A DNA stretch of 64,000 nt from Halorussus marinus (GTDB taxonomy: Archaea; Halobacteriota; Halobacteria; Halobacteriales; Haladaptataceae), in NCBI RefSeq assembly GCF_004765795.1, contig NZ_SBIV01000001.1, forward strand, positions 62,001-126,000. Direction: 5' to 3'. The notes beneath the pieces are model-generated. The model was given only the letters and a program-made list of their open reading frames with translations, did no database searches and had not been told where the DNA came from. The first letter of the stretch is position 1, and the number at the start of each line of letters is the position of its first letter. Shown piece by piece: positions 1-64,000 of this stretch. The translations under genes were made by a program, and so were the position numbers.

Positions 1-954
1 GCGCTCGGCGTCGACGCGGAGCTCTGTTATTTCGGAGAGATCTCCCACCAGGAGAACCGGGCGTTCGTCAATCTCCTCGAGATCGACCTCCGGCACCTCG
101 ACCCCGAGGACTTCGACCGCTCGGAGTTCGGGGGGATCGCGCTGGTCGACCACTCCAGACCGGGGGTCAACGATCAGCTTCCGGCCGACACCCCCGTCGA
201 CATCGTCGTCGACCACCACCCGCCGAAAGAGCCGGTCGAGGCGACGTTCGTCGACCTGCGGCGCAACGTGGGCGCGACCTCGACCCTGCTCGCCGAGCAC
301 GTCCAGCGGTTGGGGATCGAACTCACCGAGGACGTCGCGACGGGACTGCTGTACGGTATCCGAGTCGACACCAAGGACTTCGCCCGCGAGGTCTCGATCG
401 CGGACTTCGAGGCCGCCTCCTTCCTGTTGCCCCACGCCGACACCGGCGTCCTCGACCGCGTCGAGAGCCCCTCGGTCAGCGCCGACACCTTCGAGACGAT
501 CGCCCGAGCCATTCGAAATCGACGCATCGAGGGCACCGTGCTCGCGAGTTGCGTCGGGTCGCTCTCCGATCGGGACGCGCTGGCCCAAGCCGCCGACCGA
601 CTGCTCGACATGGAACAGGTGACGACCACCCTCGTCTACGGCTTTATGGACGGGACGGTGTTCGTCTCCGCGCGCTCGCGGGGGACCGACATCGATCTCG
701 GCGAGACGGTGCGGGCGGCGTTCGGCCAGATCGGGAGCGCCGGTGGTCACGCCGACATGGCGGGCGCCCAGATCCCGCTGGGACTGCTCGGGGAAGTCGA
801 AGACGAAGAAGAGTCGTCGCTGACCGAGGTGGTCAGCGAGGTGATCACCGACCGCTTTTTCGAGACGGTGCGTTCGATCCCCGAAGATGACGGGGAGTAC
901 GCCCGCGAGGGCGAGATGCGGTTCGACACCCCGGTCGCCGAACCCGAGGACTGA
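1..954 (+). CDS. DHH/DHHA1 family phosphoesterase (5' end outside window)
   Basis: Frame open from base 1; VVDHH motif, GATST, GIRVDT and C-terminal SAGGH (DHHA1). Confidence 0.9.
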   Translation, partial: ALGVDAELCYFGEISHQENRAFVNLLEIDLRHLDPEDFDRSEFGGIALVDHSRPGVNDQLPADTPVDIVVDHHPPKEPVEATFVDLRRNVGATSTLLAEHVQRLGIELTEDVATGLLYGIRVDTKDFAREVSIADFEAASFLLPHADTGVLDRVESPSVSADTFETIARAIRNRRIEGTVLASCVGSLSDRDALAQAADRLLDMEQVTTTLVYGFMDGTVFVSARSRGTDIDLGETVRAAFGQIGSAGGHADMAGAQIPLGLLGEVEDEEESSLTEVVSEVITDRFFETVRSIPEDDGEYAREGEMRFDTPVAEPED

Positions 955-975
955 GCCGGCCCGGCGCCCGAGCGA

Positions 976-2964
976 TCAGTCGCCGACCTTCGTCTGGATG
1001 TCCTCGACGACGTCGGGGTTGCGTAGCGTCGAGGTGTTGCCGAGTTCCTCGCCGTTCGCGATGTCTTCGAGCAGTCGGCGCATGATCTTGCCCGATCGAG
1101 TCTTCGGCAGTTCGGGCGTGAACACGACCTGTTCGGGGCGGGCGATCGGACCGATCGCGTCCTCGACGCCCTCGACGATCCGCGAGCGCATCTCCTCGTC
1201 GCCCTCGTAGCCGTCCTCGGTGATCACGTACGCGTAGACGGCCTCGCCTTTGATCTCGTGGTCGCCCCCGACGACCGCGGCCTCGGCGACGCCCTCGACG
1301 CCGACGATCGCCGACTCGATCTCCATCGTCCCCAGCCGGTGGCCCGAGACGTTGAGCACGTCGTCGACCCGGCCCAGTACCGTGATGTAGCCGTCGTCGT
1401 CGATCTTCGCGCCGTCCTCCGGGAAGTACACCCAGTCGTCGGGGTCCTCGGAGTCGGTGTCCGAGTACTCCGCCCAGTACTCGTCGACGTAGCGCTCGTC
1501 GTTGTCGTAGAGGGTGCGGAGCATGCCGGGCCAGGGCTTGTTGACGGTGAGATAACCCGCGCGGCCCGCCTCGACCTCCTCGCCCTCGGTGTCGACGATC
1601 CGGACGTCGACGCCCGGGAGCGGCGGGCCCGCGCTTCCGGGCTTCATCGTTTTGACGCCGGGCAGCGTGGTCACCATCATGCCGCCGGTCTCGGTCTGCC
1701 ACCATGTATCGACGATGGGACACGACTCGTCGCCGATGTGCTTGTAGTACCACTTCCACGCCCGCGGGTTGATGGGTTCGCCCACCGTCCCGAGCAAGCG
1801 CAACGACGAGAGATCGTGGTCGTCGGGGTACTCGGTGCCCCACTTCATGAACGCCCGGATGGCGGTGGGCGCGGTGTACAGCTGGGTCGCCTCGTACTCC
1901 TCGACGATCTCCCAGAGGCGGTCGCGCTCGGGGTAGTCCGGGGTGCCCTCGTACATCATCGTCGTCGTCCCCAGCGCGAGCGGGCCGTAGACGATGTACG
2001 AGTGGCCGGTGATCCAGCCGATGTCCGCCGAGCAAAAGTACGTGTCCTCGGGCTTGATGTCCAGTACGGCCTGGGAGGTCCAGGCGGCCCAGGACAGGTA
2101 GCCGCCGGTCGTGTGCTTGACGCCCTTTGGCTTGCCGGTCGTGCCCGAGGTGTACATCAAGAACAGCATGTCTTCGGCGTCGCGGGCGACCGGCTCGACC
2201 GTCGCGCCCTCGTGGTCGGCGACGAGGTCCCGATAGTAACGTTCGCCGTCAGCCAGCTCGTGGCCGTGGTCGTCCTCGCCCAGTCGGTCGACCACCACGA
2301 TGTCCGACACCTCGTGGCCGACGTCGGCGAGCCCCTCGCGGGTCTTCTCGTAGTGGTCGAGGGGGTCGCCCCGCCGGTAGTAGCCGTTTGCGGTGACCAG
2401 ATACTCCGAGTCGGCGCTCTCCATCCGGGTCGCGAGCGCTTCGGCGGAGAACCCCGCGAACACGACGCTGTGGGGCGCGCCGATGCGAGCGCACGCCAGC
2501 ATCGCGATCGGGAGCTCGGGGATCATCGGCATGTACATCGTCACGACGTCGTCCTCGCCGACCCCGAGGTCGCGAAGCGCGGCCGCGAACTCGTTGACCT
2601 CCCGGTGAAGCTCCTCGTAGGTGTAGGTGCGGTCGTCCTCGTCGGTGGGCTCGCCGACCCACTCGATCGCGGGCTCGTCGCCGCGCTCCTCGAGGTGCCG
2701 GTCCAGACAGTTCGCGGAGGCGTTCAGCTCCCCGCCGGTGAACCACTCGTAGAACGGCGGGTTCGAGTCGTCGAGTACCGTATCGTACTCCTCGTCCCAG
2801 TCGAGGAGGTCGGCGGCCCGCTCCCAGCACTCGGGCCAGTTCTGTTCGAACTCCTCGTAGATCGACTCGTCGGCGACGTTCGCCTGCTCGACGAACTCGG
2901 CCGGCGGCTCGAACGCGTCCTGTTCTGCCAGTCGCGCTTCGAGTTCCACGGTATCGTCAGACAT
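976..2964 (-). CDS. acs: Acetate--CoA ligase (AMP-forming acetyl-CoA synthetase)
   Basis: YTSGTTGKPKG, DTWWQTETGG, PKTRSGKIMRR motifs; 662 aa. Confidence 0.97.
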   Translation of the reverse strand: MSDDTVELEARLAEQDAFEPPAEFVEQANVADESIYEEFEQNWPECWERAADLLDWDEEYDTVLDDSNPPFYEWFTGGELNASANCLDRHLEERGDEPAIEWVGEPTDEDDRTYTYEELHREVNEFAAALRDLGVGEDDVVTMYMPMIPELPIAMLACARIGAPHSVVFAGFSAEALATRMESADSEYLVTANGYYRRGDPLDHYEKTREGLADVGHEVSDIVVVDRLGEDDHGHELADGERYYRDLVADHEGATVEPVARDAEDMLFLMYTSGTTGKPKGVKHTTGGYLSWAAWTSQAVLDIKPEDTYFCSADIGWITGHSYIVYGPLALGTTTMMYEGTPDYPERDRLWEIVEEYEATQLYTAPTAIRAFMKWGTEYPDDHDLSSLRLLGTVGEPINPRAWKWYYKHIGDESCPIVDTWWQTETGGMMVTTLPGVKTMKPGSAGPPLPGVDVRIVDTEGEEVEAGRAGYLTVNKPWPGMLRTLYDNDERYVDEYWAEYSDTDSEDPDDWVYFPEDGAKIDDDGYITVLGRVDDVLNVSGHRLGTMEIESAIVGVEGVAEAAVVGGDHEIKGEAVYAYVITEDGYEGDEEMRSRIVEGVEDAIGPIARPEQVVFTPELPKTRSGKIMRRLLEDIANGEELGNTSTLRNPDVVEDIQTKVGD

Positions 2965-3079
2965 AGGGTCGTCCTAAACCTCTCTAAGGAGAGTAATAAA
3001 GCTTGCCGAGAAGTGCCACACTGTCGGAGGGGGCCGGCTTCGAGCCGCCGGTCGCGGGAAACGGGCGGTTGCGCGTCGC

Positions 3080-3298
3080 TCAGTTGAGCGCGTCCACTTC
3101 CTCGGTGAGGTCTTCGGGGCCGTCGACCGGCCCCCTGACGAACAGCCCGTGCCCGATCAGCGCCGCGGCGAGCAGGCCTGCGAGGGTGATCGCGGTCGGC
3201 AGCGCCAGCGCGGTCAGGTAGCCGACCGCGGCGCCGCCGGCCATCGTCGCGATGATGGCGACGAGCACGAGATCGTAGTACTGGACGGTGTAGCTCAC
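3080..3298 (-). CDS. Small two-helix membrane protein (72 aa)
   Basis: GTG start, YYDLVL...GHGLFVRGPVD...EEVDALN; two hydrophobic segments and an acidic tail. Confidence 0.75.
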   Translation of the reverse strand: MSYTVQYYDLVLVAIIATMAGGAAVGYLTALALPTAITLAGLLAAALIGHGLFVRGPVDGPEDLTEEVDALN

Positions 3299-3339
3299 AC
3301 CGAGACTGTGATCGCCGCCTCGGAAAACCGTTTGGACTG

Positions 3340-5040
3340 TCAGGCCACGTTGACGGTCTCCTGATAGCTCCCGTACTCGGCCTCGAACACCTGCATGATC
3401 TCGCCCATCGTGGCGTAGGCCTTCACGGCGTCGACGATCGACGGCATCACGTTGCGATCGTCGTCGATCGCGTCCTGCAGGTCGGCCAGCGCCGCCTCGA
3501 CCGCCTCGTCGTCGCGTTCGTCTTTGACCGCGGCCAGCCGTTCGCGCTGGCGCTGTTGGACCGTCTCGTCGACCTTGAGGATGTCCGGCCGGGTGTCCTC
3601 GTCGATCTCGTACTTGTTGACCCCGACGACCGTCTCCTCGCCGTCCTCGACGCGTTCTTGGTACTCGTAGGAGGCGTCCTGTATCTCGCGGTGGAAGTAC
3701 CCCTGCTCGATGCCCGCGAGCACGCCGTCCCGGACCGACCCGTCGCCCATCTCTTTGATCTCCTCGATGTACGCCATCGCCTTCTCCTCGACCTCGTCGG
3801 TCAGGCTCTCGACCGCGAACGACCCGCCGAGCGGGTCGACCATGTCGGCGGCGCCCGACTCCTCGGCGATTATCTGCTGGGTCCGGAGCGCGACCCGGAC
3901 CGCCTTCTCGGACGGGAGCGCCAGCGCCTCGTCGAAGCTGTTGGTGTGGAGGCTCTGGGTGCCGCCCAGCACCCCGGCGAGCGCCTGAATCGTCACTCGC
4001 ACGACGTTGTTGAGCGGCTGTTGGGCGGTCAGGCTCTGGCCGGCGGTCTGGGTGTGGAACTTGAGTTGTTTGCTCGCCTCGGCCTCGGCGCCGTACCACT
4101 CGCCCATCACGGTCGCGTAGATCCGCCGGGCGGCCCGGAACTTCGCGACCTCCTCGAAGATGGCGTTGTGGGAGTTGAAGAAAAAGGACAGTTGGGGCGC
4201 GAACTCGTCGACGTCGAGCCCGCGGTCCAGACAGTCCTCGACGTACGCGAACCCGTCGGCGAGCGTGAACGCGAGCTCCTGGACCGCGGTCGAGCCCGCC
4301 TCCCGGATGTGATAGCCCGAGATGGAGATCGGCTTGATATTGGGAGTCTCCTCGACCGCGAACTCGACGGTGTCGGTCACGATGTCAAGCGAGGGCTCGG
4401 GGGGAATCACCCACTCTTTCTGGGCGATGAACTCCTTGAGCATGTCGTTTTGCATGGTGCCCCGGAGCTCCTCGCGGGGGATCCCCTGCTGGTCGGCAAG
4501 CGCGATGTACATCGCGTAGATCACGGGCGCCGAGGGGTTGATCGTAAAGGAGGTCGAGACCTCCGAGAGGTCGATGCCGTCGAACAGAATCTCCATGTCC
4601 CGGAGGGTGTCGACCGCGACGCCCTCCTTGCCGACCTCCCCGTCCGAGAGGGGGTCGTCGGAGTCTTTGCCCATCAGGCTCGGCATGTCGAACGCCGTCG
4701 AGAGGCCGGTCTGGCCCTCGTCGATCAGGTAGTGGAACCGCTCGTTGGTCTCCTCGGCGGTGCCGAACCCCGCGAACTGTCGCATCGTCCACGTCCGGCC
4801 CCGATACATCGTCGGGTACGGCCCCCGGGTGTAGGGCTCCTCGCCGGGAAAGCCCAGATCCTCTTCGTAGTCGAGGTCGGCGACGTCGTCGGGCGTGTAC
4901 AGCCGGTCGACTTCGAGGTTCGAGACGGTCGCGAACCGGTCTTTGCGCTCGCCGTACGCGTCGAGGACCGGACCGAGGGTCTCGTCTTCCCACTCGTCCT
5001 TCGCGTCGCGTATCTCCGCGAGGTCGTCCTCGTCGTACAT
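3340..5040 (-). CDS. Methylmalonyl-CoA mutase family, substrate-binding (large) subunit
   Basis: PYTRGPYPTMYRGRTWTMRQFAGF, GYHIREAG, QSLHTNSFDEALALP; no B12-binding domain, so split type. Confidence 0.95.
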   Translation of the reverse strand: MYDEDDLAEIRDAKDEWEDETLGPVLDAYGERKDRFATVSNLEVDRLYTPDDVADLDYEEDLGFPGEEPYTRGPYPTMYRGRTWTMRQFAGFGTAEETNERFHYLIDEGQTGLSTAFDMPSLMGKDSDDPLSDGEVGKEGVAVDTLRDMEILFDGIDLSEVSTSFTINPSAPVIYAMYIALADQQGIPREELRGTMQNDMLKEFIAQKEWVIPPEPSLDIVTDTVEFAVEETPNIKPISISGYHIREAGSTAVQELAFTLADGFAYVEDCLDRGLDVDEFAPQLSFFFNSHNAIFEEVAKFRAARRIYATVMGEWYGAEAEASKQLKFHTQTAGQSLTAQQPLNNVVRVTIQALAGVLGGTQSLHTNSFDEALALPSEKAVRVALRTQQIIAEESGAADMVDPLGGSFAVESLTDEVEEKAMAYIEEIKEMGDGSVRDGVLAGIEQGYFHREIQDASYEYQERVEDGEETVVGVNKYEIDEDTRPDILKVDETVQQRQRERLAAVKDERDDEAVEAALADLQDAIDDDRNVMPSIVDAVKAYATMGEIMQVFEAEYGSYQETVNVA

Positions 5041-5125
5041 ACGTCAACATTTGCCCGAGGGCTAATTAATATGAGTGGGTCGTTGCGGTCCGTCGGCGTC
5101 GCGGAACACAGCCGGTGGCCGGCCG

Positions 5126-5953
5126 CTACTGGAGGCGCTTGGTCGTCTCGACCAGCGGGTGGCGGGCGTAGTCGACCACCTTCACGTCGTCGATCGTTTC
5201 GAGACCCTCCTTCTCGGCGGTCTTCTCCATCCCGAGCTCGACCACCTCGTCGACCACGATCACGTACGCGTCCATCTCCTCGATGTCGAGGCGGTCGGCC
5301 GCCAGCGCCCGGTGGTGGCCGTCGGCCAACAGGAAATCGGTTCCCTCGCGCGTCGCGTGTTCGATGACGACCAGCGGCTCGGCGAGCCCGCGTTCGAGCT
5401 CGTAGGACCGACCTTCGAGCTCGTCGGCGTACACCTTCCCCTGCGTGGGAGTGAGTTCGTCGAGCGGGATCTCGCGGCGGGTCTGTTCGACCTCGGTGTC
5501 GTGGATCGATTCGAGGGTCCGCATCAGCTTTCCGACCTTCTCGGGGGTCGCGCGCTCGATCTGCGAGCGGATCACGTCGGTGTTCGAGATGATCCCGACG
5601 AGGTTGCCCGCGTCGTCGACCACCGGGAGCTTCTGGATGCCCGACCGGAGGATCACTCTGGCGGCGTCGTTGACGTCCATGTCGGGGTGGGCGACGATGA
5701 GCTCCTGGCTCATCACCTTGAAGATCGGCTCCTGCGGGTCGGCCAGCAGCATGTCGCGGGCGGTGATGAACCCCTCGACGCGCCGTCCGTCACACACCGG
5801 AAAGCCGTTGTGCTCGTTGCTCTCGGCGATGCGACGGGATACCTCCTCGACGCTGTCGTCGGGCGTGACCGTCGCCACGTCGCGGGTCATGTAGTCTTTG
5901 ACCTTCGGTTTGCTCCCGGAGAGGCCGCCGTCTGCCACTGCCGACACGTCCAT
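5126..5953 (-). CDS. CBS-pair plus ParB/sulfiredoxin-like domain protein
   Basis: Two CBS repeats (VKDYMTRDV; LPVVDDAGNLVGII) followed by LTPTQ...LADGHHR. Confidence 0.88.
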   Translation of the reverse strand: MDVSAVADGGLSGSKPKVKDYMTRDVATVTPDDSVEEVSRRIAESNEHNGFPVCDGRRVEGFITARDMLLADPQEPIFKVMSQELIVAHPDMDVNDAARVILRSGIQKLPVVDDAGNLVGIISNTDVIRSQIERATPEKVGKLMRTLESIHDTEVEQTRREIPLDELTPTQGKVYADELEGRSYELERGLAEPLVVIEHATREGTDFLLADGHHRALAADRLDIEEMDAYVIVVDEVVELGMEKTAEKEGLETIDDVKVVDYARHPLVETTKRLQ

Positions 5954-6018
5954 ACCGCAACGTTGTGCCGGCCGGTGAAAAGGTTATCCCGAGCGGTTCG
6001 CCGGCCGGGGCGGGCCTC

Positions 6019-6291
6019 TCAGCTCTGTTCGCCGGCCCGTTCGGCGTCGACCCGTCGCGAGACGTACGCGACCAGCCCCAGCAGGACTCCGAGTATCAGA
6101 CCGATGGTGGTCGCGCCGTAGACCGCCAGCCCGAGCGGCGTGGGCTGGATGTCGACCAGTCCGAACAGCGCGACCGGGGTGAGGTCGTCGGGTCCGAACG
6201 CGCCGAGTATCGCGCCGACGACGCCGGTGATCCCGACGATGACGGCGTAGAGCGCGACCACGATCGACCGCCCGCGGAGCGTCCCAGTCAC
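6019..6291 (-). CDS. Small two-TM membrane protein of the oxidase cluster
   Basis: GTG start at 6291, two hydrophobic helices. Confidence 0.7.
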   Translation of the reverse strand: MTGTLRGRSIVVALYAVIVGITGVVGAILGAFGPDDLTPVALFGLVDIQPTPLGLAVYGATTIGLILGVLLGLVAYVSRRVDAERAGEQS

Positions 6292-6352
6292 GGCCGAACG
6301 TCGGGCGGGCGGAAGGATTAGCCTTTTCATCCGGTCGGCGCGTAGCACGAAC

Positions 6353-6439
6353 GTGACCGAAAAAGACCTCCTCGCCCTGCTGTTGGGGGGACTCGCGATC
6401 CTCATGTTCGCCATGGGGATCATCCTCGCGGTGACGTGA
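6353..6439 (+). CDS. Candidate 28-aa single-TM microprotein (MTEKDLLALLLGGLAILMFAMGIILAVT)
   Basis: GTG...TGA, one clean TM helix, GC-rich third positions, TTTTCAT about 25 nt upstream; missing from the ORF track. Confidence 0.55.
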   Translation: MTEKDLLALLLGGLAILMFAMGIILAVT

Positions 6440-6509
6440 GCCTCCCGGTCGCCGGTGGAGACCAGCGGCGAGACGAGACGAACTGAAACGACGGAAAAAC
6501 GCGGCCGCG

Positions 6510-8318
6510 TTACTCTTCTTCGCTACGCCGACCGGAGCGAGAGCCGGTCTCCTCGCCGCTCGGCTCGCCGCCGTCGGTGCGGACGTCCTGCTCGTTCGGT
6601 TCGCCGCCGTCGGTGGCGATGGCGGTCTCGCGCTTGCGCTCGAACCACGTCCACTCCTTGGTCTTGAGCCCGTCGTCTTCGAGGTCCCACGGGTCGCCCG
6701 AGCCGACGCGGGGGCCTTCGAGCCACGACGTCACGAGGTTCCAGACGAAGACCAGCTGGCCGAACGCCATGATGAAGGCGCCGACGGTCGCGACGAGGTG
6801 CCAGTCGGTGAACTGCGGGAGGTAGGTGGCGTACCGCCGGGGCATCCCGCCGTACCCCAGGAACAGCATCGCGAAGAACGTCAGGTTCGAACCGATCATG
6901 GTGGTCCAGAAGTGCACCTTCGCGAGGGTCTTCTGGTACATCCGGCCGGTGAAAAGCGGGAACCAGTAGTAGATACCCGCGAACCCGGCGACAGCGATCG
7001 CGCCCATCACGATGAAGTGGAAGTGCCCGACCACGTAGTAGGTGTCGTGGAGCACGAGGTCGACGGGGACCGACGCGAGGAAGACGCCGGTCACCCCGCC
7101 GATGATGAAGTTCTGGACGAATCCGATGCAAAACAGCATCGGGGCGGTCAGCCGGAGCCGGCCGTTCCACATGGTGGTGATCCAGTTGAAGGTCTTGACC
7201 GCCGACGGCACCGCGATCGCCAACGACACCGCCATGAACGACGCCCGGATCCGGGGGTCCATCCCGGTCGAGAACATGTGGTGGGCCCACACCCCGAACG
7301 AGAGGACGCCGATCGCCAGCGTCGAGTAGACCACGAACTTGAATCCGAACAGCTTCCGGCCCGCAAATCTGGGCAAGATCAGGCTCACCAGTCCCATCGG
7401 CGGTAACACGAGGATGTACACCTCGGGGTGGCCGAAGAACCAGAACAGGTGTTGCCACAGCATCGGGCCGCCGCCCTCGACCGCGAAGAACATCGTCCCG
7501 AAGTTCCGGTCGAGGAGCAACATCACCAGCGCGCTCCCCAGCAGCGGGAACGAGAACAGGATGAGCCCCGACTGGGTCAGCATCGTCCACGAGAAGATGT
7601 CGAGGCGCTCCCAGCCGACCTCATCGCCGCGCTCGGTGAAGATGGTCGCGATGAAGTTGATCGCACCCATCGTCGCCGACACTCCAGAGAGGTGGAGTCC
7701 GAGCAACATCAGGTCGACCCCGGGGTTGGCCTGCTCGACCGACAGCGGCGTGTACATCGTCCAGCTGGTCTCGGCGGGCGCGATGCCGATGTCGGTCGCC
7801 GCCAGCGGGAAGCCGATCCAGATGAGGATGGCGGCCGGCGGGAGCAACCAGAACGCGATGGCGTTGATCCGGGGAAACGCCATGTCGTCGGCTCCGATCA
7901 AAAGCGGGATGAAGTAGTTGCCGAACGCCGCGATGATCGGCGTTCCGAACAGGAACAGCATCGTGATCCCGTGGGTCGTCAGCAGGGCGTTGTAGAAGTT
8001 CGCACCGATGATGGCCTCGGTCGGCGTGGCCAGTTCGGTCCGCATCAGCAGGACCGCGATGCCGCCCCACGCGAACGCGGTGAGGCCGTAGAGCCCGTAG
8101 AGAATGCCGATGTCCTTGTGGTCGACCGTGGTCAGCCAACGGCTGATCCCGGATGGCTTCTCTTGGTGTGCTTGCCCAGTCTGTTCGCCGACGTAGCCGC
8201 CACCGCTCGCGATGGGGGCGTACGACCGCCAGTCCTCGAAGCGCGTGAGGAACGCGGCGACCGCGAGGAGGAACACCCCCATGACGACGGTAAGTGCTAT
8301 TTGCCCGGCTTCTACCAT
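6510..8318 (-). CDS. coxA: Heme-copper (cytochrome c-type) oxidase subunit I
   Basis: TVDHKDIG, WFFGHPEVY, VWAHHMF, HDTYYVVGHFH, GMPRRY. Confidence 0.97.
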   Translation of the reverse strand: MVEAGQIALTVVMGVFLLAVAAFLTRFEDWRSYAPIASGGGYVGEQTGQAHQEKPSGISRWLTTVDHKDIGILYGLYGLTAFAWGGIAVLLMRTELATPTEAIIGANFYNALLTTHGITMLFLFGTPIIAAFGNYFIPLLIGADDMAFPRINAIAFWLLPPAAILIWIGFPLAATDIGIAPAETSWTMYTPLSVEQANPGVDLMLLGLHLSGVSATMGAINFIATIFTERGDEVGWERLDIFSWTMLTQSGLILFSFPLLGSALVMLLLDRNFGTMFFAVEGGGPMLWQHLFWFFGHPEVYILVLPPMGLVSLILPRFAGRKLFGFKFVVYSTLAIGVLSFGVWAHHMFSTGMDPRIRASFMAVSLAIAVPSAVKTFNWITTMWNGRLRLTAPMLFCIGFVQNFIIGGVTGVFLASVPVDLVLHDTYYVVGHFHFIVMGAIAVAGFAGIYYWFPLFTGRMYQKTLAKVHFWTTMIGSNLTFFAMLFLGYGGMPRRYATYLPQFTDWHLVATVGAFIMAFGQLVFVWNLVTSWLEGPRVGSGDPWDLEDDGLKTKEWTWFERKRETAIATDGGEPNEQDVRTDGGEPSGEETGSRSGRRSEEE

Positions 8319-8486
8319 ACCGCAGAGTCAGGACTACAACGTAAAGAAAGGTTAGGTTCCGTCGCCGCCAGTGCGGCGGGCGATTACGAGATGAAAGAGC
8401 ACGGACGGTATCCGATCGAGTAGATCGCTCGCTCGTCCGTCAGGTCGTAGACTCGCGAACCTAGAGCGGTCGCGTCGACGCGGCGA

Positions 8487-8711
8487 TCAGGCCTCGGCGC
8501 CCTCGATGAGCGAGGCCGCGATGTAAGTGAGATACGCCAGCAACAGGAAGGGGACGATCAGCAGGCCGTAGCCGATGACGGAGGTCAGCCCCTCAATCTC
8601 CCAGGGCGTGGCGACCGTAAACAGCGCGATGAAGAACCCGATGATGAGAAGCGGGATGATGTTGACCGAGATGTCGAGCCACGTCTCGCGTTCGAACAGC
8701 GGTGTTGCCAT
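8487..8711 (-). CDS. Small two-TM protein of the oxidase cluster
   Basis: 74 aa, FERETWLDISVNIIPL followed by two hydrophobic helices. Confidence 0.75.
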   Translation of the reverse strand: MATPLFERETWLDISVNIIPLLIIGFFIALFTVATPWEIEGLTSVIGYGLLIVPFLLLAYLTYIAASLIEGAEA

Positions 8712-8760
8712 GCTCGGGTGTTACGAGCGGGGTCTCAAATAAATTGCCGATTCGTCCGGG

Positions 8761-9120
8761 TCAGGCGGCGGCCGGCTCCCAGAACGAGCCGAACACGCCC
8801 GCGAGCAACACTAACAGCCCGCCGACCAGCACGGCAATCCCCCGGAGACGGACGGCGTTCGTCGTGGTCAACGCGACCGCGCCGCCGACCGCGAGACAGA
8901 TCACCGACGCCGTGACCAGCCCCTTCCACGGGTCCGCGACGTACCCGGATTCGCGCAGGATGCCCACGACGCTCCCGACGAACAGCAAGAGACCGCCGAC
9001 CGCGACTGGGAACAGCGCCATGACGATGCCCACTTCGAAGATTGCGAGTCCGAACGCCACGAACACCGGCCACGGGCTGGCCTTGCGATACTCGTCGCTC
9101 AGTCCCGGTTGCTCGTCCAT
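8761..9120 (-). CDS. Four-TM membrane protein of the oxidase cluster
   Basis: GLSDEYRKASPWP...ESGYV; four hydrophobic segments. Confidence 0.8.
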   Translation of the reverse strand: MDEQPGLSDEYRKASPWPVFVAFGLAIFEVGIVMALFPVAVGGLLLFVGSVVGILRESGYVADPWKGLVTASVICLAVGGAVALTTTNAVRLRGIAVLVGGLLVLLAGVFGSFWEPAAA

Positions 9121-9144
9121 ACCAGTAGTTGCGGACGGCGCCGA

Positions 9145-9480
9145 CTAAAGCGCTCCGACTATCGGCCCGCGAGCGGTCGCGACCATCCCGGCGCTGATGG
9201 GGTCGGTCGTCACGTACGAGTAGACGAATAGGAACGCGAAGTAAAGCACCACCAGCAGGCCCAAGAGCTTGAGCCGGAAGCTCCGAAGGCTCTCGCTTTC
9301 GGCCGCGTAGGTCTCGCGGAACCGCTCGCGCTCGTCGTCGTCGAGTCGCTCCCAGTGGTCGAGGCCCTTGTGGAGCGTGAGCAACTCGGCGCTCTCCAGC
9401 GGGCGCTGACAGTACGGGCACTCCGCGGGCGATTCGTCCGGCGGGACGCGGGTCTCGTGGGTGGCTGTCTCTGAGCTCAT
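9145..9480 (-). CDS. C2H2-type zinc finger membrane protein
   Basis: CPYC...LHKGLDH plus a C-terminal TM helix; overlaps the upstream gene by 4 nt. Confidence 0.8.
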   Translation of the reverse strand: MSSETATHETRVPPDESPAECPYCQRPLESAELLTLHKGLDHWERLDDDERERFRETYAAESESLRSFRLKLLGLLVVLYFAFLFVYSYVTTDPISAGMVATARGPIVGAL

Positions 9481-10847
9481 ACGAACGGGGGTGTGACGTC
9501 GGGCGCGGACACGATCCAGAGGCTACTCATGGTGTAGAGGACCATCACGACGACGAACGGGTACTGGCTCCGGACCGCCTGCAGGCGGCCGGGAAACACC
9601 TCGTAGGCGGTCGCGTGGGCGACCCAGACCGCCACGAGGTGGCCGACGAGCACGAACGCCACCGCGAGCCCGCCGAACCAGCCGGGGAGCACGATCAACA
9701 CCGGATTGAGCGGCGGCGACAGCGGGCTGGTCACCGCGGCGGTCAGCGCGGGCGATAGCGAGAGGAAGTATCCGAGGAAGTGCGCGAGGTGGTAGCCGGC
9801 CGCGATCGGGAGCAGCGAGGGTGCGAACCGGCGTGCGATCGCGTCGGGGGTGAGGTAGGTCTCGGCGGTCTCGCGCGCGGACCGCGAGGCGAGGCGGTAG
9901 GCGCCGAGGAACGCGGCGAACCCGATCAACAGCCCCGCGGGGTAGACCGCGACCGCGGGCACCCCGAGTCCGACGGCGCCGCGGGCGAGGTCGGCCCAGA
10001 CGGGCGTCCCGACGAAGCCGTCGTAGGTGGTCACCCACAGGAGCGCGACGACGAACGCGATCTCGTCGCGGCCGTCGACGAGACGGGGCTCGGTCAGCGC
10101 CGCGCCGGGCGGCCGGAGTTCGAGGCGGTCGTCGGTGCGCTGGAGCGGGGCGACCCGGCCGTAGTACCGGAACACCCGCGAGACGGGGTCGACGCGGTCG
10201 AACCACGCGTCCGAGCCGTAGACGGCGGCGCCGGCGAGCGTCGCGACCGAGTAGCCGACGACGACGCCCGCGAGCAGTCGCGGCTCGTCGGCCAGCGGGC
10301 TCACGACTTCGAGCCAGATGAGCGCGAGCAGTCCGACCACGCTTGGCCACGCGCCGAACCGCTCGGGGTACGCGCGGTCGAGCGACGGGAGCCATTCGGC
10401 GAGCGCCCGCCAGGGGTTGAGCGCGGGCCAACTGTTGCCCAGTAGGTAGACGGTCGCGACGTAGCCCGCCCACCAGCCGACCCACACTACCAGTATCGCG
10501 GCGTTGCGGAGCGGGTCGGTCGGGCCGAGGAAGCCGACGGCCACGACGCCGAACAGCGCGACCACCGACACCGCTCTGGTCGCGCGCCGGGCGACCGCCA
10601 GCGGGGCGTCCGCGACCCGGCGCCACTCGTGGACCGCCCGGATGAACGCCCGGTCGGTCACGAAGCTGGCGAGCAGGAACGACGCGCCCACCACCCCGCC
10701 GCCGGTCAGCAAGAACAGCCACGTCGGGATCGAGAGCGACCCCGTGGCCGCCCGCAAGCTCCCGCCGTGGGCGAGCGCCCGCCCGACGAACCCGACCGTC
10801 GTCGCGAGCGCGACGCCGAGGCCGCGCCGGAGCCACCGCGTTCTCAT
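9477..10847 (-). CDS. Multi-pass membrane protein of unknown function
   Basis: ATG at 10847, signal-like N-terminus ending ALAHG, many TM helices, GYHLAH motif. Confidence 0.8.
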   Translation of the reverse strand: MRTRWLRRGLGVALATTVGFVGRALAHGGSLRAATGSLSIPTWLFLLTGGGVVGASFLLASFVTDRAFIRAVHEWRRVADAPLAVARRATRAVSVVALFGVVAVGFLGPTDPLRNAAILVVWVGWWAGYVATVYLLGNSWPALNPWRALAEWLPSLDRAYPERFGAWPSVVGLLALIWLEVVSPLADEPRLLAGVVVGYSVATLAGAAVYGSDAWFDRVDPVSRVFRYYGRVAPLQRTDDRLELRPPGAALTEPRLVDGRDEIAFVVALLWVTTYDGFVGTPVWADLARGAVGLGVPAVAVYPAGLLIGFAAFLGAYRLASRSARETAETYLTPDAIARRFAPSLLPIAAGYHLAHFLGYFLSLSPALTAAVTSPLSPPLNPVLIVLPGWFGGLAVAFVLVGHLVAVWVAHATAYEVFPGRLQAVRSQYPFVVVMVLYTMSSLWIVSAPDVTPPFV

Positions 10848-10941
10848 GACCGACGCTTGGGCCGAGGCGAACTTGGAGCTTCCGACTCCCAGACGGCACC
10901 GGGGCGCCGGCAAGGTTTTACCGGACGGGGTGGTACGAGGC

Positions 10942-11205
10942 GTGGGGGTTATCGTGGAACGTCAAGGCACACCGACAGGACCAGACGAGCGAGGCCAGCA
11001 CGATCCGACCGAGCCGGCCCAGCCCGAGGACATCGCGGAGATGGACATCACCGAGCCCACAGTGACGTGGCTCGAACTGTCCCATCCCCAACAGCCGATC
11101 CCGATCGGCGAGAAAGACCGCGTGCTGGACAGCCACTTCAACGAGCAGTACGACGTGTGGGAAGTGCTGTTAGTCGCGCTTCCCGAGGAAGAGGACGACG
11201 AGTAG
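10942..11205 (+). CDS. Small acidic hypothetical protein
   Basis: Acidic composition; start could be GTG 10942 or ATG 11041. Confidence 0.6.
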   Translation: MGVIVERQGTPTGPDERGQHDPTEPAQPEDIAEMDITEPTVTWLELSHPQQPIPIGEKDRVLDSHFNEQYDVWEVLLVALPEEEDDE

Positions 11206-11466
11206 CTACAGCATCTCCTTGTCTTTCAGGCCCTGAATCAGGTCCTCGACCAGCGTGTCGACGTCGTCGTAGGGGAAGTCCTGCGCGTCGGACATCTTCG
11301 TGGACAGCTCCATCGCGGTGAAGCTCACGTCGCCGGCCTCGAACTTCGTGCCCGGCCCGTCGGGGAGCGCGGGCACCAGATCCATCGGATTGGTGACCGG
11401 GTAGTCTGCGCCCTCGAAGGCGTCTGTGAACTGCGACCGGAGCTCGGCTTCGGTTTCGTCTGCCAT
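11206..11466 (-). CDS. MTH865-like family protein
   Basis: AFEGADYPV...LVPALPDGPGT...DFPY pattern. Confidence 0.85.
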   Translation of the reverse strand: MADETEAELRSQFTDAFEGADYPVTNPMDLVPALPDGPGTKFEAGDVSFTAMELSTKMSDAQDFPYDDVDTLVEDLIQGLKDKEML

Positions 11467-11616
11467 ACCCGTCCAATGTGTCGTTCCGGGCAAAAACGTT
11501 CCGGAACAACCGAAAACTCATTGTGTGTTTATTCGTCGACGGGCCGCCTGCCCCGTGTGGGTTCGCGGCCAGTGGACACTTCTCGGTCTGGCCGGTAGGT
11601 GTCGGCGGGTGGGACC

Positions 11617-12198
11617 GTGACACCGCTACCTGCACTCATCGACATCCGCGACGACCTCGCACGAGCGATCGAGGAGACCGACGGGGACGACGACCTGCGA
11701 TCGGAGCTTCGGACGGTGAGCGACCGGCTCGACGCCTTCGAGGAGCGCGACCGCGCCGACCGCGGCGGCATCGTCGACGAAGTCGACAATCAACTGCTCC
11801 GGGTCGAAGAACGACTCGACGACGAGGCGGCCGCCCGCGCGGTGCAGTCGGCGCGCAATCGGCTCCACATCTACCGCGAGAGCCGCCAGCAGACCGACGC
11901 GAACCTCGCGGTCGTCGATTCGACCGTCCGGGATTCTGGCGGTCCCGGTGCCGACGAGGTGGTCCCGGTCGGGGAGGTAACGGTGGCCGTCACCGTCGCC
12001 AACACGGGCGCGGACACCGAAATCGTCCCGATCGTCACGTTCTACGACGATCGGGCCGCCGAGGTGGAGTCGGTCCGGGGGCCGGAGTTCGCCCTTGCGG
12101 GCGGCGAGCAAGCACAGTTCGAGTTCGACGCGGACGCGCCCGCGGACGCGACCACACATGCGATCTCGATTTCGGACACCGGGGAGGTGCGAACGTAG
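11617..12198 (+). CDS. Hypothetical protein (helical N-domain, beta-rich C-domain)
   Basis: Acidic ORF with host-like codon bias; GTG start inferred. Confidence 0.7.
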   Translation: MTPLPALIDIRDDLARAIEETDGDDDLRSELRTVSDRLDAFEERDRADRGGIVDEVDNQLLRVEERLDDEAAARAVQSARNRLHIYRESRQQTDANLAVVDSTVRDSGGPGADEVVPVGEVTVAVTVANTGADTEIVPIVTFYDDRAAEVESVRGPEFALAGGEQAQFEFDADAPADATTHAISISDTGEVRT

Positions 12199-12297
12199 CA
12201 GGTCGCCGGCGCCGGCGCTCGTTTCGAGGGACGACGCGGTCGGGCGCCGAAAGGTCGGATCGAAAGTATAGAGTACCCGCCACCGCTACCATCACGC

Positions 12298-12888
12298 ATG
12301 ACGAACACGGAATCGAGCGAGTCGGTCACTCGCCGCGGCTTCATGCGGACCGCCACGGGCGCAGCGGCGGCCGCGGGGGCGGCCGGAACCGCAGCGGCGC
12401 AAGACGAGGGCGGCGAGGAATCGGGCGGCGGCGGCGGTGGCGGGGCCACGAAGGAAGTGACCGTCGGCCCCGGCGGCGACCTCGTGTTCGAACCCGCCGA
12501 GATCGAGATCCAGCCCGGGACGACCGTCAAGTGGGTCTGGGACTCGGACAACCACAACGTGGTCGCCGACTCGACGCCCGAGGGCGCGGACTGGGAGGGG
12601 ACCGAAGGCGGCGACAGCGAGACGTACAACACCGGCCACGAGTACAGCCACACTTTCGAGATCGAAGGCGACTACGAGTATTACTGTACGCCCCACCGGA
12701 GCGCGGGCATGGTCGGGACGATCACGGTGTCGCCCGACGCGGGCGGGGGCGGCGAGGCGGCCGGGCCGGCCATCCCGTCGACAGCCAAGACCCTCGGCGT
12801 CGCGACGACCGCCGCGATGGTGTTCACGCTCGGACTCGCGTACTTCTTCCTCAAGTACGGCGGCGATTACGGCGACGCCGGCGAGTAA
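12298..12888 (+). CDS. Halocyanin-like blue copper protein with Tat signal and C-terminal anchor
   Basis: TRRGFM Tat motif; HNV and YYCTPH...M copper ligands; C-terminal TM. Confidence 0.92.
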   Translation: MTNTESSESVTRRGFMRTATGAAAAAGAAGTAAAQDEGGEESGGGGGGGATKEVTVGPGGDLVFEPAEIEIQPGTTVKWVWDSDNHNVVADSTPEGADWEGTEGGDSETYNTGHEYSHTFEIEGDYEYYCTPHRSAGMVGTITVSPDAGGGGEAAGPAIPSTAKTLGVATTAAMVFTLGLAYFFLKYGGDYGDAGE

Positions 12889-13419
12889 TCACACGGCGTC
12901 GGGGGCCTCGTGAAGCGTCAGCTCGACCGCTCGGGGCTCGCCTTCGAGGTCCGCGACGATGCGCTCGACCACCCGCTCTGCTTCCTGTAACACGATCGGT
13001 TTCACCTTCTCGACGACCCAACTCAGCGAGACGAGCCGCGGCAGATCGAGCATGTCGGAACTCGCCGAGTCGGCGTCGAACCGGATGACGAGCCGGACCC
13101 GCGAGGCCGACCCGCGGTCGGGCGGCGCCTCGTCGGGCGCGGGTTCGACGACCCAGCGCCCGTGGGCGTTCAGGTCCTTGACGAGCCGCCAATCGATGGT
13201 GTTCGGGCGGTCGAGTTCGGTCACCGCCGACCGGACGGTGTATTCGAGTTTCCACCACGAGAGGCGGATGTCGTACTCGGTTCCCGGACCGCCGTCGCCG
13301 TGCCGATCGACGCCGTCGAGGTGGTTCGAGTAATCGGCGTACCCCTCGAAGTCCGCGAGAAAATCGTAGGCCTCCTCGGGCGGCACGTAGACGACGGTGC
13401 TGATTTCGACGCTGTCCAC
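12889..13419 (-). CDS. SRPBCC/START family protein
   Basis: VEISTVVYVPPEEAYDFLADF N-terminus typical of the fold. Confidence 0.8.
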   Translation of the reverse strand: MDSVEISTVVYVPPEEAYDFLADFEGYADYSNHLDGVDRHGDGGPGTEYDIRLSWWKLEYTVRSAVTELDRPNTIDWRLVKDLNAHGRWVVEPAPDEAPPDRGSASRVRLVIRFDADSASSDMLDLPRLVSLSWVVEKVKPIVLQEAERVVERIVADLEGEPRAVELTLHEAPDAV

Positions 13420-13491
13420 GCTGGGGCCTTCGGGTGAGCGGAGCCTAAAAGTTCCGGCGAGCGGCGGGGATCGGCGGCGGGGGACCGCGAC

Positions 13492-13857
13492 TCAGGCGTT
13501 CAGCTCCGAGGCCCGTCGCCCCGAGGTCCGACCGGCGTCGGAGTCCGAGATCGACGCCAGATACGGTTCGAGGTCGCTGACCCCGTCGGTGAGTTCGACC
13601 GTGCCGCGCTCGGAGTCGTACTCGACGACGCCCGCGTCCGCGAGCTTTGGCAGGTGGGTGTGGCGCAGGGATAACGCGACGGTCGAGGCGTCGGGGTCGC
13701 CCAGCCAGGTCGCGATGCGTTCGGCCAGCGCTTCGACGGACGTCTCCGTCCCCCGGTCGGCCGCGTAGAGGACGCCCCGGCGGCGGGCGCTCGACAGCAG
13801 TTCGAAAGCCGCGCTTACGTCGTCGGCACGTTCGTCGGCGAGGGCGTATTCGGGCAT
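13492..13857 (-). CDS. Winged helix-turn-helix protein (haloarchaeal ArsR-like)
   Basis: FELLSSARRR...LRHTHLPKLADAGVVEYD. Confidence 0.85.
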   Translation of the reverse strand: MPEYALADERADDVSAAFELLSSARRRGVLYAADRGTETSVEALAERIATWLGDPDASTVALSLRHTHLPKLADAGVVEYDSERGTVELTDGVSDLEPYLASISDSDAGRTSGRRASELNA

Positions 13858-14058
13858 ACAGTGTGACGGTGACGCCGAGGGTATATCAACTGGGTCCACG
13901 TTCCCGGTGCGTTCGGTGCGTTCTGCCGGACCGTTGCAACCGTTTCAAGGATTCCTTTCAGTTTATTATCTCTCTGTTTCCGCGGCGTAGCGCCCCGATT
14001 CGGGAGTCGCCGACCCGAACCCCCTCCCATTTAACGTGGGCCGGCCCCAAGATCCGCC

Positions 14059-15249
14059 ATGCTCGCGGGAGTCAACGTCGCGGTGGGCGTGACCGGCAGT
14101 ATCGCGGCGGTGAAGGTAGTCGAGTTGGCCCACGAACTCCGGAGGCGGGGCGCCGCTGTCCGGGCGGTGATGACCGACAGCGCCGCCGGAATCGTCCACC
14201 CGTGGGCGGTCGAGTTCGCGACCGACGCGCCCGTCGTCACCGAGATCACCGGCGGCGTCGAGCACGTCGACCTCTGCGGACGCGACGGGTGGGCAGACGT
14301 GTTCCTGATCGCGCCAGCGACCGCCAACACCGTCGGCAAGGTGGCGGCCGCGATCGACGATACGCCGGTCACGACGACCGCGACCACCGCGCTCGGCGCG
14401 GATCTGCCGGTCGTCGTCGCGCCCGCGATGCACGAACCGATGTACGACCATCCGGGCGTGCTCGACGCGATCGAGCGCGTCGAGTCGTGGGGCGTCGAGT
14501 TCGTCGCCCCTCGGATCGAGGAGGGAAAGGCCAAGATCGCGACTGCCGACGCGATCGCGCTGGCGGTCGCACGCGCGGCCGCCCCGGACGCCCTCTCGGG
14601 CGCGCACGTAACGATCACTACCGGGGCGACCGCCGAACCGATCGACCCCGTGCGCGTGCTGACCAACCGATCGTCGGGCAAGACCGGCCGGGCGGTCGCC
14701 CGCGCCTGCTACGCGCTCGGTGCGGACGTGACGCTGGTCCATGGCCCGGTCGGCCCCCACCCGGTCGACCGCGAGACGATCGGCGGCCCGATCCCGTACG
14801 CCGATCTCGTCTCGGTCGAATCCGCCGCGGAGATGCTCGGGGCGGTCCGGGAGTCGGTCGCCGAGGGCACGGACGCGCTCGTCTCGGCGGCCGCGATCGC
14901 CGACTACACCGTCGACCCCGCCGACGAGAAGCTCCGCTCGGGTCGAGAGCGATCGCTCGATCTCGCGCCCACGCCGAAGCTCATCGACGAGATCCGGGCC
15001 GACAGCGACCTCCCGATCGTCGGCTTCAAGGCCGAGACCGCCGGCGACGACGCCGCGATGGTCGAGCGCGCCCGCGAGACGCTCCGGCGCGCGGACCTCT
15101 CGTTCGTGGTCGCGAACGACGCCAGCGTGATGGGCGGCGACGAGACCCGAGCGCTTTTCGTCCGCGAGCACAGCGTCCGGACCTACGAGGGCTCGAAGGC
15201 CCAACTGGGTCGGGCGGTCGCCGACGGGATCGCCGCCGAACTCGACTGA
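14059..15249 (+). CDS. coaBC: Phosphopantothenoylcysteine decarboxylase / phosphopantothenate--cysteine ligase
   Basis: GVTGSIAA, APATANT, PAMH, EPIDPVRVLTNRSSG, VGFKAET. Confidence 0.96.
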   Translation: MLAGVNVAVGVTGSIAAVKVVELAHELRRRGAAVRAVMTDSAAGIVHPWAVEFATDAPVVTEITGGVEHVDLCGRDGWADVFLIAPATANTVGKVAAAIDDTPVTTTATTALGADLPVVVAPAMHEPMYDHPGVLDAIERVESWGVEFVAPRIEEGKAKIATADAIALAVARAAAPDALSGAHVTITTGATAEPIDPVRVLTNRSSGKTGRAVARACYALGADVTLVHGPVGPHPVDRETIGGPIPYADLVSVESAAEMLGAVRESVAEGTDALVSAAAIADYTVDPADEKLRSGRERSLDLAPTPKLIDEIRADSDLPIVGFKAETAGDDAAMVERARETLRRADLSFVVANDASVMGGDETRALFVREHSVRTYEGSKAQLGRAVADGIAAELD

Positions 15250-15425
15250 CCTGCCGGCGGCCCGGTCCGGTCGCGCGATTCGCGATCCGGCCGTGCCACC
15301 GGGTCTCGGGAAACCGAAGCAATCTTTATACACTGGCTACCCTTTTCAGATAGGACTCTCACGATGGTCGGCCACCTACCGGTGTATCGTCGTTCCGGAC
15401 GAATCAGTTCGAGCGGCCCACTCCG

Positions 15426-16475
15426 ATGACGGGGACCCAGATTCTGGTCCCGGTTCGGGATTCGGTCACGCTCCGCAACACGGTGGCGTACGCCGCCGAG
15501 AGCGCCGTCGACGCCGAGCCGGGCGCGGCCCCGACGCTTCACTTCGTCTATCCGGTCTCCGAGCGGGTCACGGTCGGTGACCCGCCCGAGGACGCGACCG
15601 AGCTGCTCGATCGGGTCCGCGCGTGGGTCGCCGAGGACCTCGGCGACAACGCGGCGTCGATCGGCGTCGAGACCGCGCTGGTCGGCCCCGACGAGTACCT
15701 GTTCAACCCCGGCGACTACGCCGACGTGTTGGGCCGGTACGCCGCCGAAAACGACGTCGAAACCGTGGTGCTCGACCCCGAATTCAACCCCTCGGGGATG
15801 ACGCCGCTGTTGCCGCCCCTGGAGACCGAACTCGAACGCGCGGGCCTCGCGGTCGAGATCGCGCCGGTCGAGCGACCGACCCGGCGGTTCCCGCTCGCCC
15901 GCCGCGCGGGGCTCGGCCAGTTCGCGGTGCTGTTCGGGTGGGCGTACGGCTTCTATCTGCTCGTCGGGGGAACGCTGTCGACCTTCGATCTGGCGACCGG
16001 CGCGATAAGCGGCCTCGTAGTCGCCGGGCTCCTCTGGCGGATCTCGCTCAGCGGGTTCGTCGACGTGTCGCGGCTCGCGGGGCGGCTCGGACGTCTGGTG
16101 GTGTACGCGCCGTTCCTGCTGTGGGAGATCGCGAAGGCCAACTTCCAGATCGCGTACGTCGTCCTTCACCCGGACCTCCCGATCGACCCCGAGGTCGTCG
16201 AGTTCGACGCCGCGGTGTGGTCGGAGCTCCCGGTGACGACGCTGGCGAACAGCATCACCCTCACCCCGGGGACGCTCACGATCGACGTCTCCCGGCGCCA
16301 CTTCACGGTACACGCGCTCACCGACGGCGCGCGCGAGGACCTGCTCGGCGGGACCCTAGAGCGGGCGGTCCGGTTCGTCTTCTACGGCCGGTCGGCAGCT
16401 CGCATCCCGAGCCCCGCCGAGCGCGACGCCGACTCGGACGACGCCGAGCGACCGACGGAAGGTGAGAACGCGTGA
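15426..16475 (+). CDS. mrpE: Mrp antiporter subunit E with N-terminal USP-like extension
   Basis: LANSITLTPGTLTID motif; about 160-aa soluble N-terminal domain. Confidence 0.9.
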   Translation: MTGTQILVPVRDSVTLRNTVAYAAESAVDAEPGAAPTLHFVYPVSERVTVGDPPEDATELLDRVRAWVAEDLGDNAASIGVETALVGPDEYLFNPGDYADVLGRYAAENDVETVVLDPEFNPSGMTPLLPPLETELERAGLAVEIAPVERPTRRFPLARRAGLGQFAVLFGWAYGFYLLVGGTLSTFDLATGAISGLVVAGLLWRISLSGFVDVSRLAGRLGRLVVYAPFLLWEIAKANFQIAYVVLHPDLPIDPEVVEFDAAVWSELPVTTLANSITLTPGTLTIDVSRRHFTVHALTDGAREDLLGGTLERAVRFVFYGRSAARIPSPAERDADSDDAERPTEGENA

Positions 16476-16747
16476 CGTTCATCAGTACCGCGCTGTTGAC
16501 GGCCGCCGGTGCGTTCGTCCTCGTCTCGCTGGCGGTCGTCTACCGGCTGGTCCGGGGGCCGACGATGCAGGACCGCGTCATCGCGGTCAACGTCATCGGC
16601 ACGAACACCGTCATCGTGATCGCGCTCGTCGCGGCCGCCCTCGGCGAGTCGTCGGCGCTCGACATCGCGATCGTCTACGCGCTGTTGAACTTCCTGATGA
16701 GCATCGCCATCTCGAAGTTCACGGTCGAGCGGGGTGGTGTGCTGTGA
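16472..16747 (+). CDS. mrpF: Mrp antiporter subunit F
   Basis: RLVRGPTMQDRVIA; GTGA overlap with the previous gene. Confidence 0.9.
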   Translation: MTFISTALLTAAGAFVLVSLAVVYRLVRGPTMQDRVIAVNVIGTNTVIVIALVAAALGESSALDIAIVYALLNFLMSIAISKFTVERGGVL

Positions 16748-17061
16748 CGCCCCGAGAGATCGCGATCGCCCTGCTCGCGGCCGGCGGGGTGTTCTTCGCG
16801 TTCGTGGCCGCCGTCGGCATCCTCCGACTGCCCGACCTCTACACCCGCTCGCACAGCGCCTCGAAGAGCGATACCCTCGCGGCCGGCCTCTCGCTGGCCG
16901 CGGTGGCGCTGACGTTCGGCTCCGACCTCTCGACGATCAAGGCACTGCTGTTGTTGTTGTTCATGTTCATCACGAACCCGACCGCCGCCCACGCCATCGC
17001 GCGGGCGGCCGCCGAAGAAGGTATCGAGCCGTGGACCCGCGAGGAGGAGGTGGACGAATGA
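16744..17061 (+). CDS. mrpG: Mrp antiporter subunit G
   Basis: GILRLPDLYTRSH...NPTAAHAIARAA; GTGA overlap. Confidence 0.9.
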   Translation: MTPREIAIALLAAGGVFFAFVAAVGILRLPDLYTRSHSASKSDTLAAGLSLAAVALTFGSDLSTIKALLLLLFMFITNPTAAHAIARAAAEEGIEPWTREEEVDE

Positions 17062-17591
17062 TCGGCCTGGAGTTTGCGCTGCTCGGATTCGTCTTCGCCT
17101 GCGCGCTCGCGACCGCGGTGTTGCGGGACGTGCTCGGCTCCATCATCGCGTTTGCGGCGTACAGCCTCGGGATCGCGATCATCTGGGTCGTGTTGCAGGC
17201 CCCCGACGTCGGGCTCACCGAGGCCGCGGTCGGTGCGGGCGTGACCACGGTCCTGTTCTTGCTGACGATCACCAAGACCGTGCGGCCGTCGGGCGAGCGC
17301 ACGCTCGAACGTCTCGACCTGCCCGCGCTTGGCGTCTCCGTCGTGCTGGTTGGCGTGCTCGCGACCACGCTCGGGGCGCTCCCACCGATCGGCGGCGCCG
17401 AGACCCCGGTCGCCACCTCCGAAGTGACCGGCTACTACCTCGAACACGCCTACAAGGAGGCCGGCGTGAAAAACGCCGTCACCGCGGTGCTTGCGGCTTA
17501 TCGAGGGTTCGACACCCTCGGCGAGGCGGTCGTGGTCTACTCGGCGGGGGTCGGAATCCTGGTCGTGCTCCAGCGGGAGGTGTTCGCATGA
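17058..17591 (+). CDS. Mrp antiporter subunit B-related, first part
   Basis: APDVGLTEAAVGAG and NAVTAVLAAYRGFDTLGE; ATGA overlap; GGAGGTG ribosome-binding site. Confidence 0.88.
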   Translation: MIGLEFALLGFVFACALATAVLRDVLGSIIAFAAYSLGIAIIWVVLQAPDVGLTEAAVGAGVTTVLFLLTITKTVRPSGERTLERLDLPALGVSVVLVGVLATTLGALPPIGGAETPVATSEVTGYYLEHAYKEAGVKNAVTAVLAAYRGFDTLGEAVVVYSAGVGILVVLQREVFA

Positions 17592-18073
17592 GCGACGCCC
17601 ACCCGACCGAGGCCGACGCCGAGGCGGAGCCGACCGAACGGGGGGCCTACGTCGAGAGTCCGATCATCATGGCGACGGTGCGAGTCGTCGCGCCGTTCGT
17701 GTTCACGTTCGGGCTGTTCATCATGTTCCACGGCGCCGACTCGTCGGGCGGGGGCTTCCAGGGCGGGGTCATCGTCGGCACCGTCATCCTGATGCTCGGC
17801 ATCGCGTTCGGCATCGAGCCGACCCGCGAGTGGGTCGACCCCTCGACGCTGGTGGCGATCGTCGGGGTCGGGACGCTCGGGTTCGTCTCGATCGGCGTCG
17901 CGACGGTCGCGCTGGGCGGGGCCTTCCTCGACTACCCGGCGTTCGGCATCCATCACGCGAGCAAGTACGGCATCGAACTCGTGGAACTGCTCATCGGCGT
18001 CATCGTCGCCGGCATCATCACCGGGCTGTTTTTCGCCATCGCCGGCGGGATGGAGGGAGGTGAGTCGGCGTGA
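17588..18073 (+). CDS. mrpB: Mrp antiporter subunit B (MnhB domain)
   Basis: HGADSSGGGFQGG motif. Confidence 0.88.
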   Translation: MSDAHPTEADAEAEPTERGAYVESPIIMATVRVVAPFVFTFGLFIMFHGADSSGGGFQGGVIVGTVILMLGIAFGIEPTREWVDPSTLVAIVGVGTLGFVSIGVATVALGGAFLDYPAFGIHHASKYGIELVELLIGVIVAGIITGLFFAIAGGMEGGESA

Positions 18074-18426
18074 TCGACGTGATCGCCACCCGGTACTACT
18101 ATCTGGCGACGTTCCTGCTGTTGGGCGTCGGTACGTACATGATGATCGGCAACCGCAACATCGTCAAGAAGGTGATCGGCGTGAACATCTTCCAGACCGG
18201 CATCTTCCTGTTCTTCATCGCGTCGGCGTACCTCGAGGGCGCGAACCCGCCGGTGCTGACGACCGAGGCGCCCCACGTCAGCCCGTTGCCCCACGTCCTC
18301 ATCCTGACCGCCATCGTCGTCGGGGTGAGCCTCACCGCGGTCGCGCTGGGGCTGGTCGTGCGCATCTACGACGAGTACGGCACCCTCGACGCCGACACCC
18401 TCTGGGAGGTGCGAGCCGATGAGTGA
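18070..18426 (+). CDS. mrpC: Mrp antiporter subunit C
   Basis: SPLPHVLILTAIVVG motif. Confidence 0.92.
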   Translation: MIDVIATRYYYLATFLLLGVGTYMMIGNRNIVKKVIGVNIFQTGIFLFFIASAYLEGANPPVLTTEAPHVSPLPHVLILTAIVVGVSLTAVALGLVVRIYDEYGTLDADTLWEVRADE

Positions 18427-19951
18427 CCTCGTTCCGTTCGCGGTCGCCGTACCGATCGTCGGATCGGTGCTCGCGTTGCTCGCCGGACTCGTCCGATCGA
18501 AAAGCGGGTGGCCCGTCGCGGTCGTCGCCTCGGCCGTCCACGTCGGCGTCGCGGCCGAACTCGCCCGGCGCGCGCTCTTCGAGGGGACGGTCAGATACGT
18601 CGTCGGCGGCTTCGAAGTCCCCTACGGCATCGAACTCGTCGTCGACGGGCTGTCGGCGACGGTGCTCGGACTGGTGGCGGTGGTCTCGCTGGGCGTACTC
18701 GCCTACGCCCGCGTCGCGGGGCCTCGCTCGAACCCCTTCTACGCGGCCTACCTGCTGTTGGTCGCGGGGCTGACCGGGCTGACGATCACCGGCGACCTGT
18801 TCAACATGTACGTCTTCCTCGAGATCACGGGGCTGGCGGCGTACGTGGTCGTCGCCAGCGGCGACGGCGGCCGGTCGGCGGTCGCGGCGCTCCGGTACCT
18901 GCTGATCGGCACCGTCGGGGCGTCGCTGTTCTTGCTGGGGCTCGGCTACGCCTACATCGCCACCGGGACGCTCAACATGGGCGACCTCGCGACCCTGCTG
19001 GCCGAGTACGGCCACACCACGACGCTCGTCCAGACGGCGTTCGCGTTCGTCGTGGTCGGCCTGCTCATCAAGATCGCGGTGTTCCCGCTCCACACCTGGC
19101 AGCCCGAAGCGTACGCCGCCTCGCCGGACTCGGTCAGCGGCCTGATCTCGGCGCTGGTGTCGACGGTGTCGGCCTACGCGCTGATCCGGGTGGTCTACAC
19201 CGTCTTCACCCCGGAGTTCCTCGCGGCCAACCCGCTCGCGCGGGACCTGCTCGGGGTCGCCGCGGCGGTCAGCATCGTCGCCGGGAGCGTGCTCGCGGTC
19301 GCCCAGACCGAGGTCAAGCGGATGTTGGCCTACTCGTCGGTCGCCCAGTACGGGCTCGTGATCGCGGGCGTCTCGCTCGTCAACGAGACCGCGATGATCG
19401 GGGCGCTCGTCCACCTCGTCGGCCACGCGATCATGAAAGGCGGGCTCTTTCTGACCGCGGGGCTGGTCGCGACCGCGACCGGCGCGCGCACGGTCGACGA
19501 CTACGAGGGGCTGGCCGAGCGGCTCCCGGCGGGCGCGACCGCGTTCGGCGTGCTCGCGCTCGCGATGGTCGGAATCCCGCCCGCGGTCGGCTTCGTCGGC
19601 AAGTGGTACATCGCGCTCGGCGCGGTCGAAACCGAGTCGTGGGTGCTGACCGCGGTCATCGTCGGGAGCACGCTGTTGACGCTGGCGTACTTCGCCCGAC
19701 TTGTCGAGCGGATGTTCTTCCGCGAGACCCCGGTCGCCGCCGGCGACGCGGAGGCGGCCCGCGACGACGCAGACGTCGGCGCCGACGTGACCGCCGCCGA
19801 CGGCGGCGACCGACTGCCCGCTCCGGGGACCGTCTCGCTCGGGATGTACGCGGTCGTCGTCGCGGCGGCCGCGCTGGCGGTCGCGCTCGGCGCGGCCGTC
19901 TTCGAGTACGCAGCGCTCGTCGAACCGACCGTGACCAGTCTCCTCTCCTGA
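18419..19951 (+). CDS. mrpD: Mrp antiporter subunit D family, copy 1
   Basis: DLFNMYVFLE, FPLHTWQPEAY, KRMLAYSS. Confidence 0.92.
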   Translation: MSDLVPFAVAVPIVGSVLALLAGLVRSKSGWPVAVVASAVHVGVAAELARRALFEGTVRYVVGGFEVPYGIELVVDGLSATVLGLVAVVSLGVLAYARVAGPRSNPFYAAYLLLVAGLTGLTITGDLFNMYVFLEITGLAAYVVVASGDGGRSAVAALRYLLIGTVGASLFLLGLGYAYIATGTLNMGDLATLLAEYGHTTTLVQTAFAFVVVGLLIKIAVFPLHTWQPEAYAASPDSVSGLISALVSTVSAYALIRVVYTVFTPEFLAANPLARDLLGVAAAVSIVAGSVLAVAQTEVKRMLAYSSVAQYGLVIAGVSLVNETAMIGALVHLVGHAIMKGGLFLTAGLVATATGARTVDDYEGLAERLPAGATAFGVLALAMVGIPPAVGFVGKWYIALGAVETESWVLTAVIVGSTLLTLAYFARLVERMFFRETPVAAGDAEAARDDADVGADVTAADGGDRLPAPGTVSLGMYAVVVAAAALAVALGAAVFEYAALVEPTVTSLLS

Positions 19952-19954
19952 ACA

Positions 19955-21673
19955 ATGACAGAGATACACTCTCTCCGACCGGTCGCAGCGGTGTTGATTT
20001 CGCTCCTCGCAACCGTCCCCATCCTCGCGTCCCGCGGGCGCCCGAACGTCCGGGAGACCTGGACCATGCTGGCGGCACTGGGGACGTTCGGGGTCGTGGC
20101 GAGCATGGTCCCCGGCGTGCTCGCCGGCGACACGTACGTCACCGACTTCGGGACGTTCGTCCCCGAGGTGTCGTTCGCGCTCCGGGCCGACCCGCTCGGT
20201 ATCCTGTTCGCGCTGCTCGCGAGCACGCTGTGGGTGGTGACCAGCCTCTACAGCATCGGGTACATGCGCGGGCTCGACGAACACGACCAGACGCGGTACT
20301 TCGCGGCGTTCGCGGGGAGCGTGGCGTCTGCGGTCGGCGTCGCGTTCGCGCACAACCTCATCGTGCTGTACGTCTTCTACGAGCTGTTGACCGTGGCGAC
20401 CTATCCGCTGGTCGCCCACGACGAGACCGACGAGGCCCGCGCGGCCGGCCGGAAGTACCTCGCGTACACCTTCGGCGGCGGCGTCGCGGTGCTGGCGGGC
20501 ATCCTGCTGGTGTTCGTTCTCACCGGGACTACCGACTTCACCGCGGGCGGCATCGCCGGACTCGCGGGCGCCGACCCCGCCCTCGCGCGGGCGGCGTTCG
20601 GACTGCTGGTCGCGGGCTTCGGCGTGAAGGCGGCGCTGATGCCGATGCACTCGTGGCTCCCCGACGCGATGGTCGCGCCCACCCCTGTCTCGGGGCTACT
20701 CCACGCAGTCGCGGTCGTCAAGTCCGGCGTGTTCGGCATCGCCCGCGTGGTGCTCGACGTGTTCGGCCCCGACCTCGTGGGCGACCTCGGGATGGGGCTC
20801 CCGCTCGCGGTCGTCGCGGCGCTCACGCTCGTGATCGCCAGCGTCATCGCGCTCCGCCAGGACAACCTCAAGCGCCGGCTCGCGTTCTCGACCGTGAGCC
20901 AGCTGTCGTACATCGTGCTCGGGCTGGCGGTGCTCCACCCGATGTCGCTGACCGGGGGACTGCTCCACATCCCCGCCCACGCGTTCATGAAGCTCACGCT
21001 GTTTTTCTGTGCGGGCGCGATCCACGTCGAGACCCACACCGACGACATCTCGAACATGGCGGGCATCGGCAAGCGGATGCCCCTGACGATGACCGCGTTC
21101 GGGATCGCGGCGCTCGGCATGGCCGGCATCCCGCTGGTCGCGGGGTTCGTCAGCAAGTACTTCCTGCTGATCGGCACCGTCTCGGCGGGCCAGATGGTGT
21201 TCACGGCCGCTCTGCTGGTCTCGGGCGTGCTCAACATCGCGTACTTCTGGCCGGTCGTCTACGCGGCGTTCTTCGAGACCCCCGACCGGAGCGACGAGAA
21301 GCCGGTGATCGGGGCCGCGCTCGGCGGCTGGGTGGCCCGCGACGGCGCCGACCAGTGGCTCGCGTCCGACGGCGGCGCCGGCGGGCGTGACGGCGATCCC
21401 ACCGACGACCACGGCTACGCCGACGACCACGAGGGGCAGGGCCCGGTCGACAGCGCGGCGGCGGCCGAACACATCGACCGGGAGCACGGCCCCGACTACC
21501 GTCCCGAGTGGGAGCACCGCGGCTGGACCGGCGAGGAGTCGACGTGGTTCATGCTCGGACCGATCCTGTTCGCGGCCGCCGGATCGCTCACGCTCGGCGT
21601 CGTTCCCGACGCCGCGGTGTTCCTCCGGATCGTGCGTCTCGTCGTCGCGGGCGCGACGGGGGTGAGCGTCTGA
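19955..21673 (+). CDS. mrpD: Mrp antiporter subunit D family, copy 2
   Basis: HSWLPDAMVAPTPVSGLLHA, KRRLAFSTVSQ. Confidence 0.92.
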   Translation: MTEIHSLRPVAAVLISLLATVPILASRGRPNVRETWTMLAALGTFGVVASMVPGVLAGDTYVTDFGTFVPEVSFALRADPLGILFALLASTLWVVTSLYSIGYMRGLDEHDQTRYFAAFAGSVASAVGVAFAHNLIVLYVFYELLTVATYPLVAHDETDEARAAGRKYLAYTFGGGVAVLAGILLVFVLTGTTDFTAGGIAGLAGADPALARAAFGLLVAGFGVKAALMPMHSWLPDAMVAPTPVSGLLHAVAVVKSGVFGIARVVLDVFGPDLVGDLGMGLPLAVVAALTLVIASVIALRQDNLKRRLAFSTVSQLSYIVLGLAVLHPMSLTGGLLHIPAHAFMKLTLFFCAGAIHVETHTDDISNMAGIGKRMPLTMTAFGIAALGMAGIPLVAGFVSKYFLLIGTVSAGQMVFTAALLVSGVLNIAYFWPVVYAAFFETPDRSDEKPVIGAALGGWVARDGADQWLASDGGAGGRDGDPTDDHGYADDHEGQGPVDSAAAAEHIDREHGPDYRPEWEHRGWTGEESTWFMLGPILFAAAGSLTLGVVPDAAVFLRIVRLVVAGATGVSV

Positions 21674-23427
21674 TGGTCGACCCCGTCGTTCCCCCGTTCG
21701 TCCCCGTGCTGTTAGCGGCGCTGGTGCTCCCGTTCGTCGGCCGGCGGCTCGGCCACGCGCTCGGCGTGCTGGCGACCGCGGTCGTGGTCCCGTACGTCTG
21801 GCTCGTCCCCGAAGGCACCCATCTGGCGACGCGGCTGTTCGGCTTCGACGCCGTGCTGTTCAACCTCGATCCGTTCTCCCAGCTGATGGGGCTCATCTTC
21901 GGCTTCATCGGCGCGGTCGGGGTGGTGTACTCGTGGGCGAGCGACGCCGACAGCCTCCAGACCGCGTTCGCGCTCTCGTACGTCGGGACCAGCCTCGGCG
22001 CCGTCTTCGGCGGCGACTGGCTCACCCTCATCTTCTTCTGGGAGCTGATGGCGGTCACCAGCACCCTGCTGGTGTGGTACTACGGCGGGCGCGCGATCCG
22101 GGCCGGCTACCGGTACGCCCTGCTCCACGGCGTCGGCGGCACGCTCCTGCTCGGCGCGGTGGTCTGGCACTACGTCGCGGCCGGCACCTTCCTGTTCACC
22201 GGCGACGGGATGGCCGGGCCGGTCGCGCCGGTGCTCGCGGGCATCGGCATCGGCGTCAACGTCGGGTTCGTCGGGCTCCACGCGTGGCTCCCCGACACCT
22301 ACCCGCGCCCGCATATCGCCGCGAGCGTCTTCCTCTGTGTCTACACCACCAAGACCGGTGTCTACGGCATGTACCGGGCGTTCCCCGACGGCAACGTCGC
22401 CATCGCCTATATGGGGGGCATCATGGCGGTGTTCGGCGCGACGTACGCGCTGTTCCAGAACGACATGCGCCGGTTGCTGTCTTACCACATTCAGTCGCAG
22501 GTCGGCTACATGATCGCCGGCGTCGGCATCGGGACGGCGCTGGGTCAGGCCGGCGCGATGGCCCACGTCTTCAACCACATTCTCTACAAGGGCCTGCTGT
22601 TCATGACCGCCGGCGTCGTGGTCTACCGGACCGGCAAGGAGAGCCTGAAGAAGTTGGGCGGACTCGGCCGGGAGATGCCGGTCACGGCCGTCGCGTTCAC
22701 GGTCGCCGCACTCTCGATCGCCGGGTTCCCGCTGTTCAACGGCTTCGTCAGCAAGGGCATCGTCATCTCGGCCAGCCACTACGACTTCCCGGCCGGACCC
22801 GTCGCAGTCGGCGACTTCCACACTCTCGAACTCCTCCTCCTCGTCGGGGGCGTCGGCACGTTCCTCTCGTTTATCAAGTTCGGCTACTACGCCTTCCTCC
22901 ACGGCGAGTACGACGGCAGCGTCGCCGACGCCAACCGCGGCCAGACCGTCGCGATGGTCGCCGTCGCCGCGCTCTGTGTCTTCTACGGCATCTTCGACGG
23001 CGCGCTGTTCGCGATCCTGCCGTTCGACGTGACCAGCGAGGCGGTCGTCTCGCACGTCTACCACACCTACACCGTTCCCCACGTCGTCGAAGGGGTGGCG
23101 CTGGCGGTCATCGGCCTCGTCGGGTTCGTCCTCATCAAGAAGCCCCTCGAACGGTACGGCGGGGACGTCCCCGACGTCGACGCCATCTACAACCCCGCGG
23201 CGTTCTACGGCACCCGCGGTCTTGTCGTCGGGGTCACCGAACTGTACGCCGCGGTCGATCGGCTCGCGGTCGGACTCGCGACCGGGTCGGCGAGCGCGGT
23301 CCAGCGGCTCGGCGGCGGCGTCGTCGCGGTGGTCGGGGGCCGTCCGGTCGAGGCCCGGACCGACATCCGAAACGGCGTGCTCCTCATCATCGTGGCACTG
23401 GTCGCCACGCTGGTCGTCGTGCTCTGA
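21673..23427 (+). CDS. mrpD: Mrp antiporter subunit D family, copy 3
   Basis: HAWLPDTYP, RRLLSYHIQSQ; TGATG overlap. Confidence 0.92.
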   Translation: MVDPVVPPFVPVLLAALVLPFVGRRLGHALGVLATAVVVPYVWLVPEGTHLATRLFGFDAVLFNLDPFSQLMGLIFGFIGAVGVVYSWASDADSLQTAFALSYVGTSLGAVFGGDWLTLIFFWELMAVTSTLLVWYYGGRAIRAGYRYALLHGVGGTLLLGAVVWHYVAAGTFLFTGDGMAGPVAPVLAGIGIGVNVGFVGLHAWLPDTYPRPHIAASVFLCVYTTKTGVYGMYRAFPDGNVAIAYMGGIMAVFGATYALFQNDMRRLLSYHIQSQVGYMIAGVGIGTALGQAGAMAHVFNHILYKGLLFMTAGVVVYRTGKESLKKLGGLGREMPVTAVAFTVAALSIAGFPLFNGFVSKGIVISASHYDFPAGPVAVGDFHTLELLLLVGGVGTFLSFIKFGYYAFLHGEYDGSVADANRGQTVAMVAVAALCVFYGIFDGALFAILPFDVTSEAVVSHVYHTYTVPHVVEGVALAVIGLVGFVLIKKPLERYGGDVPDVDAIYNPAAFYGTRGLVVGVTELYAAVDRLAVGLATGSASAVQRLGGGVVAVVGGRPVEARTDIRNGVLLIIVALVATLVVVL

Positions 23428-23584
23428 GCCGGCCGGCATTTTTTCGAGGTCCGAACGCGCCGCCGAGCGCCCCGCCTCGCGAACGCCGAGTCACGCCCGG
23501 GCTACGTGAACGGCTCCCGTGAAACCCTCGACCACGGCCGGCCCCAGACCGTCACCTTTTATTCGCAGGTCGAGTACCTCCGAC

Positions 23585-24151
23585 ATGGATAAGCTGAGGC
23601 GATCGCTGCTCGACGCGCCGATCATCGAGAAGGACGGCTACCACTACTTCGTCCACCCCATCAGCGACGGCATCCCGATGCTCGAACCGGGGCTCCTCCG
23701 CGAGATCGTCATCAAGATCATCCGGAAGGCCGAACTGGAGGACGTGGACAAGATCGTCACGCCCGCGGCGATGGGGATCCACATCTCGACCGCGGTGTCG
23801 CTGATGACCGACATTCCGCTGGTCGTCATCCGGAAACGCGAGTACGGTCTCGACGGCGAAGTCGCCCTCTCCCAGCAGACGGGCTACTCCGAGAACGAGA
23901 TGTACGTCAACAACGTCGAGGACGGCGATCGCGTGCTGTTGCTCGACGACGTTCTCAGCACGGGCGGGACGATGAAGGCAATCACGGAGGCGCTCGAACA
24001 CATCGGCGCGGACGTGGCCGACGTCGTCGCGGTCATCAAAAAACAGGGTCCGAACGAGCTCGACGACACCGATTACGACGTCAAGACGCTGATCAACGTC
24101 GACGTCCGGGACGGCGAGGTCGTCATCGTCGACGAGAACGGCGACGGGTAA
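23585..24151 (+). CDS. hpt: Archaeal purine (hypoxanthine/guanine) phosphoribosyltransferase
   Basis: [11 protein letters not shown] and PRPP-binding [13 protein letters not shown]. Confidence 0.9.
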
Positions 24152-24159
24152 GTCACTGA

Positions 24160-24307
24160 TCTCTCGCGGCCCCCCGCCGGCCGCGGTCAGCGCCGACGGG
24201 AGGCTCGTTCCGAGCGGGATGCGGGCGGTCCGGTCGGTCAGCGTCGGCGCGAGCACGACGATCGAAAAGGCGCTTCCGGCCAGAAAGACGAGGTCTTGCC
24301 AGATCGT
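24160..24307 (-). pseudogene. Truncated remnant of a small membrane protein
   Basis: Reads IWQDLVFLAGSAFSIVVLAPTL...PLGTSLPSAL with ACG where ATG is expected; protein-like character is lost after about 40 codons and the frame runs into hpt. Confidence 0.55.
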
Positions 24308-24505
24308 CGTCCCATCGCCGTCGTATCGAGAGAGTTCGTCGTCATCGCTTCTTCGTAGGCACGGTGGTTGCGTAACGCTGGTCGCTATACGTATTCGGGT
24401 GTCGTTCACCCCCCCTTCGATAGTTGCTGTTGTCAACGACTTCCGTGGCGACTTCTGAAGTGACTGGGAAATACGGCGGTGTTCTGGAACCCGAACCCAA
24501 CCCAA

Positions 24506-24577
24506 TGCGGTAGCTGTGCAGTGGCGGTAGTGCGGTGGCTGTGCAGTGGCGGTAGTGCGGTGGCTGTGCGGTGGCGG
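24506..24577. repeat. Tandem repeat of the 25-bp unit GCTGTGCAGTGGCGGTAGTGCGGTG
   Basis: Exact copies at 24513-24537 and 24538-24562, partial copies on either side. Confidence 0.9.
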
Positions 24578-24601
24578 GGCGGTTGCGCACGAGACATTGT
24601 A

Positions 24602-24706
24602 CCGCGAGCGAACGCAGTGAGCGGAGCGAACGGTGCGAGGAGCGCGGGTTTCATCGACGTTTTACAAGCGAGCGCCGCTCGGGGCGCGAGCGCACTAAAA
24701 GGTCGA
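24602..24706 (+). repeat. Structured dispersed repeat, copy A
   Basis: CCGCGAGCGAA...TTTCATCGACGTTTT-hairpin-AAAAGGTCGA; 26 nt (24598-24623) identical to 30732-30757. Confidence 0.85.
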
Positions 24707-24855
24707 CGGGCGTGACGGGATTCGGAACCGGAGCAAGACGGTCCGGGCGTGCGGCCCTGCGGGCCGTTCCGGGCTGTGGCTTGTGGGGTTCGAACCCGCA
24801 CGCTTCGTTCTCGGTCTCGCGTTGCTCGACACGAGAACGGGCGTGACGGGATTCG
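24706..24855. mobile_element. Putative 131-bp tRNA-integrated mini-element bounded by a duplicated tRNA 3' end
   Basis: 19-bp direct repeat ACGGGCGTGACGGGATTCG at 24706-24724 and 24837-24855; interior forms two hairpins. Confidence 0.55.
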
Positions 24856-24910
24856 AACCCGCGGTCGGGAGGTTAGGAACCTCCCGCCCTCTCCACTAGG
24901 CCACACGCCC
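24838..24910 (-). tRNA. tRNA-Arg (anticodon CCT)
   Basis: Acceptor GGGCGTG/CACGCCC, anticodon arm GGAGG-TTCCTAA-CCTCC, T arm GGTTCGAATCC; CCA not encoded. Confidence 0.96.
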
Positions 24911-24923
24911 CGCGAAAAATCGG

Positions 24924-25172
24924 TTATTCGGTGGTCCGCTCGGCGTCGGTCTCGCTCGTCGTCGTCTCGGCGTCGACGCCGCCTTCCTGCATCTCCTTGA
25001 GCTCCTCCTCGACTTCCTGGCGCCCCTTCTTGAACTCGCCCATCGCCTCGCCGGTCGAGCGGGCGAGCTTCGGAATCTTGTTCGCGCCGAACAGCAGGAC
25101 GGCGATGAGGAGGATCACCATCATCTCCATCCCGCCGGGAATCGGGCCGAACAGTGGAATCATCTGTACCAT
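24924..25172 (-). CDS. tatA: Twin-arginine translocase subunit TatA
   Basis: PGGMEM...LLFGANKIPKLARSTGEAMGEFKKG. Confidence 0.95.
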   Translation of the reverse strand: MVQMIPLFGPIPGGMEMMVILLIAVLLFGANKIPKLARSTGEAMGEFKKGRQEVEEELKEMQEGGVDAETTTSETDAERTTE

Positions 25173-25295
25173 CTCTGTTCGGAGATAGCCGATTCTGGAC
25201 TATATGCTTTTTGCTCGGTGTAGCGCCTCGGGAACCGACCCCGCGGCGTCGACTCCGGAACTGTCTTGTCTCCGACACCGAGACGTCTACACACG

Positions 25296-25775
25296 ATGGT
25301 AGACGTAGGCGATCACGCACCCGACTTCACCGCACCGCTCGCCGACGGCGACGTCTCGGAGTTCACCCTCTCGGACCACCTCGACGAAGCGCCGCTCGTG
25401 CTGGCGTTCTTCCCCGGCGCGTTCACCAGCGTCTGCACGGCGGAGCTCTGTACGTTCGAGTCCGAGCTCGCCGCCTACGAGGACGTCGGCGCGACGGTGT
25501 ACGGCATCAGCGTCGACTCGCCGTTCGCGCTGAACGAGTTCCGCGATCGGGAGGGACTCAGCTTCGGGTTGGTCAGCGACTCCAACAAGGGGATCGTCGA
25601 CGACTACGACGTCGTGATGGATTTCGCCGACCTCGGCTACTACGGGGTCGCCAAGCGCGCCGTCTTCGTCGTCGACGGGGACCGAACGGTCACCTACCGG
25701 TGGGTCAGCGACGACCCGGGCGTCGAACCCGACTACGACGCGGTCGAGGCGGCCGCCGCCGACGCCGCGGAGTAG
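25296..25775 (+). CDS. Peroxiredoxin (AhpE/BCP-like)
   Basis: VGDHAPDF, FFPGAFTSVCTAE peroxidatic Cys motif, KRAVFVVD. Confidence 0.9.
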   Translation: MVDVGDHAPDFTAPLADGDVSEFTLSDHLDEAPLVLAFFPGAFTSVCTAELCTFESELAAYEDVGATVYGISVDSPFALNEFRDREGLSFGLVSDSNKGIVDDYDVVMDFADLGYYGVAKRAVFVVDGDRTVTYRWVSDDPGVEPDYDAVEAAAADAAE

Positions 25776-25840
25776 CCGCCCCGACCGGTCGCCGGCCGCG
25801 GGCCGAGAGCTTTTATCCGCTGGCGACCGAGATGCACCGT

Positions 25841-26662
25841 ATGAGCGAAATCGACGAGACCGACGACCGGCGGCGGGTGTACGACCCCGAGGACGACCAC
25901 CCGTTCCCGGACGAGCGACTCAACGAGGTGTTGGCGTTCATCGACGACGACCCCGAGATTCAGACCTACCTCCGCGCCCAGAACGTCAATCCGGTCGATC
26001 GGAAGGGGTACAACGACCACGGGAGCAAGCACATCGAGATCGTTCGCGACCGGGCGCTTGCTCTCTACGAACTCCTCAAGGACGGCGGCGTGGAGTTCAA
26101 CGGCGCGGCCGATCAGGGCCTGACCGAGGCCGACGAGAGCGTGATCATCGCACTGGCGGCGACGATCCACGACATCGGCCACGTCGTCCACCGCGACGAC
26201 CACGCCTACTGGTCGATCCCGCTCGCCGCGGACCTGCTCGATCGCGTGTTGCCCGAACTCGGCTTCTACGACACCGAGGAGACCGTCCGCGTGAAAGGCG
26301 AGATCCTCCACGCGATCCTGTGTCACCACACCGAGGAAGACCCCCTGACGACCGAGGCCGGCGTGCTCCGGGTCGCAGACGCCCTCGACATGGAGATGGG
26401 CCGCTCGCGGATCCCCTACGAACAGGGCGGCCGGGGGATCAACACCGTCTCGAGCCAGGCCATCCAGCGGGTGTCGCTGATGGAGGGCGGGTCGGTCCCG
26501 GTGCTCGTCGAGATCGAGATGCTGAACGCCGCGGGCGTCTTCCAGGTCGACAACCTCCTGAAGGCGAAGTTGCAGGACTCCGGGCTCGAAGAACTGATCC
26601 GGATCGTCGCGGTCAACATCCGCGAGGACGGCAACCAACTGGTCGAGCGCGTCGAACTCTAG
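25841..26662 (+). CDS. HD-domain metal-dependent phosphohydrolase
   Basis: YNDHG, IHDIGH, LCHH, ADALD. Confidence 0.9.
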   Translation: MSEIDETDDRRRVYDPEDDHPFPDERLNEVLAFIDDDPEIQTYLRAQNVNPVDRKGYNDHGSKHIEIVRDRALALYELLKDGGVEFNGAADQGLTEADESVIIALAATIHDIGHVVHRDDHAYWSIPLAADLLDRVLPELGFYDTEETVRVKGEILHAILCHHTEEDPLTTEAGVLRVADALDMEMGRSRIPYEQGGRGINTVSSQAIQRVSLMEGGSVPVLVEIEMLNAAGVFQVDNLLKAKLQDSGLEELIRIVAVNIREDGNQLVERVEL

Positions 26663-27768
26663 CGGACCGACTCGTAGACGCTCCGGAGCCGTTCGACCGC
26701 TCGCTCGACGCTGGTCGCCTCGCGTCGGTCGAGACACGTCTCTCGGAGCTCCTCGCGGGCCCCCAGTGTCCGACGGATCGCCGCCCGGAACCCCTCGATG
26801 TCGCCGCTCTCGTAGTGGAATCCGGTTTCGCCCTCCCGGATCGTGTCGGCGAGCGCGCCCGCGTTCGCGCCGACGACCGGCGTGCCACACGCGTTGGCTT
26901 CGAGCGCCACCAGCCCCTGCGTCTCGACCGGGCTCGGGAACGCGAAGGCATCGAGCGCCGAGTAGAACGCGGGGAGGTCCTCGCGGTCCAGAAAGCCGAG
27001 GAACCGGGCGTCGGCACCCAGCCTCTCGGCCTGTGCTTCGAGGTCGTCGCGGGCCGGCCCGTCGCCGCCGAACACGACGGTCACGTCCATGTCGGCCGCC
27101 GCCATCACGAGCTCCGAGAGGCGCTTCTCGTAGCCGTGGCGCCCGGTGTAGCCGATCAGCGGGCGGTCGTCGTCGCCCGGGAGGTCGTAGCTGTCGAGGA
27201 AGTCATCGGTCTCGACGGGGCGGAACCGCTCGGTGTCGACGCCGTTCGGGACCACCTCGACGGGGGTGTCGACGCCGACCTCCTCGCGCAGGTGGTCGCG
27301 GGTCGACCCGGAGGGCGCAAGCACCGCGTCGGCGCGGCCGAAGAACCACCGCTCGTACACCTCCGAGAGCCGACCGACCAGCGACGCCACGGTCTCGGTC
27401 GGGGCGACGTACTCGGCGTACTCGCTGGTCGGCGTGTGGTACGAGGCCACCAGCGGGACGTCCCGGTCGCGCGCGAGCCGGAGCCCGCCCAGCCCGATGC
27501 TGAACGGCGTGTGAGCGTGGACGACCTCGGCGTCCCTGACCGCCTCGGGAATCGTGGGCGTGCCGAGTCGGAACCCCTCGTAGAACGGGAACGGGAGGCT
27601 CCCGACGGGGTGTTCGCCGTCGGTCGGTCGGTGGCCGTCGGCGCTCGGGTAAACCACGTCCATCCGCCCGCCTGCCCGCTCCCAGCGGTCGCGCCACGAC
27701 GCGATCGTGTAGGTCACGCCGTTGACGGTCGGGAGATAGGTGTCGGTGAACGCGGCGACCTGTTCCAT
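26659..27768 (-). CDS. Glycosyltransferase family 4
   Basis: FTDTYLPTVNGV, HAHTPF, ETQGLVALEA. Confidence 0.93.
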   Translation of the reverse strand: MEQVAAFTDTYLPTVNGVTYTIASWRDRWERAGGRMDVVYPSADGHRPTDGEHPVGSLPFPFYEGFRLGTPTIPEAVRDAEVVHAHTPFSIGLGGLRLARDRDVPLVASYHTPTSEYAEYVAPTETVASLVGRLSEVYERWFFGRADAVLAPSGSTRDHLREEVGVDTPVEVVPNGVDTERFRPVETDDFLDSYDLPGDDDRPLIGYTGRHGYEKRLSELVMAAADMDVTVVFGGDGPARDDLEAQAERLGADARFLGFLDREDLPAFYSALDAFAFPSPVETQGLVALEANACGTPVVGANAGALADTIREGETGFHYESGDIEGFRAAIRRTLGAREELRETCLDRREATSVERAVERLRSVYESVR

Positions 27769-27801
27769 TGTCGGCCTCTTTGGGAACCGATAGTTAAGAC
27801 C

Positions 27802-28821
27802 TTATGAAGTCTGGCCGGCGCCGGAGTCGCCAGCGAGGTCGCGGTACAGTTCGACGAGGTCGTCGCCGACCGCTTCGATGGTGAACGCCTCGCTTTTGGC
27901 CGCGGCGTTGGCCCCGATGCGTTCGCGCAGGTCCGGATCGCGCATGGCGTCGAGTTCGGCCTCGAAGTCCCCGGTCGCCTTCAGGCAGTGAGTCCCGTCT
28001 TCGAGCCAGTCGTAGGTGGGGATGTCCCGGATCACGAGCGGCTTGCCACAGCCCATCGCTTCGAGGAGCGCGATGCCCTCGTTCTCGTTTTTCGACGGCC
28101 AGAAGAAGACGTCGCCCGCGGCGAACCCGCCCCGGACGTCCTCGATGTAGCCGGTGAACGTGCAGTTGTCGGGCGCGCTCTCGACCAGCCGCTTGGTGTC
28201 GCGGCTCTTGAGGACCCGATCGAGTTCGCCGCCCGCGGGGTTGAGATAGCCGAACCACACGAAGTCGAGGTCGGGCATCGCCCGCGCGGTCTCGACGAAC
28301 GCCTCCAGTCCCTTGCGCTTGATGACGTGGCCGACGTTGAACACCACCGGCGGATCGAGGTCGTAGCGGTCGAGATACTCCTCGCGGAGGTCCTCGAACC
28401 CCGCGAGCGCGTCGGGGTCGAACCCGTTGCTGATGACCGTCTTCGGGGCGTCCGCGTACCCCGCGACGACCTCGCGGTTGTGGTCGGAGGGACACACGAG
28501 GTGGTCGGCCAGCGAGTAGGCGTACTCCAGATACGGCCCCATGGGCTTTGCGAGGAGATTCGAGAACGCGAAGCTCTCCCGGAAGTCCTCGGCGGTCTGG
28601 TGGGCGTGGACGAGGACGGGGACGCCGCGCTGTCGGGCCTTCCGCGCGTAGTAGATCGACTTCGGGCCCATGTTGTTGAGGTGGAGCAGGTCGGCGTCGA
28701 GCGTCGGCTCGGTGGTGTACGCGACGCCCCGGCGGTCCATGATCTCGCGCTGGTTCGCGACCGACTGGGCGTGGCCGCCGGTGATGTACGCCTCCCACTC
28801 GAAGTAGTGGCTCACCTTCAT
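27802..28821 (-). CDS. Glycosyltransferase family 4
   Basis: VIKRKG, PSKNENEGIALLEAM (EX7E), VIRDIP. Confidence 0.92.
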   Translation of the reverse strand: MKVSHYFEWEAYITGGHAQSVANQREIMDRRGVAYTTEPTLDADLLHLNNMGPKSIYYARKARQRGVPVLVHAHQTAEDFRESFAFSNLLAKPMGPYLEYAYSLADHLVCPSDHNREVVAGYADAPKTVISNGFDPDALAGFEDLREEYLDRYDLDPPVVFNVGHVIKRKGLEAFVETARAMPDLDFVWFGYLNPAGGELDRVLKSRDTKRLVESAPDNCTFTGYIEDVRGGFAAGDVFFWPSKNENEGIALLEAMGCGKPLVIRDIPTYDWLEDGTHCLKATGDFEAELDAMRDPDLRERIGANAAAKSEAFTIEAVGDDLVELYRDLAGDSGAGQTS

Positions 28822-28955
28822 AGTCGTTCGCGGCCGGCGAACCGGCCGTCGGTGTGGGGGCGAAGACGCGGCCCGGCCAAAATCCTACCGGAACGCACCC
28901 GCCCGACCCGGAAGAAATCGAAAACTATTTACGTTGTTCGTAGGATGACCCCCAT

Positions 28956-28998
28956 GGGGCAACTCAGGATACCTTCTATCCTTGTCCTGGTTCGCCCC
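28956..28998 (+). other. Hairpin in the leader of rnp4 (candidate ncRNA or structured 5' UTR)
   Basis: GGGGC-AAC-TCAGGA pairs with TCCTGG-TT-C-GCCCC around a 15-nt pyrimidine-rich loop; TATA-like TATTTA near 28926. Confidence 0.45.
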
Positions 28999-29023
28999 GG
29001 AAACCCCCACCCCCCATTCCCAC

Positions 29024-29302
29024 ATGTCCATAGCCGAAGAACGCATCGAGCGCCTCGCCGGCCTCGCTCGCGACGCCGCCGCCGAGTGTCGCGACGACCG
29101 CGCCCGGGAGTACGTCCGACTCGCCCGCCGACTCGCCGAGCGCAATCGCCTCTCGCTCCCCCGCGATTTCCAGCGGTTCGCCTGCGACGCCTGCGACGCC
29201 TACCTCCGCCCCGGGAAAAACGCCCGGGTCCGCCTCCAGGACGGCCACGTCGTCCTCACCTGCGACTGCGGGTCCCACGCCCGATACCCCTACGACTCCT
29301 GA
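29024..29302 (+). CDS. rnp4: Ribonuclease P protein component 4 (Rpp21)
   Basis: IAEERIERL, CDAC...CDCG zinc ligands, RYPY. Confidence 0.93.
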   Translation: MSIAEERIERLAGLARDAAAECRDDRAREYVRLARRLAERNRLSLPRDFQRFACDACDAYLRPGKNARVRLQDGHVVLTCDCGSHARYPYDS

Positions 29303-29373
29303 GTTCGCGCCGTCGCGTCGCGGTCGTCACCCGTTCCATGCCCTTTAAGCCGCTTCGTTTCCCAGAACGGGGT

Positions 29374-29619
29374 ATGACCGACGAGGACCTCCGTAAACAG
29401 GCCCACGACCTCGACGTGACCGTCTGGGTCGGCAAGGCCGGCATCGACTCGGTGACAGACGAACTCGCCGACCAACTCCAGGACCGCGAGCTCGTGAAAG
29501 TCAAGTTCCTCCGGGCGGCTCGGGGCGGCACGACGACCGACGACCTCGCCGAGGAGCTCGCGGACGCGGTGAACGCCGACCTGATCGAGACGCGCGGGAA
29601 CACCGCGACGCTCCACTGA
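29374..29619 (+). CDS. YhbY/CRM family RNA-binding protein
   Basis: LRKQAHDLDVTVWVGKAG...ELVKVKFL; TTTAAG about 30 nt upstream. Confidence 0.92.
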   Translation: MTDEDLRKQAHDLDVTVWVGKAGIDSVTDELADQLQDRELVKVKFLRAARGGTTTDDLAEELADAVNADLIETRGNTATLH

Positions 29620-30497
29620 TGGTCGAAGCCCTCCCGTTCCTCGAATCCGCGCTCGGAAGCTACGCGCTCGCGGTGACCCAAGCCCTCTACTTCGTCGTCT
29701 CGTTCGCCGCGATCTATCTGGCCGGCCGGCTGACGGTCGTGCCGCTGGTCGGGCGCTTTCTCGATCGGCGCGACCTCGACAGGCACGCACGGCGACCGCT
29801 GGTGAAGCTGACGAAGTTCGCCGTGGTGTTCGTCGCGGTCTCGGTGGCCTTCGGGTTCGCCGACTACGGCAACTTCCTCACCTCGCTGGCGACGATCGCG
29901 GCCGCGGCCACCCTCGCCATCGGCTTCGCGATGCAGGACGTCATCGCCAACTTCGTCGCGGGCGTGTTCATCTACACCGACGGGCCGTTCAAGATCGGCG
30001 ACTGGATCGAGTGGGACAACGGCAGTTACTCGGGGGTCGTCGAGGACATCGGCCTCCGGGTCACCCGGGTCCGGACCTTCGACAACGAACTGCTGACGGT
30101 GCCAAACTCCCAGCTCACAGACGGCGTGATCAAGAACCCGGTCGACGGCGAGCGCCTCCGGCTGAAGTTCCTGTTCGGGATCGGGTACGACGACGACATC
30201 GATCGTGCGACCGAGATCATCGTCGAGGAGGCACGATCTCACCCCGACATCTTGGACGACCCCGCGCCGTCGGTCCGACTGACCGAACTCGGCGACTCGT
30301 CGGTCGGCCTCCAGTCGCGCATCTGGATCGACGATCCGAGCCGGGCCGACTACGTCAAGACTCGCGGCGAGTACGTCACGAGCGTCAAAGAGCGGTTCGA
30401 CGAGGAGGGAATCGACATTCCGTACCCGAACCGCACACTCGAGGGCGGACTGGAGCTGACGAACGTCGAGGGACAGATCGAGCCCACCGACGACTAA
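29619..30497 (+). CDS. mscS: Small-conductance mechanosensitive channel
   Basis: AIGFAMQDVIANFVAG, PFKIGDWI, VPNS, GIDIPYP. Confidence 0.93.
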   Translation: MVEALPFLESALGSYALAVTQALYFVVSFAAIYLAGRLTVVPLVGRFLDRRDLDRHARRPLVKLTKFAVVFVAVSVAFGFADYGNFLTSLATIAAAATLAIGFAMQDVIANFVAGVFIYTDGPFKIGDWIEWDNGSYSGVVEDIGLRVTRVRTFDNELLTVPNSQLTDGVIKNPVDGERLRLKFLFGIGYDDDIDRATEIIVEEARSHPDILDDPAPSVRLTELGDSSVGLQSRIWIDDPSRADYVKTRGEYVTSVKERFDEEGIDIPYPNRTLEGGLELTNVEGQIEPTDD

Positions 30498-30499
30498 CA

Positions 30500-30636
30500 C
30501 AACCTTTTGCAGCGGTCGGCGCGTGAACGCGCCTCCCTTGGAAAACGTTGATGAAAAACCTGCGTCACCCTTTCAGTCGCTTCGCTCCTTCGGGGGTTCC
30601 TCGGTCCGCTCGCTCGGGCTTCGCCTTCGCTCGCGG
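30500..30636 (-). repeat. Structured dispersed repeat, copy C (inverted relative to A and B)
   Basis: Reverse strand reads CCGCGAGCGAA...GGAGCGAAGCG...TTTTTCATCAACGTTTTCCAAG-hairpin-AAAAGGTTG. Confidence 0.85.
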
Positions 30637-30735
30637 CGGATGACCGTGTACGACGGAGAAGGGACGAGCCAAGCGAGAGTAGGATGCGTCTCGGCTGGTG
30701 TCGCGTTCCGTTGCGGTAGAGTACGAGTCGCTGTA

Positions 30736-30877
30736 CCGCGAGCGAACGCAGTGAGCGAGCGGACAAAGCGACGACCGGAGCGAAGCGGAGGGAGGAGCGC
30801 CGTGTTTTTCATCAACGTTTTCCAAGCGAGGGAGTGACGAGCCGACGGCTCGCCCTCCCGAGCGCAGTAAAAGGTTG
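30736..30877 (+). repeat. Structured dispersed repeat, copy B
   Basis: CCGCGAGCGAA...GGAGCGAAGCG...TTTTTCATCAACGTTTTCCAAG-hairpin-AAAAGGTTG. Confidence 0.85.
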
Positions 30878-30884
30878 TATGAAT

Positions 30885-31193
30885 AGGTGGACGGCCGGCG
30901 TTGCCCGGCGTTCCGCGTCGGGGAGTCCCGGTCGCGTCCTCCACCCCGCAACCCTGCGAGCGATAGCTGTCCAGTGGTCCGGTGCTCACTTCCGTGCCTG
31001 ACGGATTGCCACCGGCTAACCTCGACTGCGACGCTCCTGCGAGCGTCCGCCGAGGACCGCTATCCCCGCAGGACGAGGCTTCGAAGTCGGCTTCCGGGGC
31101 CCGGCGCGGTCTGACCGGACGCCTCCGGGGTTCGGCCCCCGCTAAAGACCATAGTGCGGGTGGAGAGCAGGGCCTAACTGCCCGACCTAGTCC
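30885..31193 (-). ncRNA. ffs: Archaeal signal recognition particle (7S) RNA
   Basis: 5' GGACTAGG, helix 8 CCGTCAGGCAC-GGAA-GTGAGCA, about 310 nt; 3' end approximate. Confidence 0.92.
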
Positions 31194-31215
31194 ATCTCGG
31201 AGTAGTCGCCCCGGA

Positions 31216-31230
31216 CTTAAGGACCTTTCG
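31216..31230 (-). promoter_or_regulatory. BRE/TATA promoter of the SRP RNA
   Basis: CGAAAGGTCCTTAAG on the minus strand, TATA box 23-28 nt upstream of 31193. Confidence 0.7.
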
Positions 31231-31234
31231 CAAA

Positions 31235-31690
31235 TCAGACGAGGGCGACGCCACCGACGACCGCAATGAACCCCGCGACCCCGACGAGCGCGTCCGGAAG
31301 GGCGCCCGCTCGGCGGTGGCGTCCCGAACAGGTCCCGGTTGTCGCCACCACGAGGACAGCGGCGACCCCCACCTTCGCGGCGAGCAGGCCTCGGAGCCCG
31401 ACCGCCGCGATGGCGGGCGGGAGGAACGCGAGCGCGTCCCGTCCGCTCGCGGTCGCGGCGAGGATCGCGGTCACGTCGGCGACCAGCAGACCGACGAGCG
31501 CCCCGACCGCGAGCGCCGATAGCGACGAGAGCCACGGCCACCCGTCGTCGCGGACGACGTACTCGCGGTCCGCCTCCGAGAGGAACTCCTCGTCGCGGAG
31601 CACCCAGGGCTCGCCGGACGCCGTCTCGCGGTCGCCGAGCGCGTCCGGGCCGGGGGCGTCGGCGGGGTCGGTCGCGTCGTTTCGTCTCAC
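31235..31690 (-). CDS. Hypothetical membrane protein
   Basis: Acidic N-terminus then three hydrophobic segments; start uncertain. Confidence 0.55.
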   Translation of the reverse strand: MRRNDATDPADAPGPDALGDRETASGEPWVLRDEEFLSEADREYVVRDDGWPWLSSLSALAVGALVGLLVADVTAILAATASGRDALAFLPPAIAAVGLRGLLAAKVGVAAVLVVATTGTCSGRHRRAGALPDALVGVAGFIAVVGGVALV

Positions 31691-31752
31691 GCCGCCATCT
31701 CCGGCCGCCCGGGGCTTTGTTATGGGGCGGCTGTCGTCGGCGTAACCGTCGG

Positions 31753-32172
31753 TTACACCACTTGGCCGGCGTACCAGCCGGCGCTTCCCGCGACCGCGAG
31801 CGCGGCGCCGAACAGGGCCCACCGGTGGTAGTCAAAGGCGGCGTCGGTCGGGAAGCTTCCGACCACGTCGCCGGCGGCGATCGCCCACCACAGCGAGAGG
31901 ACGGCCATGAAGCCCCCGAGCACGACCGCCACACCCGCGGCGGTCTGCGGGTCCGTGCGGTCGTTCCGGCCGGCGGCGAAGACGATGACCGCCACGGCGG
32001 CGAACAGTCCGACGACGAGGTGGATCGGCACCGGGACCGGGACGCCGTAGTAGACGCTCGCCTCGGACGGCGAGATGAGGAAGTACGGTGCGACCACGGC
32101 CGCGAGGACCGCAAGCGCGGCGAGGACGCCCGCGGTCGGCGCGGCCGTCTCGGGGGAGCGTTCGCTCGACAT
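31753..32172 (-). CDS. Four-TM hypothetical membrane protein
   Basis: ATG at 32172 with TTTTAA about 25 nt upstream; AGRNDRTDP and YHRW motifs. Confidence 0.8.
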   Translation of the reverse strand: MSSERSPETAAPTAGVLAALAVLAAVVAPYFLISPSEASVYYGVPVPVPIHLVVGLFAAVAVIVFAAGRNDRTDPQTAAGVAVVLGGFMAVLSLWWAIAAGDVVGSFPTDAAFDYHRWALFGAALAVAGSAGWYAGQVV

Positions 32173-32252
32173 ACCCGGGAGTTCCGGCCGGCTCTTAAAA
32201 AGGCCGGCGGTCGAGTCGGAAAAGTCACGTATCGCCGAACGCACTGTAGGGT

Positions 32253-32564
32253 ATGGGATTCGGAAGCACGGCCAAGAAGGTCCAGAAGCTCGCCGACACC
32301 GCAGAGAAGCTGTACAGCAAGCTCAACGAGCTCCGCGAGCAGGTCGTCGAGATGCGCGAGTCGGTCGACGCCACGACCGAGCGCGTCGAGACCCTCGAAC
32401 GCGAGATGGCCGAACAGCGCGCGCTCCTCGATGCCATCGCCCGACAGCAGGGCGTCGACGTCGACGACGTCGACGTCGAGTATCCGGCCGACACGACCGA
32501 AACGGACACAACTGGGGCCGGCGGAGCCGACGAGTCGGACGCGGCCGACGCCGCCGACGCATAA
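32253..32564 (+). CDS. Small coiled-coil protein (DUF5798-like)
   Basis: MGFGSTAKKVQKLADTAEKLY N-terminus. Confidence 0.85.
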   Translation: MGFGSTAKKVQKLADTAEKLYSKLNELREQVVEMRESVDATTERVETLEREMAEQRALLDAIARQQGVDVDDVDVEYPADTTETDTTGAGGADESDAADAADA

Positions 32565-32600
32565 AAAGCGTTAACAGCGACAGCAACTTTTGGCCAGACG

Positions 32601-33581
32601 ATGACGGACTACCGCACGCCGCTGGACTCCGTGCTGGAGACGGTCGGCGAGACGCCGCTGGTTCGCGTGCAGGCCGCACCGCCGGAGGTGCCGGTGTACG
32701 CCAAGCTCGAATCGTTCAACCCGGGCGCGAGCATCAAAGACCGCATCGGCAAGTACATGGTCGAAACGATGCTCGACCGCGGCGAGTTAGAGCCCGGCGG
32801 GACGGTCATCGAGCCGACCGCGGGCAACACCGGCATCGGGTTCGCCGTCGCGGCGGGCCAGCTCGACGTGGACGCGGTGTTCGTCGTTCCCGAGCGGTTC
32901 AGCGTCGAGAAACAGCAGTTGATGGCGGCGCTCGGCGCCGAAGTCATCAACACGCCCACCGACGAGGGGATGGGCGGGGCGATCGAGCGCGCTCACGAAC
33001 TCGCCGCCGAGTTGGACGATGCGGTGGTCCCCCAGCAGTTCTCGAACCCCCTGAACGTCGAGGCCCACTACGAGACCACCGGCCCGGAGATCTTCGAGGC
33101 GCTGGACGGCGAGGTCGGCGCGGTGGTCGCGGGGTGTGGAACCGCGGGCACCCTGATGGGGATCGCCGAATACGCCCTCGAACAGGACCCGGACGTCCAC
33201 GTCACCGCGGTCGAGCCCGAGGGGTCGCTGTACGCCGAGACGAAGGGCGAGGACCCCGAGGAGGCCGACTACAAGATCGAGGGCATCGGGACCCACGATC
33301 CCGCGACCAACGAGCTGTTCGATCCCGACCTCGTCGACGAGGTGGTTCAGGTCCCCGACCGGCGGGCCCACGAGGAACTGCGCCGGCTCGCCCGCGAGGA
33401 GGGCCAACTGGTCGCCTCCAGCGCGGGGGCGGCCAGCGCCGCGGCGCTCCACGTCGCCGAGCGGATCAGAGACGGCGAGATCGACGCGCCCCACGACAGC
33501 GTCGCGACGGTGTTCGCCGACTCCAGCGAGCGCTACCTCTCGAAGGGCATCTACCGGTCGTTCGAGGAGTGGGACGGGTAG
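32601..33581 (+). CDS. PLP-dependent cysteine synthase / cystathionine beta-synthase family
   Basis: KLESFNPGASIKDR, EPTAGNTG, GCGTAGT, IEGIG. Confidence 0.93.
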   Translation: MTDYRTPLDSVLETVGETPLVRVQAAPPEVPVYAKLESFNPGASIKDRIGKYMVETMLDRGELEPGGTVIEPTAGNTGIGFAVAAGQLDVDAVFVVPERFSVEKQQLMAALGAEVINTPTDEGMGGAIERAHELAAELDDAVVPQQFSNPLNVEAHYETTGPEIFEALDGEVGAVVAGCGTAGTLMGIAEYALEQDPDVHVTAVEPEGSLYAETKGEDPEEADYKIEGIGTHDPATNELFDPDLVDEVVQVPDRRAHEELRRLAREEGQLVASSAGAASAAALHVAERIRDGEIDAPHDSVATVFADSSERYLSKGIYRSFEEWDG

Positions 33582-33658
33582 GGGCGGCGACCCCGGTCGA
33601 TCGCCGGGGCGACGCGGCCGGCGCGCCATTTTTCGGTCCCGAGCGGCTACGCTCGCGT

Positions 33659-33823
33659 ATGTCGCTGTCGACCTACCGGTGTCCCTGCGGGGCGACCCTC
33701 CGGTTCAGACAGGACCTCGCCAAAGAGCAGGCGACGACCCGCCCGCGGTGGAAGTGCGGGGACTGCGGGACGCCGGTGCCCGGACAGACCGCCGAGAAGC
33801 TCCGCCATCAGCACCCGAGCTGA
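33659..33823 (+). CDS. Small zinc-finger protein (54 aa)
   Basis: YRCPCG...WKCGDCGTPV. Confidence 0.75.
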   Translation: MSLSTYRCPCGATLRFRQDLAKEQATTRPRWKCGDCGTPVPGQTAEKLRHQHPS

Positions 33824-33827
33824 GCCG

Positions 33828-34487
33828 TCACGTCCACGGCGGCGTCCGGAGTTCGCCCATCGAGTTGATGGTGTGTTCGGAGGTGACCGCGACGGGTTCG
33901 TCGGCCGTCGAGAGCCACACCGCCTCGACGCCCGCGGCCTGAGCGCCGGCCACGTCCGAGCGCAGGGAGTTGCCGACGTGGACCGCCTCGGACGCCGAGA
34001 CCCCCATCGTCGCCAGCGTCCGGTCGAACGGGTCGGGGTCGGGCTTGACCGGGCGGCCGGGCTCGGCGAACGTGGTCGCCTCGAAGCGGTCGGCGATCCC
34101 GAGCGCCGCCAGCTTCGCGGTCTGGGTCTCGCGGCCGCCGTTTGTCACCAGCGCGAGGTCGTAGTTCGCCCCGAGCGCGCCGAGGGCCGCCTCGGCGCCC
34201 GGGAGGAATCCGACGGCCTCGGGATCGGGGTCCTCGTAGGCGCGGGCCACCGCGAGCGCGTCCGCCCGGTCGCGACCCAGTTCGTCGGCGATCCCTCCGA
34301 AGCACCGCTCGCGGAGTTCGAGTTCCGTCTCGGCGGTCACCCGCGCGAGCCACGGGCGGACGTCAGCGACGTCGAAAAACGGCTCGACGCCGGCCCGCCC
34401 GAAGGCGTCGGCGAGTCGGGCCTCGGGCGACCCGGGATGCGCACAGATGGTGTCGTCGAGATCGAGGAGGACCGTAGAGACGCTCAT
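33828..34487 (-). CDS. HAD superfamily hydrolase
   Basis: LDLDDT, VTNG, KPDP, HVGNSLRSDV. Confidence 0.92.
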   Translation of the reverse strand: MSVSTVLLDLDDTICAHPGSPEARLADAFGRAGVEPFFDVADVRPWLARVTAETELELRERCFGGIADELGRDRADALAVARAYEDPDPEAVGFLPGAEAALGALGANYDLALVTNGGRETQTAKLAALGIADRFEATTFAEPGRPVKPDPDPFDRTLATMGVSASEAVHVGNSLRSDVAGAQAAGVEAVWLSTADEPVAVTSEHTINSMGELRTPPWT

Positions 34488-34524
34488 CGAGTTCCCTACG
34501 CGCCCGACGGCTAAAAGCGCCCGG

Positions 34525-34935
34525 TCACCCGACCAGTCGGCCGTGTTCGACCTTGAGACACCGGTCCTGTACGACGCGCTTGCCGGCGGCCTCCGCGCGC
34601 TCGGCCGCCTCGTCGTCGGCGATGCCGAGCTGGGTCCAGATCACCCTCACGTCGTCGCGTTCGAGCGCCTCGTCGACGATGTCCGCGACCTCCTCGCTCG
34701 GCCGGAACACGTCCACGATGTCCACCCGCTCGTCGACGTCCGACAGCGAGTCGTAGGCCTCCCGCCCGAAGATCTCGTCGGCGTGGGGGTTGATCGGGAT
34801 CACCTTGTAGCCGTGCTCGCGCAGGTACTTCGGGATCTCGTGGGCGTCTTTGCCCGGCGTGGACGAACAGCCGACGACCGCGATCGTCTCCAGCCCGAGA
34901 ATTTCGCGGAGTTCGGGGTCGCTCTCGACTGGCAT
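34525..34935 (-). CDS. CoA-binding protein (YccU-like)
   Basis: IAVVGCS, IPINP, VDVFRP, WTQLG, QDRC. Confidence 0.92.
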   Translation of the reverse strand: MPVESDPELREILGLETIAVVGCSSTPGKDAHEIPKYLREHGYKVIPINPHADEIFGREAYDSLSDVDERVDIVDVFRPSEEVADIVDEALERDDVRVIWTQLGIADDEAAERAEAAGKRVVQDRCLKVEHGRLVG

Positions 34936-35054
34936 GCGACCGCAACGACGGAGCGTGCGGCCAAAAGCGTGTGGGTCGCCGAGAACGCCGCCGCGGTCGG
35001 CGACGCGCCCGGCCCCGCCAAGCTATTACTACCCGCGTTTCCTCGGTAGTGACT

Positions 35055-36023
35055 GTGTCACACGAGATCGTCATCAGCGACGACAAGACGCTCGACGAAC
35101 CCACCAAAGACGAGGTGCTCGCCGACGTCGACGCCTCGCTGTCGGTGCTCGACGAGAAGACCGTCGATGGGGTGATCGCGGCCGTCGCCGACGCCGACGG
35201 GCTGATCGCGGACGCGGCGACCCCGGTCCCCGGGGACGTGTTCGCCGAGAGCGACCTGACCGTGGTCGGGCGCGCCGGCATCGGCGTCGACAACATCGAC
35301 GTCGAGGCCGCGGCCGACCACGGGGTCACGGCGATCCACGTCCCGGACTACTGCGTCGACGAGGTCTCGACCCACGCGCTGGCGCTGTTGCTCGGGGTGG
35401 CCCGAAACGTCCAGACCTACGACCGAGACACCCGCGACGGCGGCTGGGACTGGCAGGCGGGCCGGCCGATCCACCGCCTTCGGGGCCGGACCCTCGGGCT
35501 GGTCGGCTTCGGCAAGATCCCCCGGCGACTCGCTCGGAAAGTCGACGGGTTCGGCCTCGACGTGATCGCCACAGACCCCAACGTCACCGAGACCCAGATG
35601 GCCCACTTCGGGGTCGAACGCGTCCGGTTCGACGAACTGCTCGACCGATCCCACTTCGTCTCGGTCCACGCCCCGCTGTACGAGGCGACCCGGGGGTTGT
35701 TCGACCGGGCGGCGTTCGACGCGATGCGCGAGGACGCCCTACTTGTCAACACCGCCCGCGGCGCGGTCGTCGACGAGGCGGCGCTGGCCGACGCGGTCGC
35801 CGACGGCGACATCGCGGGCGCGGCCCTCGACGTGATGGCCGAGGAGCCGCCGGGCGACTCGCGGCTGTTCGATCTCGATCGGGTCGTCGTGACTCCACAC
35901 ACCGCGTGGTACTCCGAGGAGTCCAGACACGAACTGAGCCGTCGGGTCGCCGAGGACGTCGCGCGCGTGCTGGAAGGCGAGCCGCCCCGTTCGCCGGTCG
36001 ATCCCGGCCTCGAGTGGGTGTGA
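35055..36023 (+). CDS. D-isomer-specific 2-hydroxyacid dehydrogenase (CtBP-like)
   Basis: GIGVDNID, GLVGFGKI, NTARG, TPHTAWYSEES; GTG start at 35049 or 35055. Confidence 0.92.
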   Translation: MSHEIVISDDKTLDEPTKDEVLADVDASLSVLDEKTVDGVIAAVADADGLIADAATPVPGDVFAESDLTVVGRAGIGVDNIDVEAAADHGVTAIHVPDYCVDEVSTHALALLLGVARNVQTYDRDTRDGGWDWQAGRPIHRLRGRTLGLVGFGKIPRRLARKVDGFGLDVIATDPNVTETQMAHFGVERVRFDELLDRSHFVSVHAPLYEATRGLFDRAAFDAMREDALLVNTARGAVVDEAALADAVADGDIAGAALDVMAEEPPGDSRLFDLDRVVVTPHTAWYSEESRHELSRRVAEDVARVLEGEPPRSPVDPGLEWV

Positions 36024-36044
36024 GCGCCCGGCGACCCCGCGACC

Positions 36045-36698
36045 CTACTCCGGGACGGGTCGCCAGTCGGTCTCGCGGCCGATGCCAGACAGTTTGAGCT
36101 CCGACTCGCCGTCGTCGTCGGTCCGGACGGTTATCTTGCCGTCGAACAGTTGCTGGAGCGTGCTCATCGTCTGCTGGTCGTGGGCGGTCGAGTCGATGAC
36201 GAACACGCCGAGCGCGTCGGCGCTCTGGACCCGTCCGGTGAACACATGGAGAAATCGAAACACGGTCTGGAGGTTCGAGTACATCAGGAGGGTCGACAGC
36301 GAGTGGAGCATGATTCGGTTTCGCTTGACCCCTCGCTCGGAGTAAAACGACTGGAGGAACTCCGAGAGCTGGATCCCGATCCCGGTCATGTCGACCGGCG
36401 AGGAGGTGTAGGCGATCTCCTCGGACGGGGTCGGGTTCGTCCCCTGCTGTTTGGAGACGCAGTCGACGATCCCGATCGGTCCACCCTCCTCGCGGCCGAG
36501 TAACTCGCGGAGGGACGCGCGTATGTCCTCGCCGTCGTCTTTCGTGGTGACGACGATCGACCCGTCGCCCCGACGGCTACCGTATGCGAGAACCTCCAGA
36601 GCGAGCCGTCGTTTACCCGTCATCGGGGGGCCGGCGACCAGGAGATTCGTCCCCGGATCGACCTCGACCTCCGGACAGGCGTCACCCAGTTCGTACAT
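36045..36698 (-). CDS. RAD55/KaiC-like RecA-superfamily protein
   Basis: NLLVAGPPMTGKR, SLSTLLMY...VFRFLH. Confidence 0.85.
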   Translation of the reverse strand: MYELGDACPEVEVDPGTNLLVAGPPMTGKRRLALEVLAYGSRRGDGSIVVTTKDDGEDIRASLRELLGREEGGPIGIVDCVSKQQGTNPTPSEEIAYTSSPVDMTGIGIQLSEFLQSFYSERGVKRNRIMLHSLSTLLMYSNLQTVFRFLHVFTGRVQSADALGVFVIDSTAHDQQTMSTLQQLFDGKITVRTDDDGESELKLSGIGRETDWRPVPE

Positions 36699-36794
36699 GG
36701 CGGTTTCTCGTGGCCGAAACGCCGGGAGCGCCGCGGCGGCGTCCCCGATAGTGCCTGCCAATAAGATACTGTGTTCCGCTTATATTCTTTTTGA

Positions 36795-37946
36795 TTAGTT
36801 GGCCGGGTCGCCGGGTCGCGTCGACAGCGACCCGATCCGGTCGAGCGACTGCTGGCGGATGTACTCGATCGCGATCCGGGTCAGGTGGTCGTCGGGGTCG
36901 GCGCAGGCATCGGCCCTGTCGAGGTATGCCTCGACGATCGCCCGGACCCGCTCGACCCCCGACTCGGCGTCGTCGGCGAGGTTGAGTTCGGCAGTCACGG
37001 GCGTGAGCTGGGTCCCCCTGTCCTCGGGGTAGTCGTCGGTGTCGTCGAGGCCGATCTGGGCGCCGATCACCATCAACACGACGGCGCGCTTGAACCCCTC
37101 GCCCAGCGCCGTCCCGAGGTCGGCCTCGTACATGTTGAGCATGTCCTCGTAGAGGATGCCCACCCGCGCGTACTGGGTCGCGAAGTACGGCAGGTCGGCG
37201 TCGGCCTCGAACAGATCGCCGTCCGCCAGTTCGGCGTCGCGGTAACGCTCCCGGATAGCGTCGCCGGCCGCCGCCCGGGCGTCGGGACCGTCGGCCGACA
37301 GATAGTCGTCGAGCAGCGAACGGAAGGCGTCGTCCTCGTCCTGGTGGCGTTCGGAGAGTTCGACGGCGTGGTCGTAAGACGACCGGACCGCCTCGGGGGT
37401 GTCCGAACGGTCCAGCCACCGTTCGACGCCGGCTTCGAGGTGCCGTTGGGCGACCTCGGCGACCGTCTCGGTCGGCCGGAGGTTCGACTCGAAGTCCTCG
37501 TACTCGTCGTCGTTGATCGCATCGCGCATGTCGCCGTCGAGCAGGGCCCGGACCACGTTTCGCGTCGTCTCGCGGCCGCGCGCGACGAAGTCGCGGTCCA
37601 CGTCCCTGACGAGTCGCGCGACCGGGAGGTCGCCGGCGGCGGTGTGGATTCGCCCGAGGGTGAGGAGTGCGGGCAGGACCAGTCTGGTGTCGTAGTCGAA
37701 CCGGGCGGACTCGCCCGCCGCGCCGGGGACGGGCTCGAGTTCGCCCGCCTCGCGCGCCCGATCGAGCGCGCGCTCGACGCCCAGAAACAGTTCCTCGGTC
37801 ATCGACTCGATCTCCGACTCGACCTCGCTGCGGAGCAACACGACCGAGGCCACCCGCGGGTCGGGCGACTCCGCGAGGTGGTTCGCCAGCGCCCGCGCCA
37901 CCGCCGGGACCCGTCGCCCGACGGTCTCGACCAAACCCTGTGTCAC
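36795..37946 (-). CDS. Helical hypothetical protein with Asp-rich motifs (possible isoprenoid-synthase fold)
   Basis: QIGLDDTDDYPED and DAINDDEYED; divergent from a GGGP-synthase paralog. Confidence 0.7.
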   Translation of the reverse strand: MTQGLVETVGRRVPAVARALANHLAESPDPRVASVVLLRSEVESEIESMTEELFLGVERALDRAREAGELEPVPGAAGESARFDYDTRLVLPALLTLGRIHTAAGDLPVARLVRDVDRDFVARGRETTRNVVRALLDGDMRDAINDDEYEDFESNLRPTETVAEVAQRHLEAGVERWLDRSDTPEAVRSSYDHAVELSERHQDEDDAFRSLLDDYLSADGPDARAAAGDAIRERYRDAELADGDLFEADADLPYFATQYARVGILYEDMLNMYEADLGTALGEGFKRAVVLMVIGAQIGLDDTDDYPEDRGTQLTPVTAELNLADDAESGVERVRAIVEAYLDRADACADPDDHLTRIAIEYIRQQSLDRIGSLSTRPGDPAN

Positions 37947-38065
37947 GTCCGTGAGTCGCTCGCGCCGTCACATGAGTATTGTGGAACGCCGGTCGCGAGC
38001 CCAGCGTCACGCGGAGCCGATCGGGGAGCGAGCGACTTATGTGGGTCAAGCGACCCCTCGGAGGT

Positions 38066-39370
38066 ATGACGACCCGCGACGAGGTCGCCGGGTTGCTCGG
38101 CCGTCTCGGCCGGGCCGCCTCGCTGGGCGCGCGCACGGTGTTGCCTCTCGACACGAACCCCGTGCCCGCCGAGTGGACCCACGTAACCAAGGTCGACCCG
38201 GAGCGCGAAAAGCGGCTCCCGGTGTTGTTCCCGTGCTACCTCCAGCACACGAGCGCGGTGTCGGTCGGCGGCTCGGCCGACGTGACCGCCGCGAACACGG
38301 AGGCGACGTTCGACGCGCTGGCGCCCGCCTCGGTGCCGACCTTCCACGAACCCAGCGACCCCCGCCACGTCACCCCGAAGACTCGCGAGCGGGCCGACCT
38401 GCTCGCGATCCCCGAAGTGCTGAACGGCGACTCGGCGTCGCTGATCGGCCGGCTCGGGGCCGGCACCGAGTACATCCGCGAGGAACTGCTCCCCGAGATG
38501 GTGGCCGACAGGCTCCCGCTCGCTCCCGAGTCGGTCGCCGACGCCGTCGCAGACTTCGCGACGTCGTGGCTCCTCGCCGAGGCGGTGTTCGAGGCGTACA
38601 TCATCCAGAACCCCGACAGTGCCGCCGCCCGGGAGGCGAACGTCGGCGAGGACGATCTGCTGGCGGCTCGGGCGGCCAAACGCCGGGCGATGGCGGCCGA
38701 GCGCCACCTCGGGAGCGAACTCGTCTACCTCGAATACTCGGGGACGTACGGCGGCGAGACCGCCGCCGAGGCCCTGTCGGCCATCGACGACGGACTGACG
38801 TGGTCGCGGCTCTGGTACGGCGGCGGCCTCGACTCTCGGGAGCACGCCGCGGCGATGCTCGAAGCCGGCGCCGACGCGGTGGTCGTCGGCGACGTCTTCC
38901 ACCGGATCGCCGACGAGGAGGCGGACCTGTGCGCGGCGGCGACCGACCTCGACGCCGAAGCCACCGCGTCGGCGGCCACCGAGTGGGTCCGAGACCGCCT
39001 GGACGTCGGGGAGTCGGCCGCCGCGTCGTACCTCGCGACGATCCCGTCGGTCGAAGACCCCGAACGGCTCGCCACGCGCTATCTCGGCGCGACAGTGCGG
39101 GTCTCTCTCGGGGTCCGAGCGCTCGCCGACGACCTGCGGGGCGACGTTTCGACGCCGGGGACGATCCGTCGCCGCCTCGCGGACCGCGACGCGCCGTGGC
39201 TCGACGACGCGATCGCCCTCGCGCCCGACGACGACGCGCTCGTCCGCCGAGCGGTCGTCTCGCTGCTCGCCGACGCCACTGGGGTTCCTGCTCCCGACGG
39301 CGTCTCGCCGGCCCAGTTTGCGGTCGCGACGGCACCCGACTCGTCGTCGGGGGCGGACCCGCGACCGTGA
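38066..39370 (+). CDS. GGGP synthase/PcrB-family prenyltransferase with N- and C-terminal extensions
   Basis: WTHVTKVDP, VGGS, EAYIIQNPDS, VYLEYSG, WYGGG, ADAVVVG; about 160-aa extra C-terminus; GGAGGT ribosome-binding site. Confidence 0.85.
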   Translation: MTTRDEVAGLLGRLGRAASLGARTVLPLDTNPVPAEWTHVTKVDPEREKRLPVLFPCYLQHTSAVSVGGSADVTAANTEATFDALAPASVPTFHEPSDPRHVTPKTRERADLLAIPEVLNGDSASLIGRLGAGTEYIREELLPEMVADRLPLAPESVADAVADFATSWLLAEAVFEAYIIQNPDSAAAREANVGEDDLLAARAAKRRAMAAERHLGSELVYLEYSGTYGGETAAEALSAIDDGLTWSRLWYGGGLDSREHAAAMLEAGADAVVVGDVFHRIADEEADLCAAATDLDAEATASAATEWVRDRLDVGESAAASYLATIPSVEDPERLATRYLGATVRVSLGVRALADDLRGDVSTPGTIRRRLADRDAPWLDDAIALAPDDDALVRRAVVSLLADATGVPAPDGVSPAQFAVATAPDSSSGADPRP

Positions 39371-39501
39371 CGGTAACGCGTATCGGCGGGATGGCCTCCG
39401 TCGTTCCCGTCTCGGTAGGGATGGCTTGCCGTCCCACTGGGACGGTGCCGTCGCCGAGTGACGATCGCCACCGGGTCACACGTCGGACTCGAATCGCGGC
39501 G

Positions 39502-39508
39502 TTTAAAA
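39502..39508 (+). promoter_or_regulatory. TATA box of tRNA-Arg(TCG)
   Basis: TTTAAAA 26-32 nt upstream of the tRNA. Confidence 0.7.
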
Positions 39509-39533
39509 CCAGCGAGGCAGTACGATATCTCGC

Positions 39534-39608
39534 GGGCGCTTAGCTCAGTCTGGACAGAGTACTTGGCTTCGGACCAAGCTGTCGCGGGTTCAAATCCTGC
39601 AGCGCCCA
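39534..39608 (+). tRNA. tRNA-Arg (anticodon TCG)
   Basis: Acceptor GGGCGCT/AGCGCCC, anticodon arm CTTGG-CTTCGGA-CCAAG, T arm GGTTCAAATCC. Confidence 0.97.
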
Positions 39609-39804
39609 TCACGCCGCATACCGAACAGAGATCAGTAGCTTTCGACGAAGGTGTTTTACGTGGCTCTCCACTCGATAACGCCTGATGAGTATCCCGATAC
39701 CGCTCGGACGGAACTGACCTGAACCGACAGTCGTCCTCTCGTCGATCGCAGTTCGTTCGCCGACTCTGTCCAGCCACGTCCATCTGGGCCGTCGCGGGAG
39801 GTAC

Positions 39805-40224
39805 TCACCGAACGACGATCACCGGCACCGGAGACTGTCGGAACACTTTCTGGGCGACGTTACCGACGAACAGTCGGTCGGCGACCGATCCGCCGTGGCT
39901 CCCGATCACGACCGCGTCGAAGTCGTCGGCGCGGTTCAGAATCGCCCGAGCCGGCTGTCCCAGTCGAACGTCGGTGGTGATCTCGACGTCGCGGTCGGCG
40001 GCGAGATCCCTCGCGCGGTCGAAGACCTCCTTCGCGCGCTCCTCGGCGGCTTCTTCGAGGTCGTCTTCGACGGCGAGCGCCGTGGCCGTTCCCCCCATCG
40101 GTGACGGTTCGCCAACGACGTGCATGACGGTGATCTCGGCGTCGGGGTGGTTTTCGAGGGCGTATTCGAGCGCTCTCTCGGCCATCTCCGAGTCGTCCAT
40201 CGGAACGAGGATTCGTGAGATCAT
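39805..40224 (-). CDS. Universal stress protein
   Basis: RILVPMDDS, VVIGSHG, GNVAQKVFRQSPVPVIVVR. Confidence 0.95.
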   Translation of the reverse strand: MISRILVPMDDSEMAERALEYALENHPDAEITVMHVVGEPSPMGGTATALAVEDDLEEAAEERAKEVFDRARDLAADRDVEITTDVRLGQPARAILNRADDFDAVVIGSHGGSVADRLFVGNVAQKVFRQSPVPVIVVR

Positions 40225-40490
40225 GTGATGCCTACGGTCAGCGGCCGGATAAAACGGGAGGCCGCCCGCTTCGAGTCGCGGTAGACTCCGTTTTGTCATC
40301 CACCGCATCCGGCCCCGACAACTATCGGAATTTGAATACTTTTGGCGATCGCCCGTCTGAGTCGTACGTGAGTCCTCGGAGTGGTTGGGTCTGCTCTGTC
40401 GACGCCCTCGAACGCGCCACGTTCTGGCGCGGCGGTCGGGACAGGCGAGTCACCGGCACGTACATTCGACACGAACGAGAGTCTCGTCGT

Positions 40491-40633
40491 ATGAGCGACG
40501 AGCAAGATAATCCGGGGACGCTGAACGGGTGGCGGAAGCGATCGACGAAATCGGCGTCGAGCGGCTATCGGACATCCTCACGGACGTCTTTTCTGAAGCG
40601 CTGAAAGCGGAGCGAGCGGACGACCCAGAGTGA
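40491..40633 (+). pseudogene. Frameshifted small acidic protein (about 47 aa)
   Basis: MSDEQDNPG joins DAERVAEAIDEIGVERLSDILTDVFSEALKAERADDPE if one G is added to the G run at 40514-40517. Confidence 0.5.
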
Positions 40634-40742
40634 ACGGGACACCTCGTCCGTAGTGGCCGTCGTGGCGGTCGCGACCTGCTGGCAGTTGGGTTCGAGCCGA
40701 CCAGTCGACATTTTATTCCAGTTGGGCGTCGTACACCCGGCT

Positions 40743-40997
40743 ATGGCGCCCTCCGACGGACTCACCGAGGAGCGGGTTCGCGAGATCGTCCGCGACGAGG
40801 TGATCGACACGGGCCGGAGTCTGGTCGCGACCGCACTCTGGACGGGGCTGTCGGTCGTCGCGCTTCTCGTCGGCCTCCAGTTGTTCCAGCTCGCGCTCTA
40901 CGCGCTGTCGCCGCTCGCGATCGCGGGCTACGTTCTCGGCGGCGCGCTCGTCACCGGATCGAGCCTCTATCTCCTCTACGTTCTCTACCGGACGTAG
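40743..40997 (+). CDS. Small two-TM hypothetical protein
   Basis: ATG at 40743 with TTTTAT about 30 nt upstream; two TM helices. Confidence 0.7.
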   Translation: MAPSDGLTEERVREIVRDEVIDTGRSLVATALWTGLSVVALLVGLQLFQLALYALSPLAIAGYVLGGALVTGSSLYLLYVLYRT

Positions 40998-41076
40998 CGA
41001 ATCGGTCAGATAGGTGGAGGAGTCGGAGAGATGTAGAGTGCTAAAAATATACCCACGTTGTACATTTCTACTCGCT

Positions 41077-41541
41077 ATGGAGTTCGACGGTCCCCTCCGG
41101 AACGGTTCGGCTCGTCGTGATGCTACTCGTCGGGGTCGCCACGATCGGGTACGGGGCGTACAGCTACACCACCCAGTCCTCGGCGCTGGCCTCCGCGGTC
41201 TAGGTGGACGCGACTATCGCTTCGACCGCGGTGACAGAACAGAAAGCGAGCAAGGGGAGTAGATACAGGCCTCGTGTGACGTTCGACTACACCTACGAGG
41301 GAGGGTCGTACACCTCCACGAACGTCTACCCCGGCGAACTTCCGAGGGAGTTCGGAAACGAAGACGAGGCCAGAGCCCAACTGGCCGACGACGGGCCGGG
41401 CGACACCGTCACGGCGTACGTCCCACCGGACTCGCCCGGCGAGGCGTTTCTCAAGCACACGACCACCGGCAAGCCGTTTCTCGCGATCGGGGCGGCGTCC
41501 TGATTCTCCCGGGCGGGCTCTACTCGACGCGCACCGACTAA
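41077..41541 (+). pseudogene. DUF3592-like membrane protein, inactivated
   Basis: YRPRVTFDYTYEG...VTAYVPPDSPGEAFL; frameshift near 41092-41096, in-frame TAG at 41201, second frameshift near 41490. Confidence 0.75.
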
Positions 41542-41605
41542 CGTCGCGGAGGGCCATCCACCGGCTCCTGAAACTCATCGTCCGCCCGATCGGCGATAGC
41601 CGTCA

Positions 41606-42130
41606 CTACCGCAATCTGCGGACGACACTGGGCCGCCGGACCGCGACGCCAGATTGTCGACTCCCCGGACGAGTCGTGAGTCCGGCGACGTCGGAGATCG
41701 AGTCGGCTCCTGTGGTGTCGGTCCGGTTTCGCGAATCGGGCGGGTCGAGCCGATACACGACGACCAGTCCGTCCTCGTCGAACGATCGCACCGAGTAGTT
41801 GCCGAACTGCGCCGGGAACGTGTCGGGTCCCGCCTCCTTGAACCGGACGAACCAGACCGTCGTATCGGTCCGCGTGATCACGTCGAGCTGTTCGGTGTGG
41901 CGCTGTTCGAGACTGCCGCTCGGCGCGATCGGCACGACCCGGACCGACGGGCCGTCGTAGTAGTAGTCGACGAGGTTTCGAGATTCGATCCAGTTTGGCT
42001 GGACCACGATCACGTCGTCCGACGAGACTCGCTTTTCCATCGCATCGATGTCGCCCCGCCAGTCTTCGGTCGTTTCGCCGCTGTAGTGAACCGCCTCGGG
42101 GTCAAGCCCCGAGGCACTCGCCTTGCTCAT
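41606..42130 (-). pseudogene. Probable C-terminal fragment of a membrane glycosyltransferase (GT39/PMT-like)
   Basis: EDWRG...DVIVVQPNW...VDYYY resembles the soluble tail of such proteins; the TM region is absent. Confidence 0.4.
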
Positions 42131-42418
42131 CTGTAGACCAACTCCCGAACGCTCGCGCTTCCGAGAGCGGGGACGGTAATTTGAACTATCGAAAGTGACT
42201 CGATTGGCCGGACCACTTAGACGCCCTTATTAATAGATCCCATATAAAATTGTCGAGTAGTACACCCCGTCACGTCGAGACCACTCGATCGTCGCTCGGC
42301 GTCACTCGCGCTGACGCCGCGAACCGCCGGTGGGCGCGTACAGCCGGGTGCCGAAAGAGTCACTCGTTGGTCCGACGGCGCCGAGTGACGCCACCCGAAC
42401 GAGGAACCTACCGGACGA

Positions 42419-42784
42419 CTACGCTTCGACCGCCCAGTCGAACGCCTCGTCGGGGTCGCTGAACGATCGAACGTCGGCCTGGTTCGCGTCGAGGTTCGCG
42501 TTGATCGCTCTGGACTTGATTCCCGGTGCGACGAGCGCGAGGCGGTCCACGCCGACGTCGTCGGCCGCCTGTGCCCACACTTCGGCGAAGTGCTCTTTGC
42601 TCTCGTCGTCGAGCAGGATTCCGTCGCCGAACTTCGTCACGGCCCCGTGGATATGGGACTGTCCCGCGAGGTCGATCCACTCGGCCTCGAACTCCTCGGA
42701 CTCGTCCGGATCGCCGTCCCAGTCGGTGATGTCCTGAATCAGCACGCCGTTTCGCTCCTCGTGGCTGTAATCTACGTCTCCCAT
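42419..42784 (-). CDS. Small alpha/beta protein (SpoIIAA/STAS-SEC14-like)
   Basis: VDRLALVA...VRSFSDPDEAFDWA C-terminal pattern; divergent from the transducer gene. Confidence 0.7.
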   Translation of the reverse strand: MGDVDYSHEERNGVLIQDITDWDGDPDESEEFEAEWIDLAGQSHIHGAVTKFGDGILLDDESKEHFAEVWAQAADDVGVDRLALVAPGIKSRAINANLDANQADVRSFSDPDEAFDWAVEA

Positions 42785-42889
42785 CACACGGGTGTCGTGC
42801 GCAACTTCAAATAAAAACTCGGGTCCGATTATACCAGGTGATACTTGCACCCAATTCTTATGCGACGCGTTTGCTTCCTACTAAACAGA

Positions 42890-44272
42890 ATGTCAGAGGC
42901 AACAAGCGGTGAGCGTGCGACCTACTTTTTGGACGTGGCGGATCGTGGGGACTCAGACGGGGAAAAGAGCCGCGACCAGTTACGCCGCGAGCGCGACGAG
43001 TGGCGTCACCTCTTCTCGCAACTGCTCGAACAGTTGCCCGAACCGGTGTGCAGCGTCGACACGGACGGCGTGGTTCGCCAGTCCAACGACGCCGCCGACA
43101 CGACGTTTCAGCACGCCACCGAGGACGGTGACGTTCAGACACTGGTCGACGCCACGACTCGCCCAGACGGCGGCCCCGACGAAGGCGACGACAGCGAGAC
43201 GCTCGTCGAGACTGCTCTGGACACCGGGGCGGCGGCGAGGTGCGACGCGGCCCGGAAGGTCTCGGACCCGACGGGCGACCGCTGGGTGCGGCCGGTGGCG
43301 GTCCCGCTGGAGACCCTCGACGGGGAGTCGGTCGGCGCGGTCCAGATCGCCCCGGAGGTCACCGAGCTCGTCGAGAACCGAGACAGGGCCGCCGACGCGG
43401 TGGAACTGATGGTCGACGAGATCCCGTTCCTGGTCGAGCGATTGGAGGAGGACTTCGAGGAGGTCGTCGACCACCTCGAATCGACGGCCGCCACGACCGA
43501 CGAACAGAACGACAAGATGGGCCAGATCAGCGACGAGATCTCGACGCTCAGCGCGAGCGTCGAGGAGGTGGCCGCCACGACCGATCAGGTGGCCTCGACG
43601 AGCCAGGAGACCCGCGACCTCGCCGTCGAGAGCCGGGAGGAGGCAGACGAGGTGATCGACGTCCTGAACACGGTCCGGAACTCGGGCGGGGAGATGGTCG
43701 AGGACGTCGAACGTCTGAACGAGACGGTCGACGAGATCGACTCGGTGCTCGAAGTGATCAACGACATCGCCGACCGAACGAACGTCCTCGCGCTCAACGC
43801 CTCGATCGAGGCCGCGCGTGCGGGGGAGGCCGGCGAGGGCTTTGCGGTCGTCGCCGAGGAGGTGAAGTCGCTCGCCGAGCAGTCCCAGGAACAGGCCGCC
43901 GAGATCGAAGAGTTGATCGCCGACGTCGAAACGAAGGCCGCGAACACGATCGAGGGCGTTACCGAGACCTACAGCGAACTCGAAGAGGGGATCGAAAGCA
44001 CCGAGACCGTGATGGATCGGCTCACGGACATCGTCGACGCGACCGAGAAGACCGCCGACGGCGTCACGGAAGTCTCGAAGGTGACCGAGGATCAGGCTAC
44101 CTCGATCGAGCAGGTCGCGGCGGTGGTCGACGAGCTATCGGAGACGACCGCCAGCCTCGCCTCGGACTCGACGATGATCTACGAGGCGAGCCAGTACCAG
44201 CACGAGGTCATCGACGACATCCAGGCCGAACTGACGAACGCCGCCGAACTGGTCGACGAGACCGACGAGTAA
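42890..44272 (+). CDS. Soluble methyl-accepting chemotaxis transducer with PAS domain
   Basis: [15 protein letters not shown] (PAS); [38 protein letters not shown]; no TM helix. Confidence 0.93.
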
Positions 44273-44465
44273 CCGGTCGAGTTCGCCGTCGATCGGATCT
44301 CGCTGGCGGACGCCCCGTATCTGGGATCCCGAGCGACGTGCCGGACGACTTCTCGTTGCCTCGCGTCGGATTCGCCGCGACGCCTCGGAGTCGCCGACTG
44401 CCGCCACCGAAAGGAATATGTCCGAATGCCTGCCTGTTTCACGAACGATTGAGGATGAGTACCAC

Positions 44466-46061
44466 ATGCCGCGACTGACCGGCGGAGAGGCGGTCGTCGC
44501 ACAGCTCGAGCGGGAGGGCGTCGACGTCGCGTTCGGGATCCCGGGTGTGCACACGCTCGACGTCTACGACCCGCTCCTCGACAGCGACATCGACCACGTC
44601 ACGACCCGCCACGAACAGGGCGCCGGCTTCATGGCCGACGGGTACGCCCGAACGACCGGACGGATCGGGGTCGCGCTGGTCATCACCGGCCCCGGGCTGA
44701 CGAACGCCGCGACGCCGATCGGGCAGGCCTACTCGGACTCCTCGCCGTTGCTCGTCGTCTCCAGCCAGAACGAGACCAACGAGGACGGGCGGGGGAAAGG
44801 CTACCTCCACGAGCTCAAAGACCAGCAGGGCGCGATGGAAAGCATCGCGGCTTACAGCGAGCAGGTGACGCGGGTCGCCGACGTCCCCGAGGCGATCTCG
44901 GACGCTGTCGAGTACCTCCGGACCCGTCGGCCCCGTCCCGTCCACGTCCAGATCCCGACCGACGTGCTGGCCCGCGAAGAACGGGTCGAACTCGCGGCGC
45001 CTGTCGGCGAGCCGTCTCCCGACCCGGTCGACGAGACCCGGCTCGCGGCGGCGGTCGACCGGCTCGCGGAGGCCGACCGGCCGCTACTCGTGGTCGGCGG
45101 CGGCGCGTCCGGTGCGGCCGACGCGGTCCGCCGGCTCGTCGACGCCGCCGGCGTCCCGGTCGTCTCGACGGTCGCGGGCAAGGGCGTCGTCCCGGCCGAC
45201 CACCCGCTCGCGCTCGGGGCGACCACCGGTCGCGAGCCGGTCGCCGAGTTCGTCGAGTCCCGGGACCTCGCGATCGCGATCGGCACCGAACTCAGTCCCC
45301 GGGAGTTCGAGTCGGTCGACCTGCCCGAAACCCTCGTCCAGATCGACATCGACTACCGAACCCTCGGCAAGACCTACCCGACCGAGGTCGGCATCGTCGC
45401 CGACGCGGCGGCGGCGGTCCCCGAGCTCGCCGACCGCGTCGAATCGAGGGGCGTCGAGTTCGGCGACGACCAGCGCGAGGCGGTCGCCGACCTCCGGGCG
45501 CGTATCGAGTTGGGGCCCGACGACCGCGACGGCCGCCACCGGATCCTCGCGGCGCTCCGGGCGGCGCTCGACGACGACGCGGTGGTCGTCAACGACATGA
45601 CGAAGGTGTCGTACGCGGCGTCGAGCGAGTTCCCCGTCCGCGAGCCCGACACCTTTCTGTTCCCCCGGGGGTTCGGGACGCTCGGGTTCGGGCCGCCCGC
45701 GGCGTTCGGCGCGGCGGTCGGCTCGCCCGACACGCAGGTCGTCGGGCTGGTCGGCGACGGCGGGTTCCTGTTCACGGTACAGGCGCTCGCGACCGCAGTC
45801 AAGCACGACCTCGCGGTGCCGATCGTGGTCGTCAACGACGACTGCTACGGCGTCCTCGAAGAGATCCAGGCGCGAGACTACGACGGCCGGATCGTCGGGA
45901 CCGACATCGAGAACCCCGAGTTCGTCCCGCTGGCCCGGGCGTTCGGCGCCGCCGCCGAGCGGGTCGACGCCGACGCGGTCGAGACGGAGTTGCCCGCCGC
46001 GCTGGAGGCGGCGTTCGCGCGCGACCGACCGACGGTCGTCGAGATACCGGTCGACTTCTGA
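44466..46061 (+). CDS. Thiamine diphosphate-dependent enzyme (ALS/AruI-like decarboxylase)
   Basis: FGIPGVHT, RHEQGAGFMADGYAR, GQAYSDS, GFGTLG, GDGG...VND. Confidence 0.92.
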   Translation: MPRLTGGEAVVAQLEREGVDVAFGIPGVHTLDVYDPLLDSDIDHVTTRHEQGAGFMADGYARTTGRIGVALVITGPGLTNAATPIGQAYSDSSPLLVVSSQNETNEDGRGKGYLHELKDQQGAMESIAAYSEQVTRVADVPEAISDAVEYLRTRRPRPVHVQIPTDVLAREERVELAAPVGEPSPDPVDETRLAAAVDRLAEADRPLLVVGGGASGAADAVRRLVDAAGVPVVSTVAGKGVVPADHPLALGATTGREPVAEFVESRDLAIAIGTELSPREFESVDLPETLVQIDIDYRTLGKTYPTEVGIVADAAAAVPELADRVESRGVEFGDDQREAVADLRARIELGPDDRDGRHRILAALRAALDDDAVVVNDMTKVSYAASSEFPVREPDTFLFPRGFGTLGFGPPAAFGAAVGSPDTQVVGLVGDGGFLFTVQALATAVKHDLAVPIVVVNDDCYGVLEEIQARDYDGRIVGTDIENPEFVPLARAFGAAAERVDADAVETELPAALEAAFARDRPTVVEIPVDF

Positions 46062-46070
46062 ACTACACAC

Positions 46071-47294
46071 ATGCAAGACAACGAGCGGACGGGTGCGTTC
46101 GATCACCTGTTCACCGAGACTGTACGAGACGGACTGAACGAAGAGGGGTACGGAAGCTGGCGGTCGATAAAGGCCCCCGGTGCGGTGTCGCTGAGCTTCG
46201 GCTTTCCATTCCCCGAATCGTTCCCCGAGGACCAGCTCGTCGCGGCCGCCGAGGCCGTGTTCGAACAAGAGGGCGAGCGCGCGCTCCAGTACGGCGGCGG
46301 CGAGTACGTCGACCGTCTCACCGAAACGGTCGTCGAGCGCGAGCGCGAGCGAGGCATCGACTGCGACGAGGAGAACGTCCTGTTGACGAACGGCTCGACC
46401 CACGCGATCGACGTGGTCTGTCACACGTTCCTCGAACGCGGCGACGAGGTGTTCGTGGAGGCGCCGACGTTCATGGGCGCGCTCAAGTTGTTCGCGAACT
46501 ACGGCGTCGACGTGACCGGCTTCGAGGCCGACGCCGACGGCCTCGACGTCGACGCGCTCGCGGCGGAGCTAGACGCCCGGCGGGCCGACGGCCGGCCCCT
46601 CCCGAAACTGCTGTACACCATCCCGACCTTCCAGAACCCCGGCGGGACCACCATGTCGCGCCCGCGCCGCGAGCGCCTCCTGGAGCTGGCCGAGGAGTAC
46701 GACTTCGTCGTGCTCGAAGACGACGCCTACGACGACCTGCGGTACCGCGGCGAGCCCGTGGCGCCGCTCGCGGCGCTCGACGACTCCGGCCGGGTGGTCC
46801 GGGTCAACACGTTCTCGAAGACCATCGCGCCCGGGGTCCGGACGGGATGGGTGCTCGCCGACGCGGAACCGCTTGCCGAGATCACCCGGATGCGGGCCGG
46901 CGGGACCAACACGTTCACCCAGAGCGTGCTCGGGCGCTACTGCGCCGAGGGTCGCTTCGAGGCCGACGTCGAGGAGCTCCGGGCGGCCTACGAGCGCCGG
47001 TGTGATCACATGCTCGACCTGCTCGACGAACACATGCCGCCGGGCGCCGAATGGACCGAGCCAAACGGCGGCTTTTTCGTCTGGGTCGAACTCCCCGAGG
47101 GGATCGACGCCGAGGCGCTGCTCCCGACCGCCGCCGACGAGGGGGTCACCTACCTCCCGGGCGAGCAGTTCTTCCCGGACGACGGCGGCGAGAACTGCCT
47201 CCGGCTCTCGTTCAGCCACGTCTCGCTCGACGAGATGGAGCGGGGAATCCGGGCGCTGGCCCGAGCGACCGAGTCGACGCTGGCGGACCACTGA
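46071..47294 (+). CDS. PLP-dependent class I aminotransferase (Aro8/LysN-like)
   Basis: ALQYG, IPTFQNPGG, EDDAY, TFSKTIAPGVRTG, LRLSF. Confidence 0.93.
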   Translation: MQDNERTGAFDHLFTETVRDGLNEEGYGSWRSIKAPGAVSLSFGFPFPESFPEDQLVAAAEAVFEQEGERALQYGGGEYVDRLTETVVERERERGIDCDEENVLLTNGSTHAIDVVCHTFLERGDEVFVEAPTFMGALKLFANYGVDVTGFEADADGLDVDALAAELDARRADGRPLPKLLYTIPTFQNPGGTTMSRPRRERLLELAEEYDFVVLEDDAYDDLRYRGEPVAPLAALDDSGRVVRVNTFSKTIAPGVRTGWVLADAEPLAEITRMRAGGTNTFTQSVLGRYCAEGRFEADVEELRAAYERRCDHMLDLLDEHMPPGAEWTEPNGGFFVWVELPEGIDAEALLPTAADEGVTYLPGEQFFPDDGGENCLRLSFSHVSLDEMERGIRALARATESTLADH

Positions 47295-47375
47295 GTCGGC
47301 GACGGTCCGGGAAAACCGGACGCCTACCGGGGCGACGCATAGATTTATGCCATCCTACGGACACGTACGCCCATC

Positions 47376-48626
47376 GTGACACACCACTCCGCAACGGCCG
47401 AGTACGACGCGCTGAACGCGGTCCGGGTCCACACGCCCGGCCCCGAACTGCTGACCGGGAGCCTCGACCCCGAGCGATCGCTGTTCTTCGAGCCGGTGGC
47501 GCCCGAACGTGCCCGCCGGGAACACCGACGCCTGATCGAGACCTTCGAGCGTGCGGGCGTCGAGGTCCACCAGCTCGCCGACGACCTCGCCGCGGCCGGA
47601 GCGCTCGACGAGCTGGTCCGAGAGGTCGCGGCCGCGACCGAGTCGACGCCGGGGGACGTCCGCCCGATTCCGGACGTCGACGCCGTCCTCGATGCGTTCG
47701 ACGCCCGCGAGAAGCTCGGGCTGGTGTTGAGCCGCCCGCGATTGCTCGACCGCGACGCCGGGGCGGGCGAGGCCAACTGGTGGGGCCGGTCGGCCGAGTC
47801 GACGGTCGCCGACGTCCGCTTCGAGCGCCCGATCTCGAACATGTACTTCCAGCGCGACCACAACCTGCTCGGCGACGAGGGGCCGATCGTCGCCAACATG
47901 TACGACGCGGTCCGCCAGCCCGAGATCCCGCTGGTCCGGACCGCGTGGGAGGGCGTCGGGGCCGACGTCGCCCATCAGGTGACCGACGAACCAATCGAGG
48001 GCGGGGACTTCGTACCGGCCGGCGACTTCGCGCTGGTAGGCACCTCGGCGGTGGTCGACGGCGAGGAGGAGATCCTCCGGACCAGCTACGCCGCCGGCGA
48101 ACAGTTGCTCGACGCCGGGGCGATCGGGTTCGAGGAGGTCGGACTGGTGCGTGCGCCCCTCGAAGCCGGCCGGGCGATGGCCGAGGAGTACGGCACCGGC
48201 TCGCGGGTCCTCCACCTCGACGGGTGGCTCAACGTCGCGGCTGAGGGGCTGGCGGTCACCCGCGAGCGCCTCGCGGCCGCCGCCGAGGTCGACGTCTACG
48301 AGCGCCGCGGCGACGAGTACCGCCGGCGCGAAACCACGACGGTGCTGTCGTACCTCGACGAGAAGGGCTACGACACGATCAATCCCGACTGGCTCGAACG
48401 CTGGCCGACGAACTTCCTGACCGTCGACGACGGGACGGTGGTCGCGATCTACCGCGACGACGCCGAGGGGACCGGCGAGTACCGCCCCGAGCGCAACCAC
48501 ACCATCGAGGCGCTGAAAGAACGAGGCGTCGAGGTGTTGCCCGACGGTACCGGCCTCCTGCCGAGCGCGCTCACCGCCGGCGGCGGCGGGGTCCACTGCA
48601 TGACGACGCCGCTGTCGCGGGGGTAG
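47376..48626 (+). CDS. Arginine deiminase family (pentein/amidinotransferase fold)
   Basis: NMYFQRD, IEGGD, LHLD, GGGGVHCMTTPL with catalytic Cys, His and Glu/Asp. Confidence 0.88.
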   Translation: MTHHSATAEYDALNAVRVHTPGPELLTGSLDPERSLFFEPVAPERARREHRRLIETFERAGVEVHQLADDLAAAGALDELVREVAAATESTPGDVRPIPDVDAVLDAFDAREKLGLVLSRPRLLDRDAGAGEANWWGRSAESTVADVRFERPISNMYFQRDHNLLGDEGPIVANMYDAVRQPEIPLVRTAWEGVGADVAHQVTDEPIEGGDFVPAGDFALVGTSAVVDGEEEILRTSYAAGEQLLDAGAIGFEEVGLVRAPLEAGRAMAEEYGTGSRVLHLDGWLNVAAEGLAVTRERLAAAAEVDVYERRGDEYRRRETTTVLSYLDEKGYDTINPDWLERWPTNFLTVDDGTVVAIYRDDAEGTGEYRPERNHTIEALKERGVEVLPDGTGLLPSALTAGGGGVHCMTTPLSRG

Positions 48627-48659
48627 CCGCGTCGCCGACGCATCGATTTGTTTCGTGAC

Positions 48660-49709
48660 TCATTCGCCGATCCCCCGAGTCGCGACCAGCCGCCGGAGCG
48701 CGGCGTAGCCGGCGAGCCCACAGACCACGTAGGCGGCCACCATCGCGCGGGTGAGCGGCTGTGGACTGCCGATGGCGAGTTTCGCCACGGTGTTCGCGGG
48801 CGGTTCGGGCAGGAGGTAGGTGGCGCTGAACACGACCAGAATCCCCATCGAGAAGAGGAACTGGGCCTGTTTGCGGTCGCGGAACCGGAGCGCGGCGAAC
48901 GCCCCCATCGCGACCACGCCGACCGAGAAGCCGGTTACGACCAGCAGAATCTCAGCGACGTTCGAGATGTCGGTCCCGTTGAGCGACAGCAGGGCCAGCC
49001 ACGCGCCCGCCTGGAGCGGCGCGAGCGCGCCCATCGCCGCCAGCTTCCCGTCGACGATGTCGGTGGCGGTCAGCGGCGTCACCCGGAGGAGTTCGAGCGT
49101 CCCGCGGTCGTACTCCTCGGCGATGGCGTCGACCGCGACGCTCCCGCTGAGAAACACCGGCAGGAACATCAACAGCGGGAGCAACACGGTGTAAGTGAAC
49201 CCGAAGTACGGGCTCGACTCGCCGTCGCGGGGCAGATCGATCGGCGTCCGTTCGAGTTGGGCCCGGAGGCGCTTCCGCTCGGCGCGCTCGAAGGCGTCGA
49301 GGGCGTCTCGGACCTGCGTCACGACCAGCGTGGTCCGGATGTTGCCGTCGGGGACGACCGCCTCCACGTCGGCCTGTCCGCTCGGGAGCCGGTCGACGTA
49401 GAGGACGGCGTGAACCTCACCACCGCGGAACGCGTCCATCGCCGAGCCGTAACTGCCGTACTCGACGGCCCGCCAGCCGCCCTCGCGCTCGATGACGGGC
49501 GCGATATCGTCGCCGGCCTCACCGGTCACCGCGAACTCGACGACGAACCCCTCCGAGACCGACCCGGGGTCGTACAGCGAGACGAGCCCGACCGCGAGGA
49601 ACGACGAGAACGCCGCGATGAAAAGCTGGATCAGGATCGCGAGCACGATGGTCTTCTCGCTCCGGAGCGACGCCAGCTCCCGGCGCGCGACCGTCAGGCG
49701 CTTACCCAA
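48660..49709 (-). CDS. ABC-2 type exporter permease
   Basis: ARRELASL, EEYDRGTLELLRVTP...IVDGK. Confidence 0.9.
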   Translation of the reverse strand: MGKRLTVARRELASLRSEKTIVLAILIQLFIAAFSSFLAVGLVSLYDPGSVSEGFVVEFAVTGEAGDDIAPVIEREGGWRAVEYGSYGSAMDAFRGGEVHAVLYVDRLPSGQADVEAVVPDGNIRTTLVVTQVRDALDAFERAERKRLRAQLERTPIDLPRDGESSPYFGFTYTVLLPLLMFLPVFLSGSVAVDAIAEEYDRGTLELLRVTPLTATDIVDGKLAAMGALAPLQAGAWLALLSLNGTDISNVAEILLVVTGFSVGVVAMGAFAALRFRDRKQAQFLFSMGILVVFSATYLLPEPPANTVAKLAIGSPQPLTRAMVAAYVVCGLAGYAALRRLVATRGIGE

Positions 49710-51702
49710 GGTAGCTCACCACCGTTAGGTTGTAGCCGGCATGAACCAGCGTCGCGACAGCGAGGGTCCCGAAGTACCACCGCCGATCCCTGCTCGCGCC
49801 GGCGGCGGTGATCGTCGCGGTGACCGCGTGGAGCGCCAGCGGCGCGAAAAACAGCCCTACCAGCACCAGCGGCGACGACTGGATCCCGAGCCCCGTGACG
49901 GTGCCAAACGCCGCCCGGCCGAGTTCGAGGTTCGGGAGCCCGACCAGCTGGGCGACCGCGGTCGCCTTCTCGCCGACGAAAAAGCCAAGCCCCGAGAGGA
50001 ACCCGAGCCACCCGATCGACCGGGCCGACCGGCCGAACCGCTCGTGGGCGAACCCGGCGTAGATCCCGACGCTCTTGGCGACCTCCTCGACGAGCGCGAT
50101 CGCGACCAACAGCGCGGGGATCGACACCGAGACCGGGAGCGCAAAGAGGAGCGCGACCGCCAGCAGTTCGGCGACGAAGACGAACGGGATCGAGAGGGCG
50201 CTCAGCTTCGCGAGGCTCCGGGGGCTCGACAGTTGGCTGTCGAGCGCGTCGAGGAACTTGAGCGGCACCGACCGCTGGGTGAACATGTCCTCCTCGCGGT
50301 AGACGCCCGCGCCCAGCGCGAACAGCGTCCCGGCGGTCAGCAACAGCGGGAGCGTCGAGAACGCGTAGTCGGCGAGCGGGACCGCCCCGCCCCCGAGCGC
50401 CCGGACCACCAGCGTCAGCGGCGAGATGGCCGCGATGGGGTGGACGTCGGTGAAGATCGCGGGGATGAACGCGTAGGAGGTCAGAAGCACCGAGAGGGTG
50501 ACGGTGACGAAGGTGAGCTCCTTGAAAGACCGGGCGAACATCCCGCCGACGAACGCGCAGGCCAGAAACAGCAACGCGATGGGCGCGACCGCCGCGACCG
50601 ACACCGCCGCGGTCGACACGATTTCGAGCGGCGCGTCGCCGCCGGCCGGGGTCAGCCCCGCGATCCCGAGCGCGGTGAGGGTCGCGATGGCGATCATCCC
50701 GACGAGGTACGGGAGGGTCTTGCCCGCGACGATGTCGCCCCGCGAGACCGGCGAGACGAGCAGGAGCTCGCCGCGGTCGTTGATCCGCTCGTTCAGGATG
50801 CTCGACGCGTACGCCTGGATCACGAAGTTCATCGGGAGCACGAACGCGAACGCGAGCACCAGCGACTCGAAGGGGAACGGCGGCGCGATGTCGGCGGGCG
50901 TGCCGCCTCGGGTCTGGTCGGTGAACAGCGACGAGCCGCTCCCGACCGACGGCGCGCCGGCCGGCCCGTCGCCGACAGCGCCGCCGTCGTCGCCTCCGGC
51001 ATCCCTATCGGTGGCGCCGACGGTGTCGCCCCCGCCAGACTCGCCGCCGGCTCCATCGCTGTTGGACTCGCCACTATCGATCTCGTCTCCATTGTCGGTC
51101 GGTCGGCTGGTCGCCTGAAGATCCGCGTCGTCAGTCTCGCCACCGGTGTCGCCCCCGCCGGATTCGCCGCCGCCGAGTCCGACCTCGTCCTCGTCGGTCG
51201 GCCGGGTGGTCGCCGGAGGCTCCGAGTCGTCGGTCCCGGCGCCGGTCGTCGAGACGTTCTGGGCGACGTACCGGAGCGAGACGTTCACCGGGAACGCGGC
51301 GGTCCGGTTTCGCTCGAAGCCCATCAGGTCGTCGTTGTACGCCTGCACCGTCGCGCGCAGTTCGGAGATCGCCGCCTGCCCCTTCTGGGTCGGGGCCGGG
51401 ACCGGCGGTCGGCCGGGCAGGATCAGCACGTCGATCTCGCCGTTGCGGAACGCGCGGGCGTCGGGCTCGACCGCGACGAACGTCGAGTCGTTCGCGACGG
51501 GGCCGCGGTACGGGCTGTCGTCGGCGACGCCGACCTGATAGATACCGTCGTCGAGCGCGATGCCCTTGCTGGCGACCAGCGGCGTGAGCGCGGCCACCAA
51601 CACGAGCACGACCCCGATCGCCGCCAGCGTCCGGCGGTCGAGCTGGCCCGCGTTCTTCGAGACCTCCCATCGGGCGATTCGGAGGGTCTTGTCGGCCTTC
51701 AC
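49702..51702 (-). CDS. ABC-2 permease fused to a PrsW-type intramembrane protease domain
   Basis: ERINDRGELLLVSPV...GKTLPY then EEVAK, FFVGE, LHAVT, HAGYN; GTG start overlapping the ATPase stop. Confidence 0.85.
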   Translation of the reverse strand: MKADKTLRIARWEVSKNAGQLDRRTLAAIGVVLVLVAALTPLVASKGIALDDGIYQVGVADDSPYRGPVANDSTFVAVEPDARAFRNGEIDVLILPGRPPVPAPTQKGQAAISELRATVQAYNDDLMGFERNRTAAFPVNVSLRYVAQNVSTTGAGTDDSEPPATTRPTDEDEVGLGGGESGGGDTGGETDDADLQATSRPTDNGDEIDSGESNSDGAGGESGGGDTVGATDRDAGGDDGGAVGDGPAGAPSVGSGSSLFTDQTRGGTPADIAPPFPFESLVLAFAFVLPMNFVIQAYASSILNERINDRGELLLVSPVSRGDIVAGKTLPYLVGMIAIATLTALGIAGLTPAGGDAPLEIVSTAAVSVAAVAPIALLFLACAFVGGMFARSFKELTFVTVTLSVLLTSYAFIPAIFTDVHPIAAISPLTLVVRALGGGAVPLADYAFSTLPLLLTAGTLFALGAGVYREEDMFTQRSVPLKFLDALDSQLSSPRSLAKLSALSIPFVFVAELLAVALLFALPVSVSIPALLVAIALVEEVAKSVGIYAGFAHERFGRSARSIGWLGFLSGLGFFVGEKATAVAQLVGLPNLELGRAAFGTVTGLGIQSSPLVLVGLFFAPLALHAVTATITAAGASRDRRWYFGTLAVATLVHAGYNLTVVSYLG

Positions 51703-52586
51703 GGCCGGCCCTCCACGTCGGGCGACTCCTCGGCGAGATCGAGGAAGATGTCCTCCAGGCTCGGGGTGTGAGTCTGGATGTCGGTCACTTCGCCGCCGGA
51801 CGCGGCCGCCAGCTCGCGGGTCTCCTCGACGCCGTCCATGCTCTCGACGATCCGGCGGTACGCGCCGTTCTCCGCGACCGCGCCCTCGATGTCGACGGTG
51901 GTGTAGACGTGGTACTCCGTCCGGCCGTGTTCGGCGCGGATCTCCTCGACGGCGCCCCGCGCGACGATCCGACCGTCGTTCATCACGACCACCCGGTCGC
52001 AGATGCTCTCGACGTGAAAGAGGTTGTGCGCGCTGAACACCACCGTCTTGCCCGACTCGGCGAGCTCGCGCGTGAACTCGATGATGTAGTTGGTGGTGAG
52101 CGGATCGAGCCCGCTTGCCGGTTCGTCGTAGATCAGGACCTCGGGGTCGTTGACCAGCGACCGCGCGATGGCGACCTTTCGGCCCATCCCCTTCGACATG
52201 TCGCCGAGCTTGCGGTCGCGGTGGTCGAGATCGAGCCGATCGAGGGTGTCGTGGATGCGCTCGCGGGCGGTCGCCCGGGGCACGTCGTAGAGATCCCCGA
52301 AGAACTCGAGGTACGAGACCGGCGTCATGTCCTCGTAGAGGGGCGACTCCTCGGGGAGAAAGCCGAGGTAGTTGCGCATCTCGGCGTCCTGGGCGTCGTA
52401 GCCGGCGACGGTCGCGGACCCGCTCGTGGGCTCGATGAGCCCCGCGAGCATCTTCAGGGTCGTCGTCTTGCCCGCGCCGTTCGGGCCGATGATGCCGAAC
52501 ACCTCGCCGTCGGGGACCGAGAAGGTGCTTCCCTCGACAGCGGTAAAGCCGCCGTACTCTTTCCGCAGGCTGTCGACGTCTATCAT
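51699..52586 (-). CDS. ABC transporter ATP-binding protein
   Basis: GPNGAGKTT, MSKGM, YDEPASGLDP. Confidence 0.96.
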   Translation of the reverse strand: MIDVDSLRKEYGGFTAVEGSTFSVPDGEVFGIIGPNGAGKTTTLKMLAGLIEPTSGSATVAGYDAQDAEMRNYLGFLPEESPLYEDMTPVSYLEFFGDLYDVPRATARERIHDTLDRLDLDHRDRKLGDMSKGMGRKVAIARSLVNDPEVLIYDEPASGLDPLTTNYIIEFTRELAESGKTVVFSAHNLFHVESICDRVVVMNDGRIVARGAVEEIRAEHGRTEYHVYTTVDIEGAVAENGAYRRIVESMDGVEETRELAAASGGEVTDIQTHTPSLEDIFLDLAEESPDVEGRP

Positions 52587-52698
52587 TCGAGCTGTCCGAC
52601 AGTCGATACCCCGGTGACTTGATTTTATGGGTTACGGGCGCCCGAGACAACCGGGTACGACCGTCCCGATTCGGCCGGGGCGATCGGGGTTCGGACCC

Positions 52699-53088
52699 TC
52701 ACGCCTCCTCGACCGTGTCGAGGACGCGCTGGGAGAGTTCGACGTCCGAGATGTCGCCGTCGTCGTGGGCCGCCAGCCACTCGGCGTCGGCCCGCCAGCT
52801 CCCGCGGACGCCCGCGGCGGGGTCGGGCTCCCCGTCGGCCGACGGCTCCGGGTCGTCGATGTCGTGGACCGTCGCCCGCACGTCGACGGGCTCCCACTCG
52901 CCGTCGGCGAGCGCGTCGAGCAGGAGGTTGAGCACCCGCCCGATCTCGCGGTCCGGAACCGCCTCGCCGGGCGTCGCGGTCTCGTAGTCGAGGGCGAGGC
53001 CGGCGTCGGTTCGCTCCAGGGAGGTCACGTAGACGCCGTGGCTCATCAGTCGCGCTTCGAGTCGTTCGCGGAGATCCTCGGGGTCCAT
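52699..53088 (-). CDS. Acidic hypothetical protein
   Basis: LEARLMSHGVYV...GDISDVELSQRV; host-like codon bias. Confidence 0.75.
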   Translation of the reverse strand: MDPEDLRERLEARLMSHGVYVTSLERTDAGLALDYETATPGEAVPDREIGRVLNLLLDALADGEWEPVDVRATVHDIDDPEPSADGEPDPAAGVRGSWRADAEWLAAHDDGDISDVELSQRVLDTVEEA

Positions 53089-53119
53089 GGGTCCCCGTTC
53101 GGGGTCGAGGCGGTAGTGG

Positions 53120-53341
53120 CTACCGGAAGTCCTGTGAGTCTCGCGGGGTGACACAGCCGCAGGTCACCGCCGGATCGAGCACGTCGTCGACCGGCATCGA
53201 CTCGCCACATTCGGTACAGACGACGCTCGCGGACGGCGTCGTTCGGTAGCGTCGAAGCGCGCCGAGCCCGATCGCGGCGCCGGCGGCGACGCCGACCACC
53301 CCCGCCAACGTCTTGTCGAACAGCGCAGTATCGCGTGCCAT
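53120..53341 (-). CDS. Small membrane-anchored Cys-rich protein (73 aa)
   Basis: One TM helix then CTECG...CGC; TTTAAG about 26 nt upstream. Confidence 0.6.
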   Translation of the reverse strand: MARDTALFDKTLAGVVGVAAGAAIGLGALRRYRTTPSASVVCTECGESMPVDDVLDPAVTCGCVTPRDSQDFR

Positions 53342-53450
53342 GCGCTCGGGAGGTTCGGCCAGAACCTTAAAGCCACTGACGCGCACGACCCGACAGAATT
53401 CGATCCGGCGGGGGTGAAACTTTTTGGCGATCGTCGACTTACCCGGGTGC

Positions 53451-53858
53451 ATGGTCGACTCGCTGTCGAGCACCGGCGTCGAATCCGACGAGAGCGGCGA
53501 CAACACCGCGACCCAGGTCGCGTCGCTGCTCGTGGTCGGACTCGGCCTGCTCGGGCTGTTCGCCGGGATCGAGGGGTTCTGGCTGGTGTTCGTCATCGGG
53601 TTCGCCGTGGTCGTCCCGCTCGTCGACACGCTGTTGGGCGACGACGAGGCGTCGGCCGATCCCGACGCGTCGGTCGAGGCCCCGGAGTCAAAGCAGGAGG
53701 CGCTCGACACCTTGCGGGACCGCTACGCCCGAGGGGACCTGAGCGACGCGGAGTTCGAGCGGAAGGTCGAGCGACTGCTCGAAACCGAGACGCCCGAGAG
53801 CGCTCGCGACCACGTCGCCCGCGAGCGCGGGGGCGAACGCGTCCGCGAGCGCGAGTGA
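53451..53858 (+). CDS. SHOCT domain membrane protein
   Basis: Two TM helices then ALDTLRDRYARGDLSDAEFERKVERLL. Confidence 0.9.
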   Translation: MVDSLSSTGVESDESGDNTATQVASLLVVGLGLLGLFAGIEGFWLVFVIGFAVVVPLVDTLLGDDEASADPDASVEAPESKQEALDTLRDRYARGDLSDAEFERKVERLLETETPESARDHVARERGGERVRERE

Positions 53859-53925
53859 GTTCGGGGCCGGTTTCGAGCGGCTGACAGACGCCACATATAA
53901 AAACCGGTCGAGACAGTTACTACCC

Positions 53926-54300
53926 ATGGTAGAGTTCCTGAGTTACCTCGTGGGGTTCGTCGTGAGCCTCCTCATCGGCGCGTTCGGTATCTACGTCGGT
54001 GCGAGAGTCATCGCTGACCGTGACGACTACGAATACGCAGTGCTCACCGCTATCGTCGGCGCGCTGGTCTGGTGGGTCGTCGCCGGACTGTTCGGACTTA
54101 TTCCGTTCGTCGGGTCGTTCATCGGCGCGGTTCTCGGCCTCCTCGCGTGGGTCTGGGTGATCAATGCGCGCTACCCCGGCGGGTGGGGGACGGCCATCGG
54201 CATCGGACTCGTTGCGTGGCTGTCGGTCTGGGTCGTGCTCGTGTTGCTCGAAGGGATCGGATTCGTCGAGGCGGGTGCGCTCGGGGTCCCGTTCCTCTGA
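53926..54300 (+). CDS. Four-TM hypothetical membrane protein
   Basis: Hydrophobic ORF, RYPGGW motif, TATAAA about 28 nt upstream. Confidence 0.85.
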   Translation: MVEFLSYLVGFVVSLLIGAFGIYVGARVIADRDDYEYAVLTAIVGALVWWVVAGLFGLIPFVGSFIGAVLGLLAWVWVINARYPGGWGTAIGIGLVAWLSVWVVLVLLEGIGFVEAGALGVPFL

Positions 54301-55440
54301 TCAGTCGGCTAATTCTTTGTTGACGAGTTCGGCGGCGTTGCGGATCGCACCCACCGACGAGAGGTAGCCGGCGCCGACGGTCGCCTTGAGCGTCTTCGCG
54401 GCCGCCCCGGTGACGACGGTCGGGCCGACCTGCGCGACCGCGCCGTCGCCGATCGACACCAGCCATCCCGGCGAGTCGAACGCGAACGGTTCGAGCCGGG
54501 GCTCGAAGATGTCGCCGCCGTCGCGATCGGCGTCGACGAGCCGGCCGATGTTTTCGGCGACCGTCCGGGCCTCCCGGATCGCCGACTGGGCGCTCGCCGG
54601 GACGGGCTCGCCGTCGGCGTCCACCACGCGGGCGGCGTCGCCGACGACGAACGTCGAGTCCGAGACCCGGAGGTTGTTCTGGACCTCGGGGCGCTCGCCG
54701 TCGAGGGCGGCCGGCCCCCGGATGCCGCCGGTCCAGACGAACTGGTCGTACGCCAGCGACGCGCCCGACTCGAGGTCGATCGCGTCGTCGGTCGCCTCCG
54801 CGACCGCGGTTCCGGTCCGGATCTCGACCCCGCGGGCTTCGAGGGCCTCCCGGACCGCCCGCTGGAAGTTCTCGGGGAAGGCCGGGGCGACGGTGTCGTA
54901 CTGTTCGAGCAGGGTGACGGTCACGTCGTCGCCGGCGCCCTCCTCGTCGGCGAACGCCGCGAGTTCGCCGGCGACCTGCACGCCCGACAGCCCGGCGCCG
55001 CCGACCACGACCCGGCCGCCGGCCTCGAGCGCGGCGAGGAACTCCGCGCGGATGGCCTCGGCGTCGGGAATCGACTTCAGCGGGGTGGCGTGGTCCTCGA
55101 CGCCCGGCAGGTCGTAGAAGGCCGTCTCGGCGCCGAGACACACCGCGGCGTAGTCGTAGGCCAGTTCGTCGCCGTCGGCGAACGTGACGACGCCGGCCTC
55201 GGGGTCCACGTCGGCGACCTCCGCCTTCCGGAGTCGGGCGCGGTCGAGCACCGCCTCCAGCGGGACCTCGATGTCGTCGGCCAGCGAGGGCCGGCGGATC
55301 ACGCGGTGGATCTCGTGTTGGACGAGGTGGCTCCCCGTCCGCTCGACCACCACGAGTTCGACGTCGTCGGGAACGGTGCGCTCTAGCTTTCGGGCGAGGC
55401 TCAGTCCGGCGTACCCCGCGCCGAGGATGGCGATTCGCAT
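54301..55440 (-). CDS. Type II NADH dehydrogenase-like FAD oxidoreductase
   Basis: ILGAGYAG, VVGGAGLSGVQVAGE, VWTGG, VGD, PASAQSA. Confidence 0.9.
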   Translation of the reverse strand: MRIAILGAGYAGLSLARKLERTVPDDVELVVVERTGSHLVQHEIHRVIRRPSLADDIEVPLEAVLDRARLRKAEVADVDPEAGVVTFADGDELAYDYAAVCLGAETAFYDLPGVEDHATPLKSIPDAEAIRAEFLAALEAGGRVVVGGAGLSGVQVAGELAAFADEEGAGDDVTVTLLEQYDTVAPAFPENFQRAVREALEARGVEIRTGTAVAEATDDAIDLESGASLAYDQFVWTGGIRGPAALDGERPEVQNNLRVSDSTFVVGDAARVVDADGEPVPASAQSAIREARTVAENIGRLVDADRDGGDIFEPRLEPFAFDSPGWLVSIGDGAVAQVGPTVVTGAAAKTLKATVGAGYLSSVGAIRNAAELVNKELAD

Positions 55441-55549
55441 TCGTCCGGACCTAAGAACCCGGAGGGCTTAGTAGTGGGTGGGAGGGTTCGGGCGATCGAA
55501 CGACCGCCGAGTACGAACGCTTAAAAAGTGTTAGGTATGTAACTACAAC

Positions 55550-55768
55550 ATGGATCGCGAGCGACTCGTCGGCCTGCTGGCCCACTGGCGGACGTGGTGG
55601 GACCTCGCGACGGTCGTCTTCGGCGTCTGGCTACTAGCGGTCCTCTTCGGGACGTCCCATCCGGCGATTCCGGCGGTCGCCTTCCGGCTCGGACTGCCCG
55701 CGTCCGTCGGCCTGTTTTTCGTCGGGTTCGGGTGTCTCGCGTGGCGCCAGCGCGGCGACCGAGAGTGA
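55550..55768 (+). CDS. Small two-TM hypothetical protein
   Basis: 72 aa; TTAAAA about 28 nt upstream. Confidence 0.6.
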   Translation: MDRERLVGLLAHWRTWWDLATVVFGVWLLAVLFGTSHPAIPAVAFRLGLPASVGLFFVGFGCLAWRQRGDRE

Positions 55769-55796
55769 GGGCGCCACTCTCCTCGGGTGCGACGGG

Positions 55797-56072
55797 CTAC
55801 GCCTCGTTCTCCGCGTCGGACGTGTAGGCGAGTTCGAGTCGGAGCCGCGCGGTACACGAGACGTTCGAGACGTCGAAGTCCAGCCCCTCGACCTGCTCGT
55901 CGAGGTAGCCGTTGCACCGGCCGTGCTGGACGAGGTTCTCGACGGTCGCGGGCGAGCCACACTCCGGGCAATCGAAGTAGTAGCCGCTCTCGCTCTCGTG
56001 GAGCGCGTCGGGCTCCAGATCCATGCGCACGGCCGCTTCCCAGTCGGTGTCGGGCGCGTCGGTGTCTGCCAT
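55797..56072 (-). CDS. Small CPxCG zinc-binding protein
   Basis: FDCPECGS plus two further Cys; acidic. Confidence 0.75.
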   Translation of the reverse strand: MADTDAPDTDWEAAVRMDLEPDALHESESGYYFDCPECGSPATVENLVQHGRCNGYLDEQVEGLDFDVSNVSCTARLRLELAYTSDAENEA

Positions 56073-56180
56073 GCCACAGACGACGGGCCATCGACGGGTA
56101 ACAGCTACGGCCGTCTCCCGTCGCCGCGCCGGTCCGGCGTTCCGAAACCCACAAGCGCGGCTCGCGCGAACGTCCCGTCG

Positions 56181-57134
56181 ATGGAGCCACTGGAGCGCTA
56201 CGAACCGATCGTCGACGACTTCGACGCCTTCCGGGCGGCCTGCGAGCGGCCGCTCCCGACGGCGGTCCGGGTCAACACCATCGAGGCGACCGTCGAGCGC
56301 GCCAAGCGCGCGCTCGAAGCCGACGGCGTCGAGTGGACCGACCGCGAGTGGTCCGACGAGGTGCTTTCGGTCGACACCGACAGCCCCGGGAGTACGTGGG
56401 CCTCCTTCCACGGCTGGATCCACGGCCAAGAGGAGGTCTCGGCCATCCCGGCGACGGTGCTCGCGCCCGAACCCGGCGAGCGCGTCTGGGACGCCTGCGC
56501 CGCGCCCGGGAGCAAGACCACCCAGCTCGCGGCGCTGATGGACGACGAGGGGCTGGTCGTCGCCAACGACAACAACCTCGGGCGGCTCTCGGCGCTCCGG
56601 TTCAACACCGAACGCCTCGGCGTGACCAACACGGTGGTCGTCAACAGCGACGCCCGGCACTTCTCGTTGAAGCCGTTCGACGCCGACGAGCGAAACGCAT
56701 CGGGCTCCGAGGCGCGGTCCCAGAACTTCGACGCCTTCGATAAGGCGCTGGTCGACGTCCCCTGTTCGTGCGAGGGGACCATCCGGAAGAACCCGACTGT
56801 GCTCGACGAGTGGACCATGGACCACGTCCGGAGCGTCGCGGGCGTCCAGAAGGGGATCCTCCGGCGGGCGGTTCAGGCGACCCGCGAGGGCGGAACGGTT
56901 GTCTACTCGACCTGCACGTTCGCTCCCGAGGAGAACGAGGCGGTGCTCGACCACGTCCTCGACGCCGAGGACTGTCACCTCGTCGAGTTCGACGTCGACC
57001 TCGATTCGCGGCCCGGCGTCACCGAGTGGGACGGCGAGCGCTACGACGACAGCGTTCGGAAGGCCCGGCGGTTCTACCCACACCACAACGACACCGGCGG
57101 GTTCTTCTGCGCGAAGTTGGAGGTGGACGCATGA
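56181..57134 (+). CDS. RsmB/NOP2/Trm4 family RNA m5C methyltransferase
   Basis: DACAAPGSKT, DVPCSCEG, VYSTCT, GGFFCAKL. Confidence 0.95.
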   Translation: MEPLERYEPIVDDFDAFRAACERPLPTAVRVNTIEATVERAKRALEADGVEWTDREWSDEVLSVDTDSPGSTWASFHGWIHGQEEVSAIPATVLAPEPGERVWDACAAPGSKTTQLAALMDDEGLVVANDNNLGRLSALRFNTERLGVTNTVVVNSDARHFSLKPFDADERNASGSEARSQNFDAFDKALVDVPCSCEGTIRKNPTVLDEWTMDHVRSVAGVQKGILRRAVQATREGGTVVYSTCTFAPEENEAVLDHVLDAEDCHLVEFDVDLDSRPGVTEWDGERYDDSVRKARRFYPHHNDTGGFFCAKLEVDA

Positions 57135-57646
57135 CCGACGGCTCGGCCACCAACGACGGCCAGCGCTTCGACCGCCTGCCCGCGACGCCCGCCGACCGCG
57201 AGGTCGAGGGCCGGGCGAGCCGTCGGGAGGTCCTCGACTGGTGGGACGAGCGGTTCGGCGTCCCGCCCGAGACGTTCGAGGACTTTTCGCTCTGGGAGAA
57301 GGGCAAGGGCAAGATCTGGCTCCTCCGCGGGGACCTCGCGTCCCCGGTCGACGTCGAGGCGCTGGGCATGACGTTCCTGCGGACCCGCCAGAAACACTGG
57401 AAGCCGACGATGAACGCGGTCCAGCGGTTCGGCGCCGAAGCCACCCGGAACGTCGTCGAACTCACGCGCGAGCAGGCCCGCCGGTTCGCCCGCGGCGACG
57501 ATCAGGAACTCGACTGGGACGGCGACTGGGGGTATCTCGTGGTGACTCACGACCTCGCCGGGGGTGAGGCGCCGCTCGGGGTCGGTCTCTACGTCCACGG
57601 CGAACTCCGGAGCCCGGTGCCGAAGGGCCGCCAGCGCGACCTCTAG
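57131..57646 (+). CDS. Methyltransferase-associated accessory protein (PUA-like)
   Basis: ATGA overlap; resembles the split C-terminal domains of RsmF-type enzymes. Confidence 0.75.
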   Translation: MTDGSATNDGQRFDRLPATPADREVEGRASRREVLDWWDERFGVPPETFEDFSLWEKGKGKIWLLRGDLASPVDVEALGMTFLRTRQKHWKPTMNAVQRFGAEATRNVVELTREQARRFARGDDQELDWDGDWGYLVVTHDLAGGEAPLGVGLYVHGELRSPVPKGRQRDL

Positions 57647-59211
57647 GCCTTCGGCCGGACGGTCCCGCCGGTCAGCCCCTCCCACTCGACGGCGTACCCC
57701 AGTTCCGACAGCACCGCGCTCGCGTCGTCGATCCCGCGCTCGGCGAGCCGCTCTTCGGCCGCCGCGAACGCCATCCCGGCCTCGATCTCGCTCCGGAGGT
57801 CCTCGAGCACCCCCGGCCGGACGAGGGTCCGTCCGACCCGGTCGTGGTCCGGGAACGACTTGCCCTCGATCGCGTCTGTGCTGACGCCGTACTCGGCCGC
57901 GAGCGCATCGAGGCCGACGGCGTCGGCGTCCGGGACGAGTTCGTCGGGGAGTCGGCTGGCGCTCTCGGCCGCGAGGTCGTCCTCGTAGCCCCGGAGCGCG
58001 TCCCGGACGTCCTTGAGCCGGACGGTCCCGGAGTAGGGGATCGCGCGGTGGTCGCGGGCCGCGATCTCCTCGCCGACGCCGAGGCTCTCGTCGACCGCCA
58101 CGAGGAGCTCTACGTCCTCGACGGTCTCCAGTTGCGAGAGCTTCTTCTCGACGTACTCGGGCGTCCAGAACCCCATGATCTCGAAAAACACCCGGAAGTC
58201 GGCGTGGCCGCCCCCGGCGTCCCCAGCGGTCTCGCCTGTCGAGTTCGCGGGGCGGTACTCGAACGCGAAGTCCGGGATCATCACCCGCGCGCCGGTTTCG
58301 AGCGGTTCGGGCTCGCGGACGAGCTCCCAGTCGAGATCGAGCGCCCCGAACCGGCCGGCGAAGTCGGCCTCGACGCCGCTGTCGAAGCTCACCGACGCGA
58401 CCGGCTCGGTGCCCGGCACCGCCACCGGGTCGTCGTCGGACAGCGAGAGGGTCCGGTCGGTGCCGTAGTCGTCGATCGTCGCCGAGAGGGTCCACGCCTC
58501 GGCGCTCGCCACGGTCCGGAGCAGTCGCGCGAACCGGGTGCCGTACCGCCGGGTCGACCGGAAGAGCGCGTCGGGGCCGGTCACCACGACCTCGCGGTCC
58601 GAGACGCCCTCGGGGCCGCCCTCGACCGTCCGGATCTCGTACATCAGTCGGAGGCGCTTGACCGCAGAGACCAGCGCCTTCGGGTCGGCGGTCCGGACCC
58701 GAAGCTCGGTCGCGTCGAACAGCGCCGTCTGAGCCAGCGAGAGATTGTACTGGGCCAGCAGTTCGTCGGGGTCCCACCGGGCGTCGAACGACGCGAGGAC
58801 CTGGCGCTCGTCGAGGTCGGCGTACAGCGCGTCGGCGAGCGCGTCGGACTCGACACCGAGGCGCTCGCCCGCCTCGCCGAGCGCCGCCTCGCGGTCGGCC
58901 TCGGCGACGACGCCCACCCGCTCGGCGGCCTCGAAGGCGGCCCGTCTGGCGCGCTCGGGGTCGACCGGCGCTCGGGTCTCGAAGGCGGCCTCGCGTTCGA
59001 GGAGCTTGGCGAACCCCCTGACCAGCTTGAAGTGGTCGGCGTCGGCTTCGAGGTCTCCGAGCGCCGCGTCGAGCGCCGACCGGGGCTCGCCGACGTGGCC
59101 CTGAAACGTGCCCAGGACCCGCGCGGCCAGCGGGCGGTGGCTCCGGTCGGCGAATGCCGGCCGATAGCCCCCGCCGGCCCGGGAGACCCGAAGCAGGTCC
59201 TTGGTCAGCAT
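57643..59211 (-). CDS. bax1: DUF790 family / Bax1-like endonuclease
   Basis: MLTKDLL, YNLSLAQT, IPDF...FEIMGFWTPEY. Confidence 0.9.
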   Translation of the reverse strand: MLTKDLLRVSRAGGGYRPAFADRSHRPLAARVLGTFQGHVGEPRSALDAALGDLEADADHFKLVRGFAKLLEREAAFETRAPVDPERARRAAFEAAERVGVVAEADREAALGEAGERLGVESDALADALYADLDERQVLASFDARWDPDELLAQYNLSLAQTALFDATELRVRTADPKALVSAVKRLRLMYEIRTVEGGPEGVSDREVVVTGPDALFRSTRRYGTRFARLLRTVASAEAWTLSATIDDYGTDRTLSLSDDDPVAVPGTEPVASVSFDSGVEADFAGRFGALDLDWELVREPEPLETGARVMIPDFAFEYRPANSTGETAGDAGGGHADFRVFFEIMGFWTPEYVEKKLSQLETVEDVELLVAVDESLGVGEEIAARDHRAIPYSGTVRLKDVRDALRGYEDDLAAESASRLPDELVPDADAVGLDALAAEYGVSTDAIEGKSFPDHDRVGRTLVRPGVLEDLRSEIEAGMAFAAAEERLAERGIDDASAVLSELGYAVEWEGLTGGTVRPKA

Positions 59212-59289
59212 ACCAGTGGCTCCGGGCCGGACCGACAAAAGCGGTCGGAAGGCAGAAGACTCATACCGTCCGGCCGACCACCGGCTGGT

Positions 59290-59664
59290 ATGCGACGCCG
59301 TGACGTTCTCCGAACCTGCGGCGCGGCTGGGTCGGTCGCGGGCCTCGCGGCCCTCGCGGGGTGTTCGAGCGGCGACGACGCCGAATCCGACGCGGGGTCG
59401 GTCGCCCTCGAACTCGCGGAGTTCGACCACGCCGAGAGCGACTCGGGCGACCTCCTCGTCACCGCGACCGTCGAGAACGCCGGCGACGCCGAGGGATCCG
59501 GAACTCTCTACGTCACCGTCGAGGCGGGCGAGGACGTCACCCGCGAGTCCCGGGCGGTGACCGTCGCGGCCGGCGAATCGACGACGGTCGAGATCGAGGT
59601 CGGGTTCGCCTACGAGCGGTTCCGGAGCGGCGGGAGCCTCTCGTTCGACCTCCGAACCGACTGA
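59290..59664 (+). CDS. Tat-exported lipoprotein with Ig/CARDB-like domain
   Basis: MRRRDVL...LAGC lipobox, VENAG. Confidence 0.85.
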   Translation: MRRRDVLRTCGAAGSVAGLAALAGCSSGDDAESDAGSVALELAEFDHAESDSGDLLVTATVENAGDAEGSGTLYVTVEAGEDVTRESRAVTVAAGESTTVEIEVGFAYERFRSGGSLSFDLRTD

Positions 59665-59679
59665 ACTCGCCCGACTCGG

Positions 59680-61017
59680 TCACTTGCGGCGTCGAGCGAC
59701 GCTCTCCTCGGCGGTCTCGGCGCTCACGACCTCGTACAGCAGCGCCGGCCGGCCGTCGTCGTTCGGCCGGAGGATTCGGCCGAGCCGCTGGGTGAACTCC
59801 CGCTCGCTCGCGCTGCCCGAGAGCACGACCGCGACGTTCGCGTCGGGGACGTCGACGCCCTCGTCGAGGACGTTCGAGGTGACGACCCGCGAGTACTCGC
59901 CCTCCCGGAACCGTTCGAGGATCTCGCGGCGTTCTGGTGCCCCGGTCTGGTGGGTCACTGCCGGGAGCAGGAACCGCTCGGAGAGCCGGTAGACGAGGTC
60001 GTTGTGGGCGGTGAACACGATGATCCGATCGCCGCGGTGGTCGTCCAGGATCCGGGCCAAGGCCTCGACCTTCGCGTCGCTGTTCATCATCACCTCGCGG
60101 GCGCGCTGTTTGGCTAACAGCGCCTCGCGGGCCCGCGGGTCCGACCCCGAGCGCTTGACCAACTCCTGATAGTCGCTCCCGCTTTGCATCCGGATGTCCG
60201 ACCGCGCGAGGTAGTCGGTGAACACTTGGTTTGCGGCCTCGTAGCGCTCGCGCTCCGCGGGGGTAAGCTCGACCTCGACGCGCTTTATGTCGTAGGGCGC
60301 GAGGTGTTCGCCCGCCAGCGCCTCGGGGTCGATGGCGAAGACCTTCTCGCCGACGAGGTCGGCGACGACCTCGTGGGCGCCGTCCGGGCGCTCGAAGGTC
60401 GCGGTCAGCCCCATCCGGGCGGGCGCGGCCAGCAGTCGGGCGATCTCTCGGTACCCCTCGCCGCCGAGGTGGTGGACCTCGTCGAAGATCACGAGCCCGA
60501 ATCGGTCGCCCAGCTCGTCGGCTCGGAGGTACGCCGAGTCGTAGGTCGAGACCGTGAGCGGTTCGACGGTCTGCTCGCCGCCGCCCAACTGCCCCACCGG
60601 AACCGCGAACTCCGATTCGAGCTCGCGGCGCCACTGCTCGAGCAGGTCGATGGTGGGGACGACCACGAGCGTCGCGGTCCCGAGCGACTCGATAGCCTTC
60701 AGCCCGATGACGGTCTTGCCGCTCCCGGTCGGAAGCTCCAGCACGCCCCGTCGGCCGGCCTCGTCCCACGCGTCGAGGGCCTCGCGCTGGTACTCTCGAA
60801 GCTCGTAAGTCGAGGCGAGCTCGGGCACCTCCGGGGCGTCGAGGACCGCGTCCTCGTAGCCGATCGCCTGCTCGTCGAGGTACGCCCGGACGGCGGCGTA
60901 CCGGAACGCGGGCGCTCGCCGGGTCTTCGACCGGGCGTCGGCGTCGGTGTACGGGAGCTGGCGGTCGGTCTCGACCCGCAGCGTCCCCTCCTCGAAGGCG
61001 AGAGACACGTCTGGCAC
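59680..61017 (-). CDS. xpb: XPB/Rad25-like SF2 DNA helicase
   Basis: LREYQ, LPTGSGKT, DEVHH, GLTATFER, QRLGRILR. Confidence 0.92.
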   Translation of the reverse strand: MPDVSLAFEEGTLRVETDRQLPYTDADARSKTRRAPAFRYAAVRAYLDEQAIGYEDAVLDAPEVPELASTYELREYQREALDAWDEAGRRGVLELPTGSGKTVIGLKAIESLGTATLVVVPTIDLLEQWRRELESEFAVPVGQLGGGEQTVEPLTVSTYDSAYLRADELGDRFGLVIFDEVHHLGGEGYREIARLLAAPARMGLTATFERPDGAHEVVADLVGEKVFAIDPEALAGEHLAPYDIKRVEVELTPAERERYEAANQVFTDYLARSDIRMQSGSDYQELVKRSGSDPRAREALLAKQRAREVMMNSDAKVEALARILDDHRGDRIIVFTAHNDLVYRLSERFLLPAVTHQTGAPERREILERFREGEYSRVVTSNVLDEGVDVPDANVAVVLSGSASEREFTQRLGRILRPNDDGRPALLYEVVSAETAEESVARRRK

Positions 61018-61050
61018 TGTCGATCGTTCGGGGCTCGCGGAATATAAGCG

Positions 61051-62016
61051 CTACCGGTTGGGCTCCCACTCCTCGCAGGCGTCCATGTCCTCCATCGTCC
61101 GGCCGTAGTAGCCACAGCGGGGCACCATCCCGTCGTTGGTCCGGACGTACTCGAAGTGCCGGCAGTTGCCACAGTAGGTGTCGGTGGTCCGGTCGGGCCG
61201 GTCGGTCGGCGCGCCGTCGAGCGGCGACCGGATGTCGTTGGCGGCGGTCCCGCCGTCGGACTGGGGGTCCGACGACGCCCCCAGACCGAGCGTCTGCTCG
61301 CCGCCGCGGCCCGCCGTCCCGCCCCGGTTCGTCTGGGTGGGCGTCTCGCCGTCGGGCGCGTCGCCGAAGAAGCCGACGCCGCCGAGTCCGGTCTCGGCGG
61401 GCCGGTCGTCGGCACCGTCCGCACGGTCGGCCCCGGCGAGCTGGGTCCGAACCGCGCTGAGGTCGTCGAGGTCGTCGAACTCTTCGAGGTCCTCGCGGTC
61501 GACCTCGACGGTCCGGACCTCCCCTTCCCGCGAGATTTCGAGGGTGACCGTCCCGCCGGGGTCGTTGCGCGTCTTGAAGTTGGCGACCGCGACGAACAGA
61601 CACCAGCACGTCACCAGGACGCCGAAAAAGTACGTCGCGGCGACCTGCGCGGTGAGGTCGGCGCCGTTGCCCGCGCCCGCCCACATGTAGGGGTAGGCGT
61701 GGGCGAACAGCGCGACCCCGAGCACCGCCACGCCCGCGCCGATGGCGGCCGCGGCCCGGACGCGCTGGCTCGCGGGCAGGACGGTGAACACGCCGACGAA
61801 CACCGACGGGACGCCCAGTCCCGCGAGGACGCCCGCGACCTCCCGGCCCTGCCACCACTCCAGTCCGAGCGCGGCGTGGACGCCGGTCGTCGAGACGACG
61901 ATGCCGACGACGACCAGCAGGGCGCCCACGACGAACAGCCCGACGCCGAGATAGAGTCGCCGGAGGCTCCCCACCTCGCCGACGTTCTCCTCGTAGGCCT
62001 CCGCGAGACTCGTCAT
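61051..62016 (-). CDS. Membrane protein with acidic linker and C-terminal four-Cys domain
   Basis: Four TM helices, RNDPGGTV, YCGNCRHF...C...C. Confidence 0.8.
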   Translation of the reverse strand: MTSLAEAYEENVGEVGSLRRLYLGVGLFVVGALLVVVGIVVSTTGVHAALGLEWWQGREVAGVLAGLGVPSVFVGVFTVLPASQRVRAAAAIGAGVAVLGVALFAHAYPYMWAGAGNGADLTAQVAATYFFGVLVTCWCLFVAVANFKTRNDPGGTVTLEISREGEVRTVEVDREDLEEFDDLDDLSAVRTQLAGADRADGADDRPAETGLGGVGFFGDAPDGETPTQTNRGGTAGRGGEQTLGLGASSDPQSDGGTAANDIRSPLDGAPTDRPDRTTDTYCGNCRHFEYVRTNDGMVPRCGYYGRTMEDMDACEEWEPNR

Positions 62017-62170
62017 GTGCGGGCCATCGCACGCCATCAAGTAAACGTTGCGTCAGACGCTCGCAATCCGTCGAACGCGACGGTGGCCCGGCCCCGACTC
62101 CGGTCGGCGTCCGCGCCGGTGCGGTATCCATACGCCTTTCAGCCGGGACTCCGTACTCACGGCCACTCAC

Positions 62171-62449
62171 ATGAAGGACGACGAAGACGCGCCCATGGAC
62201 GCCGCGGACGTACAGCGACTCATCGAATCGAACCTCGACGGCGCCGAGGCCACCGTCACGCGCCCGCGGGGCGTCGACGACGACGACCACCTCGCGGCCA
62301 CCGTCGTCTCGCCCGCCTTCGAGGGCGAGTCGCTGGTCGACCAACACGAGATGGTCTACGACGCGCTGGGCCAGCACATGACCACCGACATCCACGCGGT
62401 AGAGCTGAAGACCTACACGCCCGAGGAGTACGAGGCCAGAGACGACTGA
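62171..62449 (+). CDS. BolA/IbaG family protein
   Basis: VVSPAFEG..LVDQH.MVYDAL...IHAVELKT; start at 62171 or 62195. Confidence 0.9.
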   Translation: MKDDEDAPMDAADVQRLIESNLDGAEATVTRPRGVDDDDHLAATVVSPAFEGESLVDQHEMVYDALGQHMTTDIHAVELKTYTPEEYEARDD

Positions 62450-62706
62450 TCGGCGCGCCGTTCACCGGGCCCGACGGACGAGTCGCCGGAGGTCGAGGTG
62501 GCCCGCGCCGTGATAGCGCTCGCCGCCGTGAGAAGCGTTTGCCTGCTACAATCTGTCATCCGACCGCACGTTGCTATCTTACCGGTATAAAATCTTTGAT
62601 TAAATGCTGACTGTGCGTAGATTAGTGGCGTAGAAGGTTGCTTCATACCTCGCGAGCGGCCGGACTCATTTCGCCGACCGGCGGAGAAAGACTGCTCGCC
62701 GGGCGC

Positions 62707-63849
62707 TCAGACGTTCGGCTCGGTGACCTCGGCCCGATCGAGCGTGCGGTTGTGGAGCGCCCGTCCGGTTTCTCGGTCGAAGACGTGGATCGCCTCCTCG
62801 GGGATCCGCGCCGCGACCTGCTGGCCGGCGTCGACCTTCCGCATGCCCGAGACGGTGACCACGACGGTCTGGGCCGACGCGTCGTCGTCGAAGGTGAGAT
62901 AGACGTTGTTCTCGTTGCCCATCGGTTCGACCACGTCGACGGTCGTGGGGTAGCTGTGGGACGCGTCGGCCGCGCCGTCGAGTTCGATGTCCTCGGGTCG
63001 GATTCCGACCACGAGACTGTCGTGGCCCTCCAGATCCGCGAGCGTCTCCTCGGAGAGGGGGTACTCGAAGGCGTCGCCGACCAGGCTCCCGCCGGCGAGT
63101 TCGACGTCGAGGAAGTTCATCGACGGCTCGCCGATGAACCCGGCGACGAACTGGTTCGCCGGCTCGTGGTAACACTCCAGCGGGGTGCCGACCTGCTGGA
63201 GCCGGCCGTCGTCGAGAATCGCGATCCGGTCGCCCATCGTCATCGCCTCGGTCTGGTCGTGGGTGACGTACATCGTCGTCACGTCGAGGTCCTCCTGGAT
63301 GCGCTGGAGCTCGGTGCGCATCTGGGCCCGGAGCTTCGCGTCGAGGTTCGAGAGGGGCTCGTCCATCAGGAACACTTCCGGGTCCCGGACGATGGCCCGT
63401 CCGAGCGCGACCCGCTGTTGCTGGCCGCCCGACAGCTCGCGAGGTTTGCGGTCAAGCAGGTCGGCGATGCCCATCATCTCGGCGGTCTCGGCGACCCGCG
63501 AGCGGATCTCGTCGTCGGGCATGTCGGTCGACTCTTCGAGCCCGAAGCTCATGTTCTCCCGGACGGTCATGTGGGGGTACAGCGCGTAGCTCTGGAACAC
63601 CATCGCGATGTCCCGGGTCGTCGGGGGCTCGTCGGTGATCGAGTGGTCGCCGAGCCGGATGTCGCCCTGCGAGACGGTTTCGAGCCCGGCGACCATCCGG
63701 AGCGTGGTCGATTTCCCGCAGCCGGACGGTCCCACGAGGACGAGAAACTCCCCGTCTTCGATCTCGACGTCGGCGTCGTCGACCGCGACGATGCGGTCGC
63801 CGCCGTCGTCGAACCACTTCGTGACTCCGTCGAGGGTCAGTTCGGCCAT
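62707..63849 (-). CDS. Carbohydrate ABC transporter ATP-binding protein (MalK/UgpC family)
   Basis: GPSGCGKST, FQSYALYPHM, LSGGQ, DEPLSNLDAKLR, TOBE-like tail. Confidence 0.96.
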   Translation of the reverse strand: MAELTLDGVTKWFDDGGDRIVAVDDADVEIEDGEFLVLVGPSGCGKSTTLRMVAGLETVSQGDIRLGDHSITDEPPTTRDIAMVFQSYALYPHMTVRENMSFGLEESTDMPDDEIRSRVAETAEMMGIADLLDRKPRELSGGQQQRVALGRAIVRDPEVFLMDEPLSNLDAKLRAQMRTELQRIQEDLDVTTMYVTHDQTEAMTMGDRIAILDDGRLQQVGTPLECYHEPANQFVAGFIGEPSMNFLDVELAGGSLVGDAFEYPLSEETLADLEGHDSLVVGIRPEDIELDGAADASHSYPTTVDVVEPMGNENNVYLTFDDDASAQTVVVTVSGMRKVDAGQQVAARIPEEAIHVFDRETGRALHNRTLDRAEVTEPNV

Positions 63850-63892
63850 CGGCTGTTCCTCCGTGATCGGGGTGGGTAATGGTTCCTCATGG

Positions 63893-64000
63893 TTAGGAAG
63901 CGACTCCTTTCGCGAACTGTTCGCCGAACAGCACGTAGACGATGAGCGTCGGGAGCGCCGCGACGAACGCGCCCGCCATCTGGGTGTTGAACGACTGGAC
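63893..64000 (-). CDS. Carbohydrate ABC transporter permease, C-terminal end (partial)
   Basis: QMAGAFVAALPTLIVYVLFGEQFAKGVAS-stop. Confidence 0.85.
   Translation of the reverse strand, partial: VQSFNTQMAGAFVAALPTLIVYVLFGEQFAKGVAS

Follow-up and report, generated by a model that had tools for sequence, protein, structure and literature searches.

A likely mobile, gene-less repeat of Halorussus marinus with a predicted triplex-capped single-stranded hairpin

Three copies of a structured repeat (A, C and B, in order of position) lie in a 64,000-nucleotide stretch of Halorussus marinus DNA, referred to below as the window (Table 1). Copy A adjoins a sequence that is a separate modular repeat, associated with tRNA ends. 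Copies B and C stand back to back, 99 nt apart, and the 5.8 kb separating A from C hold ordinary genes. The 292-aa product encoded beside C reads like a small mechanosensitive channel, judging by its sequence. All three copies lie where a sequence-only reading had placed them, apart from the last base assigned to A (24706): this is the first base of the tRNA 3'-end duplicate, so that the extra outer T-A pair is not part of A. The outer and inner stems, GA/GA closures and GNA triloops of that reading were all recovered in the three copies, and the 5' module CCGC-GA-GC...GC-GA-GCGG was complete in B and C. Contigs of one sequencing run, from a near-identical strain, cover A and part of C and hold no informative joint. 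No RNA sequencing runs holding the sequence were listed.

Table 1. Coordinates of the repeat copies and neighbouring features in the window
Feature	Position	Strand	Details	Basis
Copy A	24602..24705	+	Degenerate 5' GA-zipper module and core hairpin; third-strand tract cut down to 3 T	
Core of A	24649..24705	+	T-tract 24649-24651; linker and base stem 24652-24659; T4 24660-24663	
Core of A, 3' half		+	Inner stem-loop, then A4 24697-24700 and 3' foot GGTCG 24701-24705	Sequence; family covariation
tRNA-Arg 3'-end duplicate (24706-24730) and structured spacer	24706..24837	-	Adjoined by copy A	
tRNA-Arg(CCT)	24838..24910	-	Host feature toward which A points	
292-aa ORF	29619..30497	+	TAA stop 30495-30497, 2 nt from 3' foot of C	
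Copy C	30500..30636	-	5' GA-zipper module, middle module, core hairpin	
Core of C		-	T5 third-strand tract 30554-30558; T4 30542-30545; A4 30505-30508; 3' foot GGTTG 30500-30504	
Copy B	30736..30877	+	T5 tract 30805-30809; T4 30818-30821; A4 30869-30872; 3' foot GGTTG 30873-30877, 7 nt off the SRP RNA 3' end	
Archaeal SRP RNA gene	30885..31197	-	RF01857, 181 bits; host feature toward which B points	

The family was defined with nhmmer, pattern descriptors and RNAalifold; the counts exclude duplicate loci and four hairpin-less pattern hits (L051, L059, L066 and L068). The expectation of further copies was borne out. An nhmmer profile detected 52 non-overlapping copies in the genome at E<=1 and none in the reversed genome, and a strict pattern matched 116 of 301 Halobacteria genomes, its reversed control none. 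With about 50 occurrences in this halophilic archaeon, the repeat carries no genes and is likely mobile. Whole genera had no strict match. Minimal forms of about 30 nt occur in several other lineages of archaea and in a few bacteria. The haloarchaeal and DPANN triplex families have one core in common. Viral contigs gave no matches with a long pattern and two with a short one, a plasmid collection gave one weak match, and a phage collection none. Predicted tRNA introns contain 18 of 127 low-GC copies, and 24 more lie at most 200 nt from a tRNA; these are low-GC archaeal members, not the three window copies. No Rfam covariance model matched the element at gathering in the window, or at E<=10 over B and C. 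Six exact core strings matched no paper, and the literature in scope (which excluded subscription journals and the Haloquadratum supplements) held no description of the family. Spread outside the haloarchaea was absent from the sequence-only reading, as were the triplex-type mirror tract and the strict 3' polarity described below.

Position 2 of the base stem pairs strictly (G-C 119, A-T 71, A.C 1 and G.T 0 of 191), and three of the nine pairs in the RNAalifold consensus show compensatory changes; these counts are limited by stem positions preset in the search pattern, and they overstate independent events because the copies are related by descent. The base triplet is variable (CAA, CGA, GAA or CCA). 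A G.G mismatch, earlier described as constant, is present in the three window copies and varies across the family: among 191 distinct copies, 154 have one such mismatch, at either of two adjacent sites, 29 have none and 6 have two. Motifs typical of single-stranded DNA had been proposed, and both GNA triloops (94, vs 11 in shuffles) and tandem GA (307, vs 9 for tandem TC) are indeed enriched on one strand, picking out the one antisense to the abutting gene. RNA-type GNRA/UNCG tetraloops showed no enrichment. Nearest-neighbour folding energy per copy was no better than that of shuffles on either strand (z -0.1 to +0.8), so that the case is carried by covariation and motif counts, not by energy.

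On its 5' side the hairpin is preceded by a T-tract that mirrors the stem and covaries with it. Where pyrimidine-purine stems run without interruption, arm T stands opposite tract T at 434 of 465 positions (tract C opposite arm T at 16 of 465), and arm C opposite tract C at 49 of 66. The T-run lengths of tract and arm covary (rho 0.67; 0.72 for halophile-like copies only, n=114), and the tract-adjacent base is complementary to the arm-adjacent base in 289 of 302 cases, including 29 of 29 in this genome. Such a covarying mirror tract is the signature of an intrastrand triple helix with BoxC/PIT architecture, predicted here in A/T-rich form. The predicted triplex spans just 3-6 triplets in halophiles, 3-4 in the window copies (with an 8-nt linker), and 6-10 in some low-GC members.

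Like the BoxC/PIT/TM(ECO) elements, as portrayed in the excerpt of Holder et al. (2015; PMC4666352), the element combines a hairpin with a mirror third tract in three blocks; in their classes it is class IV on the folded strand and class II on the other. Those elements are likewise dispersed, intergenic, sometimes back to back, tied to local instability and, in the excerpted text, without a known enzyme. The pyrimidine-purine hairpin with covarying mirror tract that defines a PIT was found here. The element differs in being archaeal, short and A/T-rich, and in having the 8-nt linker, an extra 3-bp base stem, the G.G contact and GA-zipper modules. Its core consists of T/A tracts, not the G/C-rich TM(ECO) consensus, and the window copies fall outside the ITxF definition (stem of at least 6 triplets, loops of 1-6 nt). 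It also keeps a fixed distance to gene features, whereas TM(ECO) lie at 10-310 nt, with no trend in the same excerpt.

A structured ncRNA, the second suggestion of the sequence-only reading, is unlikely given the missing Rfam match and a folded strand antisense to the abutting transcript. More generally, the repeat could act at the RNA level as a terminator, 3'-end or splicing aid, with the U-run after a stop terminating transcription and the tRNA copies moving by reverse splicing. The transcribed strand does start with CRACC-UUUU right after stops and after SRP RNA, and the low-GC copies in or near tRNAs would suit such a role. We nevertheless consider it improbable: in the stop-codon cases the stable features sit on the non-transcribed strand, GNRA/UNCG loops are not enriched, the variable stem pair lacks G.U wobble, and copies upstream of promoters lie outside the transcript. 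Furthermore, purine-motif triplexes are not formed in RNA according to the excerpt of PMC4666352, and no reverse transcriptase was found in four of five element-bearing genomes (four incomplete).

The 3' foot holds a sharply defined position. Where a convergent gene is faced, it lies 0-10 nt from the stop in 29 of 34 cases (background 2.6%), and it lies 39-42 nt before a start in 5 of 11 co-oriented copies; the 5' ends lie 13-718 nt away. In other halophiles, the distance to a stop is 0-4 nt for 24 of 35 copies, and the distance to a following start is 39-41 nt for 13 of 38. Further neighbours of the foot are tRNA and SRP ends. RNA 3' ends as the target were ruled out, as promoters and tRNA 5' starts are abutted too. 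The abutted stops are TAA or TAG in 25 of 29 cases, vs 44%. An origin of these stop codons within the element was likewise ruled out, since TAA/TAG stops already stand at empty orthologous sites. A purine excess at +6/+7 past the foot stems from stop codons and promoter elements. Orientation was not biased with local GC skew (p=1.0; skew weak), and no replication-strand bias was detectable.

REP-type non-autonomous behaviour, as the sequence-only reading had anticipated, is reflected in filled, empty and swapped orthologous sites among relatives, where a congener may carry another subtype ending at nearly the same base. Of 20 relatives read by eye, 12 carry the element at the site of B and 8 lack it there; no full copy was present at the site of C in 24 relatives. 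One gene end carries the element in seven or more loci. No clean filled/empty pair sharing both flanks was obtained, since identity between congeners is about 85% and their intergenic DNA is unalignable. In tandem duplications of 77-277 nt (14 of 225, control 0), the 3' foot is joined to upstream DNA, and 9 of these 14 have 1-5 mismatches to the template among the first six bases past the foot. An end-slippage check found TCG after GGTCG in 7 of 148 vs 0 of 134 cases, a comparison confounded by GC; TTG showed no such excess.

Occupancy also bears on whether the host selects the repeat as a boundary element at gene edges (supercoil sink, insulator or protein landing site), kept by gene conversion. 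Certain sites hold the element in many different species or genera (one of them in about 17 of 20 congeners), and the neighbours are mostly housekeeping genes. At other sites, however, just 5 or 8 of 20 congeners carry it, remnants and copies with internal deletions occur often, and genera without any strict match exist, which makes this role highly unlikely.

The best explanation, with a probability of about 0.5, is a gene-less, likely mobile repeat whose predicted triplex-capped single-stranded hairpin has its 3' foot freed in trans and then linked to DNA elsewhere. One strand, when single-stranded, would fold into a hairpin with a short T.A-T triple-helix cap, and a postulated structure-specific protein acting in trans would probably cut or free the foot, which is then re-joined elsewhere. 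Repeated re-joining would delete adjacent DNA, or duplicate it if the target lies upstream. Purifying selection would halt the deletion at the first essential base, so that the same end would come to rest at stops, promoter edges, tRNA/SRP ends and intron splice motifs; the TAA/TAG excess calls for an added target preference. Haloarchaeal copies may have grown from the core of about 30 nt by accreting GA-zipper and GNA mini-hairpin modules. Precedents for a hairpin repeat served by a trans-acting single-strand enzyme are described in the excerpts of PMC8266576 (REP/TnpA-REP) and PMC11893778 (NTS/Ssn). Copy number and its controls, strict pairing, the mirror tract, polarity, tandem duplications and orthologous-site turnover support this explanation; the absence of an enzyme candidate, the short predicted triplex, the unremarkable folding energy and the lack of GC-skew bias count against it.

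The sequence-only reading had proposed an HUH enzyme (TnpA/RAYT), which would make the repeat a PATE or REP moved by an IS200/IS605-type Y1 transposase. Its REP-like, strand-specific build of 5' tag and imperfect hairpin and the presence of Y1 genes in 204 of 301 Halobacteria genomes favour this, and a 3'-OH freed at the foot would suit HUH chemistry. The link did not hold up, and we regard it as distinctly improbable. No Y1_Tnp match was found in the genome itself, Y1 genes occur in 75 of 116 element-bearing and 129 of 185 other genomes (p=0.38, no correlation), and 6 of the 10 element-richest genomes have none. The 1.5 kb around each of 13 Y1 and 7 TnpB loci hold no element; for haloarchaeal Y1 loci the count is 0 of 9. 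The 5' tract acts as a mirror strand, 30 tests for IS608-like guide-to-flank pairing gave no z above 2.5, and the excerpt of PMC6006769 records the IS200 subclass alone from archaea.

Other enzymes were sought with a similar outcome. None of 39 candidate-enzyme loci carried the element. In 7 genomes that bear it, 15 GIY-YIG loci were all unflanked, and so was the DUF559 found in one of five genomes. A PDDEXK_5 search gave no match, but neither did its control, so that it has no weight here. Among 142 short neighbour ORFs (loci <=58% GC), a Pfam scan matched no HUH, GIY-YIG, DUF559 or HNH domain; single HEPN, PIN, Fic and Toprim matches and one weak integrase-core match did not recur. Clustering of neighbour ORFs gave no recurring family apart from housekeeping genes, to which the ORFs between paired copies also belong, and no split element flanking an ORF was found. 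An integron attC was dropped as a candidate; the neighbours are core genes and the base triplet varies.

Spread might alternatively require no enzyme: the nascent strand would fold once the foot is made, leave the template and re-anneal elsewhere by a few bases, and host replication and gene conversion alone would delete, duplicate and copy the element. The negative searches, the occurrence in several archaeal lineages, some bacteria and two viral contigs, and the mismatched bases past the foot in the duplications, as from a short foreign tail, are in line with this, as is the block of DNA polymerase by PIT elements in vitro (excerpt of PMC4666352). However, a fixed 8-nt linker and pairing that stays strict across domains resemble protein recognition, there is only a weak sign of end-slippage, and the same excerpt gives PIT elements no in vivo effect on replication in E. 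coli. We hold this alternative to be unlikely.

REP/BIME/REPIN sequences with TnpA-REP (RAYT), in the excerpts of PMC8266576, PMC6006769 and PMC3733652, are also intergenic, strand-specific imperfect hairpins with a conserved 5' tag and mismatch, often abut stop codons and grow as mosaics. Our repeat shares the extragenic, multi-copy, strand-specific hairpin; unlike REP, it lacks a GTAG or CGTC tag, its own tag TTTT-S-R-T being the mirror tract, and has a single fixed junction at the hairpin foot, and no cognate RAYT (Y1 HUH) gene was found beside or correlated with it. The PATEs, SMRs and MITEs of Haloquadratum walsbyi (PMC3119063, excerpt) are also short, transposase-free, palindromic, nested and without terminal inverted repeats. 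PATE ends resemble IS605-type ends, whereas the element is absent from the 20 Y1/TnpB loci; it is set apart from PATE/SMR by description, not by sequence. The terminal inverted repeats and short target duplication of a MITE are absent from the element, whose 5' and 3' ends are unrelated modules and whose duplications are tandem units of 77-277 nt. The NTS/SRM repeats of Ssn nucleases (PMC11893778, excerpt) are one-strand hairpins that, as would hold for this element, are readable solely as single-stranded DNA, but with a different consensus and GIY-YIG partners.

For archaea, this adds an abundant REP/BoxC-like repeat in which natural covariation speaks for an intrastrand DNA triplex; evolutionary support for such a structure is rare. 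The sharp one-sided footprint at stops, promoter edges and RNA ends makes the mechanism testable in a genetically tractable haloarchaeon and bears on how triplex repeats spread that have no known enzyme in the excerpt of PMC4666352. A protein reading the fold, if there is one, would be a new structure-specific single-strand enzyme. In practice, where a genome has no annotation, the 3' foot flags gene ends and the edges of promoters.

The tRNA copies bear on the arrival of archaeal tRNA introns, a point left open in the excerpt of 10.64898/2026.10.13.758758. A speculative and rather unlikely extension is a purely structural, cross-domain selfish element: a triplex-capped hairpin of about 30 nt that would use host machinery only, eat 3'-side DNA to the first essential base, accrete modules in haloarchaea and found tRNA introns in small archaea. 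New introns (T-loop 59/60, canonical) would then arise as the element arms supply the intron-closing helix and the T-loop partner in the splice motif. Transposed archaeal tRNA introns are related introns in different tRNA genes with bulge-helix-bulge ends (Fujishima et al., 2010, via the same excerpt); here, unlike in those, the intron-closing helix is built of a repeat that is also found free between genes.

The structural features that the sequence-only reading had described for the three window copies of the element, a gene-less hairpin repeat with a 5' T-tract and a 3' GGTYG end (the foot), were each present in the sequence, and the family extends well beyond them. A profile made from 30 pattern hits gave 62 matches, corresponding to 52 non-overlapping copies at E≤1, in the 3.76 Mb, 99.97% complete H. 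marinus genome; three of these were weak (E 0.04–0.24). The same profile found 0 matches in the reversed genome. Two additional copies were found beyond the 52, all of which lie on eight high-GC contigs, with none on contigs C5, C7, C11, and C12. Its relatives and its acidic proteins identify this genome as haloarchaeal. The window copies are all placed between housekeeping genes. An Rfam search over the elements gave no match, and folding energy by itself does not set copies apart. The repeat family is real.

Locations of window copies and neighboring or related features (L numbers, loci from other genomes or contigs; G000, H. marinus genome)
Feature	Location	Strand	Description
Copy A	window 24602-24705	+	flanked by phosphoribosyltransferase-like ORF (label read from sequence) and tRNA-Arg(CCT)
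Copy C	window 30500-30636	-	back to back with copy B; the pair flanked by 292-aa ORF (label read from sequence) and SRP RNA gene
Copy B	window 30736-30877	+	see copy C
Low-complexity tract	window 24510-24590		GCGGT/GCAGT-rich, 5' of copy A
Tandem arrays	window 24706-24837; L339-L357		variable, behind tRNA-Arg(CCT), in H. marinus and most congeners
tRNA 3'-end duplicate	G000 C2 near 530,100		trails another tRNA, comparable to the arrays
ARAGORN tRNA-Ser	window 25707-25782		within end of protein ORF; not in Rfam output
Two-headed element	G000 C6:52665-52796		two opposite-facing copies with one internal hairpin in common, between two genes
Minimal core, viral contigs	L211 3001-3030; L212 3001-3030		between ORF end and next ORF's ribosome-binding region
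Minimal core, methanogen-type genome	L192 near 1500		27 nt, three times, head-to-tail
Nuclease-like ORF	L039 1-534		reads like PD-(D/E)XK nuclease; about 2 kb from Actinomycetota copy, linkage not apparent

Copies are modular, with a 5' GA-zipper hairpin, at least one variable middle module, and a conserved 3' core in the order T-tract, S-R-T, C-R-A, S-S, TTTT, variable stem-loop, AAAA, GG-T-Y-G; some carry extra hairpin pairs nested inside stems. The search pattern permitted all four combinations at the variable base-stem pair, and 191 distinct cores had G-C (119), A-T (71), A.C (1), or G.T (0). Other base triplets (GAA/TTC, CCA/TGG) were found together with matching partners.

GNA triloops have unusually high stability in DNA, and tandem GA pairs adopt sheared steps. 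In 131 GC-rich copies, 94 c(GNA)g-type triloops closed by perfect hairpins were counted, representing all four N; dinucleotide shuffles gave 11. GNRA (9 vs. 7) and UNCG (3 vs. 3) tetraloops were not above shuffles. Tandem GA motifs numbered 307, compared with 49 tandem GA in shuffles and 9 tandem TC. Reverse triloops (36 vs. 5) indicate that some inner hairpins are inverted. Together, the GNA triloops, the lack of a GNRA/UNCG excess, and the preponderance of tandem GA over TC assign the structural features to one strand, in DNA form. A function exerted at the RNA level appears quite unlikely.

The 5' T-tract appears to mirror the stem, and an intrastrand triplex is predicted. Across 302 distinct cores related by descent (contiguous pyrimidine-purine stems, positions 4–8), arm T was opposite tract T in 434/465, tract C in 16/465, and tract A in 6/465; arm C was opposite tract C in 49/66. 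Exact tract/arm mirrors reach 10 nt, in at least 10 different patterns, and T-run lengths of tract and arm correlate (rho 0.67; 0.72 in 114 halophile-like copies). In 289/302 copies (29/29 in H. marinus), the base on the 3' side of the tract is complementary to the one immediately 5' of the arm. Together with the foot's first G, the two thus nearly always amount to two G and one C; the G.G mismatch seen in the sequence-only reading probably belongs to a base triple. In the scheme of Holder et al. (PMC4666352), class IV (T.A-T, C.G-C) would describe the folded strand and class II its complement. The rarity of A facing T, which would be tolerated in the class II form, favors the strand to which the GA and GNA evidence also points. 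For the window copies, the predicted triplex comprises only 3–4 triplets, short of the ITxF definition.

The 3' junction was placeable in 45/52 H. marinus copies, with the end of copy B mis-called by the script. Where a convergent gene is faced, 29/34 copies end ≤10 nt from its stop (background, 2.6% of intergenic positions). Copies A and B are among the five that miss, both adjoining RNA ends instead. Co-oriented copies end 39–42 nt ahead of the start in 5/11 cases, and the 5' ends spread over 13–718 nt. For 73 copies of other halophiles, with genes called by our own codon model, 24/35 end 0–4 nt from a stop, and start-side ends fall at 39–41 nt in 13/38 and at 39–48 nt in 19/38, immediately 5' of BRE/TATA-like sequence. 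Low-GC copies also adjoin tRNA 5' starts, start codons, and promoters. From the stop, promoter, and tRNA-start cases, the end halts at any functional boundary, whichever the gene orientation. TAA/TAG stops are in excess (25/29 vs. 378/854, p=1e-5) and are present at empty sites as well. That the element fulfills a boundary role for the host is the least probable of the explanations weighed.

Read by eye, the SRP site holds an element or remnant in 12/20 relatives, of differing subtypes, and none in 8; the site of copy A is filled in 5/20 genomes of the genus, and two other sites in about 17/20 and 8/20, where subtypes differ and end at nearly the same base. A full copy at the site of copy C was found in 0/24 relatives, with a possible decayed arm in two or three. 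In 14/225 copies (control 0), DNA 3' of the foot repeats DNA 77–277 nt upstream; 5 rows show an exact join, and in the other 9, 1–5 of the first six bases differ. Older copies were also found with newer ones joined into their right arm. These duplications and copy-into-copy joins each involve one end only, with the foot as anchor.

The simplest account would combine folding, a free foot, and re-joining. The strand would fold while transiently single-stranded, and its 3' foot would turn into a free end, to be re-joined nearby or elsewhere. Re-joining to a downstream target would delete the flank until selection forbids more, an upstream target would yield a duplication, and joins into other copies would replace the subtype. 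A trans-acting protein may be responsible (probability roughly 0.5), as suggested by the fixed geometry and by the precedents of REP/TnpA-REP (PMC8266576) and NTS/Ssn (PMC11893778). Template switching, which would dispense with an enzyme, is an unlikely alternative.

No enzyme was found for the element: genes for Y1 (the HUH transposase of IS200/IS605 TnpA type), TnpB, GIY-YIG, reverse transcriptase, and DUF559 occurred within about 1.5 kb of a copy at 0/39 loci. The link to HUH transposases drawn from the hairpins was not supported, as Y1 was present in 75/116 element-bearing versus 129/185 other genomes (p=0.38; genomes not independent) and in 4/10 genomes richest in the element. Its presence is independent of the element, and mobilization by Y1 is improbable.

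The strict pattern occurred in 116/301 Halobacteria genomes (control 0) and in 19/201 genomes across the phylum (control 0). Wider scans covered genome and metagenome collections, with DNA for 80 loci each among the matches listed. Among these, the same core was found in records titled Woesearchaeota, Micrarchaeota, Undinarchaeota, and Methanosarcinales, in one Actinomycetota and one Clostridia record, and in gut contigs. Five small archaeal genomes held 3–11 copies apiece, and two viral contigs one each. Outside halophiles, the element is frequently the ~30-nt core alone. A conserved second hairpin module follows the core in gut-type bacterial contigs (L223, L233, L236, L241, L244, and L252; likewise L254, L263, L264, L277, L279, and L289), making the core there internal to a longer repeat.

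A loose splice test, which lets in chance matches (L074, L221, and L231 look wrong), was passed by 15 of the 127 copies in loci with ≤58% GC; 3 more lay within ARAGORN introns, 24 lay ≤200 nt from a tRNA, and 85 elsewhere. In the clean intron cases (L042, L057, L149, L154, and L164, from two Woesearchaeota-titled genomes), excision restores the T-loop at position 59/60. The element's CAACC/GGTTG forms the helix closing the intron, and TTCR/YGAA makes up the central helix, where L164 shows a compensatory change. ARAGORN misses these predicted introns. In L196 and L208, the element is simply inside the intron, in either orientation.

The element works like REP and is built like the BoxC/PIT triplex repeats, but falls short on defining tests for REP/RAYT and TM(ECO), and also for PATE, Ssn/NTS, and MITE. 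No description of the family was found in the open literature covered, and the repeat tables published for Haloquadratum may list a member. New are the single core common to halophile GA-zipper elements and DPANN triplex repeats, the signal for a triplex in halophile copies, and figures for the 3' polarity.

GCGGT/GCAGT-type low-complexity tracts also lie 5' of many other copies in H. marinus and other halophile genomes. The ARAGORN tRNA-Ser is probably a false call. The arrays behind tRNA-Arg(CCT) consist of tRNA 3'-end duplicates alternating with GA/GNA hairpin modules and are a second modular repeat family, associated with tRNA ends.
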